In this document: positions 1 to 64,000 of the stretch, in pieces
Numbering within the stretch: the first letter of the stretch is position 1
Layout of the letters: every line of letters starts with the position of its first letter
Source of the DNA: Negaprion brevirostris
Lineage: Eukaryota
Length of the DNA: 64,000 nucleotides
NCBI GenBank assembly: GCA_030324005.1
Contig: JARDVH010000110.1
Location: 37,218,817-37,282,816, forward strand
Direction of reading: 5' to 3'
Translations under genes and position numbers: made by a program
Notes under the pieces: model-generated
Seen by the model: the letters and a program-made list of their open reading frames with translations, nothing else
The model's database searches: none
What the model was told of the DNA's origin: nothing

Positions 1-217
1 CCCCTAACCCGACTAACCTCCTGACACTAAGGGACAATTTAGCATGGTCAATCAACCAAACCCACACTCCTTTGGCCTGTGGGAGGAAACTGCAGCACCC
101 AGAGGAAACCCACACAGACACAGGAAGAAAGTGCAAACTCCACACAGTCAGTGACCCAAGCCAGGAATTGAACCCACCTGGGTTCCTGGGACTGTGACTC
201 AGTCTAATCACTGTGTC
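1..217 (-). mobile_element. HE1/V-SINE (tRNA-derived), partial
   Basis: Reverse complement of the V-SINE core (gggacaatttagcatgg...gtgggaggaaac...gtgcaaactccacacagtcagtgacccaagccaggaattgaaccc). Confidence 0.9.
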
Positions 218-229
218 AAGGCTACAAAC

Positions 230-1060
230 TGCTGCCACTGTTTGTCAGTGGTGGAGGGAGTGAATGTATATGGAAAAGATTCTAAACAAGTGGGCTGCTT
301 TGTGCTTGGTGGTGTTTTTGGAGCTGCACCCATTCAAGCAAATTGAAAATGTTCCATCACACTCCTGGCATGCATTGTAGATGGTGGTAGAAGTTTTGAG
401 AGTCAGGAGGTGAGTTACTCATCACAGAATTCTGAGTCTCTTGCCCGTTCTTATTGCTACAGTATTTATCTGACCAGTCTAGCTGAGCTTCTGGTCAATG
501 GTAACCACAGAATGTGGATAATGGGGGATTCAGTGATGCCAGGATGAAGGTTAGGTTCTGTCTTGTTAGAAGTGGGCATTGCCTAGCACTTGTATGGTGC
601 AGTGTTACTCGCCAATTATCAGCGCAAGCCTGGAGATTGTCCAGGTCTTGCTGCTGCATTTTAACATAAACTGCTTCAGTTTCTGAGGAGTGACAAATGG
701 TGCCAAACATTGGGAGTCATCAGCAAACATCCCCACCTTGAGCTAACGATGGAAGGAGGGTAATTGATGAAACAGCCGAAGATGGTTGGGCCTAGGACAC
801 TACCCTGAGGAACTCCTACAGTGATATCCTGGAACTGAGGTGATTGACCTCAAACCACCACCACCACCATCCTTTGCTCCAGATCTGGCTCCAACCAGTT
901 TGTTTTTTCTTGATTTCCATTGACTCAAAATTTATGGAGCTCCTTGAATGAAGTGTTGCCTTGATGTCAAGAGCAGTAACTCTCACCTTGCCTGCAGAGT
1001 TTAGCTCTTTTGTCCATGTTTGAACTGAGGCTATAATGAAGTCAGGATCTAAGTGACCCA
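230..1060 (-). mobile_element. CR1/L2-group non-LTR retrotransposon RT fragment (decayed)
   Basis: Minus-strand peptides VQTWTKELNSAGKVRVTALDIKA, GVPQGSVLGP (ggagttcctcagggtagtgtcctaggccca), MFADD and QQDLDNLQACADNWRVT. Confidence 0.85.
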
Positions 1061-1169
1061 GGATTAAGGAGGACTTTGCAGGGTCAACAGACCTAAATTT
1101 GCCATCATCACTTCTGTATCTAAGTCGATACCAGGGCATTCATCCAATTTAAATCCTTCTTATAGTTTT

Positions 1170-1360
1170 TGTAGCAGTTGGATACAACTGAGTGACTTGC
1201 AAGGCCATTTCAGAGGGCATTCTAAAATGAACCACACTGCTGTGAGTCTGGAGTCACGTGTAGGCCAGACTAGGTAAGGATGACAGATTTCCCTCCCTAA
1301 AGGACAATTGCCATGGTGGGATTATTAGTCCGTTGACAATACCATTATGCCACTGCCTCG
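1170..1360 (-). mobile_element. Second tRNA-derived SINE family, deleted copy
   Basis: Minus strand begins gaggcagtggcataatggtattgtca (A-box-like head). Related pieces lie at 17130-17275 and 35855-35980. Confidence 0.6.
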
Positions 1361-1419
1361 CCTATTCTGTCAATAGAAAGATCTGCAATTTGAAGGAACT
1401 AAAATTTATGTGAGAAGAA

Positions 1420-1672
1420 CTTGTCCGGAGTTGAGGGGGTTGAACTATGAGGAGAGGCTGAATAAACTAGGCTTGTACTCGTTAGAGTTTAGAAGAATGA
1501 NNNNNNNNNNNNNNNNNNNNNNNNNNNNNNNNNNNNNNNNNNNNNNNNNNNNNNNNNNNNNNNNNNNNNNNNNNNNNNNNNNNNNNNNNNNNNNNNNNNN
1601 GAATGGCGGGGCAGGCTCGAAGGGCTACATGGCCTACTCCTGCTCCTATTTCTTATGTTCTTATGTTCTTAT
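1420..1672 (+). mobile_element. CR1 LINE 3' end (spans gap)
   Basis: LRGLNYEERLNKLGLYSLEFRRM; tail ggctcgaagggctacatggcctactcctgctcctat(ttcttatg)n. Confidence 0.9.
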
Positions 1673-1759
1673 GTAATTGGACTTTGAGGGTGCAGCAACC
1701 ACAGGAATGGAGAGTAGACGTGGGAAGGTTTCCTCCCAGTATCTCACTCTTATTACCTA

Positions 1760-2600
1760 CATAGAATACACAGCACAGAAACTGGCCATGATAAAATAAT
1801 GCTCCACTTGAACCTCTCCCCTTCTTTTCTCACCAAAATCTATCACTGTAACTGTCTATTCCCTTCTCCCTTAAATGTTTTTCTAACTTTTCCTTAAAAG
1901 CATCCACACTATACAATTAAGTTTCATATTTGTCCCATTTTTTAGACAAAAGTCAATCCTAACATGTTCCATATTGAATTTCTTGGTGACTATCTTATAT
2001 TGATAGCCTCTAGATGTGCTTTTCCCCACATGATGAAACATCCTTTCTGAACCCACTCTATTGGGTCAGCTGTCTTTCCAAGAGTGAAAAGATCCAGACT
2101 GTTAATCCTTTCCTGATATGTGTACTTTTCTGGCATTATCCTTGTAATTCTTCTTTGCATGCTCTCCAGCGTTTGTATATCTTTTTTATAATATGTCAAG
2201 CAGAACTGTATGCAGTACTCCAAAAGTGAACTAACCAAGGTTCGACACAGGCTTAGCACGATATCTTTACTTGTCAATTCTATTCCACTAGTGCTGTGAG
2301 GTAGCAGTGCTAACCACTCTGCCACTATGCCGTTTACTTTGCTTTTTATATAGCCTGTGGCACAACATTTAGTGATTCATGTATTTGTTCTCCAGATCCT
2401 TTTGTTCTTCTACTTCACCTAGACTTGCACCTTCTAAGTAATAAGTGACCTCATTCTTCTGAACGAAATTTATCTGTTTTGATCTCCATTTGCCAATTAT
2501 TCTCCCATTCTCTCGATGTATTAAAGTCCTTCTGTAATTTATCACACTCCTCCTCAGTATTGGCTGTTCCACCTAATTTGGGGTCATCAGCAAATATCTG
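1760..2600 (-). mobile_element. CR1 LINE ORF2 3' fragment (decayed) containing a V-SINE head fragment at ~2290-2332
   Basis: IFADDPKLGG, RTLVSSLLEYCIQF, KKDIQTLESMQRRITRIMP. Confidence 0.88.
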
Positions 2601-3029
2601 AGAGATCTGAGAGATAAAGTGCTCTGAACAGCAGTCTCTGAATGACCATGCCTGGAGTTTAGTGTAACTGATCAAAGCCTTTCAAGCTTGTCAGTTTCAT
2701 TGAAAAAGCTCTTTTCTTTGTGGATTCACATTGGTGACTCTCAGTGAGTTGCTGACAGGTCAGGAACCAAGTCCCCTGCATGAGAAATCCAGAAATGAGG
2801 TTCAAGTGTTAATAATTGGCTTTTTTAAATACTTAAATAACTGGCCCATCAGATCAAAATTTGCCTTCAATCTTATCCTGCAGAAACCTCCAAGAAGGTG
2901 GGTTGAGATTTTGATCCCAACCTACATCAGTTTCAGCAGATTTAATTCCCCACCTCCCATTGACAGGGAAAACTCCTGCTAAGTTTTGCATTATTGAAAA
3001 TTTCACATTATTATTCCCGACTACCTTTA

Positions 3030-3325
3030 AAGTTTAATTTATTAGTGTCACAAGTAGGCTTACACTAACATTGCAATGAAGTTACTGTGAAAATCCCCTA
3101 ATCATCGCATTCTGGCACCTGCTCAGATACACAGAGGGAGATTTAGCATGGGCAATCCACCTAACCAGCATGTCTTTTGGACTGTGGGAGTAAACCCGAG
3201 CAAATCCACGCAGGCATGGGGAGAACATGCAGATTCCGCAGAGGCAGTGATCCAGGTCAGGAATTGAACAAGGGTCCTTAGTGCTGTGAGGTAGCAATGC
3301 TAACCACTCTGCCACTGTGCCGCCC
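3030..3325 (-). mobile_element. HE1/V-SINE, tail-B subfamily
   Basis: V-SINE head and core; tail ttttcacagtaacttcattgcaatgttagtgtaagcctacttgtgacactaataaa. Confidence 0.92.
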
Positions 3326-4139
3326 ACAGTCTTGTAATTATTCATAGGTCTGCTTTATTGATCATGTACGATCTTAAAAAATGACTACACCATTTTTTGT
3401 GGAGCATTCTCACTACAAAACTATGGCTGAAAAAGGTGTGTTCTCACTTGCATTAATCCAGTTACATTCCATCTAATGTCTTTGAATGATTTGTGTTGGA
3501 ACCCCTCACATTGCTGAAAATCCCAGTTAAAGCAAATATAAACAAGTACTTCTAACAAAGATCAGAAATGTACTGTTTTGATGGAAAGACCTTGAGTTCC
3601 AGAATGCATGTACAGGTATTCAGTCAAAAACTAATCAAGTACTCCACCCTTTTGACGTGATCAGTTTGCACTGGTCTCTGATATGAAGCAAGACAGCAGA
3701 AGAGGGCAATTGCAATAAAATAACTTACTGGGATTTGGTAAAGCTATGCACAGTGCTTTCCACTGACAAGAATTGTTATCTGCTCCATGTTTGAAACAAA
3801 AGTAAATCCCTGCCTCTAATTATGATGAAATCATAACAAATATAGATGACCACCATAATTAATGTTGACCGCATCAGCTTTTTTTTAACATTAGCTGGAG
3901 ATTTTTATTTTGCCCTTTATGTTTAAGAAAATGTAACTATAATCAGGTGATAGAAATCGTAAACCTGTTTTGAAAACAGGTGCATAAATCCAGAGGTGCA
4001 GACTCCCCACCTAGCAATATGACACTGTTAAAATTGCCTCATGCTTGGAACAGCGAGGCAGCGCTCATATCAAAGCAAAAATGCCTTGGCATATTCATAT
4101 TATTAAAAACAAAGACATGATTACCACCAGGACAGAATT

Positions 4140-4780
4140 AAAAAAAGGCAAATGGGTTGTTGGCATTTATTGCAAAGTGACTGGAATATAAAAGTAGACA
4201 AATGTTGTTGCAATTGTATAGATTGTTGGTGAGACCACGTGTGGAGTATTGTGTCCTTTTGGTCTCCTTATTTGTGAAAGAATGTGGTGGCATTAGAGGC
4301 AGTTCAGAGAATGTTCACCAGATTGATTCTGGATGAAAAGGTTGACATATGAGGAGAGACTAAACAGCGTGGGCTTATGCTCGCTGGAGTTTAGGAGGAT
4401 GAGGGAGGATCTGATTGAGATATGCCAAATTTTAAGTAAATGTAAAGCAAATGTTTCCTCTTACAGGATAATCTCGAACAAGAGGTCACAGGTATAGGTT
4501 GAGTGACAGTAGATTTAAAATTGAGATATGAGGAGGAAAGCCTTCTTGCAGAGGATGGTAAATTTCTGGACTTGCTGCTCCACAGAGCGGTGGAGTCTGA
4601 ATCATTGAATGGTTACAAGAAAGAGATAATTATATTTCTAATAAAAAAGGGATAAGAGGATATGAAGAACAGGTGGGGAAGTGGATTTGAGACCAGGGAG
4701 AGATCAGTCATGATCTGAAGCAGGCTTGAAGGGCTGAATTTGCCTACTTCTGCTCCAAATTCCTATGTTCCTATGTTTGT
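4140..4780 (+). mobile_element. CR1 LINE 3' fragment
   Basis: LVRPRVEYC and ALEAVQRMFTRLI motifs; tail gggctgaatttgcctacttctgctcc(tcctatgt)n. Confidence 0.9.
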
Positions 4781-4890
4781 ATGTCATGCCATTTACAATT
4801 TGAAACAAAAGTGATGGAAATTCTCTGAATAGTTTGTTTTGCCCTCATGCAACAACTTATTTGATGAAACACCTTTAATGTAATGAAACA

Positions 4891-5185
4891 TATGGTGGCA
4901 CTGTGGTTAGCACTGGTTCCTCATTTTGCCAGGGACCCAGGTTTGATTCCAGGCTTGGGTCACTGCCTGTGTAGAGTTTGCACGTTCTCCCCATGTTTGT
5001 GTGAGTTTTCTCCGGGTGTGCAGGTTTCCTCCTACAATTCGAAAAACCTGCTAGTTAGGTACATTGGCCATGCAAAATTCTTCCTCAGTGTACCTGAGCA
5101 GGAGCTGGAGTGTGGTGACTAGGGGATTTTCACAGTAACTTCATTGCAGTGTTAATGTAAGCCTGCATGTGGCTCTAATAAATTT
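4891..5185 (+). mobile_element. HE1/V-SINE, tail-B subfamily
   Basis: gtggcactgtggttagcactg head, V core, tail ggggattttcacagtaacttcattgcagtgttaatgtaagcc. Confidence 0.92.
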
Positions 5186-5194
5186 TTAAAAATG

Positions 5195-6020
5195 TTTTAC
5201 AGGGATGTTTTGAAGAAGTATGACCACGAGCCATATCAAGAGATATTGGATGAGATGACCAAAAATTTGGTCAAAGAGGTATCAAGGAGTGTCTTAAAAT
5301 TGGTATAAAAGCAGAAAGGTGTGGGGAGGGCTTTCCTGAGCTTAGGATTTAGGTACAATAGTACAGTGGTTAGCACTGCTTCCTCACAGCACCAGGAACC
5401 TGGATTTGATCTGCTCTTGAGCGACTGTGTGGAGTTTGTATGTTCTTCCCATGCCTATGTGGGTTTCCCCCAGGTGCTCTGGTTTCCTCCCACAGTTCAA
5501 AGATATGCAGGTTAGATGAATTGGCTGTGGTAAATGTACAGGGTTATGGGGATAGGGCAGAGGGGAGGGCCTGGGTGGGTTACTCTTTTGAAGAGTTAGT
5601 GCAGACTCAATGGGCCGNNNNNNNNNNNNNNNNNNNNNNNNNNNNNNNNNNNNNNNNNNNNNNNNNNNNNNNNNNNNNNNNNNNNNNNNNNNNNNNNNNN
5701 NNNNNNNNNNNNNNNNNTGGGCCGGATGTCTTCCTTCTGCAATGTAGTTCTAAAATTGAAGGCAATGGTGTAACAATTAAAATTGTACAGAGAGCTAGAA
5801 TTAGAGAAATGCCAGCATCCTGGAATGTTGTGGGGTTGAAGAAGATTACAGAGATAAGGAAAAGTGAATCCATTGAGGGACCTGAATACAAGGATGAGAA
5901 CTTTAAAACCAATAAGTTACTTGCCGAGAAGTCAATATTATTCAGTGAGCACAAAAGTTACAGGGGATGAGAATTTTCCTGCAAGTAATGCCACAGACAG
6001 AAGAGTTTTGGATGACCAAT
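5195..6020 (-). mobile_element. L2 LINE 3' fragment interrupted by an HE1 SINE
   Basis: gatgaccaaaaatttggtcaaagaggt...aggagtgtcttaaa and gagggacctgaatacaaggatgagaactttaaaa are reverse complements of the L2 3' region seen at 12790-13080. Confidence 0.65.
5352..5745 (+). mobile_element. HE1/V-SINE with CR1-type tail (spans gap)
   Basis: cagtggttagcactgcttcctcacagc head; tail gcagactcaatgggccg...cttccttctgca. Confidence 0.9.
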
Positions 6021-6279
6021 TGATACTAACAACTCCCTTCAAACAAGGTAATCAAATGTGTGTTGGCTCAGTTTGGAATGTGATTATTAACTGAAAATGC
6101 AAATCATGATGTGCGTAAAACAATATCAAACTTAATTGAACTTATATTTATATATAACCAGACTCCTGAAGCAACTGTTCTACTGGGAATTTGGTCACAA
6201 CAAAAGACTTCCAGGAAGACAATGGAAATGTTTTATGGATTTATTCCTGAAGAAGCCAAACATCCCCACCAACTCAGAA

Positions 6280-6405
6280 GGTGGGAGTTTCTGGCCACCC
6301 TTGCCCTGAAATCGGAAAGTCCTGCCCGATGTCAGTGGACCTTTCCATGGTCCGTCCCTCACCCACTCCAATTCCTGCGGTGGGAAGAATGGGAAAATTG
6401 TAACT
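6280..6405 (+). mobile_element. Short Harbinger-like MITE (~125 bp)
   Basis: Internal similarity to the TIR/TSD-bearing copies at 43605 and 12623; ends decayed. Confidence 0.6.
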
Positions 6406-8179
6406 GACCATAATGAAGAAGGTTCATTTGTGAAGGCACTAAGCACATTGAGAGGCAATGTTGGGAAGATACACAGAAAAGGAATCAGGGAAAGCACCCC
6501 CCCACTCTCCCATCCCCTCTGCACATTCTGGGCAGAGTCTACAGATTAGGAATATCAGCTGTCTCAGATCCTATTGAGCCAGAGTGGAAGGAAGTCATTG
6601 TTGATTCCAAGGGATTGTCTGTTCCTCTGGCAGTATGAATCCTCCAATACCAAGCAATTACAAAAAAAAATAATTTCAGAAAGTAAAGATTTAATAAAGA
6701 TCCTTTGTTATGTAACCATGCCCTGGGCCACAAATGTTTTTGTCCAAGCCCCATCTGCTGCCTATTTCTACCGGGTCAGCTGGTAAGCTGACCACCACAG
6801 CCTATGTTGCCACTGGGTGCAGTGTTACACTTCCTAAGGAGATTAAATTTAACTGAACAAATATTTCACTTCCCATATCCAAAGCTTTGATTACTCGGAA
6901 CTGTTCTTCGCTTTCAAAATGTGCAAAATGTTTGCAGCATGTGATTTGTTCAAGAATTTGTGAGATGTGGTTTGAGTGAAGTGGCAGCTAAATAAGGAGA
7001 TAAAAACTAAGTAATGGCAAATTAAATTTGTGGCAATTTGTTAATGAGCGATTCATTTAAAAAGCATACAGAACATTTAAATATATGTTCCAAACTTATT
7101 ATTCAGAAAAGAAATTTGGTATCGAAATCAAGGATTTAATTTTCTGATTCCAAACCACGATTGTAAATTCCTTCACAGTAGTAGCTTGATGCAATTTGTT
7201 GTATATATAAGTTCCATACACTACCTCTGTCATTCCAGCTAGTTTAGCAAGATACAGTATTAGTAAACTTAATTAAAAGTCTTTCATTTTTAATTGTAAT
7301 TTCTGGAGAAATATTTCCATTTTCAAAATAAAAATGCAATTAAAATGACTTGTTTTCCCTTGCCCAGTTACAAAGCAGAGCTGCAATTCTTAAAGATGAT
7401 CCTCAACTCTGAGTGGATTTTAATTGAACATATAGATCTTGAAATTTGTCTTCCAACTCATGATCATAGAGAAAGAAAGTGCAGTCATTTATGACAGTCT
7501 GGGTCAAAGGAAAGATTTGATTCAAAATGATGTTTCTTCACAGGATTTATGCTTGTTCATGGAAAATCAAGCCCAAAATGAAGAGAATCTCTAGCATTAC
7601 TGTCCAAATTATCATCTTCAAGCACTTTGTCAGGACAAATGGGTGGACCTGATTCCCTTGACTGTATGTAATCCACAACCAAATGAAAAGCTTTTCCATC
7701 GTAATAAATAAAAAATATTTTTTACAATGTAGAATTTATTTTATTTCAATTACTGAAGATGATTGTGGTACTTCAAATTTTGTTTGTTGTTTCTCATATA
7801 CTATACTGAGAAAGGATGAGCATATGGTCAACTACAAGTAGCAAATTTTAACTATATTTACGCATTCCCAACAGAAAGAGAGATGCAGCAAAGGGGATCT
7901 GTACAATATACTACACTCCCTCCCCATTTATAAAAAATACTTGTACCTTAAAAAGTAAAATAATGCGTATACAAAACTTCCCAGTATACAAGTTGGCTAA
8001 ACCAAATCAACAATACCTGAAATTTAATAAGTTGGTTTGCGTACTTGTTTTTACTATATCATAACCTAAACATATATAACTGAAACTACATGAGTAATTT
8101 ACATGGAAATATACTTTTCTTCAATACCAGTATGTGTTTAACAAAGCCATTTAACAAGAAATGAACTTCAATGGACTTC

Positions 8180-9096
8180 TACCGGATAAATGTGTTGTGG
8201 TCCATTTTGGCAGGTCCAATGGGATAAAGGAGTATAATATCAAGGGTGAGACTCTTAACAGCGTAAGGGATCAGAAGGGCCTTGGGGTCCGGGTCCATAG
8301 GACTCTTAAATCGGCCTCACAGGCGGAGGATGTGGTCAAGAAGGCGTATGGTGTACTAGCCTTCATCAATCAAGGGACTAAGTTTAGGAGTTGGGAGATA
8401 ATGCTGCAGTTTATAAGACCCTAGTCAGACCCCACTTGGAGTACTGTGCACAGTTCTGGTCACCTCATTACAAGAAAGATGTGGAAGCTATTGAAAGGGT
8501 GCAGAGGAGATTTACAAGGATGTTGCCNNNNNNNNNNNNNNNNNNNNNNNNNNNNNNNNNNNNNNNNNNNNNNNNNNNNNNNNNNNNNNNNNNNNNNNNN
8601 NNNNNNNNNNNNNNNNNNNNNNNNNNNAGGGTGCAGAGGAGATTTACAAGGATGTTGCCTGGATTGGGTGGCATGCCTTCTGAGGATAGGTTGAGGGAGC
8701 TCGGCCTTTTCTCCCTGGAGAGACGAAGGATGAGAGGTGACCTGATAGAGGTTTACAAGATGTTGAGAGGTGTAGATTGGGTGGATTCTCAGAGGCTATT
8801 TCCCAGGGCTGAAGTGGTCACTATGAGAAGACACAGGTTTAAGGTGCTGGGGAGTAGGTACAGAGGAGATGTTAGGGGTAAGTTTTTCGCTCAGAGGGTG
8901 GTGGGTGAGTGGAATCGGCTGTCGTCGGTGGTGGTGGAGGCAAACTCGTTGGGGTCTTTTAAGAGACTTCTGGATGAGTATATGGGAATTAATGGGATTG
9001 AAGGTCATAGGTAGGCCTAGTAGGTAGGGATATGATCAGCATAACTTGTGGGTCAAAGGGCCTGTTTGTACTGTAGTTTTCTACGTTCTATGTTCT
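8180..9096 (+). mobile_element. CR1 (HER1-like) LINE 3' portion, relatively young
   Basis: [40 protein letters not shown]...LERRRMRGDLIEVYKML...FFAQRVVGEWN; ttctatg tail. Confidence 0.95.
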
Positions 9097-9309
9097 AAGA
9101 AAAAAATAAAAGAGCAACTTCCTTCTTTATCTTCATACCTACAAACTTCCAATTAACCTAACTGGTTCTTTCTCTTTCTGCAGATCTTCTTCCATTTCCA
9201 TTGACTTGACTCTGCTCCCACAGCACCTTTGATTGTATCAACCTTGATAAATGACTTTGACTACCAACTCCACTTAATGATTGGAAAAATTTTGGGAAAA
9301 AGATACAAA

Positions 9310-9560
9310 TATCTGAAATCCTGTACCAACTGACTGAAGAACAGTTTCTTTCCTGCTGCCATCAGACTTTTGAATGGATCCACTATATAGTGCAATGATC
9401 TTTCTCTACATCCTATTGGTGATTGTAACATTATATTCTGCACCCTCTCTTTCCCTTCTCCCATATGTACTCTACTAATGGTATATTTTTGTCTGTATAG
9501 CACTCAAGAAATAATACTTTTCATTGTATCTTAATACATGTGACAATAATAAATCAAATC
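9310..9560 (+). mobile_element. Rex1/Babar LINE 3' end
   Basis: KNSFFPAAIRLLN then 3'UTR ending tacatgtgacaataataaatcaaatc; same tail as the copies at 47340 and 56075. Confidence 0.85.
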
Positions 9561-9563
9561 TTC

Positions 9564-10920
9564 TGTGATTGATTGATCAATCCTAGTCAAAGACTCTGAC
9601 TCATTTTGCTCCACTAGTGTATTCTATGAAACTAGCAAACATTCATTTTCTTTGTGACTTCCACTTTGGACTGTAGGAGGAATTTATACTTTAGGTGGGT
9701 TATCATGCCCTCCTTTCATCAGATATCCCCTTTCAAGCAAATTTTATAGAGTTTCTCTCCTGTCTTAAATAGACATGCACTGAATATCTTTACAACAACT
9801 CCAAACACATTTCTCATTATCATCTTGGTGGTTTTTCACTATGGCTTTCTGACCAGCACTGAACTTTTCAAGTTTCATGCCTTTTGTACCAGGACTCACC
9901 TTCACTTTGTCTTGTTTTTCTCTGATTTTGCTTTTGAGATCAGATTTAAGCAAACTAAACCATGTCCTGAGGTGTGTTTAAACACTAAGCAACCTCTTAT
10001 AAACTGTAGTGCTATTGTGTAAGAGAACAGAAGATTGCCTACCCTATATTGAAGAGAAAAATGGAAATTAGTGCCCTCACTTGTCACCTCACAATAGCTA
10101 TACAAAGACTTCTCCACAATCCATAAACCTCTTTCTGTAACACAATTCACTGCTGATGAGAGTGTGCTTGACTCCATTCTTACTGAGGAATATTTAAGCC
10201 AGTTCTGAATAAATTGTTGACCAATACCTGACACCAACACCATTGGTAACCTATAAATTGGAAACTGATATCTCAACTTTAATAGTTTTGGTATTTGTGG
10301 TAGTGTGCATAGGCTTAACATTCATCCACTTGCTATAGCAATAAACAAAACAGGGTATACTTTCCCATCTCATTTCCAAAAAAAGGTATTTACTCATTCC
10401 CAATTTTCCTTTGTTTGCCCACAGTGAAAGGAACTTTAGTTCAAACATTTTTCATTCTGAGAAAGCCTTCACAAACTTTTAGCCCCTTTTACCCACTTAT
10501 TTCTTTACACGCTATTCAGATCCTAACTTACTACTTCAAATTGTGTTAAGGCATTGACCTAGCTTTGTCAAATGTCAATTGTACATTGTACAGAGGGAGG
10601 TCTCTTCAACTTGCCCATTGTCATCAAGACGTTATACCTGGTAAGCGCAGTCTGGAGAGCGTGGATGAAGTCATCGTCGAAATGTGGAGCAATCTGCAAC
10701 CTTCTTCCCTGCTTCTCCCTTGTTCCATTCCCTGGCCATTTGTGGAGAAAAACATGGGAAATTGTTCAGCGGCTCAATATTCAGTTCTCAACATTATGTA
10801 GACAATCAAAATGCATGTCTCTGCAGAATTTCAAATATTTTTCAGGTTCAAAATACTTCAGAAAATGTCAGAATTTTGCTGAAATCATAAATTTCCTTCA
10901 GGCAATTGGACTGCAGTAAA
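9564..10920 (-). mobile_element. Ty3/Gypsy remnant: RNase H-integrase, PPT and probable 3' LTR
   Basis: YSKWMNVKPMHTTTNTKTI and LPMVLVSGIGQQF (integrase); purine tract aaagggga at ~9726-9734 on the minus strand. Confidence 0.8.
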
Positions 10921-11023
10921 TCATAGGATCATCTGACAATGTTCCTACCAGGTGCCCCTTAAAATGAGTAGCTATTACTTCCTTTCAGGTCCCAGGCTGG
11001 GAAATCAGCTGCCAGACATCCCA

Positions 11024-11608
11024 TGTTACAGGATGATATTTTATTTGCCATTGTTGTTAAAACTACCATTCCCTTCAAGTAGCCAAACAAAGTCACAGAG
11101 TGGATTCAAGATGATTTACTGCTGTAGCACTACAGGACCCTGATCCAATCTTTAAGATGAGTCCGATTACAGAATTCAGAAATACACAAGCAGTTATAGT
11201 TTAAAATTTGATCACAAGTGATTAGCATATATCAATAAACAGTGGCAGTTATCTCTATTCACACAGTTATTGGTTAGTGTTACATCATTTAGATATTAAA
11301 ACTAATCACAATAATCCCATACTTGATATCCAATCAGCGTCAGGTTTAATTATATCAAAAGGCCTTTCCAACAGTCTGGTTTAATGGCCGTTCCCAGCCT
11401 AAGTCATAAATAATCGCACACTATATTATCTTATCCCTTTCTGATCGGAAGGTCAGATATCTGGAAGTCGCTGCTTACTATCCTGATGTGCAGCTCTTTC
11501 AGTAAAAAATTGTGTGGGCTTTGTTTTTTTTAAACCCTTTCTTTGGACACAGTTATTAATATGGCTGCTATTCTCCATAATTATTAGTATGGCTATTATT
11601 CTCCCTCA
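11024..11608. mobile_element. Solo LTR (family A), 5-bp TSD
   Basis: TGTTA...CCCTCA termini; flanks TCCCA/TCCCG; colinear similarity to 33243-33868. Confidence 0.8.
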
Positions 11609-11829
11609 TCCCGCACCACTCCCCCCCTTTTTCTGATAGGGGAGTGTAATGACAGTCCAGCAATGTTGCAGGCTTAAAATCCACCCTGCGGATTGGATTC
11701 TTAACGTTTTATCAGCAGCCTACCACGTCCAGGCCTGAGTTCTGCCCACCAAAACATGAGGTAATATTCAGCCCAATGTCTTTGTGGTTCTGGCTGGTTC
11801 TTCTCATTTTAAAGAACAATCCAATGCAT

Positions 11830-13170
11830 TACACCAGCCAATACAACACATCATCATGACATATCATCCTCTCCTCAAAAACTCTTGACCCCATTAACTT
11901 TCTAATCTACCATTCCATCTCTGACTTTCATTTCCTCTCCAAAGTCTTTAAACATATGAATGCCCATCTTTTCTAGAACTCCACGTTTGAATCCCTCCAT
12001 GCAGGTTTCCATCCCTACCTTAGTCCTATAAATGGCTCTTATAAAAGTTACAAATGACATCCCGTGTTAAAATGATAAAAGCAAACTATCCCACATCATC
12101 TTCCTCATCCTATCTGCAGTCAATGACATGGTTGACCATACCATCCTTCCTCAGCAACTCTCTACTGTTGTCTAGCTGGGTGCGACTGCTCTTACCTGGT
12201 TCTGTTATCCATCTAATTACATCCAGAATATCAAACGTAATGTCTCCTCTTCCTGCTCCTGTATCACTACTTGGTGCCCCCAGTAATCTATCCCTTCTAT
12301 TTCTTATCAACTTGCTGCCCCCATCATCCAAAAGCACAGCTCAAGTTTTCTCAAAGTCACTGAAAATACCTATCTCTACCCTTCCCACCACTATTCACAA
12401 CTTCTCCAATGGTACTTAATTAGAAAGCTGCTTATCAGGCATCCAGTACTAGACAAGCAGAAATTGCCTTCAGTTCAATACAGGGAAGATTGAAGCTATA
12501 GCTTTCAGTCCCTGCTCCAGTTCCATAGCTTATTTTGTTACTTACTTTGTGCACCTCTGGAATATTGCCCAATTTCGCTTCTGCCTTACTCATCCACTGT
12601 TAGCAAGTCCTATTCACTTATCCATTGGAATTCAACAGCATCGCCTGCCATAGATTTGGAGCAGACGAGGGGTGGACAATGAAAATGCCCATTGACCTCG
12701 GGCAGGAATTTCCAGTCTCACTAGAGCAAGGCCATAAAATCTCGGCCATCATCTCTGTACCTCCTGACATACATTGGCTCCCAGTCAATCAACAAGCTTG
12801 ATTTTAAAATCCACATCACTGTTTTTGAAACCCTTTATGGCCTCACCTCCCTTTCTCTGTATTCCACTCCAGCTGCTCAACCTTCTAAGATAACTGCATT
12901 CATCTTAGTCTAACCATTTGTGCATCTCCAATTTTGATTGTTCTCCCATTGGTGACCATTCTATCAGTTGTCCAAGCCTTAAGTTCAACAATTCCCTTCC
13001 AGTTCCTCTTCTCCACACAACCTCACACTCCTCTTTCAAAAAATGACCTTAATCAAACTTCGACTCATTTGACCTTGAGACTCAGTCATTTTTGGTTTTA
13101 TAACACTCCTGTGAAGTATCTTGGAATGTTTTATTACATTAAAGGTGCTATAAAAATATATGTTATTGTT
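11830..13170 (+). mobile_element. L2 LINE RT/3' fragment (decayed)
   Basis: Degenerate NYRPISNLPFLSKV and QSGF...ALIKVTNDI motifs; LHWLPV (acattggctccc); tail cctgtgaagtatcttggaatgttttattacattaaaggtgctataaaaat. Confidence 0.85.
12623..12747 (-). mobile_element. Harbinger-like MITE inserted in L2, TSD ATC
   Basis: ATC on both flanks; removing the insert restores contiguous L2 sequence; right end ataaaatctcggcc. Confidence 0.75.
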
Positions 13171-14564
13171 TTAATATCATAAATGTCATTGTGAATGTAA
13201 TAAAATATAACTAGATAAATATGCATCCTTCAACAAAGCAAAAACAAAACAATGTTAGAAGTACACCCCAGCTCAGGCAACATTGGAATAAAATGTTTGT
13301 TCTGACATTTCAGAGATTTCATTACGATCTGAACAGCCCTGATCCTTTGTTATATTGTGTATCTCAGATTTTTTGTTTTTACCTTAGTTTTCTGATTTTT
13401 ATTTTTTCAGTTCACTCATACAAATACAACTTCAAAATAAAAACCTATTTTTAAGAAAATAGTTCTCCCGGCATTTCCCTTGATTACCAATACATGATTT
13501 TTCAAAATATTAAATTTTTTCACCTGAATTTATTTTTTCATTTGTTCCTTAATGCATCACGTACGTACAGTTAACTGTTCTTCACTTGAACGATTTACTG
13601 CCTTTCTGATGTACACCCACACAAGCTTGAATGGATTGAATGTAAAATGCAGAATTTGAAATCTGAATTTATGTGAAAGTAATTAGTGACTAACTGATCA
13701 CAGAAAGGAAATTGACACAGTTGGCAATTTTACTAAATATGAATAAAAGACTTTCAAAGATTGCTACTAAGAGAATGAAAACGAGAGATTAGGAGAAATA
13801 GCTTTTATTCAGAGATTTTCTGGAGCATAAAATGTTTTTCCCAGAGGGAATTGATGTTGCAAAACTTGCAGTAAAGGAGAATACAAAGCTGTGGGGAGCA
13901 AGGAGGACAGAGAGATTAATTTTTGATTGCTCCAGCAAACAAGTCGCACAGGTGAATTGGACCAGTTTCTTCATGTTATGCTTGAAATTAAATGACTGAG
14001 AACTTATCCGTGTTTTCACATGCAGCCTAGTTTAACATTATGTTTGTCACCTTTGTATTTTATTGTATTCTCCATTATTTGGACTCCGAAAAGGAACCTG
14101 GTCCTAAATATATGTCCATCTCATTCATTTTTAATGCATTAATACCTCCAAATTTACCCTTGGCCTGTGCTTTTTTTTCAAACATTTTACACCTAGTCTA
14201 TCTGTTCTGTAAAAATGTGGTCATCTTTATCTTCGTCCCAAATTATTCAATTCCTATCATGCTCTCTTTACTTTGATAAGTTCTCACAATTTCAGTAAAT
14301 GCTCCTGCTCAAGCTATTTATCCCAATGAAATTTCTTACCTAATCCATGATTGTCAACAGAGATTAGATCTAGCCATTCATTTGCTGATCATTCGTCCTT
14401 GCCTCAGCACTTCCAGAATTTTGTTTTTCATAATTTCAGCTACCATTGCCTGGAATACGTCCAAAGTCATATTGTTTCTGACATTACATTTTTTTAAAAA
14501 TTACTATATTCTATTTTACTAAAATGGTACCCATGGTCATCACATTTCCCTTACGAATTATTTT

Positions 14565-14650
14565 ATAGAACAAAGAACAACCCAGCACGGGAAACAGGCC
14601 CTTCGGCCCAACGAGCCCACGCAGCCGCATCCTCCTACACCTACCCTGCC
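14565..14650 (-). mobile_element. CR1 3' tail fragment
   Basis: tagaacaaagaacaacccagcacgggaaacaggcccttcggccc is the reverse complement of the CR1 terminal hairpin and tail. Confidence 0.7.
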
Positions 14651-15059
14651 CTGTGTGTATGTGAGTGGAACCCCTAAGCCAGATTCAGGGGAGAATAGTG
14701 NNNNNNNNNNNNNNNNNNNNNNNNNNNNNNNNNNNNNNNNNNNNNNNNNNNNNNNNNNNNNNNNNNNNNNNNNNNNNNNNNNNNNNNNNNNNNNNNNNNN
14801 TCTTAGCTCCCTCCTACTCTCTATATTCCTCCAGCGCACTCTCCACACCCAGTTGTTTCGACATAACATATGCCTCCCTCTTCTTCCTGAAGAAGTCTTT
14901 GATACCTCCTGTAATCCAAGGCTCTCTAATCCTACCTTTCCCATCCTTCCACTTAACCAGCATATGCTTTTATCTAGAGTATCACTGGTAATTTGTCTTC
15001 AGGTTATTTTATTCATTTTTTTCACCCCTTTCCTTTTTATATTAATGATAGCAAATTTC

Positions 15060-15210
15060 AGTTCAATATCACTTTTAAGGTACAAGGTATCTGAGGTGTC
15101 CCATAAATTAAAAGTAATAGATATTCCTTGGAATAAGAGATAGATTAGGACAGCTGTCTAAAGGTTTGGTGAAAAATACAGATTTTAAAATGATGCTTAA
15201 AGCAAGATTA
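15060..15210 (-). mobile_element. L2 3' end fragment
   Basis: ctaaaggtttggtgaaaaatacagattttaaaatgatgcttaaa resembles the L2 3' region at 5260-5300. Confidence 0.5.
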
Positions 15211-15252
15211 AAAATTAGAATGTTCTTATTATAATAATATTCTTCTTCATAC

Positions 15253-15432
15253 TGTTTGACAAATAAAAAATACTTGCCGAGTCTGCTGAGATAACAAAGC
15301 TTTATTGAGACATCCCACTGTGTGAGCTACATCTTACAAAAGCCTGCCTGACAGAGAGCAAACATGTGATATTGCATCGCTTCCTGTGATTATGTTGTCA
15401 TGGGCAGAATATATGTGTTCTCTTACTACTCA
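15253..15432 (-). mobile_element. Gypsy-type LTR similar to 20787-20962
   Basis: Both start tgtttgac and share aaatacttgccgagt/agatacttcccaagt and agctacatcttacaaaag/agctgtatcttacacaaag. Confidence 0.55.
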
Positions 15433-15441
15433 TGATCAAAA

Positions 15442-17030
15442 TGTTTTGGATGGAGAGAGGTGTGTATGTTCTTACCTTTAAGTGTGTATTTGAATTAAAT
15501 AACTCAACAGCAAGCTTTTGTGAATATAAAAATAAAGATGGTTATTTCTATACACTTAAACTGACTTAAATGCAATTTTGCACACATTCGCTCTCGCTCA
15601 TGTACCTTTGCACACAAAAGTTTGGATACAGATAAGGGTCATAGAGTTATCTCAGCCCCTCTCTTCCAATCTTCAGTCTCCCATGTGGCAGGTTTGTGGT
15701 CTGTTGAATTGATTGAATGACTTAAAGCTGAAATGAGTGTCTTATAAAGCAAAGGGTTCACAGCAGAGAGTGAGGTTTCACATAGTCGAATAGCTAGGAA
15801 GTTGGTTCTCAGTGTTGTAAATTCAGTCTGTTTTAACCCTTATACGGTGGACAAATAACTGTGAGTAGATGTCTTATTAGTACAAACAATATTTATTTAA
15901 ACCCACACAATCTATAATCACCCACCCGACCAACAATAAGTTATCTTNNNNNNNNNNNNNNNNNNNNNNNNNNNNNNNNNNNNNNNNNNNNNNNNNNNNN
16001 NNNNNNNNNNNNNNNNNNNNNNNNNNNNNNNNNNNNNNNNNNNNNNNTTCACTCATCAGGGGTTGCAGCCTGTTTGTCTCCGTCTGTCTTCAAACTGCAG
16101 CCTGTCGGTTTAGTTTCTTGCCCAATTATCCCAGAGTGCTTTACAAAACGCCATTTTAGATGGCTCGTTTGGCTACATCAGTGAAATTTAAATGGGTTAT
16201 CGGATGTCATGCAGCCTGTCTCCAAGTCTGGTTTATAGACTGACTGAACTGGATGGCTTTCATAGAACAAACTATGTGCACTGCTCTTAGCTGATCTTCT
16301 AAACTAATGAAGAAAACATGGCTGCCTCCATGTATATTTTCACAAATTCAAGGCTTTTTATCAAATAAGATGTGATTTTCACATTGATCCCACATCTCGT
16401 GTCATGGGTGAACATCCTGAAGGCTTGAGACAGTCATTGTCTTTCTTTGAGAATAACTCATTCAAATTAATAATACTTCTTTGAATGGTCTCAGGGCAGG
16501 GCATAGACTCACATCACTCTGGACTGATCTTTTGTTCCCTTTTCTAGGGCAGCAAGACGCTATTGGTGTTTCATTGTGGCAGGGACCTGAGTTCAATTCC
16601 AGCGTTGGGTGACTATGTTGTGGAGGTTGCATGTTCTTCCAGTGTCTGCGTGGGATTTCTCCGAGTGCTCCGGTTTCCTCCCACATTCCAAAGATGTGTG
16701 AGATAGGTTGATTGGCCATGCTAAATTGGCCCTTAGTGCCCCAAGATATGTAAGTTAGGGGGATTAGCGGGGTAAATATGTGGGACTACGGAGATAGAGC
16801 CCTGGGTGGAAAGCTCTTACAGAGAGTTGCTGCAGACCCGATGAGCCAAATGGCCCCCTCCTGCACTGTAGGGATTCTCTGATAGTATGATTTTCAGACA
16901 GGACAATAATTCTCATTCACAACTGAAACCAGGTGACTTTGGCTGGCCTTCCAGCCTTTTTGTCCAATTTTTAAAAATATTAAATTAGATAGAAGTTCAC
17001 AATATGACATTTTGGAACAAGGCATGACAA
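15442..17030. mobile_element. Cluster of probable nested LTR fragments
   Basis: TG-starting blocks at 15442 and ~15813 with LTR-like composition; no TSD confirmed. Confidence 0.3.
16550..16890 (+). mobile_element. HE1/V-SINE with CR1-type tail
   Basis: V core and tail gccaaatggccccctcctgcactgtagggattct. Confidence 0.9.
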
Positions 17031-17129
17031 TTTACAGAGTTGTTGATTAGCATGTTACATATTTAGAATTAACCTTTTATGCTAAATCTCCTCCCAAGTC
17101 ACTGACTTCCATTTTTAGATGGTGAGATC

Positions 17130-17275
17130 ATCATTAAATTTCTTTAATTCCAGATTTTTATTGAACTAAAATTGCACAATCGGCTATGGTGGGATTCAAA
17201 CCTGAGTTTCCAGAGCAATACCGTAGACTGTGGGATTACTATTCTAATGATCAAAACACTGCACCACCATTCCCA
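17130..17275 (-). mobile_element. tRNA-derived SINE head (family of 1170-1360)
   Basis: ggtgggattcaaacc (B-box on minus strand) and actgcaccacca (A-box end). Confidence 0.6.
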
Positions 17276-17299
17276 GTTCAACTCTATTGTTCAACTCTA

Positions 17300-17394
17300 G
17301 TCCAAAATGGTTGATAAGATTAAAGAAGTGAATGGGTGGCTCAGGGATTGGTGTGGGAGGAATGGGTTTGAATTTATGGGGCATTGGCATCAGT
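17300..17394 (+). mobile_element. CR1 ORF1 esterase (SGNH) fragment at a gap edge
   Basis: KIKEVNGWLRDWCGRNGFEFMGHWHQ is typical of the CR1 ORF1 esterase C-terminal part. Confidence 0.85.
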
Positions 17395-17989
17395 ANNNNN
17401 NNNNNNNNNNNNNNNNNNNNNNNNNNNNNNNNNNNNNNNNNNNNNNNNNNNNNNNNNNNNNNNNNNNNNNNNNNNNNNNNNNNNNNNNNNNNNNNNNNNN
17501 NNNNNNNNNNNNNNNNNNNNNNNNNNNNNNNNNNNNNNNNNNNNNNNNNNNNNNNNNNNNNNNNNNNNNNNNNNNNNNNNNNNNNNNNNNNNNNNNNNNN
17601 NNNNNNNNNNNNNNNNNNNNNNNNNNNNNNNNNNNNNNNNNNNNNNNNNNNNNNNNNNNNNNNNNNNNNNNNNNNNNNNNNNNNNNNNNNNNNNNNNNNN
17701 NNNNNNNNNNNNNNNNNNNNNNNNNNNNNNNNNNNNNNNNNNNNNNNNNNNNNNNNNNNNNNNNNNNNNNNNNNNNNNNNNNNNNNNNNNNNNNNNNNNN
17801 NNNNNNNNNNNNNNNNNNNNNNNNNNNNNNNNNNNNNNNNNNNNNNNNNNNNNNNNNNNNNNNNNNNNNNNNNNNNNNNNNNNNNNNNNNNNNNNNNNNN
17901 NNNNNNNNNNNNNNNNNNNNNNNNNNNNNGCTGGATGCCACATTCTATGTCTTCAACGTAGTGGGTGCATGAATGGCCGGTAAGATTGC

Positions 17990-20962
17990 CCGTGAATTGT
18001 ATCAAACGTCATCCCCTCAATATGACTTGTTGTACTCGTGAAGCAATTTTTGCCATCTCCTTACAATTTAAGAGTATCACTAAGGGCTTGTAGTTAGCCT
18101 TCGCCTTGAAATGGAGACAATATAATCTGTGAACTTTTTTCACAGCTACAGAGTACAGCTCCTAGACCTTTCTGTTAATTTATTTGTTTATGTGATACAT
18201 TCATAAGTGTTAAAAGTCATGGATTTGGAATGTGCTGTCAAAGGAGTTGTACTCTTTCAGATCAAGATTTCTGGGATACTACAGACCAATTTATTTCATG
18301 CGCCCCATTTACTGACTGAGACTGAACATAAATATGCAGTGAGAGTGAAAGAAACATGAGATGCTACATAGGTATGCAAAAACTTCACAGATAATGTTTC
18401 TGGTTTTGTACTCAAGGTAGTTCTGCACATGTTCAATCCACAGCAATAATTATGAGTAGCTCTGGGCCATTGTGACTAAAATAGCAAGTGTTATCAGCAT
18501 CTTTGCTTTTCTCTAAAGACCTTCCTTCCAGCACCAGGTATTGTCCTGTCAGAACAGTTAATGTAGTATTGCATTGATGATGGCTTAATTGGGCAGAAAT
18601 TTTCCAATTTGCTTTGCTTGCTTGCTTTTAGAAATAACATGCAGAAGTATGGGGACAAGGCAGGGCAATGGCACAAAGTCATGATTCTCGTTTGGAGAGC
18701 CAGTGCAGACAAGATAGGCCAAATGGTCTCTTTCTGCACTGTAACAGTTCTGTGATTCTGAGATACCCATGAATCTGGAGCCCAGTCATGTTCTGAGGAG
18801 CTGGAAATTCCTTGTTTGCTATTGTCTTCTGTGGATCAAATTGGACACCAGATGCTTTCATAACATTCCCAAGGAGTGTAACAGTTGGCTGTGAAAATTT
18901 GTATTGTTGTAGAGTGCATGTCTTGTTTCCTGTAGGCATCGCAGGACAGCTTGTGCTATAGTGTCATATGATGACTGAGACAATCTATGGATTAGGACAT
19001 CAGCCATGGATTTCATCCAGTCCTTCTAGAATGCTTGACATTGCTCGCTGGAAAATATCTGGTGCTGACATGATGTCAAAAGGTAATCTGTTGAAACAAA
19101 TCTTCCTGAACACAGTAATGAGAATTATTAGCAACATAGACTCTCCATCAAAGGGAAGTTGCCAAAAAACACTATTTGCATCTGGTTTTGTGAAGATTGA
19201 ACACTTTCCCAATATTCAAAGCTGTAGTTCACAGATGACACAGGAAGAACTCCATGTTCACCTTTCAGCTACTTTATATCCAAGTATTTTTTAATAGACC
19301 TGTGGAGTTTTGGTATTGGGATCTTTCCTGAGAACCAGCTTGTTTCTGTTGTGGGTTTTTGTCAAGGGTGACATAGCTCTCTGCTTCAGTATAAAGTTAA
19401 TTTCCTTCTTTATTGTTGGTAAGAGTGGATTAGGATCTTTTTGGATATAAACCAGAACAGTGGCTTCATTTCTGGTTGCAGGGTTATATGGTGTGTTATC
19501 TCCAGCTTTCCTAGTCCTGTAAACAGCTGTGGAAATTCAGCTGTCAAGATTCTAGTTTGAGTTTCGTGGCTTTCCAATTCCTTTACTCTGTAAATCAGAT
19601 ACAAGTCAGTACTGGCCTTCCTGCTCAAGGGTGAGTTACTCTGATTCTGAATCTCACCTTTCTCTCAACTTTAGAGGGTTGTCTTCAGTTCTCCTATAAC
19701 CTGGAGTTGATCCCTCTCAGCACATATAGATTGTGCATGATGTCTTAAGAGAATATTTCTCCAACGTTGGTTCAACATCAGAAAGAACTGAAACTCCTGC
19801 ATCTGTGTCTAACTTAAAATGCATCTTGTTTCTCTGTACTGGGATCAGCACCCCAGTAACTTCCATTTGATTCCTGGATATCTTTCAAAGAAATGAACCT
19901 CATGGATGTTATTCACCTCATGGATCTTGACATCTTTCAAAGTCTTCCTTTTGTGCATATTCTGTAGAGGCTTTTTAACTAGGCACATAACCAGGAGGTG
20001 GCCATCTTTTTGTACGTATAATATTCATCCTCGATGGCAGTGTAGTTTTTTTTTCTTTTTTCTATGTTNNNNNNNNNNATTATAGTTGGCTGGGGCTGTT
20101 GACGGGCATTCGCCCTGTTTCCCTGCTTCTTTTTTTCTGACAGGTCCTCTGTTTTAAAATTTGACAATTTTAAATTATGCTGAATTAGTGGCTTTTGAGA
20201 TAGGGTTTGTCCCTCACCTCACATCACAGATCAATTTTGCTTTCTGATCTCAGCTTTGTTCTCACTTGAACGGTGTTTGCTAAGGTTAGATCATCTCTCA
20301 AAGCAAGTGGTCAGAAAAAGTGGCATCCAGAATCCTTACAACAATCCTGTCCCTCAGTTTAGATGTCCCTCATTTCTGTCCTTCATTTATGTCCCTCATT
20401 TTTTAATGTGCCGTACCACAGTTCCCTGCAGGTCTATATAGGTCTATACAAGTATAAGTGCATCAACATTTTCCTTCTGTCTTTGAGTGTGTTTGTTAAA
20501 TTTAGCTTGCTCATCAATAGTATTCTTTATGTATCAAATGCTTTGATTACTTCATTGTAAGTGGTTTTTTCCTCATCAATTGATGAGGATATTATTTGCA
20601 CAGCCACCCATCGCATTTCACAGCATACCAATCTGTTCTCTGTTTGCCTTTGCAGCAAGGCCTGACATAATTCGATATTGAGTAAATCTCCAATGTCAAT
20701 CCTGCCTTGCTTCTTCTTGGTTTTGGCATGTGATCTTCTCAAAGGTAGAAACTTGTTCCTTCACCTACTGCCACCACTTCTGGTATTGTTTGACTGATAC
20801 AAGATACTTCCCAAGTTTTCTGATGTATGGACAACTGGGGCTTCACTAAGACACCATTACTGAATTAGCTGTATCTTACACAAAGCTGCAAAAAAACAAA
20901 CTCTGTGTTGGTGTATCACCGACTATGATGACGTGCACAGTATTTGATTAGCCTGCTACACA
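17990..20962 (-). mobile_element. Ty3/Gypsy remnant: 5' LTR, degenerate PBS, gag-pol (PR, RT, RNase H)
   Basis: RT IFTKPDANSVFWQLP...FNRLPFDIMSAPDIFQRAMSSILEGL; EFPQLFTGLGKL; protease FKLDTDAGVSVL; RNase H NYKPLVILLN; LTR 20787-20962 followed on the minus strand by ccagaagtgg. Confidence 0.88.
18625..18765 (-). mobile_element. CR1 3' tail inserted in Gypsy pol (orientation uncertain)
   Basis: gagccagtgcagacaagataggccaaatggtctctttctgcactgtaacagttctgtgattct matches the CR1/HE1 tail, reading on + relative to the minus-strand Gypsy. Confidence 0.55.
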
Positions 20963-22081
20963 GTTAGAATTAACTCTTTGTGCATCCAGAATGAAAGATC
21001 AAGGGTGAGGTGGCAATAGTGCCAAGAGGGTTTGCGACAGGCACTAAAAACGACAAAGATTATAGCTTCCTCCCCTCAGCTTTCTACCTGCAACTGATTA
21101 TTTCACTTTCTATGCATCTGCTTTCTTCAGCTTGCATGTCTTCTGCACAAACAACCTCTGAATCATTGCAACTTAATCCCTCCATGACTTTCAATGAATA
21201 AATGAAAATATATTTTTAGTGATTCTTCAAAAAAATGCTTGTTTAATATTTTTCAGAAATGTAGCTGACACTACCACTTCTTATTTTTAATTATTTCATG
21301 CTTTCTCTTTCTTCATCCATTGACATTCTTGTCCTCATTAGTTGCCCTGATATCAATTAAAACTCCCACATTGCCTTAAAAAGCACTGATGCCAAATATT
21401 CATTTCATCCCAGCAACACTTACATTTCTAAGAAATTAGTGGGAAGCAAATTCCGCCCACATACCTGACAAGGTTCTTTTAATTGATTTCTTGTACTCTG
21501 AGTTATGACACAAGAAAAATCTTGCAGTTTAATGTGTAATCCATCTCTTAGATTTAACCTCCAATTTCACTCTGCATCACGTACTTGTCTATTTCCTAAC
21601 CTTTGTATTACATCCTAGGATGCTAAAACTGAGGAACTCTAATTTTCCACAGCTTTTACTTCTTGCCAACTTGAGTTTTAAAAGACTAAATATTATGACA
21701 TCTTCTAAACTCAGGTGGTATGCAAAATGGATTGTATAGGAACAGCTGCCTGATATTTAAGGCACCTGATATTTAATTCCATTACATTAATAGATAAAGA
21801 ACAAATAACATTCAAAGAAATGCAAGTCAGCTTAGTTCAGAGATAGTCTCCTGACATAATGACAATACTGCTATCAGTTCAAAATCCCTTCTAGGGTGCA
21901 AGCACAGAACCTAGGCTAACACTTCAGTGCAGCACTGAAATGTTGGGTGTGCTGGCTCTTGGAATAAGTATTCAGGAGGCTTTGTCTGCTTGCTCAGGTG
22001 AATGAAAAGATCCTATCATGTTATTTGAAGAGAAAAAGGTTAAAGCAGCTGGTCAATATTTACCCCTCAATCAGAATCATC

Positions 22082-22654
22082 TGGAGGGATTTCCCGGCCT
22101 TTCCCGCTGGTGGGATCTTCTAGTCCTGCCAAAGGTGACCCACCGCAATGGGTTTCCCAGCAGCAAGATAGGCAAGCAACGCAAATCGCCATAGACATCG
22201 GTGAGACTGGAAGATTCCATTAGCATAGTGGCACAGTGGTTAGCACTGCTGCCTCACAGTACCAGAGACCCGGGTTTAATTCTGGCTTCGGGTGACTGTC
22301 TGTGTGGAGTTTGCACATTCTCCCTGTGTCTGTGTGGGTTTCCTCCAGGTGCATTGGCTTCCTCCCACAGTCCAACAATGTGCAGGTTCGGTTGAATGGC
22401 CATGCTAAATTGCCCATTCGTAAGGAGGATTTGTATGGTAAATACGTGGGGTTACTGGGATAGGGTGGGATTGTTGTCGATGCATGTTTGATGGGCCAAA
22501 TGGTCTCCTTCTGTCCTGCAGTGATTCTATGATTCTGTGATTCCGTTAACAATGGTGAATTGTCTCCTCTGCTAGAAACCATACTGTGGGAATGGCGGGG
22601 GGGGCGGGGGGCGGCGCAGCTGTGGGAGGTGGCAGCTGCTGGAAAATCCCATCC
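22082..22654. mobile_element. Harbinger-like MITE, TSD ATC, containing an HE1 SINE
   Basis: Ends tggagggatttccc / ggaaaatcccatcc; ATC at 22079-22081 and 22655-22657. Confidence 0.75.
22222..22545 (+). mobile_element. HE1/V-SINE, near full length, CR1-type tail
   Basis: gtggcacagtggttagcactgctgcctcacag...gattctatgattctgtgatt. Confidence 0.93.
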
Positions 22655-23027
22655 ATCAAATGAGATTACCTGGTTGTTTTTCTCCTCTTTGTTTCCTGTG
22701 GGATGTTGCTGCAAATTGGCTATTTTGTCCAATTATATTAACAACTGTGACTGCAATTAAAGCACTTTCACGGGCCAAGAAAAGTGTTACATAAATCCCT
22801 TGTTCTTTATTAGCTTTCCCCAGCTGGTTGATAACAAGTCAATCAAAATAGACAGGTTGTGTGGAATATTAATATGCTTAAATATTTCCAGCTATTGCAA
22901 ATAAACTGGGAGTCAGTTAACTGCAGGAAGTGTAATATTAGCATGAGATAGTCCACCCAATTGCAAACTCAATTGCATAAATATTGTTCAATTTTTTTTT
23001 AACATTGATATTGAAACATTTTGGTTC

Positions 23028-23211
23028 ATAGAACCATGGAATCATAGAATCCCTACAATGGAGAAGGAGGCCATTCGACCCATCAAGGTTGCACTGACAA
23101 CAATCACACCCAGGCCCTATCTCCATTACCTCATGTGTTTACCCCATTAATCCTCCTGACACTAAGGGGCAATTTAGCATGGCCAAACAACCTAACCCGC
23201 ACATCTTTGGA
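23028..23211 (-). mobile_element. HE1/V-SINE 3' half
   Basis: atcatagaatccctacaatggagaaggaggccattcg...gggcaatttagcatggcc. Confidence 0.88.
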
Positions 23212-23724
23212 TCATGCAATCATGATTTTGAAATGACAAAGTGAACTTATGCCCATTGAAAGGGAGTCACTTTGTCCAGAACTGTATTTATGAAAATAAA
23301 TATTCCTCAATGGAATTTTTAAGAGTAGTTGGACACAATAATGTGCTGAGTGAAAAGGTGGGTTACAGTTGAGTTTCATGCACCTACTAAAAATCAGATA
23401 TATGTTCCTTATTAAGTTGGACACAAAGCTGCTGAGACAATAGTTCTCTGAAAATCCAATAATTTTGTCAATGTGACTTCATGTCCACTCTGTTGATAAG
23501 GACAAGGTAACATAAGGCAAAGATCAAACAAGTTGATTGCACTAATGAAAGTTCAATTATCTTCATTTAAGAAACAGCAAACTGTTTGCATGCAATTTAA
23601 CATTTACAAGTCTAATCTTCCATTCCTTATAGCAACATTATTAGTGACTTGCTTTAATTGTTTATAGCCTATCTCAGAACCATGAATCAATGGGCAAACT
23701 AAATCTAATCACTAATTTGTGCAT

Positions 23725-25960
23725 GAGATCATAAAAAATCGGAGCTGGAGATTCACCCTACTACCGTGCCATTCAATAAGATCATGGTTAATCTGATTAT
23801 GGCCTTATCTCCACTCTCCTGCCTGTTTCTCATAACACTTAATCCCCTGATTGATCAAAAGTTTGTCTAATTCAGCCATGTGTTTTGTCAATGATTCAGC
23901 CTCTACTGTCCTCTAGGGAAGAGAATTACAAAGATGAACAGTCCTCTGAGAAAAGAAATTCTTCCTTATCTTAATCTTGAATGGGAGACCCTTTATTTTA
24001 AAACTGTGCCTCATCATTTTGAATTCCCCCAATATTCAAACCCTCAGAATCTCAAATGTTTCAGTAAGAACATAGCACTAGAAACAGGAGTAAGCGATTT
24101 TAGTCCTTCGAGCCTGCTCTGTCATTTAATATGATCATGGCTGGTCTCATCTAGGGCTCAATTCCACTTACCTGCCCCTTCACTACAGTCATTCAAGCAT
24201 TTGCTAATTAAAAATCTATCCACCTCTGCCTTAAATTTAATTAATGTTCTAGCATCCACCTCTCTCTGGTGTAGTCAATTACAAAGACTCACGACCCTTT
24301 GAGAGAAGTCATTTCTCTTAATCTCTGTTTTAATTCTGCCATCCATTATCCTAAAACTATGACCTCTTCTAGATTGCACTACAAGAGGAAACATCCTCTC
24401 CATGTCGACTTTTTCAATTACCCGTATCATCTTGTACACCTTAATTAGATCTCTCATTCTTCTGAATTCCAGGGAGTATAGACTTCAACTGCCCAATTTC
24501 TCTTTGGAAGACAAACTCTTGCAATGGGATTTTACAACCCCACTCTGGCAAGACTCATAAAATCCTACCTGAAGTCAACAGAGAATTCCATTCTGCAAGC
24601 CTCACCCATGCCAATTCTGAGGGGTTGAGGTGATAAAATTCCAGTCCTCATCTCCAGAATCAATCTAGGAAACCTCCTCTAAACTGCCTCCAATGCAATT
24701 ACACTTGTCCTCACGTAAGGGGCCCAAAACTGTACAAAATACTTTAACTGCAGTCTCACTAATACTTTGTACAGTAGCAGCAACACTTCACTACTTTTAT
24801 ATTCCATTCCTTTTGCAATAAATGACAAGATTCCATCTGCTTTCCTTATTAACTGCTGCACCTGCAGCAGTTATTAGTTATTCATATCCATTTGTAAATC
24901 TCTTAATTCATTATTGCAACTAACTATCCCACCCATTTCAATACCTTCTGCAAATTTCTCTATGTTACTTAGTATCTCTGCATCCAAATCATCAATATAG
25001 ATTGCAGATAGGCTGAACCCTATGACACCCCAGGAGTTACATCTTACCAAACAGAAAAAGACCCATTTATCCCAACCCTTTGCTTTCTGTTGGTCAGCCA
25101 TTCCTCTTTCCAAGTTAATAAATTACTCCTAATCATATGTGAACTAATCGTTTTGTGTCACACCTTGTTAAATGCCTTCTGGAAGTCCAGATATATAACA
25201 CCTACAGGATCACCATTATCCAGTTTATTTGTTACACCTTCAAAGAAGTCAAGCAAATTAGTCAAACATGATTTACCCTTCATAAAATCATGCTGGATCT
25301 GATGGATTGCATTTTGATTTTCTATATGACCTGTTATTACTTCTTTAATAATGAATTCTAACAATTTCCCAACGACAGATGTTAAACTTTTTGGCCCATA
25401 GCCTCCTACATTTTGCTTTCTTTCCTTTGTGATTAAAAGTATTACATTAGCATTTTTCTAATCCACTTTCCTACATCCACCAAATTTTGGAATATTGCAA
25501 TTATATTCAATAGATCCATGTATTGCAATTATATTAATGAATCCATGTATTGCAACATGGATCCATTAACTCCAGCCTACTTCCTTTAAGACCCTAGGAT
25601 GTAATCCATCAGGCACTGGGGACTTGACAACTCTCAATTCCAATAGTTCACTCAGTACTTTTTCCCTAGTGATGATGATAACTCTAATTTCCTCCCTTTC
25701 TATAACCAATGCATTTTCTGTTACTATAAGGATGGTACTCATGTCCTCCACTGTGAAAACTATTGATTTAATGTCTCAGCCATTTCTGTGTTCCCCATTA
25801 TTAACTCCCCAGACTCGCCTTCAAGGGACCAACATTCACTTTAGCTACTCTGTTTATATTTACAGAAGATTTTGTTGTCTATTTTTATATTTTGCACTAG
25901 TTTTCTTTCATTATTTACCTTTGCTCTTTGTTTATTCTTAAAAGCTTCTAATCATCCAAT
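23725..25960 (-). mobile_element. Two CR1 pieces (3' end at ~23725; longer ORF2 fragment from ~24065)
   Basis: KSPVPDGLHPRVLKEV, QHDFMKGKSCLTNLLDFFEGVT...VIYLDFQKAFNKV, LYKVLVRLQLKY, MRDLIKVYKMIR. Confidence 0.92.
24522..24646 (+). mobile_element. Harbinger-like MITE inside CR1
   Basis: Ends caatgggattttac / ataaaattccagtc; body similar to the 43605 copy. Confidence 0.65.
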
Positions 25961-26027
25961 ATGCCCATGTCCTTACAATACCTTTGTTTTTGTCTTTATG
26001 TTAACTGAGTGCCCCCTTCATTGATTT

Positions 26028-26242
26028 GGGGTGGCATGGTGGCACAGTGATTAGCACTGCTGCCTCACAGCGCCAGGGACCTGAGTTCGGTTCCCGACTT
26101 GGGTCACTGTCCGTGCGGAGTCTGCATGTTCTGCAGGGGTGGGTTTCCTCTGGATGCTCTAATTTTCTTCCATGGTCCAAAAGACATGCTGATTAGGTAC
26201 ATTGACTTTGCTAAATTTTCCCTCTGTGTACCCGAACAAGGC
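26028..26242 (+). mobile_element. HE1/V-SINE, 3'-truncated (tail-B type start)
   Basis: Head ggtggcacagtgattagcactgc; ends ccctctgtgtacccgaacagg-like. Confidence 0.88.
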
Positions 26243-26344
26243 AACTTGAGGGGGGATTCTGAAGGGCAATCCACTAAAACGTTGATTCAGAACAGAGTGT
26301 CTATTTGATCATAACCAATCTGTGTGTGTTAAACAAAAAAATTT

Positions 26345-27087
26345 GGGCAAGATCTTGAGCCCCCATTTGCCATCAATGGAATTGGGAACATAGACTCAAT
26401 ATTCGGCAAAACCTGGAAGTTGTGAATCTCACCAGCGAGACTGCGACTTCTGATTTTCGCCACCCCTTGCCGATGATGTAATCAGAGTCAGGCCCATAAT
26501 GGGTAAGAACTTGATTTACATGCATCTTAATATCATTTTATATGATGAAGTAATCCTCCACTTGATATTGAGTGACATACATAATTATAAACCATGCTAA
26601 CATGACGTCACTTTGGCACCTTTTACAAAAGGTTCACCCAATCATGAATGTGTTGTGGGGATCCCTCTGGAGGCAAAAAGGTGAGGGTGTCCAGTGGACA
26701 CTTCCAGGATGCCAGGCTGGTACTGTCCAAGGAGCACTGCCCGCCCCTCCCTCTGACCACCTAGAGAGTTTCAATGGCCTCCGATCCCACTGGCGAGGCC
26801 ATTCGTCTGGTGCTCATTAGTGGGGATCATACGTGACCTGTGCCTGTGAGGACCTCCACTGGTGAGGACGTTAAGTCAAATGAGTCCAGACAATTATGTC
26901 CCAGGCTCACTAATAATATTTAAATAGCCTAATAAATTGAAAGGGCGTGAGACTGACTATACTGGCAGATTGAGGCCGGTAATAGCGCGAGCTGAGAGAA
27001 ACCGGGTGCAAAACTGATTTTTTATCTCTCACACAATCCTATTGGCTCACCTAACACCATATCAGATGAGCCTGTAAGATTGCCCCC
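26345..27087. mobile_element. ~740-bp non-autonomous DNA transposon (Harbinger-like TIRs)
   Basis: Imperfect TIR gggcaagatctt / aagattgccccc; left part similar to 32242-32495. Confidence 0.55.
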
Positions 27088-27099
27088 ATGAGACTATAA

Positions 27100-28520
27100 A
27101 ACCTTACCCAGCACTGTTGTTAAATTGATCAACCTGCAGATACTGGGAATATTTTTCTTGAAATATTATGTCACATTTGCCATCTCAAATTTGATATAAT
27201 TTGTTAAGTATTCTAACTTGGCCCTACATCTCTAAGTATATATATCACCCTCTATATCCCGTACCAGGCCCACCTTGCTACCAGCTGGCTAATATCAGCT
27301 TACTTATACGTACTGTTAGAAGATGTATGATTTCCCTTTAATGCCTCGTTCCTAGTTGGACTGAAAACATATTTGTCAAAGAAGTCCTCCTGAACATATT
27401 TTAGATTTCCTTTACTCCCCTAATCTATTACTCTAACATAATTCCAACATCTGGGTAATTAAAGTCCCTCAGTATCACACACGTCTTGCACATCCCTGAG
27501 ATTTCCCTGAATGTTTGCTCCTCACCGTCTCTCCCTCTTTCACTCACTCATTATTTGGAGGTCTATAGAATATTCCCAGTAGAATGATCATACATCTCTT
27601 ACGTCCCAAATCTAGCCAAATGGATTCCGTCCATACCCCCGCCAAAGACATCTTCTTTCTAATATGATGAAGTCTTCCCTAATCAGCACTGCCACCCTAT
27701 CTCCCTTTTTATCTTCCCTATTTTTTCTGAATGTCATGTATCATTGATTATCCTACATCCAATTATCACCATTTTAAAGTCACGTTTCCATTATTGATAT
27801 TAAATCTTATTCCCACACACTTATTTGTGCTTTTAGCTCATCAACCTTATTCACCACACTTTGTTCCCATGCATACATTTTAAAGCTGCCTAAAAGCTTC
27901 TTTATTGTCCTTTTTAAATTGCTCTTATTTTCTATGGTGGCACTTCCTCTTCTAATGCTATCCAATAATCTCATTTTGTACACATTATTCCCTTTTCCTA
28001 CTTACATATTCTGGTACCCATGAATTGCCAATTTACTTTAAACGTTCCCAAACACGTTGGTGCACTTTCCCATGAGGAAAATCCTATCAAGATGTAATCC
28101 ATTTTATTTTGACTCAGCACTGACCCTGTTGCCACTAAAATCTGAAGCTCTCCCACCTGCACCATGTCCCAAGCCAGGCATTGATCTTTCCAACTTCCAA
28201 TTTCTATTCCTGCTAAAATGTCACACTAGGCATTATTCAGAGATTATTATATTGGAAGTCCTACCTTTTAACATCCTTCCTAATTTCTGAAAATGTCACC
28301 CTGGCTACTAAATAACAGACATCTTTATGTTATTAGTATCAATATGTAAAGCAAATTTTGCCTCATCCCTTTCCCCCTCGAAAATATTCAACACTGTCTC
28401 AGTGATGCCTTTTACCCAGTCACTAGGAAGGTAACACCATGTGAGACTCATGAAGACAGCTGAAGAAATGCCTGTCCATTGCCTCAACAATAAAGTCTCT
28501 TAGAATGACTTCATTTCTAC
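27100..28520 (-). mobile_element. Old CR1 5' region: ORF1 esterase and ORF2 endonuclease
   Basis: EVILRDFIVEAMDRHF...ALHIDTNNI (degenerate GDSIVRG...HIGTND); RVAVLIRED and ILRDFNYP (APE endonuclease). Confidence 0.75.
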
Positions 28521-28859
28521 ACTTTGCTTGTGGCACTACTATGCCTTTAAGAGATGTACTTTTTAAATCATGTTCTCTGCAGTTTGTAAGCAGGCCTTTT
28601 GTTTTCATTGTGCGCTGGTTGTCTGCTTAGAAGTCATTTTACTGCTGCTTAAATGGTTTACATGACTTTTTGTTTATTGAGGTATTGTAGGAAGATTGAT
28701 TAACAAATCAAAGTCAGATGGTTCCTCCACAGAGGAATCCAAGGATTCATTTTCAGTTTGAGTTATAAGGTGTTTTACTTCAGGCTGGATGCAGTGTTCT
28801 TTCTTTCTCTCTCTCTCTCTGGTATTACAGATTCTGCTGGCTAGCAGAATGTGTTTATG

Positions 28860-29010
28860 TAATTTCTGAGCCATGTGCATGCTTCAGGACATTTTGGGTG
28901 TCTTAGGGGGAACTACATGTGTAGGAAGTGTCTCCAGCTGCTTGAGTCTGAGCTCAGGGTTTTTGCAGGCCATCAGGGAGGATGCAAGTTTCCAGGAGGT
29001 GGTCACCCCT
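28860..29010 (+). mobile_element. CR1 ORF1 N-terminal zinc-finger/coiled-coil fragment
   Basis: NYMCRKCLQLLESELRV...SFQEVVTP on the + strand. Confidence 0.65.
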
Positions 29011-29539
29011 TTCATTTTTTAATTTGAGAACACAACAATCAGGTCTTTTATTTTTGCCTGTAACTGTACGTCTCTCTGCTCCTCTGTTCTATATCACTCT
29101 CCTCTGCTGCTGCCTATGTCTCTGATCAGGTCCACACTGGCATTCTCCACCAACACTACTGGTATCTGATTGATCATATTTAAAATTACAACTTGTAATC
29201 CAGCAAATATCATAAAATTTTCCCATCAAATCTTCAACTCTTTGACTAGTCTTACTGTTTACTCATGCATCAATACCTACTATCATTATAGTGCAGGATC
29301 CAGTAAAGGCTTATTTATTTTTGAACTTCCTGGGTTTTACACAGAACTTTGACCTGGGTCACAGCACATGATTGAGAAAACCAACAATAGCTTAACTTCA
29401 ATATATGTAGAAAAGTTTGAGTTATAACTATGTTAGCGAATGCATAATTTTGAATAAAATCCATAATTATACCCATAATTTTCTGTTGCTACATTTGAAC
29501 TGATAAGGTAAAGCAATGATGCAGATATTCTCAGGATTT

Positions 29540-29838
29540 AAGTTTTAAGTTTATTTGTAAGTGTCACAGGTAGGCTTACATTAACACTGCAATGAGGTTA
29601 CTATAAAAATCCCCTTGTCGCCACATCCGGTGGCTGTTTGGGTCCACTGAGGGAGAATTTAGCATGGCCAATATACCTAACCAGCGCATCTTTCGGACTG
29701 TGAGAGGAAACCGAAGCACCCGGAGAAAACCTACACAGTCACGAGGAGAATATGCAAACTCCGCACAGACAGTGACCAAGCCGGAAGTCAAACTGGGGTC
29801 CCAGAAGTTGAAAGGCAGCAAGTGATAACCACTTTGCC
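29540..29838 (-). mobile_element. HE1/V-SINE, tail-B subfamily
   Basis: gtgtcacaggtaggcttacattaacactgcaatgaggttact tail plus V core. Confidence 0.9.
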
Positions 29839-30879
29839 AAGGTATTTGGGTTGCATATGCCATTAGTGTCAGAAGGAAAAGGCAAATGGTAACAGGAATG
29901 AGAAGTGGAAGAACTGCCACTAGTTTTGACAGATCTTTAATGTTCAACACTTATCTCATTTTCTTACCAAACGGCTGCTGGCCCAGAACTTAATAGCATA
30001 AAGTCTGTGATTTATCCCAAGTTAAGTTCCATCATACACTGCAGATCACAGGTCTTAAAGACTGCGCCAGGCAAGATTTCTTTTTCATTATAGGTATTGC
30101 TTTTAGACTGTATAACAACAGTTCTTGCTGAATGAACTCTAACTCTTTCTAATAACTGGCTAGATCTTGCTGCTCTTAATGAAACCTTGTAATGGTGGAT
30201 GTGACTGAGATGAGCAGATGAAAAATGGTGATAGTGCGATAAATGTTCTCTGTGGTACTGGAAAATGCCAGCCTAACAAACAACATCTAATGTAGTACAC
30301 CATAAACATTCTTCTTAATAGACATCAAGGTGACATACAGATTAAGGGACGAAAACAGATCATAAAGCAAGAACAGATTTGTGGGTTGAAAATTGCTAAC
30401 AGTACTCATTCTTTCTAATCCTTTTGGTTTGAGCCTCATAAGGTGAATCACATCATCAGATCACATTAAACCTGAGAAGAACGTTTAGGCCTGAATTTTC
30501 AAAAAGTCACGAAGTCCCCCCATCTTATCCAAAATTATTCAAGGCCCAAGGACCCAGCAGGCCCAACACCATTTCTGACAGATGCTATTTTGGCCAGGTG
30601 GTGTTCGGAGAAGGAATGTGATTCACACATCAAGAAAACCCAAATACAGGCAAGGCCATTTAATTTCAGAATTGAGTTCGGCCAGACCCCATTTTCATTG
30701 AAGTGAGGCCCATTTTCCTCAATGTGTAATTTACAGCTTTTTTAGGATAGATGTGACTGTGTATAAAAGTGGATAATGTCTGTGGAATTGTAACTATATC
30801 AAGTTATTTAAATTCACACTCATTAAGCTTTGAAAAAAAATGGACTGCTGTGTCTCTGAAAAAAGTGTACTGTCAATAG

Positions 30880-31192
30880 GGGTGGCACGGTGGCACGGTG
30901 GCACAGTGGTTAGCACTGCTGCCTCACAGCGCCAGGGACCCGGGTTCAGTTCTGGCCTCTGTTTGCACATTCTTCCCATGTCTATGTGTGTTTCCTCCAG
31001 GTGCTCTGGTTCCCTCTCGCATTCCAAAGATATGCACGTTAGGTTGATTGGGCATGCTAAACTAACCCTAATGTCAGGGGGATAATCAGGGTAAATATGT
31101 AAGGTTGCAGGACTGGGGCCAGGGTGAGATTGTGGTCAGTGCAAACTCAATGGGACAAGTGGCCTCCTTCTGCTCTGTGGCGATTCTATGAA
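30880..31192 (+). mobile_element. HE1/V-SINE, CR1-type tail, triplicated ggtggcac at head
   Basis: (ggtggcac)3 agtggttagcactgctgcctcacagc...ggcctccttctgctctgtggcgattctatga. Confidence 0.92.
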
Positions 31193-32139
31193 TCTCAGTG
31201 GTTTTTGTTGACATAAGTCTAACTGTTAAAGCTGTCTGCTGCTTCCACAACGTATAATTATTTCAGTGGGGAGGCCATTGGTTTACAGTTTTATTGACAA
31301 ATTCCAGATTTATTAAGGAATTAGCTATCCCTTATGAATACAAATATTTGATTTTACAGATAATTAAGTACTTGGAGGGATTTTGATGGCTTTTATCAAT
31401 GAGAGGGACTTTTTATTTATAATGAAATCTGTAAAGATAATTAGAACTTTATTTTGTTTCAGCTTGCCATTTAGAGGTCCACTGTTTANNNNNNNNNNCT
31501 TGCACATTGTCCATGTTGGATATTGGGTGAGCTTTCATGAGGGAGTAAAGGCTGTGAAGTGCAGTACCAACACCAGCCTCCATTTCTCCAGTGGCATTGC
31601 TGAGTTCTGCCACCTTCTGATTGGCCAATAGCTCTTAACAGGTGGAAATTCTGCCCCTGGGATCCTTGATCCTAGGGTAAGGCCTGCTGTTGGCCTGTTA
31701 ATCAGCTGAGTATACAAGATGTGGCGGGCTTTCTCAAAAGAGGCAATACAAGGGTCTCACTGGCTCTCCAGCCAACGGCTGAGGATCTCACCACCGCCAC
31801 AAGATCCTATCCCATTCATTCCCAAAATTGATGCATTTATTTGTAAATAGTAACCCTGCTCAGAAATGAAGCATGCCACAGAACAAAACATTGAACTGAC
31901 ATGGTTATATGAAAAAAAATCACCAAATACAGTTGATGGATTAATGTTATTTATTATTTATCTTTCCTCAGTGAGAAATATAATTTTATTGCAGCCAGAA
32001 TTAATAACATGCTGCATGCATGATATTTTTCAGCCTTTTCTTTCCATCTTGAGATCCCTGACATTCAGAAGAAAAAAGTAAGACTGAAAAGCATGACAAT
32101 AACAACTGTTCAGGTTCTGGGGACAGAATGAGAAAATAT

Positions 32140-32592
32140 TGCAATATGAAAAGTACTGTGGATGCTGGAATTTGAAACAAGAACAGAGGTCACATGGAAA
32201 AACTCACCAGGCCTGCCTGCATTAGTAAGGAGAGACACGGAGGGGGTAATTTTCAGCCTGTATTTGCCTTCAGAGAGAATAGCAACATAGGCTTAAAATC
32301 TAGAGAAAATTGGGAATTGCAATTCTCTCTGGATTTGCATTCTGCAATTTTCCTCACCCTGCATCAGTGACATCATGAGGTTCATGCCCACAAATGGTGA
32401 GAACCTCATTTTAATGTGCTTAAATAAATTTTAATTTTATTATCAATCCCTCAGCCATATATTTCCCCCCTCGCTATATTTTCAAAGCTTGCCGACTTGA
32501 TGATCCAGACTCGAAACGTTGGCTCTATTCTCTCTCCACTGATGCTGTCAGACCTGCTGAGATTTTCGAGCATTTTCTGTTTTTGTTGCAGT
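32140..32592. mobile_element. Penelope-like inverted-arm element split by a MITE fragment (32242-32495)
   Basis: Left arm tactgtggatgctggaatttgaaacaagaacaga...aaactcaccaggcctg; right arm gactcgaaacgttggctct...gatgctgtcagacctgctgagattttcgagcattttctgtttttgtt. Confidence 0.65.
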
Positions 32593-32599
32593 ACGTTTT

Positions 32600-32740
32600 A
32601 GTGTTGTTTATGGGAATTTGCTGAGTACACATTGACTGCCATGTTACATCATAGCAGCACTTCAAATTTTTTTCATTGGCTGTAATGATATTTGTGGTCA
32701 TCAAAACACTATATAAACGTAAGTCATTGTTTCTTCTTTC
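32600..32740 (+). mobile_element. DeuSINE 3' fragment
   Basis: tgtttatgggaatttgctg...cacttcaaa...ttcattggctgtaa...actatataaacgtaagtc. Confidence 0.65.
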
Positions 32741-33242
32741 AATTCTCAGAAAAAGCTTTACCAACCTACTGATATCTGGAAACAACTCTTTTCGGCCCAA
32801 TATGCTATATTACAAAATGTACCACAATACAAAGGGATTACTCACTGTAATAAACACATAGTCTAATCAAGAAGTGGGAGCCTGCAAAGCATTTACGGTT
32901 ACACCAGCATGCGAAAGAAAGCTATCGAGCAATCAACTGCAAGTACTTCATGATCCTTCAAATGGGTATCCTCATCACATTTAACATTCAGTTGAGCAAG
33001 ATTAGTGTTAGCTGAAGTGGAGAGTTGTAAAATGGCAACTGTGGCTTGGTGACTTCAAAATCAACATTACTCACTCATTTGTGCTGTTGTTCACTGCACT
33101 GCATGTGGCTGATGGACATGAGGTGCAAACTCCTTGTAGAAAAGTTTAATAACTAATTTGTCGTTTAGTTATTTGTAATGATCAAGTAATCAAAATATAT
33201 TTCAATCAATTAACCCAACATGTTATTTTACTGAATTGTAAT

Positions 33243-33868
33243 TGTTATGGGGCTGTTACGATGGTTTTCTTGTTGTGTTTAAAAGTATCATTCCCTTTAA
33301 GTAGCTAGACAAAGTAACAGAGTGGTTTAAGATGATTTTACTACAGCCATAGGACTGCAAAATCATTCAGACCATTCAGAGTGAAAAATTCAGAAATACC
33401 CAGGCAATTAAAGTCTCAGCTTCAATTACAAGTAATTAGCTTATGCTAATAAAAAAGACAGGAGTTGTTTCCATTCAATCATAAAAGGTTACATCATATA
33501 AAAGTACAGTTTTTAAAACCAATCACAATCACCATACACTTGGCTTAATTATAATATCTAATTGACATAAGGTTTTTGCTTGCCTCAATTGCATATTGTT
33601 TTCCCCTAGATTTAGGCATTCCTACTGTGTCTGGTTATTAGAATATGGCTCATTCCCCTATCCAATGCATGATTTAAAGGCCTTGTCCCAACATAATGTC
33701 TTTTTCTCTTCGCTATCTGAAGGTCAGGTGTCTGGAACTAGCTTCTTACTATATTGCACTTAAGCATTGTGTAGGCTTTTGTGATTTGTCTATGTTAACC
33801 CTTTCACTGGACACANNNNNNNNNNTTCCTTTCCAAATAATTATTAGTATGGGTATTAGTCACCCTCA
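33243..33868. mobile_element. Solo LTR (family A), perfect 5-bp TSD GTAAT
   Basis: TGTTA...CCCTCA; GTAAT at 33238-33242 and 33869-33873; similar to 11024-11608. Confidence 0.85.
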
Positions 33869-34219
33869 GTAATCAATACAGGATGCCAGTGCATCACATG
33901 ACTACACTCTGTTAAAAGTCAAATCCACGCTTGACAAGTGAGACACACCACATAGTCCCAAGCCAATGCTGTGAAGTCAGTCAGGATTGATTAGATTAAA
34001 ATGTAAAGCCATTGTGCTTCCCAGCAACTGAACCTTATTAGCTTGTATTCACTGAGATTCAATAGGCCATTACATGAAGCAAAACAACTTCAATGTTCCA
34101 AATTCCAAACAACTAGTTAAAACTAGCTTTGTCTTTTTAATTTGTAGCATTGTATTCAGTTGTCATAGCTGTATTGTTCTTATGACTTTTAGTCAACATG
34201 AACCTGCAATATATTAGGC

Positions 34220-35084
34220 TGTATCTTGTATCTGCATCTTATGGCCTAAGTTTAACACACTAGTTATCTCTAAGCATTGATTTTTATATGTTTCGTGCAG
34301 ACTTTTGAATCTGTGTGTGAGGAAATACGTATTTTTTATACTTTTGTGAGTATGTTTTCTGAGTAGTGAAGGAAAACTGTGTGCGTAACCACGCTTAATT
34401 GAACAGAGCAAGGTTATTAGAGACAGGTTATCTCTGAGGTCAAAGAGAGGGAACGTTAAAGGTATTAGATTTGTACATTTGAAATGAGATGTTATATTAA
34501 ATTTGAGTTACACGGAAATAGGTCAGATCAGAGATTTGCATTGTGAGATAGGTGGGAAATTGATTTGTCAGCTGTTGAAGTTCAAAAGGGAGTTCAGAGG
34601 ATAAAAGGAGTGTTTATATTTACAGGGGTTCCATGACTAAACAGAGGAGAGTATATTGTATTTTATTGACCCAAAAATAGAGCCAAATAGAAAGCATGGA
34701 AGATTATTATATTTGGAGAAGTTGAATTTGAAGAGATGTTTAAAGACAATGTAATCTGGAATAAAAGGGGAAATGGATACCAAAGTAAAATGATGTATAA
34801 CTTGAGTTGAGTTGCTTGGGTCGGGAGGGAGGAGGGGGGTGGGGGNNNNNNNNNNNNNNNNNNNNNNNGCAGGGGCCTGGAGGTTCCCTTGGATGGAAAG
34901 CTGAGAATTGGAGGCACCCACCAAATGTTACGCCAGCAGAATAATTGTTTTCAGAAGTATTTTGTTTCTGAACCTCCTTTTGGAATTCCATTCAATGCTT
35001 ATACTCAGAATAACCTAGTCAGGTGACATTATTCAGTATTCCATATTCATATTCCATATTCATGCTTGTTGGTTAGATGTAACA
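34220..35084. mobile_element. Possible solo LTR
   Basis: TGTA...TAACA ends; flanks aggc/agac (one mismatch). Confidence 0.35.
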
Positions 35085-35854
35085 AGACTACAGTACCCTA
35101 TTTGAAGATCTAATGGGTGATTGAAGTGCACTTTCTCATCTTCATCATACTGAAGGAGTAAAAGATGGGTTTGACCTTTCAATATCTATTTAAATATCGC
35201 ATTTCATGAATTAATAAAGTGAAATGTCTGACCAAAGAGAGACCTAGGATGAATTAATTTTCTTCATAATTTCATCATTCAATATAACTTAATCATCTTC
35301 ATTTCACTGCAGCAACATTAAACAGCGAAGCTTTTAAAATATTGCACCAAAGAATATTCTAAATGATAGAACTTACAACTAATTTTGCATAATGATTCTG
35401 ATAATGATTTGTTTTATTGAATTAAGTTATACCTTATATTGATTCAATTTACACCTGATATATTTAAGTTATACATACAAATTTGTTTGTTCTATATTAA
35501 ATCACCCTCCCTGCTGATTTTTAAAGTTCAAATGTTACCTTTGTGGCGATACTACTATGCCCACAACAATATTGTGACCCACTCGGACAGAATTGAAACT
35601 AATTAACACAATATATTATTCTTCATCTAATTTTTCTCTAACATACTTATTAAATGCCCTATGGCTTTAATTTTTATGTCATGCTCACGATCGACAGCGA
35701 CACAAGGACCAAACCATTATTCATCCACTGCATATGGACATCATGGTGCTCTGTGGTTTGAGGGACAAAATTCAAAACATATGAGGGTCAATTTCATGTC
35801 ATGTGACACTCTTTTATTCTTATTTATTACAGGAAGGTCACCTTTGAGATAAAT

Positions 35855-35980
35855 TAACTGCTCTCTGAAATGGCCTTATTATCCATTCAGGTGTCAGTTG
35901 TTCACTACCACCTACACAAAGGGATAGGCAATAAATGCTGGCCTTACCAATGATGCTTACATCTCCTGATGAATTTTTAC
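35855..35980 (+). mobile_element. SINE/LINE 3' tail (gcaataaatgctggcctt family)
   Basis: ctgaaatggcc...gggataggcaataaatgctggccttaccaatgatgcttacatctc; same tail as 63930-63950. Confidence 0.65.
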
Positions 35981-35989
35981 AAATTAACA

Positions 35990-36292
35990 GGGGTGGCATG
36001 GTGCACAGTGGTTAGCACTGCTGCCTCACAGCTCTAGGGACCCGAGTTTGATTCCTGGCTTGAGTCACTATCTGTGTGGAATTTGTACATTCTCCTTGTG
36101 TCTATTAGCATTTCCCCAGGTCTCTTCCCACAGTCCAAAGATGTGCAGTTATATGGATTGGCCATGCTAAATTGCCCTTTAATGTTAGGGGAACTAGCTA
36201 GGGTTATGGGGAAATGCCTGAGTGGCATTGTGGCAGGTGCAGACTCAATGGGCCGAATGGCCTCTTTCTGCACTCTAAGTTTCTATGATTCT
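35990..36292 (+). mobile_element. HE1/V-SINE, CR1-type tail
   Basis: Head, V core, tail atgggccgaatggcctctttctgcact...ttctatgattct. Confidence 0.92.
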
Positions 36293-37074
36293 AATAGCCA
36301 TTTAATCGCATTGACTGAAGTTTCTTCTAAATTTATGTCCAGATAAATAAAACAGCTCTGTTCTTTAACAGATAGTGAAATTTGGCAATTGATGGTGTAG
36401 ATCGACAAAATACTTCCAGATCTCCTTGATGTTTTGCATCTATCCACCAAACCTTCCTACAAACAAATCTCCACCTACAAAAGCAGTCAGTTCCTGAAGC
36501 TAAACTGTGGCATCCCATAACTGTACTTGTTCTGGTACAGTCTGTACTTTCAGATGGATCTGGAAACAAAACCATTCTTTCAGAACATCAGGTTCACTAG
36601 CTCAAATCCAGTTATCTGAAAACTAGCAGTGTCTGATAACCAGACACTTTTTTTCAGTGGGAAATGCAATGATTTTAAGTGCCACTAAATGAGTGAAAAA
36701 AATGTTGGCATGCCCAAGGTGTTACTAAATCGGTATAGTGGTGTGCCAAGCAGTTATCTGTTTGCACGCCTGTCATTTCCTGAGCTTTGAGTGGTTGGAA
36801 TGACTCTTGACTCCATCCAACCCAACTCAGAAAAATTTTTTGCACAACTTCCATCTCAAATATTTTTCTAGTGACCCAAAGCATACACAGTTTTTAAGTT
36901 GTGGCCATACCGAAGCACTATCTAGCTTCAGTGTGGCAGCCCTAGATTTAGATTTAGACTTGCTCGCTGCCAACCTTTGTTGAATTATAGGTACATTGAA
37001 ATGCCTCAGGACAAACATCAAACGTGAAACCCAGCATGGACCTGATCCCAAGTTTGCCAGTTTTGAAACACTCA

Positions 37075-37184
37075 GGCTGGAATTCTTTGGTCCCACTGCA
37101 ATAAATGGAGATTTGGCTGAGAGCCAAATTCTCTGTTCCCAAGGACAGCAGTGACCAGGCGGATGAGATTGGAGAATTCTGGCT
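37075..37184 (-). mobile_element. Harbinger-like MITE (family of 57201-57336)
   Basis: ggagatttggctgagagccaaattctct is the reverse complement of the core of the 56891 and 57201 copies; end ggagaattctggc. Confidence 0.7.
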
Positions 37185-37746
37185 TCAACCTCCATTTTGA
37201 TTGCAACTTTTTAATCATTTTTCGAAAACATGCTCAATCTTCATCAATTGTTAGGATGAAAACTGGACAGGAGAAATTAGTTGCAGATGCACCAAATCAT
37301 TTTATAAACCTTAGTATGCTTCGTTCTGCACTGTATTGATCTAACAATATTTTCAAGTAGCTTTAATAAATGATCAGTGATTACTTCAAGTGTCCTTCCC
37401 ACTTAGATACTTTTAATGGGTAATTATGCATTGAGTATAAATGAATTGAGTTGCTAGGTCCCATGTGCATAAAATAACATTTACTCACCTTAAATTACAT
37501 TAGACATTTATGAATCTGTTCACTTAACTGCTCTAAATCAACTTTGAACCTACTAAATTCCTTATTGTCAAAGCTTGCGCACATCATCTCCATAATTTCT
37601 GTACAATTTAGCACTAATTTGTGGCAGCATCACTCAAAAAAAAGCCACTTGGTAGGTGCACTGGGAATTTGTAAAGTCATGTATTATTCTATGTTTAAAA
37701 TGAAAATACGTAGTGAATAATTGTAAGAACGTTATCCACACACTAT

Positions 37747-38170
37747 GGGCGTGGTTTTCCCATTTTGATTCTAAGTGCTGAATCTGGGAGTGTTTCAGAT
37801 CTGACTTTTAGACCCGTCCTTAGACACCCCCAAATGCACTCTGCCTGAAATAAATATCAGTGATTCTGAATTGCATTGCAGAAGCCATTGGGCAGGATTT
37901 ATCGCACCTGAAATGCTGCAGCTCCAATCGGCACCTCTAACCACACATGTGCAGTAAAAACATATTTGAAAAATACTCCCCTGGCACATCGCTCCCGGGC
38001 CCGACAATGCCTCTCTCCTAGCCCCACAGACATTGCCCCACACCCACAAGATTACTGTCCCCCTTATCCCCCAGCACCCGCTTCCCAGACCGATCACGGC
38101 TCCCTGCTCCCCTTCCCCTTCACTGATCACATGCAGAATGGCAGCAGATCCCCCTTCCCCCACCCCCAGT
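37747..38170. mobile_element. Left part of a non-autonomous DNA transposon
   Basis: Starts gggcgtggttttccc (TIR-like) followed by a GC/C-rich body; other end not identified. Confidence 0.45.
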
Positions 38171-38258
38171 GACTACATACCAGCTAGCTGTTTATCCCAG
38201 CCATGGAATTAACAACCTGCTTCCATGTTCCTGACCAACCATAGGGTGTGGGCTTAAT

Positions 38259-38526
38259 TGTTATAATGTAACCAATGGTAACATGCTGTGAGGGTCAGCT
38301 GACCAACTGACTCAGTAGACAATATAACAAATGACAAAATGATGTGGTGGTCANNNNNNNNNNNNNNNNNNNNNNNNNNNNNNNNNNNNNNNNNNNNNNN
38401 NNNNNNNNNNNNNNNNNNNNNNNNNNNNNNNNNNNNNNNNNNNNNNNNNNNNNNNNNNNNNNNNNNNNNNNNNNNNNNNNTTTTTTTATTGCTTACAACT
38501 GAAGAATTCCTTCTGCTGGATGAACA
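38259..38526. mobile_element. Solo LTR (spans gap), 5-bp TSD TTAAT
   Basis: TGTT...AACA termini; TTAAT at 38254-38258 and 38527-38531. Confidence 0.75.
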
Positions 38527-38661
38527 TTAATGACATTAGGTATCCGTCAATGGGAGCATTCCTAGTTTCAGGGAATCGACAAGGATCAGAACGATTATAC
38601 TCTGTATTGGTTTTTGCAGCTTCTGCAAACAGAAAAGGGAAGCTGAAATGAAAAGGCTACT

Positions 38662-38869
38662 CCCTCCACCAATTCTCTACCTTCTGCCTGAGGGTCTTGT
38701 TGCAGGCTGTGAGGGATGCAGTGAAATACTGTTTCCAATGGACAAGAGGGAGAAGGCAGTGTCTGAAACCAAGCGGGTATGGAAGTCAGTCGCCAAAGAA
38801 ATGAATAACGGAAGGGTGGTCCTTTGAAAATTGACATCACACAACAATGATCTCATGGTGACATGCAAG
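38662..38869 (+). pseudogene. Relic PIF/Harbinger Myb/SANT-like DNA-binding protein exon
   Basis: With one frameshift and one stop: QFSTFCLRVLLQAVRD/SEILFPMDKREKAVSETKRVWKSVAKEMN...NDLMVTCK, followed by the splice donor AAG|GTGAAT. Confidence 0.7.
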
Positions 38870-39349
38870 GTGAATGGCATCCCACTTTCAGGAGAACTCC
38901 CTCAGAAGAAGCTGTGTGAATGTAAGCCGTTCACATAGACAGAGAAGTAGATACGCAGTTTCACATTTTAACAGCTTCCCAGCCTATCAACTACATTGAT
39001 CGTTGACTCCCCATTCTGCTTTTGTTTCATTGACAGTGGCGAGCTCCACACAGCTTGGAAAACATTTGTGCCAGCCATGAAATCCAGTTTGCTGAGTTAA
39101 GGCATAATTCATTGGCTATTTATATATTAAAATCAGAAACCCACATTTGTGTTTCCGATCTTCCTTTAAATGCACCTCACTGAAAGACAGCAGAATCATA
39201 TTGCATTTCTGACATTTTGGGGGGTAATTAATCCCTGGTCTGCCCTAGAACCCACCCCAAGTTAAAATTCTTCCCAATGAGTCAAAGGGCCTCCTGGGTT
39301 GTGTGATTTTATTGGAGAAGAACAATGAATACCACAATATATTTTAGTT

Positions 39350-39470
39350 TTTATTTATTCCTCAGCTGCCATCACTCAAACAAATTAGTTGGTCATTATC
39401 TCATTGTTGCCTGTGGGATCAAGCTATGCACAAGTTGGTTACTTCCTTTCTCATACTTAAAATAGTCAAA
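39350..39470 (+). mobile_element. DeuSINE internal fragment
   Basis: tttattcctca...catcact...ttggtcattatctcattgttgcctgtgggatc...gcacaagttgg. Confidence 0.65.
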
Positions 39471-40049
39471 GATTTATGCTGTGGATGGAGGCCCTTCAGC
39501 CCATCAAGTCCAGACTGGTGTAATAATTATGCTACTTAGCTGACTGTAAAACAGGCCTCAGGTTCAAATTCTGATAGATACTCATTGAACCAAATTCAGC
39601 TGCAAGGGAATGGGGGCATCTGAATTGACCTCATTCTGCCCAACTGGGAAGGTGAAGAGTTGCCGTGGATTCCATTTTGTTTGGTATCTGTTGACTCCCC
39701 CACTGAGTAACACGCATATATGACTGTTGGTTCAGGTTGACTCATGCTTACTATCTCATGATGAAATATCCATCAGACAGTCAGTGGGGGTGGTGGAGAG
39801 CTTGGTCAGTTTCAACCTGTTGGGATGAGAGAAGAAGGAACAGGGGAGCTGTCCAGCCAAGTGAAAGGTTAAAAGACCAAAAAAATGTCAGTAAGCTATT
39901 AGTAATCAACCTCCACAATTAACTCAAGAGCATTATTCATGCGTGCAAAACCTCATTGTGACAGGTACATTTGACATTTGAATGTGTTAAAAGGCGATTG
40001 AGTGCAGTTTTAATCTTTGATTCTGTCTTTCTCAGTACATGCCAGGTTG

Positions 40050-40159
40050 AACAAAGCAAGAGGACCGTGGGTGTTGACAAGGTATCAAGGTAGATAAGTC
40101 GCCTGGACCAGATGGGATGTACCCCAGGATACTGTGGGAGGCGAGGGAAGAGATTGCAG
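40050..40159 (+). mobile_element. Young CR1 ORF2 fragment at a gap edge
   Basis: IKVDKSPGPDGMYPRILWEAREEIA. Confidence 0.9.
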
Positions 40160-41683
40160 NNNNNNNNNNNNNNNNNNNNNNNNNNNNNNNNNNNNNNNNN
40201 NNNNNNNNNNNNNNNNNNNNNNNNNNNNNNNNNNNNNNNNNNNNNNNNNNNNNNNNNNNNNNNNNNNNNNNNNNNNNNNNNNNNNNNNNNNNNNNNNNNN
40301 NNNNNNNNNNNNNNNNNNNNNNNNNNNNNNNNNNNNNNNNNNNNNNNNNNNNNNNNNNNNNNNNNNNNNNNNNNNNNNNNNNNNNNNNNNNNNNNNNNNN
40401 NNNNNNNNNNNNNNNNNNNNNNNNNNNNNNNNNNNNNNNNNNNNNNNNNNNNNNNNNNNNNNNNNNNNNNNNNNNNNNNNNNNNNNNNNNNNNNNNNNNN
40501 NNNNNNNNNNNNNNNNNNNNNNNNNNNNNNNNNNNNNNNNNNNNNNNNNNNNNNNNNNNNNNNNNNNNNNNNNNNNNNNNNNNNNNNNNNNNNNNNNNNN
40601 NNNNNNNNNNNNNNNNNNNNNNNNNNNNNNNNNNNNNNNNNNNNNNNNNNNNNNNNNNNNNNNNNNNNNNNNNNNNNNNNNNNNNNNNNNNNNNNNNNNN
40701 NNNNNNNNNNNNNNNNNNNNNNNNNNNNNNNNNNNNNNNNNNNNNNNNNNNNNNNNNNNNNNNNNNNNNNNNNNNNNNNNNNNNNNNNNNNNNNNNNNNN
40801 NNNNNNNNNNNNNNNNNNNNNNNNNNNNNNNNNNNNNNNNNNNNNNNNNNNNNNNNNNNNNNNNNNNNNNNNNNNNNNNNNNNNNNNNNNNNNNNNNNNN
40901 NNNNNNNNNNNNNNNNNNNNNNNNNNNNNNNNNNNNNNNNNNNNNNNNNNNNNNNNNNNNNNNNNNNNNNNNNNNNNNNNNAGGGAGGTGGGTGAGGTGA
41001 CATGGCTCACTCTGCAACCAAGATGAGGGAGAAGTCACTGCGTACTCCACAACTGACAATCAACTGGGAGGGGAGCATGGTCAGCCTGTCCATGCAGGGA
41101 GTAATCAGTCAGCCTGTGATTGGGAAGGGCAATTGGGTGCGTAGCCCAGCAATAGATGGGAGGAGGCGGTGATAGAGACCGCTGCTCTGTACTATTCCAC
41201 AGAAAAGAGAGTTCTGCACGTGCACAAGAGCGCCCTCTTTTGCAATTGCTGGCTGTCAGGTAAGCTTAGGCCCTTCCCCTGTCCCTGTTGGTGGGAAACA
41301 GATATTATTTCATTTTTTGCTCAAAGAGTGGTAAAATTGGATTTTAACTCATCCAAATTATTGACTTGATTCTCTCCCATTTTCCCACTTGTTTGGCATT
41401 CTTTTGGTAAGAACGCATCCAGGGTGTCCTGGTTGAGAATTCACTCTCTGAATTTGGCTGAGCACAAGACCCTCAGACCTTTCCATTAAGTTTTCATTGG
41501 CATTTGCAGTTTCCTTGTGGGCAATGTGCTGTCAGGTGGGTTAGGAGGGCACAAGTTGCCAGAAAGGGTCAATGTCAAAACAATGGTGAATTTCTTTATC
41601 TCCACCTCTTTCTATGGGTTAGCTAGTGACATGTAGAATTTCACAATTTGCTGCACAAACACATCTCCCAAGTGATAGATATG

Positions 41684-41888
41684 GGGCTGGATTTCTGGCC
41701 TCCCTGCGGGATCTACCTCGCTGTGGGTGGTGGCACACCATTGGTTAGCAGCAGGACTTTCTGGTCTTGAAGCAGAATTGGAATTTCTTATTGAATCCAT
41801 CCCACGCCACTGGGGAACCCACAGCAGGAATACGCCATTGGCAGGAGTAGAACATCATGTGGGCAGGAACATTCGAAATGTTCCAACC
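41684..41888. mobile_element. Harbinger-like MITE (~200 bp)
   Basis: ggggctggatttc start and aatgttccaacc end; body similar to the 22082 MITE. Confidence 0.55.
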
Positions 41889-42599
41889 ATAATGTTTGCC
41901 AGGTCACCATTTATCTTCACTTAGGTACTGCAAAGTCCAGCCAGAATGAGAGCCCTTGGATTTTCTGCTCATCAGGCCTTCCACTGGTCAAAGAGTCATA
42001 CATCACACGTATGTGGAGATCAAGGCAGCCCCAGATCACCCAGCAGCATTATTCAAACAAATAGAATTCCACTTCATCCATGTTTTGCTGCTAACTAACC
42101 ACCCAAGATAACATGGAAGCTGCCATAGTGCCTTCACCTTCTGTCACTCAAGTCTCCCATCAATCTTCACAATTCCAAACAGAGTCAATAAATGACAGCT
42201 TGAAGATTAGAGTTATCCTCTAAGGATAAAGGCTAGAATTCTCCTATCCCATGGGAATTGAAGTGGGTGGGGACAGACCATGTAAAAGTCCATGGCTGGA
42301 GAACCCCACCCTTAATGTCAAAGAAACTTTCAATGCCTGATTGTGAAGCAGACACCGATACTAGGATGTTTTGGTGTTGTATTCCTTGCCATTCTAGTAC
42401 CCTTCCCTTCTTTATATACGCTTCAGAATATAATTAGTACTCAACATCTGTTCATCTAACCACCATTACCTACTAAGTACTTAACATTCATTATCAAAAC
42501 CTATTAGGCATTTATATGTGGCTGTTGACTTGCATGACAAGCTCTACCACTGACATNNNNNNNNNNNNNNNNNNNAGTTATATGGATGTGTGTATGCAC

Positions 42600-43260
42600 T
42601 TGCTTGTCAAGTGATGCTGTAACTAACCACTGCCAAACTCACTGCATACGATGGCTCAGAAATTCCATCCCTAGGATCAATTACTCAAGTGTCACTACCA
42701 CAGCTCATCCTGGTCACCTCAGATATTTCACATGTGGACACCATGGGTCCAGCGATTACAGGCCTACAAGCAAGCAGGGACTGGTCTTTGGTCACCACCT
42801 CATAGAATCATAGAGTCCCCACAGTGCAGAAGAAGGCCATTTGACCCATTAAAGCCTGGAACGATAATCCCACCCAGGCCCCACCCCGTAACCCCACATA
42901 CTCATCCCGTTAATTCCCCTAACCTACACATCCCGGGACACTGAGGGGCAATCTAGCATGGCCAGTGCACCGAACCTGCACATCTTTGGATTGTCAAAAC
43001 AATAACCAGGATCAAAGATGGTGAGGAGTACTATTGAAAATTTCATGCTTACGCTGGGAGAAGAGCAACTAGTTCTGCACATCATCACTGACAGGCTACA
43101 TAGCACAATACCAACTGAATATGTATACTGACTTCAAACTTTACCAGACCATGGGGCAATATGGAATTACAACTTAACAGACAAATGCCGAAAACTCTCC
43201 CCAGTCATCACTCATCAATATTCACAAGATTATAAGATGCACTGATGAAAAAAAAGGGAT
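42600..43260 (+). mobile_element. Ty3/Gypsy protease/pre-RT remnant interrupted by HE1
   Basis: TTAKLTAYDGSEIPSLGSIT...VDTMGPAITGLQASRD; downstream MGQYGITT-like segment. Confidence 0.7.
42801..42992 (-). mobile_element. HE1/V-SINE 3' half
   Basis: catagaatcatagagtcccacagtgcagaagaaggccatttg...gggcaatctagcatggcc. Confidence 0.9.
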
Positions 43261-43604
43261 GAATGATGCCCATGAGATGCATGTAGGTAAAGAATTATCA
43301 AACCTCAATTTAAGATAATAAGTCCAAGTACATTACACAATGTGCCTCACATCGCCAGGGACACAGGGTGACTGTTAGTATGGACTTTGCATGTTCTCCC
43401 CATGTTTGCGTGAGTTTCCTGTGGGTGCAAACAGAATGTAGTCTTAGATGCAACACGAGGCCCGACGAATAGCCAGCATTCTGAACATTCAGCAGCATCC
43501 AGCCAGAGTCATCATAACTAACTCTGGACAGATAAGCAAATCACCAATATATATTGGAGAATTGTCATTTTATTGCTTTGTATAATGATACGCTCCAAGA
43601 TAAT

Positions 43605-43727
43605 GGGTGGAATTTTATGGCCTCACTTGTCCCAAAAGTGTAAAATCCCATCCAAGGTCAAAAGACCCATTGTTTGCCTCTCGCCCACTCCAATTTCCAT
43701 GGAAGGCGGGGCAGTAAAATTCTAGCC
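43605..43727 (+). mobile_element. Harbinger-like MITE, TSD AAT
   Basis: gggtggaattttat / gtaaaattctagcc; AAT on both flanks. Confidence 0.8.
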
Positions 43728-44264
43728 AATGTTATTTTATTTTGCTGTCATGTAAATAGTTTGATTCCTTAAAGATAAACCTCTAATTTTGAAAAAAACG
43801 GAGGCGTGGTGATTTGATGTACATGTCATTTTACGATTTATATATGTATATATCTTAAACTGCTGTCAATAAATATCACTGAGACAGGATGTGATATGAA
43901 TGCCCATGACTTTCAGCAGCAACATTTAGAAGCCAGGAGTGTACATTCAGCCTCTCAGTTAACATTGTTTATAATGTTATCTTCCAGTAAAGTACCCATA
44001 TTATTGTCAAATGATTTGTATGTTTATGTTGAATAGAAAAATGTGACATCTGCCTTTCCCTCGTATTTTGTGCACTTGTTCAGAGGGGTAGTTGTAACAT
44101 TGCAAAGAGATGAAGGTGAGTCAGTACTGGATGGTCAGATGGAGATTTGAGAATATGTCTTGACAGAGGGATGTGTTCACCTGCATTTCAGTTGAAGGAC
44201 AATTGTGCTGAAGGTTGGGGAAGACAGTGAAGGGGCATGCACTTGAATGTGCCATGCCACTCAC

Positions 44265-44430
44265 CTTCCTACCCTAATCCAAAAGACATGCTGGTTAGGT
44301 GCATTGACCATGCTAAATTTTCCGTCAATAAACCTGAACAGGTGCCAGAGTGTGATGACTCGGGAATTTTCACAGTAACTTCATTGCAGTGTTAATGTAA
44401 GCGTACTAGTGAAAATAATAAATAAATAAT
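44265..44430 (+). mobile_element. HE1/V-SINE tail-B, 3' half
   Basis: ttttcacagtaacttcattgcagtgttaatgtaagcgtactagtgaaaataataaa. Confidence 0.88.
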
Positions 44431-44551
44431 CAAGTCATTAAACCTCTTTCAACATTGCATCCAGAAGCAGCGATACTTCTGCTAACCTTACCTGTCACTT
44501 CCAGCCATGACTACTCATTCTTAGCAATGTTAAAATTCAGCCTTAATTGTC

Positions 44552-44876
44552 AGCACAGTAGCACAGTAGTCAGCACTGCTGCTTCACAGCTCCAGGGACC
44601 TGGGTTCGATTCCCAGATTGGATCACTATCTGTGTGGAGTTTGCACATTCTCCTTGTGTCTGCGTGGGTTTCCTCCGTGTGCTCTGGTTTCCTCCCACAG
44701 TCCAAAAATGTGCGGGTTAGGTTGATTGGCCATGCTAAAATTGCCCCTAGTGCCCTGGGATGCATAGGTTTGAGGGATTAGTGGGTGAAGTATGCGGGGA
44801 TGGGGCCTGGGTGGGATTGTGGTCAGTGCAGACTTGATGGGCTGAAGGGCCTCTTTCTGTACTGTGGGGTTTCTAT
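44552..44876 (+). mobile_element. HE1/V-SINE, CR1-type tail
   Basis: Full head with B-box ggttcgattccc, V core and tail. Confidence 0.93.
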
Positions 44877-46757
44877 AAAATGCTTTGGAGTAACAGTTTG
44901 TGGGTATTATATTTTATACACAATGACCATAATTTTCCAAAGGAATCATTAAGACAAGATAAGAATGTTTTTGTATGGTGAGTAATGGATAGTGTGAAGA
45001 GATGTTGGACCATATTCTTCCTTGGGATGTTGACATTGCTGACTAAGTTAGCATTTATTGCCAATTCATAATTAGAGTATTCCATCATACTCATGCCTTA
45101 TCCTACTCTGTAAACCTTTCACTGTATAATGCAATGAAGTTTTTTTTTAAGCAGTTATTTTAGCAGGAACATATGCCGTTATGGCAAAAAAAAAGAACAG
45201 AATGACGTAAATGCACTGAAACATTGGTCTTCTTTAAAGAATTAGTAGTTGTGGCACAATCACTGAAAGGTTATCAGATAATAACTTTTAATTGATTGCA
45301 AGAAATTTCTGGAGTTGGGAAGTAGGAGGAGGTCTCGTCACTCCAAACAAACAATTTTGTTAGCCTGATTGGCAGTTTGACTCTCTGCTGGGGACACTAA
45401 CAGTATATACATCTATGAGCGTTCCTGCAATGTAAATTTCTCACAGATTTAAATAATATTATTCACTTCACATTGAACTATTACTTTGCTATTGCTCTTG
45501 TACAAAACTGATGAAAGCAAAAACATTTGAGCATTGGAACACATTAATTGGTGAGAAAAATGTATTTAATATAACCAATTTATATCTGGAGGTGTCAGTG
45601 ATTCTTTGGTCAACAGGCAGATTTGAATTTTGAAATCTCAGCATGATTGTGGAAACTTTCTTTGTCAGCAAGTACCTTTCTTAATTGATTTCCATGTACA
45701 ATAGCTCCTGCTCTTGGCACGGTGCCCAGACAAACTTGCACTCGCACAATGAATTTGCTGAGGTGAAATATAATACACAGCAGAATGTAAGTTGGAGAAT
45801 ATCAGCTCCCTGAAGTTAAAACTTCTATGTGTTTCCATATTTCTGCTCGCAAGTAGGTTTTGAAAAGAAAGTAGTTCACTCTTCCTGGGCATAATGATTG
45901 CTACTGAGGCTAAATTTCTCTTTTGACAAGAGACCTGTNNNNNNNNNNNNNNNNNNNNNNNNNNNNNNNNNNNNNNNNNNNNNNNNNNNNNNNNNNNNNN
46001 NNNNNNNNNNNNNNNNNNNNNNNNNNNNNNNNNNNNNNNNNNNNNNNNNNNNNNNNNNNNNNNNNNNNNNNNNCTGAGCCAAGGGTGTGTCAAAGTTAGG
46101 ATGTCCATGCAATTTCTTTCAATAAGAAGGATATTTGAAATGAAGCCTGCATCTGTTATACGCAAATTCTGTTGTCACAACAGCATGAAAAGTTTAGCAG
46201 TACCTCATATATATGCATAGATTACATGCAAGCAGTCATGCTGCTAAATTCAACTATATATTGATGACTACAGATTTGTAATTATGCCCCATTGAAACTT
46301 GTCACTGTTCCATTATCCAAACTTTCATAAAATAGGTATGCAGCATCTGGGGAGGAGAGAATGGATGTGACATTTAAATTGCAATGGACAGATTTAGCAG
46401 CTGCACCATTGTGCTGCAGATACCAATCCTAGACTGGTATCTGTTGTGTAACAGCATCATTAATCAACTTTCCTTACCATTACCAAGGACTATGAATCAT
46501 TACATTTAAACAATTGAAAACAGATTCTGGATGACTTTACCCTATACTGCTGCCAAACAGTAAAAGCTATTAGTATCACTTTTGGTCCACTTCACTGACC
46601 TTTTCCAGTGCCAGAATGCTTTTGTTGTGCTATCCTATGTAATGTCCTTTTCATATACTGGGAGGTATTAGCCTGGAAAAGACTTTACAAGTGCACTACC
46701 ACTAACTACGCATATGCGCTTATATGCACATTTGATGATCTTTCCAACCTGATCTGT

Positions 46758-49714
46758 TGTAGAAGTGCTGCGTTCCCAAAGACTGCTGACCTATGACTTA
46801 CAACAGACAATAGTTTATCCACAAGCTAGCCAAGCAGCTATTTTGTGCTTGTTCTCTGCCCACCCTCCATGGAGAATGCCCATGCTTTTGTCACATTATT
46901 TCTTAAGTAACCATATCATCAAGTGGTCTTTGGATCTACATCTTCCCCTTTTAAGTTGGGACAACCAGTGGTACGGAGGTGTAACAATGTGCACAAACGC
47001 TAATTATGTACAAACCATTTTATAACATAAAGATTGAACAGGCTAACATTACATAACTATTTACAAAGGGTGAGATACAGATTGAGCTATTGCTGCTGCA
47101 GACTCCATCACATTTCCTCCTACACAGACTATTCAATCCCTGAGTAACTCATCAGTAAGACAGAGAAATGGCCCTGGGTCCTGCAAGATTTAGTAAGGTG
47201 TAGATTTGTATCTTTTTTGGATTGTTCAATAATTCAGCACTGAAATACGTACGCCAAACTTTCGCAAACTTGACCCATTTGACTGCAATATTCCCACTGA
47301 ATACAAGTGGGTTAACATGGCAGAGTCCTTGTACCATGATTTGATTTGTTATTGTCACATATATTGGGATACAGTAAAAAGTATTGTTTCTTGCGTGCTA
47401 TACAGACAAAACACACCGCTCATCAAGTATAGTGGAGAGAAGGAAAGGAGAGGGGTCAGAATATAGTGTTACAGTCATTGCTAGGATGTAAGGAAAGCTC
47501 AGCTTAATATGTGTTAGGCCAATTCAGAAGTCTGATGGCAACAGGGAAGAAGCTATTCTTGAATTGGTTGGTACATGTCCTCAGGCTTTTGTATCTTGTT
47601 CCCTGATGGACGAAGGTGGAAGAGAATATGTCCAGGGTGTATGGGGTCCTTGAATATGCTGGCTGCTTTTCCAAGGCAGCGGGAAGTGTAGGCAGAGTCA
47701 ATGGATTTGAGTCTAGTTTGTGTGATGGACTGGGTTATGTTCACAATCCTTTGTAGTTTCTTGCAGTCTTGGTCAGAGCAGGAGCCATACAAAGTTGTGG
47801 TACATCAAGAAAGGATGCTTTCTATGGTGCATTTGTAAATATTGGTGAGTGTCATAGTACTCATACCTTCTTAGCCTCCTGAGAAAGCAAAGGCATTGGT
47901 GAGCTTTCTTAATTATATTGTCAGCTTGGAGGGACCAGGACAATTTGTTGGACACTTAAAAACTTGAAGCTCTTGATCATTTCCACTTCATCATCATTGA
48001 TGTAGTCTGGCATGTCTGCCACTATGCTTTCTGAAGTCGATGACAACTCTTTCATTTTACTGATATTGAGGAAGAAATGATTGTCGTTGCACCAGTTCAC
48101 CAGATTCTCCATCTTTCTTGTATTCTGTCTTCTCATTGTTTGAGACCCGACCCAATATAGTGGGGCCATCAGCAAACTTAAAAATGGAGTTGGAATGGAA
48201 TTTGGCCATGCATACGTGAATAAGGAGTATAGCAGAGGCTAAGAACACAGCCTTGAGGGGCACTGGTGTTGAGGATAATTGTGGAGGAGATGTTGTTGCT
48301 TATCCTTACTGATTGTGGTCTGTGGATTAGGAAGTCTAGGATCCAGTCGCAGAAGGAGGAGCCAAGCCCTAGGCCAAGAGTTTGGTGATGAGTTTTATTT
48401 GGATAATGGTCTTGAAGGCTGAGCTGAAGTCAATATACAGGAGTCTGACCAAATGTCCTTGACATCCAGGATTGAGTGTAGGACCAGGGAGATGTCATCT
48501 GCTCTGAACCTATTATAGCGTTGTGAACTGTAGTGGACCCAAGCAATTTAGGAGACCAAAATTGATTCATGCCATGACTAATCTTTCGAAGCACTTCATA
48601 ATAATGGATGTCAGATTCACTGGGTGGTAGTCATTAAGGCACGCTGCCTGGCTTTTCTTTGGTACAGGGATGATGGTCATCTTCCTGAAGGAGGTGGGGA
48701 CCTCAGATTGATATAATGAGAGAATAAAGATGTCTGCAAATATCCCGCCAGCTGGTCCGTGCAGGATCCGAGTGATCATCCGGGCACTCCCTCCAAGCCC
48801 ATCTTTCCAAAGGTTAGCTTTTAAGAAGATCAATCTGATATCTGAAATATTCACATCAGATACCAGTTCAGCCAAGACTTCAAGGCAGATGATGTCTTCT
48901 CACTGACGTCTTGCTCAAAACGGACAGAGAATGCTTTGTGCACATTGGGGAGGAGTGCATTGTTGTCAGTGATACTACACGCCTTCATCTTGTAGCCATC
49001 TTTGTCTTGCAGGCGTTTTGCCATGGTCGGTGGGAGTCCATATGGCTAGCCTGGGATTCTAACTTGGTCTAGTACTGTCTCTTGGCATGTTTAATGATTT
49101 TCCCTAGAACGTATCTGGATTTTTTATGTCAATCAGTGTCACCCAACTTGAACGCCTCAGATCTGGACTTCAGCAAGCAGTGGATATATTTGTTCATTCA
49201 TAGTTTCCCATTGGGGAACACAGGGATTTGCTTCTTTGGCACACAGTCTTCCACGTACTTACTAATGAAATCAGTTACTGTATTGATGTTCTTACTCAGG
49301 CTGGTCGCTGAGTTGTTAAATATTGACCAGTCCACTGACACGAAGCAGTCCCGTAGGCGATCATCCGATTCCTCAGACCAACATTGCACAGCTTTCTTTA
49401 TCTGATTCTTTTGCTTCAGTTTTTGCTGGTAAGCCAGGAACAGGAGCACAGACTTATGGTCAGATTTGCCAAAATGTGTATGGGCGACAGAGTGCAAGGC
49501 ATGTTTGATGTTTGCCAACTCCTGACATCATGTGGAAACTCTGGGTTCCTAAAGGCTGGCAACCAACAGACAATAGTTTTGTGCTTTCTGAACAACTACT
49601 ACATGCTTGTACTTTGCCCATGCTCCAGGGAGGGATCCCATGCTTCCGTTATGTGATTTCTTAATTAAACACATCAGCATGTCATTACGTCATCAGGTGA
49701 CCAATTGGTCCACA
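46758..49714 (-). mobile_element. Internally deleted Gypsy-type LTR element (two LTRs, PBS, PPT, gag N-terminus)
   Basis: Similar LTRs at 46758-46940 and 49531-~49714; PPT aaaaggggaaga at 46941-46952; PBS tgatgtcaggag at 49519-49530; gag PLVFSGNIAVKWVKF...TLLNLAGPRAI. Confidence 0.75.
47338..49515 (-). mobile_element. Rex1/Babar LINE, 5'-truncated (~2.2 kb; EN end, RT, 3'UTR)
   Basis: HFGKSDHKSVLL, LRDCFVSVDW, IFADIF..SL..SEVPTSF..TIIPVPKK...LNDYHPVNLTSIIMKCFERLV, FKFADG, KNSFFPVAIRLLN; tail gtgacaataacaaatcaaatc. Confidence 0.93.
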
Positions 49715-50149
49715 CCTTTATTATTTAAATATCCTTCAGATCTTGGAATTTAGAAGATGGTTGCAATTTTCCGAAAAGCACTGCATTTTAACTCTCTGGT
49801 AAATGTCAGCAATTATCTTGTGAATTTGCTTACTATAGCAACAGTGGCAATACTCATATATCCAACTAGGTTGTCTGATCACGTTTCCGAAGTATCATTT
49901 CACCTTGGGAGTTCCAACTGCCTATGACTTTGAAAGTCTTTTCACTCGCTTTAAAACGTAGGTAACCTTTCGATGAGATAGCTTTTCTAATAAAAAAAAT
50001 TCATAAAATCCATTGAATCCCTGCAGTGCAGAAGGAGGCTATTCAGCCCTTCGAGTCTGTTGGAATTAACTTTTGCCTCCGTGACATGTTTCTTCTATTC
50101 TAAAACACTCAAGATTAGATTTGGACAAATAAGCAAATTTATAAGCAAA

Positions 50150-50600
50150 CAACACATAAGAACATAAGAAATAGGAAGAGGGTTAGACCATTCAGTCTTG
50201 CAAATCTGCTCCGCCATTCAATACAATCACAGCTGATCTTCTACTTCAAAACCACCTTGACACATGATGCCACATCACTTAATTCCCAAAGCAGCCAAAT
50301 ATCAATAGATCTGTGTCTTGATTACACAACTGAGCCCCCAAGGCTGGCAAAGATCCACAATCCTTTGAATGAAGAAATATTTCCACATCTTAGTGCTACA
50401 TGGTGAATTCTTTATCTGAAACTGTGACTTCTAATTCTACATTCCTCAGCCAGCAGAAATGTCTTCCCAATATCAACCCTATTATGCAAACTACTTTTTG
50501 TGTGTTTCAGTGACATGACTTCTCATTCTTCTAAATTGCAGAAAGTATAGGCCGACAGTCCGCTCAATCTTTCCATGTGAGGCTCAAGATGAGCAACTCA
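50150..50600 (-). mobile_element. CR1 3' end (decayed)
   Basis: acataagaacataagaaatagga...ccattcag...tctgctccgccattcaat is the reverse complement of the CR1 tail. Confidence 0.85.
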
Positions 50601-51039
50601 ATCAACAGCATTCACATAACATCTATATAACAGGAGAAGTCGTACCAATTTATTCTTCAAAATGAGAAAAGATCACAATGCATAATCAAAGTTCATGTGC
50701 TTTCCAATTAACTTTTAAATTCACAGCATTTTATGTTCATATATCTGACATACGTGCAATGCTAAATTTGCCTTGCATGGCTTCCAAAAGTTCCAATATA
50801 TTTCCTCAATTCAGTTTTGCTCAGCTCAACTCAGCCACAAGTATATTCCACTTTCAACCCTTGTTCTGAATAATTGTCAGATTTATAACTAAGTGTTTGT
50901 CGTACATATGACTGAACAAATATAAAAATGAATTTGTTTGAATACAAGTTGACTCAATCCAATAGTTTGAATACCAAAATGTCTTTGTAACATTGCTGTG
51001 GTCTAGATAAGTAGATGGATTTTAATAGCAATATAATAA

Positions 51040-51140
51040 AATAAAAACAAAATACTGCGGATGGTGAAATCTGAAACAAAAACAGGAAATGCTGGAAAAT
51101 CTCAGCAGGTCTGACGAGATCTGTGAAGAGAGAATGGACT
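51040..51140 (-). mobile_element. Penelope-like arm (family of 32140-32592)
   Basis: aaatactgcggatg...aatctgaaacaaaaacaggaaatgctggaaaatctcagcaggtctgac. Confidence 0.7.
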
Positions 51141-51974
51141 TTCAGATTAAGATCTCACATGGTCAGTTTGATAAGATGTATCTTTCGTCCTGAATCTGTG
51201 AAATTCACACTATACCACTTCTACAGTGACAAGTCAACTGCCCATTCAAATTGTTGAGACAAAGAGGATCCATTGTGGTTGAAAATACCTAATAATGGAT
51301 ATTTTTAATACAATGCAAACACCTTGACAATCAAGTTGTAGCCACTGTTACAAGAGTGATGTTTTATAAGGTGATTATGCTTTGGACTGTCTGTTTAATT
51401 CAAGGAAAGGTAGAATAGTTAAGAGAGTCACATGATCTGTTATGAATTCTACCCAATAACATGTCTGTGTGGTTTGGTTACCAAGGAGGCCAGTGGCCCA
51501 GTGTGAGACTTGCCGGGTGCAAAATGTTCACACATAAACAGGCTGAGCAGTTGGCTGGCTGTGGACAGAATTTTAGGCTAGATTTTTCACAGCATCACAG
51601 AGACTTAAGCGATGTGGCACCAGACACCAGATTCGCAAGTCCCACTTCCATTTCCAACTAATCCTTTTGTCACCTGTAGGGAACTGGAGGCAGACATGGC
51701 ACACATATGGGAAAACCCCTAACTCAGCAGGCCCACTTGAGCTTAGAGCTGAATTAAAACAGCCACAATTCTTGCTGAAATGAGGGCATTAGCCCATAGT
51801 ATCTTACGGTTTTTTTTAGACAAGACAAATACTCATAAAAGGTGGACTAGATCTGTGGAATTGCCAGCTTACAATGTGGTTTAAACTCCCAACTGTCCCC
51901 CTACCAATCCCCCCCACACTTCTAAATTTAAAAAAGCATGTCTGTGTCTCTGAGTTGGAGAAGTTATCTATTTA

Positions 51975-52265
51975 ATTAAAGTTTATTTATTTATTAGTGT
52001 CATAAGTAAGGTTTACATTGCACTGCAATGAAGTTACTGTGAAATTCCCCTAGTCACTACATTCTGGCACCTGTTCGGGTCAATGCACCTAACCAGCACG
52101 TCTTTCAGACTGTAGGAAGAAACTGAAGCACCTGGAGGAAACCCACACAGACAGAGGGAGAACGTGTAAACTCCACACAGACAGTGACCTAAGCCAGGAA
52201 TCGAACCGGGTCCCTGGCACTGTGAGGCAGCAGTGTTTAACCACTGCTTAGCCATCGTGCCACCC
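51975..52265 (-). mobile_element. HE1/V-SINE, tail-B subfamily
   Basis: Tail tttattagtgtcataagta...gaagttactgtgaaa, plus V core and head. Confidence 0.92.
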
Positions 52266-52639
52266 TTGTGTTAATATTTGCAGTTTAAATTGCTGTTTGT
52301 TGATATAACCATAAGGGTTACCATTATAACTTTATTCCTGCTTGACTGTTTCAACCACTCATTATCACAGAGCAGGGGCTCAGATTGACAGTTTGACAGC
52401 TCCAAGAGGGAATTAAGGAATTAGTTATTTTTATGAGTATGAGTATTTGTTTTTGTATCAGATTAAGTATTTGATGGGGTTTAAAAGTATTGAATAGGTT
52501 TTGATTAATGAGAGTGTTTATATGTAGTAAAGTAATCGATAATTAGAGCTTTATTTAATTTCATCTTGACATAGCTCTTGAGGTCTGCCCATTTTAGATA
52601 TTAGGTAAGTTGCAATGAGGTGTGTAAAGACAAAGGTGT

Positions 52640-52830
52640 TGGGAGCATGAATTGGTATAAGTTGGTACTAAGTTTAGATGGAGATTACAAAAACTGATTG
52701 GGGATCATGAGTTGGCACTGAATTGGCATGGGGCAATAAGGATTAATAGGAGTGAGTGGGGAACATGAGTTGGCACAATGGATATGAAGAGCACCAGGGA
52801 TGATTGGAGGAGCATGAGTTGGCATGGATG
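52640..52830 (+). repeat. Degenerate ~55-bp tandem repeat (catgagttggca)
   Basis: Motif recurs near 52646, 52706, 52765 and 52813. Confidence 0.6.
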
Positions 52831-54249
52831 GAACAGTGAGCAGTGTATGGAGTGGGCTAGAGGTCTAATGATGAATATTACAAGCAGGACAAAGCTCCTG
52901 AGAACTGAGCCTTTTAATGAGCCAACCTTCCTCAGTACTTGGCAGCCTCTATGTCTCCCTATAATTTTTTTTTCTCAAAAGGAGCCTGAATGCCCCCTCA
53001 CCACCAGCAACCATCCCCCCTACCACCACCACCCCAGTACAAAGATGATTTTGCAATCTGGACACTCTTTCTCAAAGTGGGTGCATAGAGACAGAAAACG
53101 TGCAAACTCTGCATGCTCACTTCGGGAGTGAAAATCCGGAAATCTGTCTCAGAGTTTTTGGACAGCAAAAGAGAAAGACAGGGAGGGGTCTCATCAGCTG
53201 CTGCTTGTGCAGTTAAGCCAAGTGAAAAAGCTTGAGGATCCTTGGAGAGCTGTCCAGCAGAAAGTGGAACAAAGGCTTGTCTCTGATTTGAGAGGCTTAT
53301 CCCTTGTCAAGCTAAATGCTTTGGAAAATTTCCCCCGGTGAGATGTAGGAAGGAATAACTGGAGTAGGCCTTACGGCTACAAATCAGTTTGGGATTTCTG
53401 AGGAGATTGAGGGAGGGGACCTTTGACAGTTACAGGACATCATGTATTATCAAAATGGGGAGACGTGAACCAGTTAGAAGCTGGGAGTTGGCTATAAACT
53501 CTTCTGTATAAAGACTATAATGCTGTGCATACATATATATATAGATATGTTGTATGAAGTTTTAGTCATGTTAAGGCATGAAGATGGATTACCTTTTATG
53601 TATTTTAGATTATTTGTTCCTGATTAGTCAATGTTGTTTTTATTTTTTGTTATAGTAAAAGTTTTTAAACTTGTTGTGCAATTTGTTCTGCAATTCCTCT
53701 AAGTTGGTCAATGGGAGTTCAAATATCTTGTTTAAAGTTATCAGTCTCTATGGGGGTACTATGGGACACAATGTTAAACTCACAAAAAATAGTCTTAAAT
53801 TATAGACACTTTTACACATATATCCAAATGCATAGATGTCATTTGGACCAGTGCAAAGCTTTGTCCCAGATTACCTCATTTTTGATGACAATCAGACATG
53901 GCTTTGAAATTATAGGAGGGGGAAAAGCAATGGCAGTGTGAGAAAACATTCACTGGTGGAGGATAGCACAATTTACAAATCTTTTCTAACCCACATACGA
54001 TCAAAGTTGCAGAGTTGTGAGACTAGGCAACAAGGGCATGATATCATTTCAGAGCACAAAGACCTCAATGAAGCTTTGAAACTTCAAACTAGATTGACAG
54101 TTCTAGTGTGGGAAAAGTCTTTTTGATGAATGCTAAAGAAGATTCAAATATATTATTAATACCTAGGTTAAAATGCAACTTGCATTCTAATATCTTACAT
54201 TTATACATGGCAATTTCTTTTCATCATGTCGCCCTTTGAGTTTCATTTA

Positions 54250-54690
54250 TAAGCAGACTTGTTTGGATTTTGCAGCTCCAACAACCTCTAGTAGCTCAAC
54301 AACATCCAGGGCAAAGCAACCTGGTTGATCAGCCCCCAATCCACTATCTTGAACATTCATTCCCTCCACCGCCAATGCACAATAACAGCAGCATCTCACC
54401 AAGCCTCCTTCAACAGCATCTACCAAATCCATGACCGCCACTATCTAGAAGGACAAGAGCAACAGATGCATGAAAATGCTGTCACCTGCAAGTTGTCCTC
54501 CAAACAACACACCATCCTGACTTGAAACCATATCGCTGTTCCTTTACTATGAATGAGTCAAAGCACTGGAACTGCCTTCCTTACAATTGTAGATGTACCA
54601 ACACCACATGGACTTTCGCACTTTAAGATGGTGGCTCACTATCAAAATCATGGCCTAGCCGGTGATGCCAACAGCCCCCAAAAGGAAGAA
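54250..54690 (+). mobile_element. CR1/L2-group LINE 3' fragment (family of 230-1060)
   Basis: gcagctccaacaac...catccagggcaaagca...aacattcattccctccaccgcc is the reverse complement of 230-330-type sequence; ends gcctagccggtgatgcc. Confidence 0.8.
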
Positions 54691-55929
54691 GTACTTACAG
54701 TTTTCTAACCACATGTTAATTAGTCCAGTCCTCAAATCTCTAGTTGCTATGGTCAGGCAGGCAGCAACCAATTGCTGCAGCAAAATAAAACCAGCCTCTC
54801 CATCAGGAATTACCAAACCATGGGTCATCACCCTCATTGGAGTTGTGACTGATGATTTGCTGTCATGAGCTCTTAGGCAGCAATGGTGTCTGTCAAGCAG
54901 ATGCTCTGGCTGGAATGTGATTTTTCTCCCCAAATGGTTTGCCAATGGGACAGTTTTACACTAAGCTGATTGGTTGTTATCTCAGTGCCCTGGTTAGTCA
55001 TGCAGTTCAACACTCTAACTAATTAGAGATTTCCTTCATGTGCTTGTAGTGGAGGAAGTACTTTGAATATCTGCTGTGACTAAATGACAGGGCAGCCATA
55101 GTATTGGCACCAAGGCTCCATTGCACACATGTGCCTGATCCTTAGCTACAAAGCCCCATCGAAGACTCTCAAATGTCATGGATGAAACTATTTATCCCCA
55201 CTCAGCAACATCCGTCTCCCCTCACTCAACAACTCTCCCTACCCCTCCCCATCTCAAAAACATCTCCCTGAGCTCAACAACACCCCATCCCCTCTCCTGC
55301 TCCAAAACATACCCCTCTTCCCCATGTCACACTCAACAACACTGCCCTTTCCTGCTCAGCAACTCCCACTCCCTCTCTCTCATTCTACGGCCACAGTGGG
55401 AAAAACATTTTGGAAGCACTGGTCTTTTTTTTTATCTATTATCAATTTGTAAATGTCACGGCGGAACTGAATCGGATGCAGGATACATGAAACAAAATCT
55501 TAAGAGAGGCAAAAAATATTTACCTCGTTGTCATATCGCTGTTATTACAGTTTATTTCAGGAGATTATTCTGTTATCGAAGCTCTATTTTCTTACAGTCA
55601 CCAACGTAAAAGGTCAGAAAATTATGGGGTCCTGGCTGGGAATGGAAAAGTAAATCACAATTCAGGTCTGCTCCTTCTTGAGCTCAGAACGTTTCAGTAT
55701 TTCAGTGTGGCTAAATAAATATACTTGTTATTTACTTAGATTAAGCCTTTAAGATTGCCTGTCAATCCAATGCCATGGTTCCCCTATTTTTCTAAGATTA
55801 GATTGGTCCCAAATCAGCCAAAACCCAATCTCTGAAACACATCACATTCTGACCAATTCATATATTCTAAATTGGTTACTGTGCAAATGAAGCCTACCTC
55901 AACAGGTGAAACATAATTAAGAATTTGTA

Positions 55930-56060
55930 CATCATCTTGTCACATCTCGTAGAAACATAAAAAAAATTGCTAATTAATTATTTTGAAATGGAGTGACTGC
56001 TGCATAGGCAAATGTAACAGCCACGTTGTGCACAGTAAGAGGTGACAGACCAGTTATTCC
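55930..56060 (-). mobile_element. DeuSINE 3' fragment
   Basis: ttttgaaatggagtgactg...aggcaaatgtaacagccacgttgtgcacagtaaga. Confidence 0.5.
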
Positions 56061-56071
56061 TTATTTAGCCA

Positions 56072-56745
56072 TTTGATTGGATTTATTATTGTCATATGTA
56101 TTAACATACAGTGAAAAGTCTTGTTTCTTGCATGTTATACAGACAAAACATACCGTTCATAGAGAAGGAAAGGAGAGAGTGCCGAATGTAATGTTCCAGT
56201 CACAGCTAGAGTGTAGAGAAAGATGAACTTAGCCTGAGGTAAGTCTATTCAAAAGTCTGACAGCAGCAGGGAAGAAGCTGTTCTTGGGTCAGTTGGTATG
56301 TGACATCAGACTTTTATATCTTTTTCCTGATGGAAGAAGGTGGAAGAGAGAAGGTCTGGGATGCGTGGGGTCCTTAATTATGCTGGCTGCTTTGGCGAAG
56401 CAGTGGGAAGTATAGAGTCAATGGATGGGAGGCTGGTTTGCATGATGGNNNNNNNNNNCTTGGGCAGAGCAGGAGCCGTACCAAGCTGTGATACAACCAG
56501 AAAGAATGCTTTCTATGGTGTATCTGTAAAAGTTAATGAGAGTCGCCATGTTACATTTCCTTAGTCTTCTGAGAAAGTAGAGGCATTGGTGGGCTTTCTT
56601 AACTATAGCGTCTGCATGGGGGGACTAGATCAGTTTGTTGGTGATCTGGACACCTAAAACCTTGAAGCTCTCAACCCTTTCTACTTCGTCCCCATTGGTG
56701 TAGACGGGCATGTTCTCCTTTACACTCCCCGAAGTCGATGACATT
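56072..56745 (-). mobile_element. Rex1/Babar LINE 3' fragment
   Basis: NGDEVERVESFKVLGVQIT; colinear with 47340-48050. Confidence 0.92.
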
Positions 56746-56890
56746 GGTTGAGGACAAAGATCGCAAATGGCCAACAACAGTAGAACTTCCTTCCCTACTG
56801 CCTTGGGACTTGTATCTTTCATTTCAGCCACATGGGCAGGTAGGCAGACTTTAGCTAACACTTGATGAAAAGGACAGCAGCTTTGACAAC

Positions 56891-57027
56891 AGCTAGAATT
56901 CTCCAATGTTGTACTCCCTGTCACCTCTGCTGTTGAGAATAGAGAATTTGGCACTCAGCCAGAACTCCATACACTGCAGCAAGACCAGGGAATTCCAGCC
57001 ACAGACCAAGGCTGGAGAATCCCAGCC
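56891..57027 (+). mobile_element. Harbinger-like MITE (137 bp)
   Basis: agctagaattctcc / ggagaatcccagcc; same family as 57201. Confidence 0.75.
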
Positions 57028-57200
57028 TTGGAATAGTCCTTGAGTAATTTCTATTAATGGAGTTAAGATGATAATTCAGAAAGTAGTTTTATTTTAAAAC
57101 ATTTATTTTTACTATATTGATATATTATTGGAAAATTTTGATAGGTGGCTTATTCAAGACTGAACTTACCTCTAGTGATTCATAGAATCTATTTCACTCT

Positions 57201-57336
57201 GGCCAGAATTTTCCAGTCTCCTGCGCCACACCACCGCCACCAGCAAGAATGGAGAATTTGACACTCAGCCAAATCTTCATTCACTGCAGCAAGACCAGAC
57301 AATCCCAGCCATGGATGTAGTCGGAAAATTCTGGCC
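57201..57336 (+). mobile_element. Harbinger-like MITE (136 bp), perfect 14-bp TIR, TSD TCT
   Basis: GGCCAGAATTTTCC...GGAAAATTCTGGCC; TCT on both flanks. Confidence 0.88.
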
Positions 57337-57631
57337 TCTAGTCAGTTCTTGGTAAAACTCATTTATCAAAAGGGGTTGTCTGTTACTCATGTAGTGACAT
57401 TTAAGGCTGTGGATTTCTGTTATAAAGTTGTTTCAATACAGTCTGTACAGCTGACTGCTGCTCTCAATCACCCACCCATACTTGAAGAAACTGAGCTAGA
57501 ATCTGAATTTCTTGTGTAAGCACAAGAAATAATCTGCTCAAATGTAATACAAAACTGCATGACTTCACCCTCTCAGTTTCACTCGCCGTCCGAATTACTG
57601 ATATAGAGGTAGAATCGGGTTCCCCCAGTAG

Positions 57632-57941
57632 AGCAGCATGGTGATACAGTGGTTAGCACTGCTGCCTCACAGCGCCAGAGACCTCAGTTCAATTCCTGGC
57701 TTGGGTCACTGTGTATATGGAGTTTGCACATTCTCCTCTTGTCTGTGTGAGTTTCCTTCGGGTTCTCCGGTTTCCTCTTACAGTCCAAAGGGAGGTTGAT
57801 TGGCTCTGCTATATTGCTTAGTGTCAGGGGAACTAACAGAGTAAATATGTAGGGATACAGGGATAGAGGCTAGGTGACATTCTGATTGGTGCAGACTTAA
57901 TGGGCTGAATGCCCTCTTCTGCAGTGTAGCGATTCTATGAT
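57632..57941 (+). mobile_element. HE1/V-SINE, CR1-type tail
   Basis: Head, V core, tail tgggctgaatgccctcttctgcagtgtagcgattctatga. Confidence 0.92.
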
Positions 57942-58453
57942 ATGTGGACTGGAATGACAATCAATGATGATTAAAAAATGACAAGAATGAAGTTACTTAT
58001 TTTTCAGGACAAAATATTAAAGAAATTGAGGTGGCTGTGCTGGAACTAGTATAAATGACACCATGAGAATATAGTCTTAGATTTGGAAGGGAATGGGCTG
58101 ATAAACAGCATTAAAGTTAGCGGAATGGTCAGGAAAGAACTCTAAGCTATTTTGTTACTTTTATTCAAACAGCTGGAATGTAATTTGTGGCTAACCAGTC
58201 ATTAACTCCCTTTACAATATTCTATTTTAAGAGTGCTCCTTCAATTTTAGGAGTGTTAACTCACTGGAACACAACAATCTTCAAAGTAAAATATGATTCT
58301 AAACTAAATTTTCCAATCGTGGCTGTTGACTTTGCACTTAGATTGTAGCAAAACTAAAGATACCACATGAAACTGATCAACAACACTGAATGGAACAGAA
58401 TATGTGACTTAACCCAGTCAGTGCCTTTATAAAAATAGATATACATCGGACCC

Positions 58454-59056
58454 CTACAGTGCAGGAGAAGGCCATGCGGCCCACCAAGTCTGCACCAACT
58501 CTCTCTGACAGAGTACTTTACCTAGGCCCTTTCCTCCACATGATCCCCACAGCTCCATACATTTTCCATGGCTAATCCATCTAACTAATATACCTTGGGA
58601 CACTAAGGTACAACTTAGCATGGCCATTCCATCTAACCAGCACATCTCTGGACTATGAGAGGAATGACGTAGAGATGCCATCGTTGGACTGGGGTAAACA
58701 CAGTAAGAAGCCTCACAACACCAGGTTAAAGTCCAACCAGTTTGTTTGATAGTAAACCCACAAGCTTTCGGAAATGCTGTTCCTTCTTCAAGTTTTTCCG
58801 AAACTTTCCACACACCTGACGAAGGAACAGCATTTCCAAAAGNNNNNNNNNNGGTTTACTATTAAATAAACTGGTTGGACTCTAACCTGGTGTTGTGAGA
58901 CTTCTTACCCTGTGAGAGGAAACCAGGGCACCTGGAGGAAACCCACACAGACACCGGGTGAATATGCAAAACTCCACACAGGCAGTTACGCAAGGCTGGC
59001 ATTGAACCTAGGTCCCTGGTACTGTGAGGCAGCAATGCTAACCACTGTGCCACCCT
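58454..59056 (-). mobile_element. HE1/V-SINE interrupted by a Penelope-like insertion
   Basis: 3' half at 58454-58663 and 5' half at 58910-59056 join at gactgtgagaggaaacc. Confidence 0.92.
58664..58909. mobile_element. Penelope-like palindromic insertion with decayed hammerhead-ribozyme cores, ~11-bp TSD
   Basis: ~90-bp inverted arms (58703-58793 vs 58814-58908); CTGACGA-AGGAACAGCATTTCC-(G/A)AAAG core; TSD ctatgagagga/ctgtgagagga. Confidence 0.8.
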
Positions 59057-59479
59057 GACAGACAAGTGAAACAGAAAGTAGGAAGTTTCAGGGTTAAAAT
59101 TAAAAAAACAATGCTGGAATAAATGAACCCACATGAGAAAAGTGCATCAGTGCAAGTTATTAATATGGGACATGGTACATAAATTACACTTGCATCATGA
59201 GTGACATTCTAATTCCAGGATGATCTTGAATTCTGTTTGCTACTCTTGCATAATGATGATATTCGTTTCCCCAGCAGATGGAATCCTGTTCATCTTTAAT
59301 TACCTCGTGAATTGCCTACAAACTATCATCATTTGGGTTTTCTTCTTATACTAATTCCACGTCCACAAAGGATTAATGATTTAATGTGGTCACTGTCTTC
59401 TTCTTGTTAACCTCCAAATGCAATCTTTCCAGATGTTCACACCTGTTACTAGATACAAGTGTTCCAAACAATAAACAAC

Positions 59480-59615
59480 AACAAAAAGTACAGCATAGGA
59501 ACTTCAGCCTCCCCCAGACCTTTACTGATCATGATGCCTGCCTAAACTAAAACCGTATGCACTTACAGAGTCCATATCCTTCCATTCTCATCCTATTCAT
59601 GTACTTGTCCAGGTG
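59480..59615 (-). mobile_element. CR1 3' end at a gap edge
   Basis: HLDKYMNRMRMEGYG on the minus strand plus tail. Confidence 0.8.
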
Positions 59616-62600
59616 CCCCTCTCTAGCGCCACCTAATTGGNNNNNNNNNNNNNNNNNNNNNNNNNNNNNNNNNNNNNNNNNNNNNNNNNNNNNNNNNNNN
59701 NNNNNNNNNNNNNNNNNNNNNNNNNNNNNNNNNNNNNNNNNNNNNNNNNNNNNNNNNNNNNNNNNNNNNNNNNNNNNNNNNNNNNNNNNNNNNNNNNNNN
59801 NNNNNNNNNNNNNNNNNNNNNNNNNNNNNNNNNNNNNNNNNNNNNNNNNNNNNNNNNNNNNNNNNNNNNNNNNNNNNNNNNNNNNNNNNNNNNNNNNNNN
59901 NNNNNNNNNNNNNNNNNNNNNNNNNNNNNNNNNNNNNNNNNNNNNNNNNNNNNNNNNNNNNNNNNNNNNNNNNNNNNNNNNNNNNNNNNNNNNNNNNNNN
60001 NNNNNNNNNNNNNNNNNNNNNNNNNNNNNNNNNNNNNNNNNNNNNNNNNNNNNNNNNNNNNNNNNNNNNNNNNNNNNNNNNNNNNNNNNNNNNNNNNNNN
60101 NNNNNNNNNNNNNNNNNNNNNNNNNNNNNNNNNNNNNNNNNNNNNNNNNNNNNNNNNNNNNNNNNNNNNNNNNNNNNNNNNNNNNNNNNNNNNNNNNNNN
60201 NNNNNNNNNNNNNNNNNNNNNNNNNNNNNNNNNNNNNNNNNNNNNNNNNNNNNNNNNNNNNNNNNNNNNNNNNNNNNNNNNNNNNNNNNNNNNNNNNNNN
60301 NNNNNNNNNNNNNNNNNNNNNNNNNNNNNNNNNNNNNNNNNNNNNNNNNNNNNNNNNNNNNNNNNNNNNNNNNNNNNNNNNNNNNNNNNNNNNNNNNNNN
60401 NNNNNNNNNNNNNNNNNNNNNNNNNNNNNNNNNNNNNNNNNNNNNNNNNNNNNNNNNNNNNNNNNNNNNNNNNNNNNNNNNNNNNNNNNNNNNNNNNNNN
60501 NNNNNNNNNNNNNNNNNNNNNNNNNNNNNNNNNNNNNNNNNNNNNNNNNNNNNNNNNNNNNNNNNNNNNNNNNNNNNNNNNNNNNNNNNNNNNNNNNNNN
60601 NNNNNNNNNNNNNNNNNNNNNNNNNNNNNNNNNNNTATAGCTGACATATTTCTGTGCAATGGCACATTCTGTTGTTGTCTGCTGGATTTCTGATGAACTT
60701 GGCTCTGCCCCCTCCTCCTGCTGGTGAGAAACAAGTCTGGCCTAATCTTTTTAAAGTCAAGAAAGGTTCAATTTTTATCTCACCCAAAAAATGCACGGTT
60801 CTCTCCACTTTCATGCCCGTTCGGCGCTTAGAATTCTTTTGGTAAGATCACCTCCAAAGTCTTTCTTTCTGGCCCCCTCCATTTCCACATTTATTCTCAG
60901 GAACTCCTCCAGGCCGTAGAAAGTTCACAACTTGGGCATGCACGCCAACATTCCCTGGCAAGAATCAGTGGAGGAATCAGAACAAAAAAGTCATTACCTG
61001 AGGGAAAATCAACTAAATATGCTTAATCCCTTGGACATGTCAGCTGTATCCTTTGTAATTCAATTGACATTGACCAGTTTAGGTGGATCAGTAAGGCCTT
61101 GCAGTCCTTCATTCAGTGCATCTACACTAGGTTGATTTATCGAAGAATGCTTGAAAGTTCTCTTACAGCTAATATTTCTCCAGGCTATCTGCAATCGTTA
61201 AAAACCCTTTTAAATGTTAGCGCGCAGCATGTCACTGGATTGCCTTGTTAGCCCAGCCATTTATTACACATCTTGGAAAGGCCACTTGGAATCTCCATGT
61301 GTGTCCGATAACCTGCTAGCATTCTTCTTTTCACAGCAGCTCATCTGAGATCGTTATCTGTTTGCTCCGTAACCAGCGATATAAGTCTCTACTGAATTAG
61401 ACCAGATTTAATTTCCACATCCTCTGGCTTCTTCATGTTCTGCATCTTATCATTTATCAATTTCTCATCTATATTATTTGAAGCCCCTCTACTGGATGTC
61501 TCTAGACTGGTGCATGTAAAGGAGACACTGCGTGAGGCATGGATGAGTTTTAATCAGTTTTATCAAAGAGAGGGAGGGCTGCAAGGTTTTGCACTCTTAA
61601 CAATTTCAGCCACACCCAGATTGCCAGCCAATGGAGGAATACAACAATACTGTTAACTGTGGTGTGCTTGAGCAGTATTCTACCTTAATTATCTACTTTA
61701 TGGATCTGCTTTGTTGGTAAAGCAGCTTCAGTTAACAAAGGACAGTTAAGCAGTTGTTCTCATAAAAGCAGCTGAAAGCACAGAGATTCCAGTGTCCCCA
61801 TTCCCAATTAGTAAAGGAAAGATCGGTTGGCCGAATTCCCTCTTCATGGGAGCTCAAATATCGGATTGATAAAAACAAATAAAATTCTTGGAAGAGTAAT
61901 GATTTATTGTTAATGCTGTGTTAATGAAACAGAAACTGTTCAAAAATATCAAGGGTAGAAGATAAAGTGAGCTACTGGAAAATCGGATTAAATGATGCAC
62001 CATGAAAGATGATCTTTATATTGAAACCTTGAAACTTAAATTGTATGTGGTTAGAACTTCATGAAATAGGCTTTCTTATGTCATTTGCAATTTCCTTCTG
62101 TCATATGAACACTAAAGTTTGCAATTGTGAAAAGACTTTAAATGTACCCTTATTTTTCAATGATACAGGCACTAGCTGGAAGACTTTTAATTTTACACTC
62201 AAGTTATCAGGTTGTTTTGGGATATTTATTGATATCTTCCAAAAATATATAATGCCAAATAATGATCCTGAGATTATCAGAAAATGTGTAAAATTATTGG
62301 GAGACTTACAAGTTAAAAATGAGCCGAAGCGACATAAATAAACAAAGAAAAGAGAAAGTTCTGCATGACCGCACGGTGTTTGAAAGCTTTTTACAGCCAC
62401 GGATGTACTTTTGAATTGTAGTTAATGTTATAACATAAGAACATAAGAAATAAACCTAAAATGTTTTGATTTATGAGAACAAAATATCTCTATTTTATAT
62501 TTTAATATAGTTACTTTGAATAATAGCTGAAATGGGAAATAAAGTAGCGTACTGCTGGAGTTGGGATGATCTTCAGACGTTTGGGGAGGTGCCAGTGTTC

Positions 62601-63061
62601 TATGCCATTGTACCTGATTTTGCACTATTTGATTTTGGCATGAATGCAAGAAGTGTAGAAATTTCCCAATCTTCGATGTTCACATTACTCATCTTGACAA
62701 GCACAAAATGCCATTAGAAGAAAAGGTATGAATAAAAAATAAAGCTCTTTTGAAACCTTTGTGCAGCTGTTGTATATTCTGGTTACACTGACACTAATAG
62801 CTACTTCTGTGGCAAAATCTGTTAGCAAAAACTTCAAAACATTTCCCTCACTAAGTTTTCTCAATTTTCTTATTTTAATGTTGCTTCTCAATGTTAAAGT
62901 GTAAGATTATTTCTCAGAAAGGTTTCAAACCTGTTGTCAGGAACCTTGCTCACGGGTATATTGGGGGAGAGCTTGAAGTCTACCATCTCGGAAATGGAAT
63001 GGTAGCTCCCTGATACTGGCACGGACAAACATATCACTCCATTTCCACCTTCACAGTATTG

Positions 63062-63780
63062 TGTTATTATAATGATATCATACTCTGTGCTTATTCACTG
63101 CATAAGGCACTAGGTACTAGTTACTCATAATGGATTGGGTAAAACTATTGTGGGTTCAATTGCTAAGTCCAGGCACATGGGAACAGCTCTACATAGACAT
63201 AAATCTTGATGACCTCAGAGCTGTGAATGTTCTCCGTTCAAAAGAAAAAGTAAAATCTAGATCACATGACAAATTTCCCTTCTATTGATATCATGTGGGT
63301 ATCAATTAAAGGCATAGCACAACAACCCCCTTTCATTTTTAAGATACTTGTCCACTTCATTCCCCTACCGGAAAAGTGTAATTATTCATATTCTAACTGA
63401 TAAATCTATGAGTCTCTAAAGCACAAAAGTAAACATGGAAACATAAAAAATATGTGCAGGTCACTGCACATTAAGTCACTTCAACTGGTAGCCACATACC
63501 TTCTATGGATGTAAACATGTTGTCCCAACTGTAGACCCGGTAATTCTATACCCACGTTTTTATTGTGCAAATTTTTAATCTTCTCTTGTAGCTTTATAAG
63601 TTGTTCTTCAGCTTCTGAGAGAGTAGAATGGGTAAGAGTAGGTAAATTTTTATGCACTGGTCTGCCAGACATGAGTTTTTATGGTATTGGAATAGTTGCA
63701 GTTAAAGGTGTCACTCTCAGATGTAATATTGCAATGTGTAGATTTGGTTGGTCTGTCTACAAGATGCCCACCATCCTAAC
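63062..63780 (-). mobile_element. Ty3/Gypsy 3' remnant: integrase C-terminus, PPT and 3' LTR (63062-63324)
   Basis: HIAILHLRVTPL...LMSGRPVHKNLP...LPGLQLGQHVYI; PPT gaaaggggg at 63326-63334; LTR TGTT...AACA. Confidence 0.8.
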
Positions 63781-63784
63781 TTAG

Positions 63785-63950
63785 AAATATATTCTCGTTT
63801 CTTCACTGTCATTGGATCAAAACCATGGAACTCTTTCCCTATCAGTGCTGTGGATGTACCTACACCACACTGATTACAGCAGTTCAAGAAGGCAGCTCAC
63901 CACCATCTTCTCTAGGGCAATTATGGATGGGTAATAAATACTAGTCTATT
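63785..63950 (+). mobile_element. CR1/L2-group LINE 3' end (family of 54250)
   Basis: ttcactgtcattggatcaaaaccatggaactc...cagttcaagaaggcagctcaccaccatcttctc...gggtaataaatac. Confidence 0.8.
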
Positions 63951-64000
63951 TAAATACCTGTATTTTATTGCTGAAGGAATAGAATATGAAAGTAGTTAAG

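Follow-up and report, generated by a model that had tools for sequence, protein, structure and literature searches.

The locus raises the question of whether a short hairpin with the remains of a hammerhead ribozyme on each strand is a mobile unit in its own right or a fragment of something larger. It lies in a stretch of 64,000 nucleotides from the shark Negaprion brevirostris (contig JARDVH010000110.1, positions 37,218,817 to 37,282,816 of the forward strand), called the window below, to which all coordinates refer. The original prediction took it for a separate non-coding, ribozyme-bearing derivative of a Penelope-like element (PLE) inserted into an older SINE.

The insert is 246 bp long (58664-58909), is composed of two inverted arms and is flanked by a target-site duplication (TSD) of about 11 bp, as expected: CTATGAGAGGA(A) at 58653 and CTGTGAGAGGA(A) at 58910 are identical in 11 of 12 letters. 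The left copy (58653-58663, plus strand) becomes 12 nt long when the element's first A, which both copies share, is counted with it, and the right copy (58910-58920, plus strand) is preceded by one extra C at 58909. The predicted inverted arms around a 20-nt gap are borne out by two blocks, each 90% complementary, one of 61 nt (58698-58758 with 58853-58913) and one of 29 nt (58765-58793 with 58814-58842, at a separation of 20 nt); left and right arm differ at 6 of 74 sites. The inversion of two similar arms thus stands, their symmetry does not, since a one-sided tail of 39 nt (58664-58702, minus strand) had been overlooked. This tail is without a mirror image and makes the insert lopsided. With the outer end of the element taken as position 1 (58664), the tail comprises positions 1-39, from the end of the 5' leader through the AT of the ORF start codon. 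The left arm (58703-58793) carries pLTR positions 40-130 with the element sense on the minus strand, and the tail-less right arm (58802-58908) carries pLTR positions 142-40 with the element sense on the plus strand, so that the inner ends are at positions 130 and 142. The distance of 20 nt between the arms was given correctly, while as a spacer it shrinks, because twelve of the bases (58802-58813) are element sequence and only eight (58794-58801, not assigned to a strand) are junction filler. Together with the next base the filler repeats the element's own TTTCCGAA and is therefore probably a templated insert of end joining. The 10 Ns reported for the right arm are at 58843-58852; this assembly gap probably represents 6 nt, as the left arm has 6 letters at the corresponding place. 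One contig of run X2, which may be a paralogue, is 4 letters shorter at the gap.

The host repeat was followed on the minus strand over 58561-59056, the part tested, and may begin further left. Its joined flanks match other SINE copies within the window and, in an 800-kb random sample, 108 uninterrupted copies spanning the empty site; insertion into an older, high-copy SINE is thereby confirmed. HE1 is the name given to this SINE by the original prediction and is used here provisionally. HE1 is listed as a V-SINE of sharks and rays in the available text of PMC4824008; a tRNA search of the SINE heads with ARAGORN was negative. In organism B, whose flanks show 23 differences over 473 bases, the left junction is spanned by a run X2 contig that departs from the window at 4 places, and the insertion is thus probably older than the split from that organism; in organisms C and D the flank contigs stop at 58662. 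At 58910-58914 the SINE's usual target sequence has ACTGTG in common with element positions 41-36, and the tail-less arm may have been primed by this match.

The arms lead to a coding element. A genome search with the left arm returned 1614 candidates, and the 30 loci retrieved have a common outer end and a different interior, in which the sequence folds back, stops or runs on. Run-on sequence reaches the end of an ORF with endonuclease motifs (L013), and an RT is present in L020. With the RT as query, 12 of 30 loci show the RT, the endonuclease region and the arm in collinear order; this answers the proposed genome-wide search for copies joined to an RT/GIY-YIG-type ORF, and its second part, for tandem arrays, gave one partial tandem (L240). 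A near-complete copy of the element is present in L291. Exact matches in which the tail passes into the ORF start were found at 62 places in the genome (0 for the control), and as positions 1-39 continue directly into it, position 1 falls inside the ATG. The RT was recognised by Pfam RVT_1 with an E-value of 2.4e-6 and 27.8 bits, under the Pfam cut-off of 29.6, and Pfam gave no family for the endonuclease region (the L013 piece and the C-terminal 370 amino acids); both points count against the overall explanation favoured below. The C-terminal 370 amino acids have Atlas neighbours at 0.96-0.97, with one cluster being GIY-YIG in 18% of its members, and the region is a putative endonuclease by its motif and these neighbours. 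The translations contain VVYLIRCRKGCPEAWYIGE and KPADKGG, the RT and C-terminal GIY-YIG-type region are contiguous with the pLTR, and the pLTR arrangement is accompanied by a one-sided tail of 30-40 nt and a TSD, which are the marks of EN+ PLEs in the available text of PMC8557442. Between RT and endonuclease is found CHSNLCKTC, a CX4CxxC linker. The same text describes a CX2-5CxxC motif at this place in Neptune, absent in Penelope and Poseidon and common to Nematis; by this linker motif the element is provisionally called Neptune type. The PLE origin that had been claimed is upheld in that the arm is the pLTR adjoining RT and GIY-YIG-type coding DNA. The insert is a single insertion of the ribozyme-bearing pLTR end of an abundant protein-coding PLE, putatively Neptune-type, and that it is a PLE stub we regard as practically certain. 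At L020:1501-2460 there is a two-part insertion whose inverted partner is an RT fragment, not pLTR, with an open frame of 225 codons.

An inverted truncated pLTR with a one-sided tail of 30-40 nt is a published PLE layout (PMC8557442, PMC3846280, as far as their available text goes). The closest likeness is to Pen2a_Av of Adineta vaga (PMC3846280), which has an inverted 5'-truncated pLTR and a tail at the ORF start; its one-end tail is 31 nt and its TSD 9-10, compared to 39 nt and 11-12 here. Unlike insertions of that type, the focal insert has no ORF body between the arms, is 246 bp in all and belongs to an estimated tens of thousands of stubs.

Abundance was estimated from a sample of 646,228 non-N bases, consisting of 80 evenly spaced 10-kb stretches of 7 large contigs, in which 38 sites were found, distributed over 30 stretches and including 20 head-to-head sites. 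If the sample is typical, the genome holds about 128,000 insertion sites (90,000-175,000), about half of which, some 67,000 (41,000-104,000), are head-to-head. So many two-armed sites would suit a non-coding, non-autonomous hairpin spreading as a unit, with its ribozymes relevant; in addition pLTR sequences are described as mobilisable in trans (PMC3846280) and PLE-derived retrozymes are known, including a report in one cartilaginous fish (preprint 10.64898/2026.07.22.740005), both taken from the available parts of these sources. For the focal copy this reading is nonetheless largely refuted, and we consider it very improbable. The 25-nt central junction is found at a single place in 2.69 Gb when as many as 2 mismatches are allowed, only the focal place among the best-scored 40 of the 1614 candidates matches all 137 query bases, and junctions vary from copy to copy. 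With the arms being the end of a coding element, the claim of a separate non-coding derivative falls. A MITE-like non-autonomous hairpin was rejected as an identity because the junction is found once in the genome and the centres are variable. The non-LTR retrozymes of the preprint, as its accessible text describes them, share with the insert the PLE origin, the non-coding nature and the type I hammerhead. They are built head-to-tail with two motifs on one strand, whereas the insert is head-to-head, single-copy and has mutated motifs on opposite strands; this identity too was rejected, as it requires head-to-tail repeats with the motif in two consecutive units.

Both hammerhead strings quoted in the original prediction are present exactly as given, and each motif has a different core mutation, as had been stated. 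The left one, a remnant of a minimal type I hammerhead (58759-58793, minus strand), has C3>U at 58791 and a change of N7, a tolerated position, at 58787; its stem I 5' strand is only 2 nt, the third base being missing, and its predicted cut is between 58762 and 58761. In the right minimal hammerhead (58813-58852, plus strand) stem I CAC (58813-58815) is followed by CUGACGA (58816-58822) and stem II (58824-58827 with 58834-58837), G12>A is found at 58838 and the cut site is under the Ns. Neither strand retains an intact catalytic core, and judged from these changes both focal hammerheads are likely dead. Being on opposite strands, the two motifs could not form a dimer with each other. Folding was done on N-free pieces of the insert; the plus strand up to the gap gave a predicted fold of -50.9 kcal/mol with the arms paired, and a read-through RNA is predicted to lock both motifs in a long duplex.

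For the family as a whole, 158 copies chosen at three or fewer deviations were compared, and the consensus that had been claimed, with a CUGANGA/GAAA/UH core and stems I and II, is present. Core bases are retained in 128-157 of the 158 copies and 43 copies are fully intact; core bases have been lost mainly through G8>A (27) and G12>A (28), which would fit CpG decay. Stem II pair 4 is A-U in 89 copies and G-C in 44, and pair 3 is A-U in 120, G-U in 20 and G-C in 9, counts which, as the copies share descent, reflect, like those for the core, a small number of events at the level of subfamilies. In the subfamily to which the window copy belongs, element positions 111-120 include an extra U in the stem II 3' strand (14 instead of 13 nt), which brings stem II down to 4 clean pairs. 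The suggested descriptor check gave a positive result: a strict minimal-hammerhead descriptor had 10 matches in the 646,228 non-N random bases and none in each of 5 shuffles, and 7 of the matches are from the focal element group. From these we estimate about 24,000 (9,000-48,000) intact motifs of the focal element group genome-wide, more than the 4,000 of coelacanth and 9,000 of Xenopus in the available text of PMC4209133, a rough comparison since descriptors differ. The intact minimal hammerheads at L152:7834, L203:1523 and L208:8160 (all plus strand) are from another repeat family, whose stem II is longer and to which the reference of the focal element gives no match. The Rfam covariance models, also suggested as a check, gave a negative result, as none of the 8 matches at E of 10 or below was to a hammerhead family. 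The best of these, the microRNA hairpin model MIR869 (57.5 bits against a cut-off of 330), was rejected as an identity, being a generic hairpin far below the cut-off. Elsewhere in the window, at 57959-58001, Rfam gives a weak match to SNORD27 (24.7 bits, E 0.84, with the cut-off at 52), which is probably due to chance. A consensus fold of 37 aligned arms contained two short helices only and no hammerhead stems.

In the main text of PMC4209133 metazoan PLE pLTRs are described as carrying pairs of minimal type I hammerheads on opposite strands, 100-700 bp apart. The motifs described here resemble these in the core, in the extra base after A9, in the G-C first pair of stem II, in the palindromic 15.2-16.2 and in the absence of a stable stem III. 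Their stem II of 4-5 bp and stem I of 3-4 bp are shorter than those of the Schistosoma motif, and unlike the motifs of that paper both focal copies are mutated. The same main text contains no shark hammerhead example; its supplements may hold some.

The best explanation overall, which we hold to be likely, is a one-off head-to-head insertion of a PLE end, probably dead and probably made from two separately primed reverse transcripts. The endonuclease would nick both target strands about 11 nt apart, and each nicked 3' end would prime on the RNA of the element, using one of two internal start sites, one per strand, the first in the start codon (position 1, corresponding by inference to the tail end at 58664) and the second 39 nt upstream (position 40, putatively at 58908). 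The cDNAs would reach lengths of 130 and 103 nt and stop at the 5' end of the RNA or close to it, immediately upstream of the hammerhead, and the two cDNA ends would be joined with the 8-nt filler, the hammerhead being carried along uncut in the template. Of the parts of this explanation, the two primings are rather probable, and for a run-off at the RNA 5' end the chances are about even. A precedent is the PLE Poseidon of Anolis carolinensis, for which the available text of PMC11167929 describes in vitro the nicking and extension of both strands from two internal RT starts that bound the tail and lie, as here, downstream of the hammerhead; insertion was unaffected by hammerhead mutants, so that cleavage was not needed. 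The Poseidon start sites fall some 111-118 nt into the ORF, those of the focal element in the start codon and 39 nt upstream of it; the focal element differs from Poseidon also in its Neptune-type CX4CxxC linker.

Among 125 records of arms with a tail, an inverted partner is present in 52, while 41 are single and 32 run into Ns; with so many copies running into assembly gaps, gaps probably often result from such hairpins. Eight of the 52 partnered records are 4 double-tailed insertions counted twice each (L008, L009, L133 and L198, with the tail on both arms); the flanks of L009 resemble inverted copies, not a direct duplication. The partner has its outer end at positions 35-40 in 39 of the 42 records in which the anchor was found (it was not found in 10), and duplications of 8-17 nt flank 22 of 33 pairs of a tailed and a tail-less arm, compared to 3 of 1056 mismatched pairs. 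A hairpin predicted at the two start sites does not exceed shuffled sequences in stability (z -0.7), and there is little covariation in it. Of 69 full-tail arms, 49 match at least one further base of the ORF start and 23 at least two, which may reflect either start sites spreading into the ORF or priming by short target matches.

The second arm could instead arise from the same element if cDNA or an antisense template folded back and primed itself, later central deletions giving unequal arms. This has been proposed for head-to-head PLE junctions with palindromes in the available text of PMC3846280. In 34 pairs the arms are equal in 14, as self-priming predicts, and several junctions recur on a short palindrome at 136-144, two observations that count against two primings. 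The arms also share variants, with 2.48 shared non-consensus letters in paired arms (48 pairs) against 0.41 in unpaired arms, so that both come from one source element or were homogenised later. In 10 of the 34 pairs the tail-less arm is the longer and holds sequence absent from the tailed arm (the tailed arm is longer in the other 10), which a fold-back does not provide; it also leaves the stop of the second arm at 35-40 unexplained, and the two tail-bounding start sites have been demonstrated in vitro (PMC11167929, available text). Unequal arms could still come from a later central deletion of a longer palindrome and shared letters from gene conversion, and on balance we regard the fold-back as unlikely.

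Where the arms end inside the element was mapped for 142 arms obtained with tail-only queries and from the random sample, 37 of them censored by Ns; the first 30 loci were excluded because their query forced long arms. Inner ends fall at 128-147 in 29 of 62 arms at risk, compared to 9.2 expected (P 2e-9), a zone 0-19 nt upstream of the hammerhead core in which the inner end of the focal right arm is also found. Some of the ends placed at 106-108 and at 130-131 are artefacts, the subfamilies concerned being absent from the reference set. The clustering beside the motif, and two loci (L023, L098) which within the ambiguity of shared letters are readable as starting at the cut site, would suit a ribozyme that sets arm length, by cleavage of the template or by stalling of the RT at the folded hammerhead. 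We consider this improbable: at the predicted cut site (96-101) there is 1 inner end among 90 arms where 4.2 are expected, and most of the clustered ends are past the whole core, so that the RT had already read through the hammerhead. The preferred reading, a run-off of the cDNAs at the 5' end of the RNA, requires a transcript start nearby. A TATA-like motif at 165-159 points to a start at about 135 and an initiator-like motif at 146-141 to one at 144, both compatible with an RNA start in the pile-up zone whose position they do not fix, and promoters internal to the pLTR are known (PMC2377424, PMC3846280 and PMC6765202, available text). In L115 the sequence past element position 144 consists of a 22-nt hammerhead-adjacent piece in at least three head-to-tail repeats up to a gap, which suggests repeated template slippage.

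In L1 twin priming both target strands prime and an inverted 5' part and a TSD result, the two parts coming from different stretches of the RNA. The focal arms differ in that both copy the same RNA stretch from fixed start sites. Every component of the structure is already known, while the origin of tandem and inverted PLE structures is called undefined in the available text of PMC8557442, and a literature search of partial coverage, restricted to texts without supplements, found no paper on shark PLE hairpins or PLE twin priming. The focal copy itself is inert scrap and the class is of modest value, but the end statistics make the two-priming model directly testable in the existing in vitro system. 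It is a tentative proposal, to which we give somewhat less than an even chance, that the stubs are a genomic fossil record of PLE insertion by double priming at two fixed RNA sites, in which about half of the cDNAs reaching that far run off at the transcript start upstream of an uncleaved hammerhead. If true, they would demonstrate in vivo the use of uncut RNA as the template, and strong-stop-like hairpins would be the product of priming within the 5' leader, about 67,000 per genome.
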